A stretch of 22,691 nt of DNA from a virus. Lineage: Duplodnaviria; Heunggongvirae; Uroviricota; Caudoviricetes. The stretch lies in IMG/VR virus record IMGVR_UViG_643886067_000002, one strand, 5' to 3'. The position numbers and the translations under genes are program-made. The notes below the pieces were generated by a model, which searched no databases, was not told where the DNA came from, and saw only the letters and a list, made by a program, of their open reading frames with translations. Numbering within the stretch: position 1 is the stretch's first letter; every line of letters starts with the position of its first letter. Shown here piece by piece: positions 1 through 22,691 of this stretch.

Positions 1-6544: not shown

Positions 6545-8604
6545 TCCACAACCTCCCCAAGCTGCGCATCTGTTAGCTCTTTATGCCAGAGACGAAAATT
6601 CCTCACATGCCCAAATAAATGGCGTAATCCTGCTGTAGTTTGTCCACCAATGCGAATGGTTGCTGTACTCCGGATATATTCCCATTTGGTTTTAGTTTCG
6701 CTGCTTAACTTACCGTTACTGACTACACATGTGGACCGTTCGGACTTTACCCGCATACCAATAAGCATTTTTTCCAGCCCGGCATTTTCATTTATTCGTC
6801 GGTCTGAACCACCTATATCACAATACGGAAAACCGTCGTACCCACCTGATGAACCAAACCCCATTACGATCCCCGCTCCGGTTTGATGACCGCCGGTATC
6901 AAAAACACGCGGCGCTACATTTGGCGTTTTATACCAGTTCTTATGTACCTCACAAAGAACCGTAAAAGGAAGATTATAAAGATTATTCTTAATCGGAACT
7001 GTAACCATATCGCTTGCCCGCGTTACCGGTGCCGTCCCCGTAACAATAAAAGATGATGCGCCTGTACCAGCCTCAATCTGTGGAGTGGTTACATCGAGAT
7101 AATCCCCTGATGCAACCATCTGCCCTGTATCCGGAGAATACTGGACAAAACCACCAACCGTATTTTCTGTTGTATCTGCTTTTAATGTAGCCTCAAAAAA
7201 TATCCAGCCAGTTGCATCATCCTTAACAGACCTTGCTGTAACACGGCTTGTCTGACCTGTCTTGCTAATTATGCGGGTGGTAAGGTTCAGGTTTGCTGCT
7301 CCTATTGATGTCCTTACCTCCCCATCATAATGTTCAAATAAAATACGAACGGCGATATTATCAACTTCACTTTTTACCCGACAGGATATAGTTACATGCT
7401 TTTCGTCCCCTGAAGTATCAACCCCTCCGGTACTCGAATACAGTCCGATAATGGTATGCGCTTTACTTGTACCAACAATCGAATCCTGTACGACAAACCG
7501 GCCATAATTAAACCCGAAACTATCTGTGCCTGTTTCTGTAACGTCCAGTGAAGTTGACTTATTCCACTTCGAAGGGTCTGTACTGTTCGGGAAGAAGTTC
7601 GTTCTTTGCCCCTCAATAAGCAGGCCATCACACTCAAATCGTGGCTCATTAATTTCCGCCGTTTTCAGTTCGCCAGATTTGTTGATATATGTTGCCGTTG
7701 ATGCGCGACTGAAATTAACCTGTTTATCACTGGCAACCTGAACCACATTATCACCAATCTTCACTTTTTTATAACCCGGAGAATAGCCCGTAATCATATC
7801 CAGCGAATCATTAAAGGGTATCCACACATCCGGCAGCGGCTGTAAAACATATCTGTACGGCTCTGCTGTCTGGTTTGCGTATTCTCTGGCAGCATCTTCA
7901 CTTGCTTTTGCTGCCGTCTGGCTTGCTGCCGATGCTTTCGCCGAGTTCGCCGCCGCTGTTTCGCTCACCTTTGCGTTGGCTTCACTGTCTTTGGCATTCG
8001 TCTCACTGGTTTTCGCTGCCGTCTGGCTGGATTTTGCGTTTTTTTCGCTGGCCTTTGTGGCTGTCTCGCTATTTTTCGCGCTGGTTTCTGATTTTTTGGC
8101 TGCTGTCGCGGAGTTTGCCGATGCAGTCTGCGAGGCCGCTGCCGCCTGTGCGCTGTTAGCTGCATTCGTTTCTGAGGTTTTCGCCGCGTTCTTCGATGAT
8201 GCCGCTGCAGTTTCGGATTTCTTTGCTGCCGCTGCGCTCTGTGATGATGCTCCGGCATGACGTGCCACTTCATTCACCATCAGCTCAAAACGGCGCAGTG
8301 CCTCCGGCATGACATCATCTTCCGTCATGGCGCCGAGAAAATCATTCAGCGTACCTGGTCTGGAACCTTCATAGACGGTAATGGTCCCGGCATGTGAAGG
8401 CGGAAAATCTTCAACCAGCAGGGTGACGCTGTACTGGCCATACTCAACATCCATGCTGTAACGCCCGGCTTCATCCGGATTTTCAGAGGCCACCGTGTTC
8501 ACCACCACCGTGCTGCTGGTCCGTCTGGCCTTCAGCACAATGGTGCAGTTCTGTACTGGTTTTCCTGTGCCATCTTTAAGCACGCCAGAAATTTTTACTG
8601 TCAT
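6541..8604 (-). CDS. stf: Side tail fiber protein Stf (lambda Stf-like N-terminus, divergent C-terminal receptor-binding region)
   Basis: N-terminus MTVKISGVLKDGTGKPVQNCTIVLKARR...SENPDEAGRYSMDVEYGQYSV...FPPSHAGTITVYE is near-identical in pattern to lambda Stf; central Ala/Ser/Thr/Lys-rich repeat region; C-terminus ends ...VRNFRLWHKELTDAQLGEVVE, resembling the terminal motif of LamG/concanavalin-like domains. Confidence 0.9.
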   Translation of the reverse strand: MTVKISGVLKDGTGKPVQNCTIVLKARRTSSTVVVNTVASENPDEAGRYSMDVEYGQYSVTLLVEDFPPSHAGTITVYEGSRPGTLNDFLGAMTEDDVMPEALRRFELMVNEVARHAGASSQSAAAAKKSETAAASSKNAAKTSETNAANSAQAAAASQTASANSATAAKKSETSAKNSETATKASEKNAKSSQTAAKTSETNAKDSEANAKVSETAAANSAKASAASQTAAKASEDAAREYANQTAEPYRYVLQPLPDVWIPFNDSLDMITGYSPGYKKVKIGDNVVQVASDKQVNFSRASTATYINKSGELKTAEINEPRFECDGLLIEGQRTNFFPNSTDPSKWNKSTSLDVTETGTDSFGFNYGRFVVQDSIVGTSKAHTIIGLYSSTGGVDTSGDEKHVTISCRVKSEVDNIAVRILFEHYDGEVRTSIGAANLNLTTRIISKTGQTSRVTARSVKDDATGWIFFEATLKADTTENTVGGFVQYSPDTGQMVASGDYLDVTTPQIEAGTGASSFIVTGTAPVTRASDMVTVPIKNNLYNLPFTVLCEVHKNWYKTPNVAPRVFDTGGHQTGAGIVMGFGSSGGYDGFPYCDIGGSDRRINENAGLEKMLIGMRVKSERSTCVVSNGKLSSETKTKWEYIRSTATIRIGGQTTAGLRHLFGHVRNFRLWHKELTDAQLGEVVE
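7880..8270. repeat. Imperfect tandem repeats inside stf encoding A/S/T/K-rich units (SETxAKxS...)
   Basis: Recurring DNA motifs such as gctgccgtctggct and ttttcgctg; protein shows repeated AAKKSET, AAKTSETNA, AKNSETA units. Confidence 0.6.
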
Positions 8605-8617
8605 ACTTTTCCACCAA

Positions 8618-8650
8618 TAAAAAAAGCCCGCAGCAGTGACGCCACGGGCT
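8618..8650 (-). terminator. Intrinsic terminator-like hairpin plus U-run after lom, upstream of the stf RBS
   Basis: Minus strand reads agcccg-loop-cgggct followed by ttttttt, then GGTGGAAAAG and the stf ATG. Confidence 0.5.
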
Positions 8651-8755
8651 TCAGGACAGTGTAACTTTACGTTTCCTCAAACGCAGTTCACCCCATAAGG
8701 CGGATGAACCTGCGTATCATAACAATATTTACAGAAGATAAATCGGCGTCTGTTG

Positions 8756-9355
8756 TCAGAAACGGTATCCGATACCAACAATAAATGCATCCGTTCGCCA
8801 GTCGCCACTGCCGGAGCCTTCATAAGCAATATCAATGGCCACGGATTCGGTCGGGTTAAACTGCACGCCAGCTCCCCACGCCAGAGAGGTATTGCTGTGG
8901 CGACCGTCATCACTTCCGGTCAGCACGTCGTGCGTTTTCCCCTTGTTGTCAGTTACGCGGAGATAATCCCCGGAGAAAGTCGACACACGGCTGTAAGCCA
9001 CACCTGCCATCGCATAAGCACTGAACCATTCATTCACGCGCACAGACGGCCCCGCCATTACGCTGAACCAGCGGTTACGCACGGAATCTTCATGCCAGCG
9101 GGTATCGCTGTAATGCGTTTTTTGCTCATCTTTGGCATTGGCATAACTGAATGACGTCACCAGCCCCAGCGTGTCCGTAAACTCATAACGGTATTTCACG
9201 TTAATCCCGTTCAGATCATCGCTGCCAGGCATATCAGTATGGGTCTGAAGATACCCGGCGCTTAGTGTGGACTGATGCTCTGCTGCGCTCGCTGGCGTAC
9301 CAGCGGCAACCAGCCAGACTACTGCGGACAGAATAACAGCACATAATTTACGCAT
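8756..9355 (-). CDS. lom: Lom outer membrane protein (Ail/Lom/PagC family beta-barrel), prophage moron
   Basis: Signal peptide; matches lambda Lom by eye (INVKYRYEFTD, SVMAGP, AYAMAGVAYSR, and the C-terminal DIAYEGSGSGDWRTD.FIVGIGYRF); position between J and stf as in lambda. Confidence 0.9.
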   Translation of the reverse strand: MRKLCAVILSAVVWLVAAGTPASAAEHQSTLSAGYLQTHTDMPGSDDLNGINVKYRYEFTDTLGLVTSFSYANAKDEQKTHYSDTRWHEDSVRNRWFSVMAGPSVRVNEWFSAYAMAGVAYSRVSTFSGDYLRVTDNKGKTHDVLTGSDDGRHSNTSLAWGAGVQFNPTESVAIDIAYEGSGSGDWRTDAFIVGIGYRF

Positions 9356-9377
9356 AATTACCTCTCGCTTTTCTGCA

Positions 9378-9403
9378 ATAAAAAAGGCGCCATTTCTGGC
9401 GCC
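9378..9403 (-). terminator. Intrinsic terminator after J (hairpin ggcgcc-loop-ggcgcc plus T-run)
   Basis: Minus strand: GGCGCCAGAAATGGCGCC followed by TTTTTTATT about 20 nt after the J stop, then the SD (GAGAGG) and ATG of lom. Confidence 0.6.
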
Positions 9404-9422
9404 CGTATTGGGGTTATAAAAT

Positions 9423-12400
9423 TCAGCTAATCGTGATGCCTGCAGTGGCTTTCTTCATCACAACAACCAGCAAATCGCTGATACTTGCTGTGGGATACCA
9501 GCCATTTACCCACCATGCTGATACAGAAAACTCCAGCGTCATGTGACCGCGACCAGCAGGCATATCAATAACACCACTGTAAACCAGCGTATTATCCAGC
9601 GCGGTACGGTTATAAATTTCAGCACCGTTTTTCTTCACTATCAGGCGGCATGACGAATAAGTATCGCTGTTCTCCCGCTCATGTCTGGCACCGCTGAAAG
9701 CCACCGCCGGAATAACAATCTGCCGGTTAAACGGCTGATCGTCATAAACCCTGACGGTAATGGTTCCTGATGGCCAACGCTTCGGTGCACGGGAGTCACG
9801 AGGGAAAGCCTTACCCACTGTTTTAACGAGATCGCCTTCAATCTGGTTTGCAGACAGTTTCCCTCTGATGACACAGTTCTCGTTAATGGTGACATTATTG
9901 AGCGTGCCGGTATTCGCCGTGATGGCTCCACTGATATCCGCATTGCGGGCTGTCAGCCTGCCATCCGGCGTCAGGGAAAACGTCGGAGGATTGCCGGATG
10001 ACGTGATGCTCACCGCAAACAGTCGCTTCAGGAACACGTCGTTCATGAACAGCTGATTCCCCTGCGCCACAAACAGCGGCGTGGTGTTGCCGTTCTCCGG
10101 GGTAATCATCGCAATGCGATCGGCCTGCAGCAGAATGTTACTCAGGGTCTGACCATCAACATCCTCAATCCCCGCGCCAATCCCGGCCACATAGGGAATA
10201 CCGTTTTTTGTTTTCTGCACCTTCAGCATATACATGGCATTCAGCTCATTGCGCGTGTCTGACTGAACCCGCTGGATTTGCTGTATGGTCACGGCCTGGT
10301 CACCCAGCTTTTTATCCGTGGTCGAGGTAATTTCACTCCCTTTTTTATCCACGTACTGGCGGACCTGTGCTATCTGCCGGGCGTTTTCTGACTGCCCCTG
10401 GCTGACAGTCTGTGAGATTTCACTGCTCACCCGGTCCACTTTCTGGCTCATCTGCGCGATGGCCAGTGTCTGGTCCTCATTCTTTTTCGCAACCAGCTGC
10501 GTGAGGCTGTTTTCCGCCTCCCCGATTTTCCGGGTCACTTCTGCGATATCCGTGTCCATCCGCTGACGGATGTCTTCTTCCAGTTGCGTGACCTCCGTAC
10601 GCAGCGCTGAAGCATCAATGCGCTCTTTCAGTGCCTGACCCAGAAGCGTCTCATCTATCAGCCCCCGGAAAATTTCCAGATACCCTTCACCATCATTGCT
10701 GGGCTGCCCGCTGGCTTCCACAAAAGCAGATTTTCCCACCAGGTTGACGCTTCGCACGTAAAACCAGAAATCCGTCCCCGGCTTAATCCGGCTCCCCTGG
10801 ACAGTCCACTGACTGCCGGACCCCAGATAACGGGCAGATTTTTCCACCTGTGCCGTGTTCGTGATGCGTTTTTCTGAGAACCAGAATTCAAACTGTATCG
10901 TCGGATCATACACCGCAAGACGCGGGACCGCCGTTATCTGAAAATACCCCGGCGTCAGCTCAATGGTGGCGGGTTTTGCAGGTGCGTTAATCCGGAAGGT
11001 GGTGGTGGCAGGTTCACCCTGCTGGCCATAACTGTTTATCGCCCGCACCGTCAGGGTGTATTCCCCCAGTGGCAGGCCACTGAAACGGTGCTCCGTGTCT
11101 GCGGTGATGGCGGTGGTCACCAGTCTGGCATCCGTTCCCTTACCACTGGTCAGGCGCAGACTGAAGCGCACGCCCTTCACCACCCGCGGCGTGTCCCATT
11201 TAGCCTGCGCCAGATACTGGCCGTCAGCTGCGCTCACCTCCACCGTCAGGTGCTGTACTGCCGGTGGGATGACGCTGTTCAGGGAGCCTGACTGCGGCTC
11301 AAAGCGGGCACCGTTATCCACGATGGCTTCTTTTTCCGGTACGTGCTGCACCGCCGTGATGGCAAAGGTGCCGTCCGTGTTTTCCCGGACGGAGACACAG
11401 CGGAACAGGCGACGGCGCAGTGACGGCAGGGAGAGTCCCCACACACCGTATGTCTCCACACCATCCGGCAGGGTGCTGACCTGTATCCGGTCCGGCGCGG
11501 GGTGTGCGGTGATGGCCACGCTCGCCGGCTTACCGCTGCCGTTAATCAGATTAACAGTGGCCGTGCCGGTCTCCGGCAGTGTCACCTCCCGGTCCAGCGT
11601 CAGGGTACGGCTGGCGGCATCGATGGACAGGACACGTCCGCCGGTCATGGTCCCGGCATAGTCGTTATCACAGATTTCAATGATGTCACCGGGTGTGTGC
11701 CGCAGCCCCTGAGACCCGAGCGTGAAATCCACCGTCTGCGTTTCCAGCAGTTCGGTCTTTATCACCCACAGCCCGGCACGGTGCGCCTGCCCCCGGCTGG
11801 TACAGCCGAACGCGTCCATCTTCAGCAGGTTGCGTCCGTAGCGCAGTATGGCTTCCGGGTCTTCCACCAGTTCCGTGGAGGTCTGCCAGCCGTTCTGCGG
11901 GTCGGTGTAATTCACCTCCACCGCCGTGTGCCGGTCCTTCAGGGCACTGAAGCTGTAGCGGAACCCCACGCCGTTATCATCCACCACCACATCGCTGTTG
12001 GTGTACGGCCACACCACATCCGACGGGCGGTCCTGAACGAACGTCAGCGTCTGACCGTTCCATACCGGCATACAGCGCATCGCAGAGCAGAAATCACTGA
12101 GAACGTCCCACGCCTTACGCTGTTGTGCCAGGTACGCATTAAAGGTCATCCGCGGCTCGGTCCCCCCGAAACCATCCGGGACCGTCTGGTCGCAGTACTG
12201 CCCGATGGCATACAGCGCCCACTTGTCCACATCCGCCGCCCCCAGACGTTTTCCCATGCCGTAGCGCGGGTGAGTCAGCATGTCCCACAGGCACCAGGCC
12301 GGGTTGTTGCTGTATGCCGGTTTCAGACTGCCGTCCCAGATACCACTGTACGTGCGTTTTTCCGGGTCATAGTTTGACGGCACCTGGATGATGCGACCGC

Positions 12401-13115
12401 GGATATGGTAGTTCACCGTCATCTGCTGGCCGCCGAACTGCTCCGCATCCACCTGCAGCCCCACAATGGCCGTGTTCGGGTAGCACTGTTTCACATCGAT
12501 GATTTCGGTGTATGACGACCACAGCGTCTTATTCTGCAGCTGGTCCGTGGTGCTGTCCGCCGTCTCCCTGACCATCCGGATGTTAAAGGGCCGGGGAGGC
12601 AGATTATCCAGAATCACCGAGGCCAGGAACTGTGAGGTGGTCTTGCCGTTAATGGTGACGTCCTTTTCCGTCACCCAGCGGCCATTACGCTGTAACTGAA
12701 TCAGAATCCGGACAGAGGAAGGATTACGGTCGCCCTTTGACGTGGTCTGCACCAGTGACTGCACCCCGAAGGTAACCCGCAGGCGGTCAATGTTCGCGGA
12801 CGTAATGGTGCGCGTCACCGGTTTTGCCTTCGTCACTTCCACGCCCAGTCCGGTTTCAGCTCCGGAGGACTCAAAGCCTTCCGGTGGTGTCTGCTCCTGC
12901 TCCCCGGCACGCCAGACCGCGGTCACACCGTGTATCACGGGATTACCGTCCGTGTCCGTCAGCGGGGTTTTGTTCACCAGGATACTCTGCAGTCCCTTCA
13001 CCGGACCTTCTATCGGTCCCTCACCAATCGCATCAATCACACTCATCATCTGCGTGGATTTGAGATTATCCTTCGCCTCACGAGGCGTGTGTGCCTTACC
13101 GCCACCTTTTCCCAT
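9423..13115 (-). CDS. J: Tail tip / host specificity protein J (central tail fiber), 1230 aa
   Basis: N-terminus [39 protein letters not shown] and long stretches ([83 protein letters not shown]) co-linear with lambda J; SD GGGGAAGG before the ATG. About 100 aa longer than lambda J, with an extended coiled-coil and a divergent C-terminal ~150 aa. Confidence 0.95.
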
Positions 13116-13219
13116 ACAGCCTTCCCCTGAATAAATTAACCGCCACTTGCCATTCCGTACAGAAGTCGGATATCCTTCGCCCGAAAAGCATGAAACACAT
13201 TTCTGCCATGCTAAAGAGA

Positions 13220-13251
13220 AACCCCGGTATCAGCAGATACCGGGGTTTTCT
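13220..13251. other. Perfect 12-bp inverted repeat hairpin (aaccccggtatc / gataccggggtt, 4-nt loop) flanked by T/A-rich runs in the I-J intergenic insert
   Basis: Read directly from sequence; followed by ttttcttt on the plus strand and tttctcttt on the minus strand, so it could terminate in either direction. Confidence 0.5.
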
Positions 13252-13320
13252 TTCATGCCCACCGATAATCCTGTTGGTTAAAACCGGTAATGGCATAAAA
13301 ATTCTGAATATCTTCACATT

Positions 13321-13348
13321 TTCACAAAATCCCTGTGGCACTTATAAT
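13321..13348 (+). promoter_or_regulatory. Sigma70-like promoter candidate (TTCACA - 16 nt - TATAAT) facing antisense to the tail operon
   Basis: -35-like ttcaca at 13321-13326 (a second ttcaca lies 6 nt upstream), perfect -10 tataat at 13343-13348; lies in noncoding DNA between I and J. Confidence 0.45.
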
Positions 13349-13354
13349 TTCTCT

Positions 13355-13447
13355 GCGTTAATTTTTTTTGTCGTGACATAAGAATAATTATCTATAGTTG
13401 ATCTTCGTAACGCTCCCGCAGCTCCGCAACTCTGCGGGATTTTTTTA
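13355..13447 (+). ncRNA. Candidate small non-coding RNA (~90 nt) defined by the promoter and terminator; no ORF
   Basis: Predicted start ~7 nt after the -10; ends at a GC-rich hairpin plus T8 terminator; no start codon with an SD or ORF longer than a few codons inside. Prediction only. Confidence 0.3.
13414..13447 (+). terminator. Intrinsic terminator (stem tcccgcag/ctgcggga plus T8)
   Basis: Stem 13414-13421 / 13432-13439, T-run 13440-13447 on the plus strand. Not U-rich on the minus strand, so it is unidirectional. Confidence 0.6.
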
Positions 13448-13453
13448 TTCTTT

Positions 13454-14134
13454 TTACCCCTGCCGCCCGATAACCACGACCTTTCCGCCCCCGCCTTCAT
13501 CACGGGTGCTGATGTCCTGGGATATACGGCGGGAGCCAACCAGCATTTCCCCGTAAGGCACCGGCATCGGGTTCCCCTGGGCAATCATGTTATCCAGCGA
13601 GGAAAAGTACGTGTTCTGTCTGCCGTTATCCGTTACGCGGTAATCCGGTGTTTTTGCCTTCGGGGCCAGCATCTGTGCCACACCGCCCAGTATCATGCTG
13701 GCCCCCAGTGAAAACAGCATCGTGGTGGCAGAAAAACCACCGGCTGCCAGGGCTGAACCCCATAACGCCATCGAGGCACCGGCCGTGAAGAAAGAGCCCA
13801 CGATGGCTGCCGCCCCCAGCACAATCTGCAGTCCGCCCTTTCCGGCTCCGGCCAGTCGCGGCACAATGTGGATGACCGTTCCCTCACCCAGCTGTTCGTG
13901 AAGACGGGCGTACACCGCCTCCGGTGCCGTGTCATCACCGGCAATACGTATCTGGTACCAGCCTTCGTTCATCTGACGGCGAAAGCCCGGCACCTGTAAC
14001 GACAGGGCACGGATGGCTTCCGCTGCCGTGTTCACATACAGGCTGAGGCGGCGGCCAAATCGTTGCAAATCCCCGTGAAGGCAGATGCGTGCCAGTGGCG
14101 GTGACGCCAGACAGAATGCGTTCGTCGTTGCCAT
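13454..14134 (-). CDS. I: Tail assembly protein I
   Basis: MATTNAFCLASPPLARICLHGDLQRFGRR..., glycine-rich hydrophobic middle, ...QNTYFSSLDNMIAQGNPMPVPYGEMLVGSRRISQ; co-linear with lambda gpI. Confidence 0.9.
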   Translation of the reverse strand: MATTNAFCLASPPLARICLHGDLQRFGRRLSLYVNTAAEAIRALSLQVPGFRRQMNEGWYQIRIAGDDTAPEAVYARLHEQLGEGTVIHIVPRLAGAGKGGLQIVLGAAAIVGSFFTAGASMALWGSALAAGGFSATTMLFSLGASMILGGVAQMLAPKAKTPDYRVTDNGRQNTYFSSLDNMIAQGNPMPVPYGEMLVGSRRISQDISTRDEGGGGKVVVIGRQG

Positions 14135-14775
14135 TTTTCGGAATACCTCTCCCGTTTACTCAGTTGTTCAGGCAGATGGTGAAGCAGCTCACCGTTGCCG
14201 CAGTAAATGGCGGCATGGTTCGGTACCGAAGCACCAAAGCAGCACAGCAGAATATCGCCCGCCTGTGCAGAGGACAGGGGCACCCGGTAAAAGCCGGTGA
14301 CCGCCATATTGTCCAGGTAAAGGTTCTGACCGTTGCGCCACCAGTCATCCTCGCGATGAAAATCCGGCATTTCAGTCCCCGCCAGATGGTATGCATCCCG
14401 GAACAGGGTGTAACAGTCCGTCACCCCGTGCTCAAAGCGCCGTCCCGTCAGGTGCGGCACGCAGCGGAATTTGTGAATGTCACCCCGGCAGACCAGCCAC
14501 CAGGGCAGTGCGCTCTTTATCTGCAGCCGCCGGTCCGCCTCGCTCAGCCAGGGCAGACCACCGGGATGACTGTGGACCAGCGCCACAATCTCCCCCTGCA
14601 TCTCTGCCCGCAGCCAGTCTTCCGGTGCGATACGAAAATACGCCTCCGGCTCTGCGGAAATATTCACACAAGGGATATACCGCTCCCCCTCCGGCGTGCT
14701 TATCACGAAGCCGCACGACTCCGCAGGCGCACACCGCCGGGCATGCGCCAGAATCGCTGATTCAGTCTGTGTCAT
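14032..14775 (-). CDS. K: Tail assembly protein K (NlpC/P60-like fold)
   Basis: Start reassigned to the internal Met (MTQTESAILAHARRCAPAESCGF...) by comparison with lambda gpK; motifs HSHPGG and RRFEHGVTDCYTLFRDAYH; 3' end overlaps I by about 100 nt in another frame, as in lambda. Confidence 0.9.
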   Translation of the reverse strand: MTQTESAILAHARRCAPAESCGFVISTPEGERYIPCVNISAEPEAYFRIAPEDWLRAEMQGEIVALVHSHPGGLPWLSEADRRLQIKSALPWWLVCRGDIHKFRCVPHLTGRRFEHGVTDCYTLFRDAYHLAGTEMPDFHREDDWWRNGQNLYLDNMAVTGFYRVPLSSAQAGDILLCCFGASVPNHAAIYCGNGELLHHLPEQLSKRERYSEKWQRRTHSVWRHRHWHASAFTGICNDLAAASACM

Positions 14776-14785
14776 AAACCGGGAT

Positions 14786-15484
14786 TTACTGCGAAAGTTT
14801 ATTAATGGAAAGGAAACCGCCAAAATTGCCGACATTCCTGCGCAGTTCACACCCGCGCATGCACTTGCTGCATCTGTCCTTACGGATATCCGTGGTGGGT
14901 TTATCGAACTCATCCGCCACTGCCCCGCCCGTGTAACCACACTCATCAGAGCGGTAGGTCCACATACAGGTGTTCGCCAGCATGATACGACCGGGAAACA
15001 GCGCCCCGTCCGTCTCGGTCGGTGTGGCCAGCACAAACGAGGCCGTCATGGCTGTCAGCTGCGACATCTGCTCCACCACCCAGCGGTCACTCAGCTCCTG
15101 CTCCGGGTCCGCCTCCGGATTGCCCGCAACGAAATTCACCGCATCCAGAAAACGGGCATACACCCGGCGGCGGACCACCGTGGCCCCCACCAGACTCTGC
15201 AGGTCTTCCGCCATCCCGGTGACCAGACCGAACAGATTGGACACCGTCAGCGACGGTCTGGCACTGCTGCCCCGGCCGCTCATCTCAAAACCGCTGCCGT
15301 CAATCGGGTATGCCTCATACTTACGCCCCTGCCAGGTGACCGGCTCCCCTTTTTCATTCAGCTCATTACAGAAAAAATACCGCTCACCGCCCTGTACCGT
15401 CAGGTCGATTTCCCAGAGTACCACCCGCGGTGACTGCTCTGATTTAACCGACTCGTTCAGACTTTCTTCGTGAATATCCTGCAT
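14786..15484 (-). CDS. L: Minor tail protein L
   Basis: MQDIHEESLNE...VVLWEIDLT..GGERYFFCNE.NEKGEPVTWQGR...C-terminal CSKCMRGC...NVGNFGGFLSINKLSQ, nearly identical in pattern to lambda gpL. Confidence 0.95.
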   Translation of the reverse strand: MQDIHEESLNESVKSEQSPRVVLWEIDLTVQGGERYFFCNELNEKGEPVTWQGRKYEAYPIDGSGFEMSGRGSSARPSLTVSNLFGLVTGMAEDLQSLVGATVVRRRVYARFLDAVNFVAGNPEADPEQELSDRWVVEQMSQLTAMTASFVLATPTETDGALFPGRIMLANTCMWTYRSDECGYTGGAVADEFDKPTTDIRKDRCSKCMRGCELRRNVGNFGGFLSINKLSQ

Positions 15485-15825
15485 CAGTTCACCACCTGCT
15501 CAATCGTACAACTGAAATCACTGTACCTGGCGTTATCTGTGACGCTCCACTCCCGGCATACCACCCTCACCGTCCGGTTATGTTTCGGCGGTCGCCACAA
15601 AAAGGCACGGTAACCACCATGCCAGGATAAAAATTCATCCAGCCAGCGCCGGGTTGGTTCATCCGTCACCCGGAACACCGCCTGAAACGTCTTCAGTCTG
15701 GCATTAAGTCCCGTCGGTCGGCGCTGTTCATAACCGTCACCAAACCGAACCCTCACCACCGACGGTTTCTCACTCACCTGCATCCCTTCACGCGGGACCA
15801 GATGCAGCGTTTTTATCTCAGCCAC
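15484..15825 (-). CDS. M: Minor tail protein M
   Basis: VRFGDGYEQR...GLNARLKT..., C-terminal EQVVN as in lambda gpM; overlaps the L start by 1 nt. Confidence 0.9.
   Translation of the reverse strand: MAEIKTLHLVPREGMQVSEKPSVVRVRFGDGYEQRRPTGLNARLKTFQAVFRVTDEPTRRWLDEFLSWHGGYRAFLWRPPKHNRTVRVVCREWSVTDNARYSDFSCTIEQVVN

Positions 15826-22691: not shown

Follow-up and report, generated by a model that had tools for sequence, protein, structure and literature searches.

The closest described systems are found in two pathogenic E. coli. PasB of EPEC E2348/69 is an 83-nt RNA encoded on the minus strand of prophage PP6 (NC_011601.1, 1466343..1466261; PMC8550237 Table S6). Its expression was confirmed on a Northern blot with the probe AATCCCGCAGTGATCGCGGAGCT (Pearl Mizrahi et al. 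2021, PMC8550237). In the same data its log2 fold change in delta-hfq is -6.8 and -2.4, and its abundance is higher in the non-activating condition (PMC8550237 Tables S2, S5, S6). RIL-seq gave 37 partners for PasB, 30 of them CDS or 5′UTR and none of them an sRNA, with PasB as the second RNA in 99-100% of the chimeric fragments (RNA2 fraction 1.0/0.99); core-genome RNAs make up 98-99.5% of the partners and the accessory genome 0.5-2% (PMC8550237). This profile is that of a trans-acting, Hfq-dependent base-pairing sRNA. In EHEC Sakai, EcOnc22, EcOnc23 and EcOnc24 are homologous Hfq-CRAC peaks; Northern blots show RNAs of ~85 nt, which delta-hfq leaves 'destabilised' (Tree et al. 2014, PMC4104026 Table S2). 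Neither of the two Pas papers (PMC8550237; bioRxiv 10.64898/2026.05.13.724894) names EcOnc22-24 as a homologue of PasB.

The sRNAs AgvB and AsxR (RF02702, RF02703) resemble these RNAs in that they are prophage morons that bind Hfq and consist of a variable 5′ module with ARN motifs and a terminator module that is conserved at the 3′ end. They differ in lying downstream of a Q-dependent late promoter and not in the tail operon, in being much shorter (51-60 nt), and in acting as anti-sRNAs (sponges), whereas PasB has no sRNA among its RIL-seq partners. Kinship of the element described below with AgvB/AsxR was considered and rejected: there was no similarity in sequence and no covariance-model match, and the position in the prophage is different. 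Lambdoid morons such as lom and bor, a concept reportedly set out by Juhala et al. in 2000, are a more general parallel. They too are extra DNA between conserved late genes with a promoter and a terminator of their own, and are presumably expressed in the repressed prophage. In contrast to lom and bor, whose cargo is a protein, the cassette described here carries an RNA and is antisense to the late operon. From PasB and EcOnc22 in non-induced cultures we infer that it, too, would be expressed from the repressed prophage.

The window, that is, the whole stretch of 22,691 nucleotides analysed here, is the minus-strand tail half of a lambdoid prophage that adjoins the foc (F1C fimbria) genes and has a frameshifted portal gene. 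The features of the region between tail genes I and J are as follows.

9423-13115, minus strand: gpJ, tail tip attachment / host specificity protein, 1230 aa (ORF, Pfam and PGAP)
13116-13453, no strand: non-coding I-J spacer of the 'long' type, 338 bp, between gpJ and gpI
13213-13254, no strand: strong hairpin with a perfect 12-bp core (13220-13231 / 13236-13247) and a flanking A-run and T-run (folding)
13295-13320, plus strand: upstream block ATAAAAATTCTGAATATCTTCACATTT (invariant alignment columns in all alleles seen)
13321-13348, plus strand: sigma-70 promoter with -35 TTCACA (13321-26), a 16-nt spacer and -10 TATAAT (13343-48), 11/12 consensus
13355-13446, plus strand: predicted sRNA, an allele of the PasB/EcOnc22 family (covariance model, promoter and terminator)
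13380-13388, plus strand: (AAN)3 motif AAGAAUAAU in the variable body, a candidate Hfq distal-face site
13398-13406, plus strand: UUGAUCUUC block just 5′ of the terminator, predicted to be single-stranded, a candidate seed (conservation)
13414-13446, plus strand: intrinsic terminator with an 8-bp stem (UCCCGCAG/CUGCGGGA), a 10-nt loop and U7 (fold -13.3 kcal/mol, z -3.4)
13454-14134, minus strand: gpI, tail assembly protein, longest ORF (ORF, Pfam Lambda_tail_I at 59 bits, and PGAP)

The gpJ reading frame contains the Pfam domains FNIII-A_GpJ, Ig_J, Phage-tail_3 and Ig_GpJ_C, and in E. coli ABU 83972, where the DNA is identical, PGAP names it 'phage attachment tail tip protein J'. It is the downstream neighbour of the I-J spacer within the late operon, and a lom-family gene comes after J in the window. 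The gpI coordinates are those of the longest ORF; PGAP starts the gene at window position 14035. Its stop codon lies 7 nt past the U-run of the predicted sRNA. The spacer is 100% identical in the chromosome of ABU 83972 and in ~28 further complete genomes. An earlier note on this DNA had described a 338-bp non-coding gap between I and J, and the ORF coordinates, Pfam and PGAP on the identical ABU 83972 DNA bear it out. Its premise, that I and J abut or overlap in lambda-type operons, does not hold, since lambda itself has a 60-nt I-J gap (I at 14773-15444, J from 15505) with a hairpin of its own. The extra DNA in the window is therefore ~280 bp and not 338. In both E2348/69 and Sakai the spacer is 240 nt long. 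Measured against lambda (338 versus 60 nt), the window thus contains extra DNA that is flanked by its own promoter and terminator, as a moron is.

TTCACA-16-TATAAT is the sole sequence on either strand of the 22.7-kb window that matches the sigma-70 consensus at 11 or more of its 12 positions, compared with an average of 0.16 matches in 100 shuffles. The outward promoter that had been proposed at this place is present in the sequence, and its architecture is identical in PasB of E2348/69. The upstream block is unchanged even in Sakai, whose -35 differs. Inside this block, at 13303-13318, is a CRP-like sequence, TCTGA-N6-TCACA, with one mismatch from the CRP core; its centre is ~44 nt upstream of the predicted start, versus 41.5 nt for the canonical position. 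The motif is not significant by count, since it is a single match and at least one such match also occurred in 64 of 100 shuffles. Spf is repressed by cAMP-CRP. Because of this, the finding that PasB is up where Spf is down fits activation of PasB by CRP. Together with the motif it weakly suggests that cAMP-CRP may activate the sRNA promoter.

If transcription starts 7 nt after the -10, the predicted RNA is ~92 nt long. It is ~78 nt long if the mature 5′ end matches the mapped 5′ end of PasB (~13369 in the window), which lies after the U-run, ~15 nt further downstream than the -10 would predict. At the 3′ end, the terminator stem has its arms at 13414-21 and 13432-39. The GC hairpin recognized earlier at 13414-13447 is present, but the run of eight T's attached to it is not: there are seven (13440-13446), followed by an A. 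The stem (CCCGCAG/CUGCGGG) is invariant in 12 of the 12 sequences used for the covariance model described below. RNAalifold on 12 alleles gave no compensatory pairs in the sRNA. The 5′ pairing in this consensus is that of the U-run with the A-run only, and the other alleles do not preserve the 5′ closing stem that appears in the minimum-free-energy fold of the window.

Two motifs stand out in the body of the RNA. The A-A-N periodicity of (AAN)3 is kept in every body class (AAAAACAAC, AAAAAUAAC) with different third bases, and the alignment columns A91, A92, A94, A95, A97 and A98 are invariant. Class II Hfq-binding sRNAs, reportedly defined by Schu et al. in 2015, are said to combine ARN repeats, which contact the distal face, with a U-rich 3′ end, which contacts the proximal face. 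An ARN-type repeat, the (AAN)3 at 13380-88, and the U7 end are both present here and conserved across the aligned alleles, and (AAN)3 is a candidate site of Hfq binding. The other motif, the UUGAUCUUC block, is conserved as U(U/C)(G/A)AUCUU among the aligned alleles. The seed proposed for PasB likewise closely precedes the terminator (Zhu, Shabalina & Storz 2026, bioRxiv 10.64898/2026.05.13.724894).

We compared the locus with those of PasB and EcOnc22-24. In the RefSeq record, the PasB interval lies between gpI (which ends at 1466255) and gpJ (which starts at 1466496) and is antisense to both. EcOnc22, EcOnc23 and EcOnc24 map to the gpI-gpJ spacers of Sp15, Sp14 and Sp11, respectively, again antisense to the tail genes. 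The coordinates in PMC4104026 Table S2 are ~128-140 nt lower than those of NC_002695.2, as checked with the position of AgvB1; when this shift is corrected, the CRAC peaks move from beside the J start onto the body of the sRNA. From the upstream block through the -10, the leader and the body to the terminator, the sequences of the window, E2348/69 and Sakai can be aligned. A covariance model (R1) was built from 12 PasB/EcOnc22-type sequences, with window-type sequences left out. It had a single match in the window, at 13355-13446(+), with 64.2 bits and an E value of 1.7e-13, over model positions 1-94 of 94; Rfam has no curated threshold for this family. A search of the whole window against Rfam 15 at the gathering threshold gave no matches, and a search of the spacer at E values up to 10 gave only terminator-shaped chance matches, the best with 27 bits against a threshold of 48 and one, to GcvB, with 11 bits. 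The Rfam/cmscan check suggested earlier thus gave no family in Rfam 15.

The RNA of the window is 69.3% identical to PasB, 73.6% to EcOnc22 and 80% to the commonest allele of what we call class B. With PasB it shares the gpI-gpJ spacer, the antisense orientation, the TTCACA-16-TATAAT promoter with its upstream block, the UUGAUCUUC block, the terminator stem and the U7 tail. It differs from PasB in almost a third of the RNA (69% identity, with a longest common exact word of 15 nt), in its AU-rich body (GUCGUGACAUAAGAAUAAUUAUCUAUAG, compared with the CA-rich GCCCGAGUAACAAAAACAACUCCUUCACA of PasB), in the terminator loop and in the left half of the spacer, which is of the 195-nt long type in the window and of a 93-nt type in E2348/69. 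EcOnc22-24 occupy the same spacer on the same strand and have a nearly identical terminator, including the loop (CUCCGC(U)AACU). They differ from the window in the body (GAUGCCUGAAAAAUAACUCCAUAACG in Sakai), in a weaker -35 and -10 (TTCCGG / AATAAT) and in a short-type left spacer. The window copy thus combines the I-J location and antisense orientation, homology over the full length, the promoter with its upstream block, and a CCCGCAG/CUGCGGG terminator with a U-tail of at least six, preceded by the U(U/C)(G/A)AUCUU block. Because of the shared spacer and orientation, the alignments and the match to model R1, we assign the element to the PasB/EcOnc22-24 family. The proposal of a promoter-cargo-terminator moron with a prophage sRNA as its cargo gains support in this way from homology to the validated PasB and EcOnc22-24.

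In order to describe the variation at this locus, we collected 33 distinct RNA alleles by searching IMG/VR for the conserved promoter word and from further genomes. All are built from a small number of modules. A conserved leader (GCGUUARU-U run) is followed by one of several bodies, namely the CA-rich GCCCGAGUAACAAAAACAAC of PasB, the AU-rich GUCGUGAYAUAAGAAUAA of class B, or GAUGCCUGAAAAAUAAC of Sakai, by the conserved U(U/C)(G/A)AUCUU block, and by one of ~4 types of terminator loop on a single invariant stem. The left half of the spacer has two types, a long one of 195 nt with the 12-bp hairpin and a short one of 92-102 nt with a 7-bp hairpin. Every left type is found with every body class and with every type of terminator. 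By this comparison the window copy is a mosaic of a long left half, a class-B body, a PasB-type UUGAUCUUC and a terminator loop of the EcOnc22 (Sakai) type. In the O157:H7 strain 2149, the left ~230 nt of the spacer are the same as in the window while the RNA is canonical PasB-2, and the RNAs are therefore alleles of one locus. Their distribution among complete E. coli genomes is given below.

Canonical PasB (83 nt): 956 of 5426 complete E. coli genomes
Commonest class-B RNA: 800 of 5426
Exact window-type RNA: 34 of 5426
Whole long-type spacer (338 bp): 1578 of 5426

In megablast searches, the PasB query found 956 genomes and the window RNA query a separate set of 34. Comparison of I-J junctions thus confirmed the presence of the insert in other genomes, with the spacer conserved in 1578 of 5426. 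A scan of species gave Escherichia albertii and, in unrelated assemblies, two tiny contigs that are probably contaminants. The published survey of PasB covered Escherichia genomes with the 83-nt PasB as the query, a word size of 28 and a query cover above 75% (Zhu et al. 2026, bioRxiv 10.64898/2026.05.13.724894), and the variants it reports differ by a few nucleotides (bioRxiv 10.64898/2026.05.13.724894). The longest exact words in common with PasB are 15 nt for the window, 25 nt for class B and 15 nt for EcOnc22. Since these words are shorter than 28 nt, the window, class-B and EcOnc22 alleles were probably not counted in that survey. The window allele falls outside PasB in the strict sense of a few-nucleotide difference and detection at word size 28. 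A search of the literature for the window's sequence strings gave no match, and in PMC4104026 Table S2, where we looked for a CRAC or Northern record of class B in Sakai, only the I-J alleles of Sp11, Sp14 and Sp15 are given. Judged by these comparisons, the prophage sRNA family to which the window element belongs is known and validated by experiment, and the element itself is a divergent allele that had not been catalogued before.

We believe that 13295-13446(+) is most probably a self-contained sRNA gene of the PasB/EcOnc22-24 type, Hfq-dependent and trans-acting, a moron whose place is between the gene I stop and the old I-J hairpin. Its orientation is convergent with that of the late operon, which is silent in this defective lambdoid prophage. 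The RNA polymerase of the host would transcribe the gene in the lysogen from ~13355 and produce a 78-92-nt RNA ending in the U7 run. Hfq would hold this RNA through the U-tail and stem on its proximal face and through (AAN)3 on its distal face, as in class II sRNAs, and the unstructured UUGAUCUUC region together with the variable body would base-pair in trans with host and accessory mRNAs. The set of targets is probably different from that of PasB because the bodies of the two RNAs differ. No local target emerged from the rest of the window, where the longest exact complementarity on either strand is 10-11 nt, which is at chance level, and where duplex energies with 15 start regions are no better than those of the shuffled sRNA.

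The location of the gene also invites the reading that the RNA is a cis-antisense regulator of the tail operon. Such an RNA would be fully complementary to the I-J spacer of late transcripts, and pairing would trigger cleavage or uncouple J from I, thereby lowering the amount of J made through leaky transcription of the late genes or by a superinfecting relative with the same spacer. We consider this quite unlikely. The sRNA gene does lie wholly within the polycistronic late transcript, convergent with it, and its position is conserved in every allele, but PasB in EPEC forms Hfq-dependent chimeras with 37 mostly core-genome partners and finds only 0.5-2% in the accessory genome. Moreover, the RNA is kept in defective prophages, among them the present one with its frameshifted portal gene and that of O157 strain 2149, in which J and other genes are frameshifted, and the body modules recombine freely with respect to the adjoining tail genes. 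Even less probable, and in our view very unlikely, is that the spacer has no RNA function and is a recombination joint or transcriptional insulator, with promoter-like and terminator-like sequences that hitch-hike with the mosaic boundaries of the tail genes. Homologues of the RNA are abundant and Hfq-stabilised in two pathotypes, the 22.7 kb contain no better sigma-70 match than this promoter, and alleles that elsewhere differ by ~30% have in common the promoter hexamers, (AAN)3, the UUGAUCUUC block and the terminator; these facts outweigh the strong mosaicism of the locus and the lack of structural covariation, which would suit a joint. A mere residue of recombination with no conservation elsewhere, the alternative raised in the earlier note, is also at odds with the number of genomes that carry the spacer.

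That the spacer encodes a small protein, whether from a 96-aa ORF on the plus strand, an 81-aa ORF on the minus strand or a shorter peptide, is extremely improbable. ORFs of 44-96 aa, including these two, do overlap the spacer, and CDS annotations exist in phages ('hypothetical protein' in ASU11, 'tail fiber protein' in vB_EcoS-569R3). However, the ORFs have no Pfam match and only noise-level PHROGs matches, the short-type spacer is an unrelated sequence, and among the matches listed the PGAP-annotated E. coli genomes have no annotated feature in the I-J spacer. Near-identical long-type spacers differ by single-base indels (194 versus 195 nt), a natural variant (L064) has lost the second hairpin through a 47-nt deletion, and the sRNA bodies (97-108 nt) differ in length by numbers that are not multiples of 3. 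On sequence grounds, conserved coding is ruled out. The statement that no credible ORF follows the promoter was correct, and the insert shows no signal of conservation as coding sequence.

The trans-acting sRNA gene that we favor leaves room for a broader reading, namely that the locus is a modular, recombining one in which a fixed chassis for handling by Hfq (promoter, (AAN)3, UUGAUCUUC and terminator) is combined with swappable bodies that re-target the RNA to different host regulons. We regard this as possible, although on balance improbable. If it were true, E. coli lineages, here ExPEC/ABU, would hold functionally distinct alleles, and the family would occur about twice as widely as the published survey of PasB suggests. 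As an addition to it, the same RNA might act in cis on late transcripts of related superinfecting phages.

The comparison joins PasB of EPEC, EcOnc22-24 of EHEC and a spacer without annotation that ~29% of complete E. coli genomes carry, among them ABU, UPEC and ST131-type strains. It also brings out the equivalence of PasB and EcOnc22-24, the class-B alleles and their prevalence, the modular architecture with a conserved (AAN)3 and UUGAUCUUC, and the lambda-like I-J hairpin; current concepts are unchanged, and a known family is extended. Annotators should mark the I-J spacer of lambdoid prophages as an sRNA gene, for which Rfam 15 has no family. The natural alleles, with a common chassis and different bodies, are ready-made seed-swap variants for finding targets. 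ABU 83972 is a therapeutic bladder coloniser, so that a prophage sRNA acting on its core genome would be of practical interest.

The second hairpin of the spacer has the stem AACCCCGGTATC-AGCA-GATACCGGGGTT (13220-13247), lengthened by pairing of the A-run and the T-run. It folds with -26 kcal/mol on the plus strand (z -7.4) and -28.6 kcal/mol on the minus strand (z -7.1) and is terminator-like on both. The perfect 12-bp stem noticed earlier is thus real (z ~-7), but the role in an sRNA that was implied for it is doubtful, because the I-J gap of lambda, which has no sRNA, contains an equivalent late-sense hairpin. This hairpin, AAACCGCC-UGCG-GGCGGUUUU followed by a T-run, folds with -16.5 kcal/mol (z -4.2) within the 60-nt gap. 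A second plus-strand sRNA that would start from a weak promoter, TTGCCA-18-TATCCT at 13147-13176 (9/12), and end at the 12-bp hairpin was considered but is not supported by homologues, and the position of the hairpin is better explained by its counterparts in lambda and in the short-type spacers. The 12-bp hairpin looks like the old I-J intercistronic hairpin or its replacement and lies outside the sRNA cassette. It possibly insulates J from transcription that is not antiterminated, stops antisense transcripts arising within J, or serves as an element of mRNA processing or stability. Positional counterparts exist in lambda, E2348/69 and Sakai. In short-type spacers, AGGCAYC-N6-GRUGCCU and a U-run occupy the same relative place, just upstream of J, and the alleles of this hairpin differ by a compensatory change from C:G to U:A.

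Conserved sequence was noted in the body of the predicted sRNA gene and upstream of its -35 element. An A-A-N-A-A-N-A-A-N periodicity at 13380-13388 of the window is invariant at the homologous positions of all alleles (alignment columns 91-98), although the body modules that share it are otherwise unrelated. This invariance across unrelated bodies suggests selection for a candidate Hfq distal-face (ARN)n site at 13380-13388, as judged from sequence. The block 5' of the -35 element is likewise invariant across all alleles, those of Sakai included, and carries a CRP-like core, TCTGA-N6-TCACA, with one mismatch (13303-13318, plus strand). By number of matches this motif was not significant; the core fits the increase of PasB, the related sRNA of EPEC E2348/69, in a condition where Spf is decreased. 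The promoter has also been disrupted in nature. In IMG/VR record IMGVR_UViG_2534681940_000025 (L033, ~642-664), an IS3-family insertion sequence, whose orfA starts MTKNTRFSPEVRQRAV, lies directly after the -35 region, so that the sRNA gene is knocked out naturally in this record.

The spacers between genes I and J also contain a hairpin, which was compared at the following positions:

Phage lambda, 15445-15504: I-J gap
Window, 13213-13254: I-J hairpin
Comparison sequence L002, 5425-5470: I-J hairpin

In phage lambda (NC_001416) the gap of 60 nt holds a hairpin plus T-run in the late sense (-16.5 kcal/mol, z -4.2). Short-type spacers, with a 7-bp stem, have a different hairpin at the equivalent relative position, where alleles differ by a compensatory change of C:G to U:A. 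Lambdoid tail operons seem to have had a hairpin between the cistrons, immediately 5' of J, for a long time. One long-type spacer (IMGVR_UViG_2671180417_000014) carries a 47-nt deletion bounded by short direct repeats. Precisely the 12-bp hairpin is missing from it, whereas its sRNA cassette is complete.

The I-J spacers of Sakai prophages Sp15, Sp14 and Sp11 are identical to one another, all 240 nt. Coordinates in Table S2 of Tree et al. (2014; PMC4104026) are ~128-140 nt lower than those of NC_002695.2, a shift relevant to placing any EcOnc RNA on that current record. In the species scan, the sRNA locus from the I-J spacer of E. coli prophages was found in a 460-nt contig of Parendozoicomonas haliclonae (NZ_FWPT01000051.1) and a 3408-nt contig of Streptomyces flavalbus (NZ_JBHTEB010000006.1), and the sole other species matched was Escherichia albertii. 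These two tiny contigs most likely represent contamination of unrelated assemblies by E. coli or phage DNA.

Two further regions of the window were noted:

8756-9355, minus strand: Ail/Lom-family outer-membrane protein gene, directly downstream of J
1122-4293 (minus strand) and ~4300-8604: junction of the tail-fibre end of the prophage with F1C fimbrial focH, focG and focF plus usher gene (focD/sfaF)

The Ail/Lom-family gene is a classical protein moron, sharing the tail region with the RNA moron. The usher gene lacks its N-terminus, and the prophage portal gene, whose start lies at the window's right edge (~22054), is frameshifted; the window therefore holds a defective prophage beside a broken fimbrial operon.
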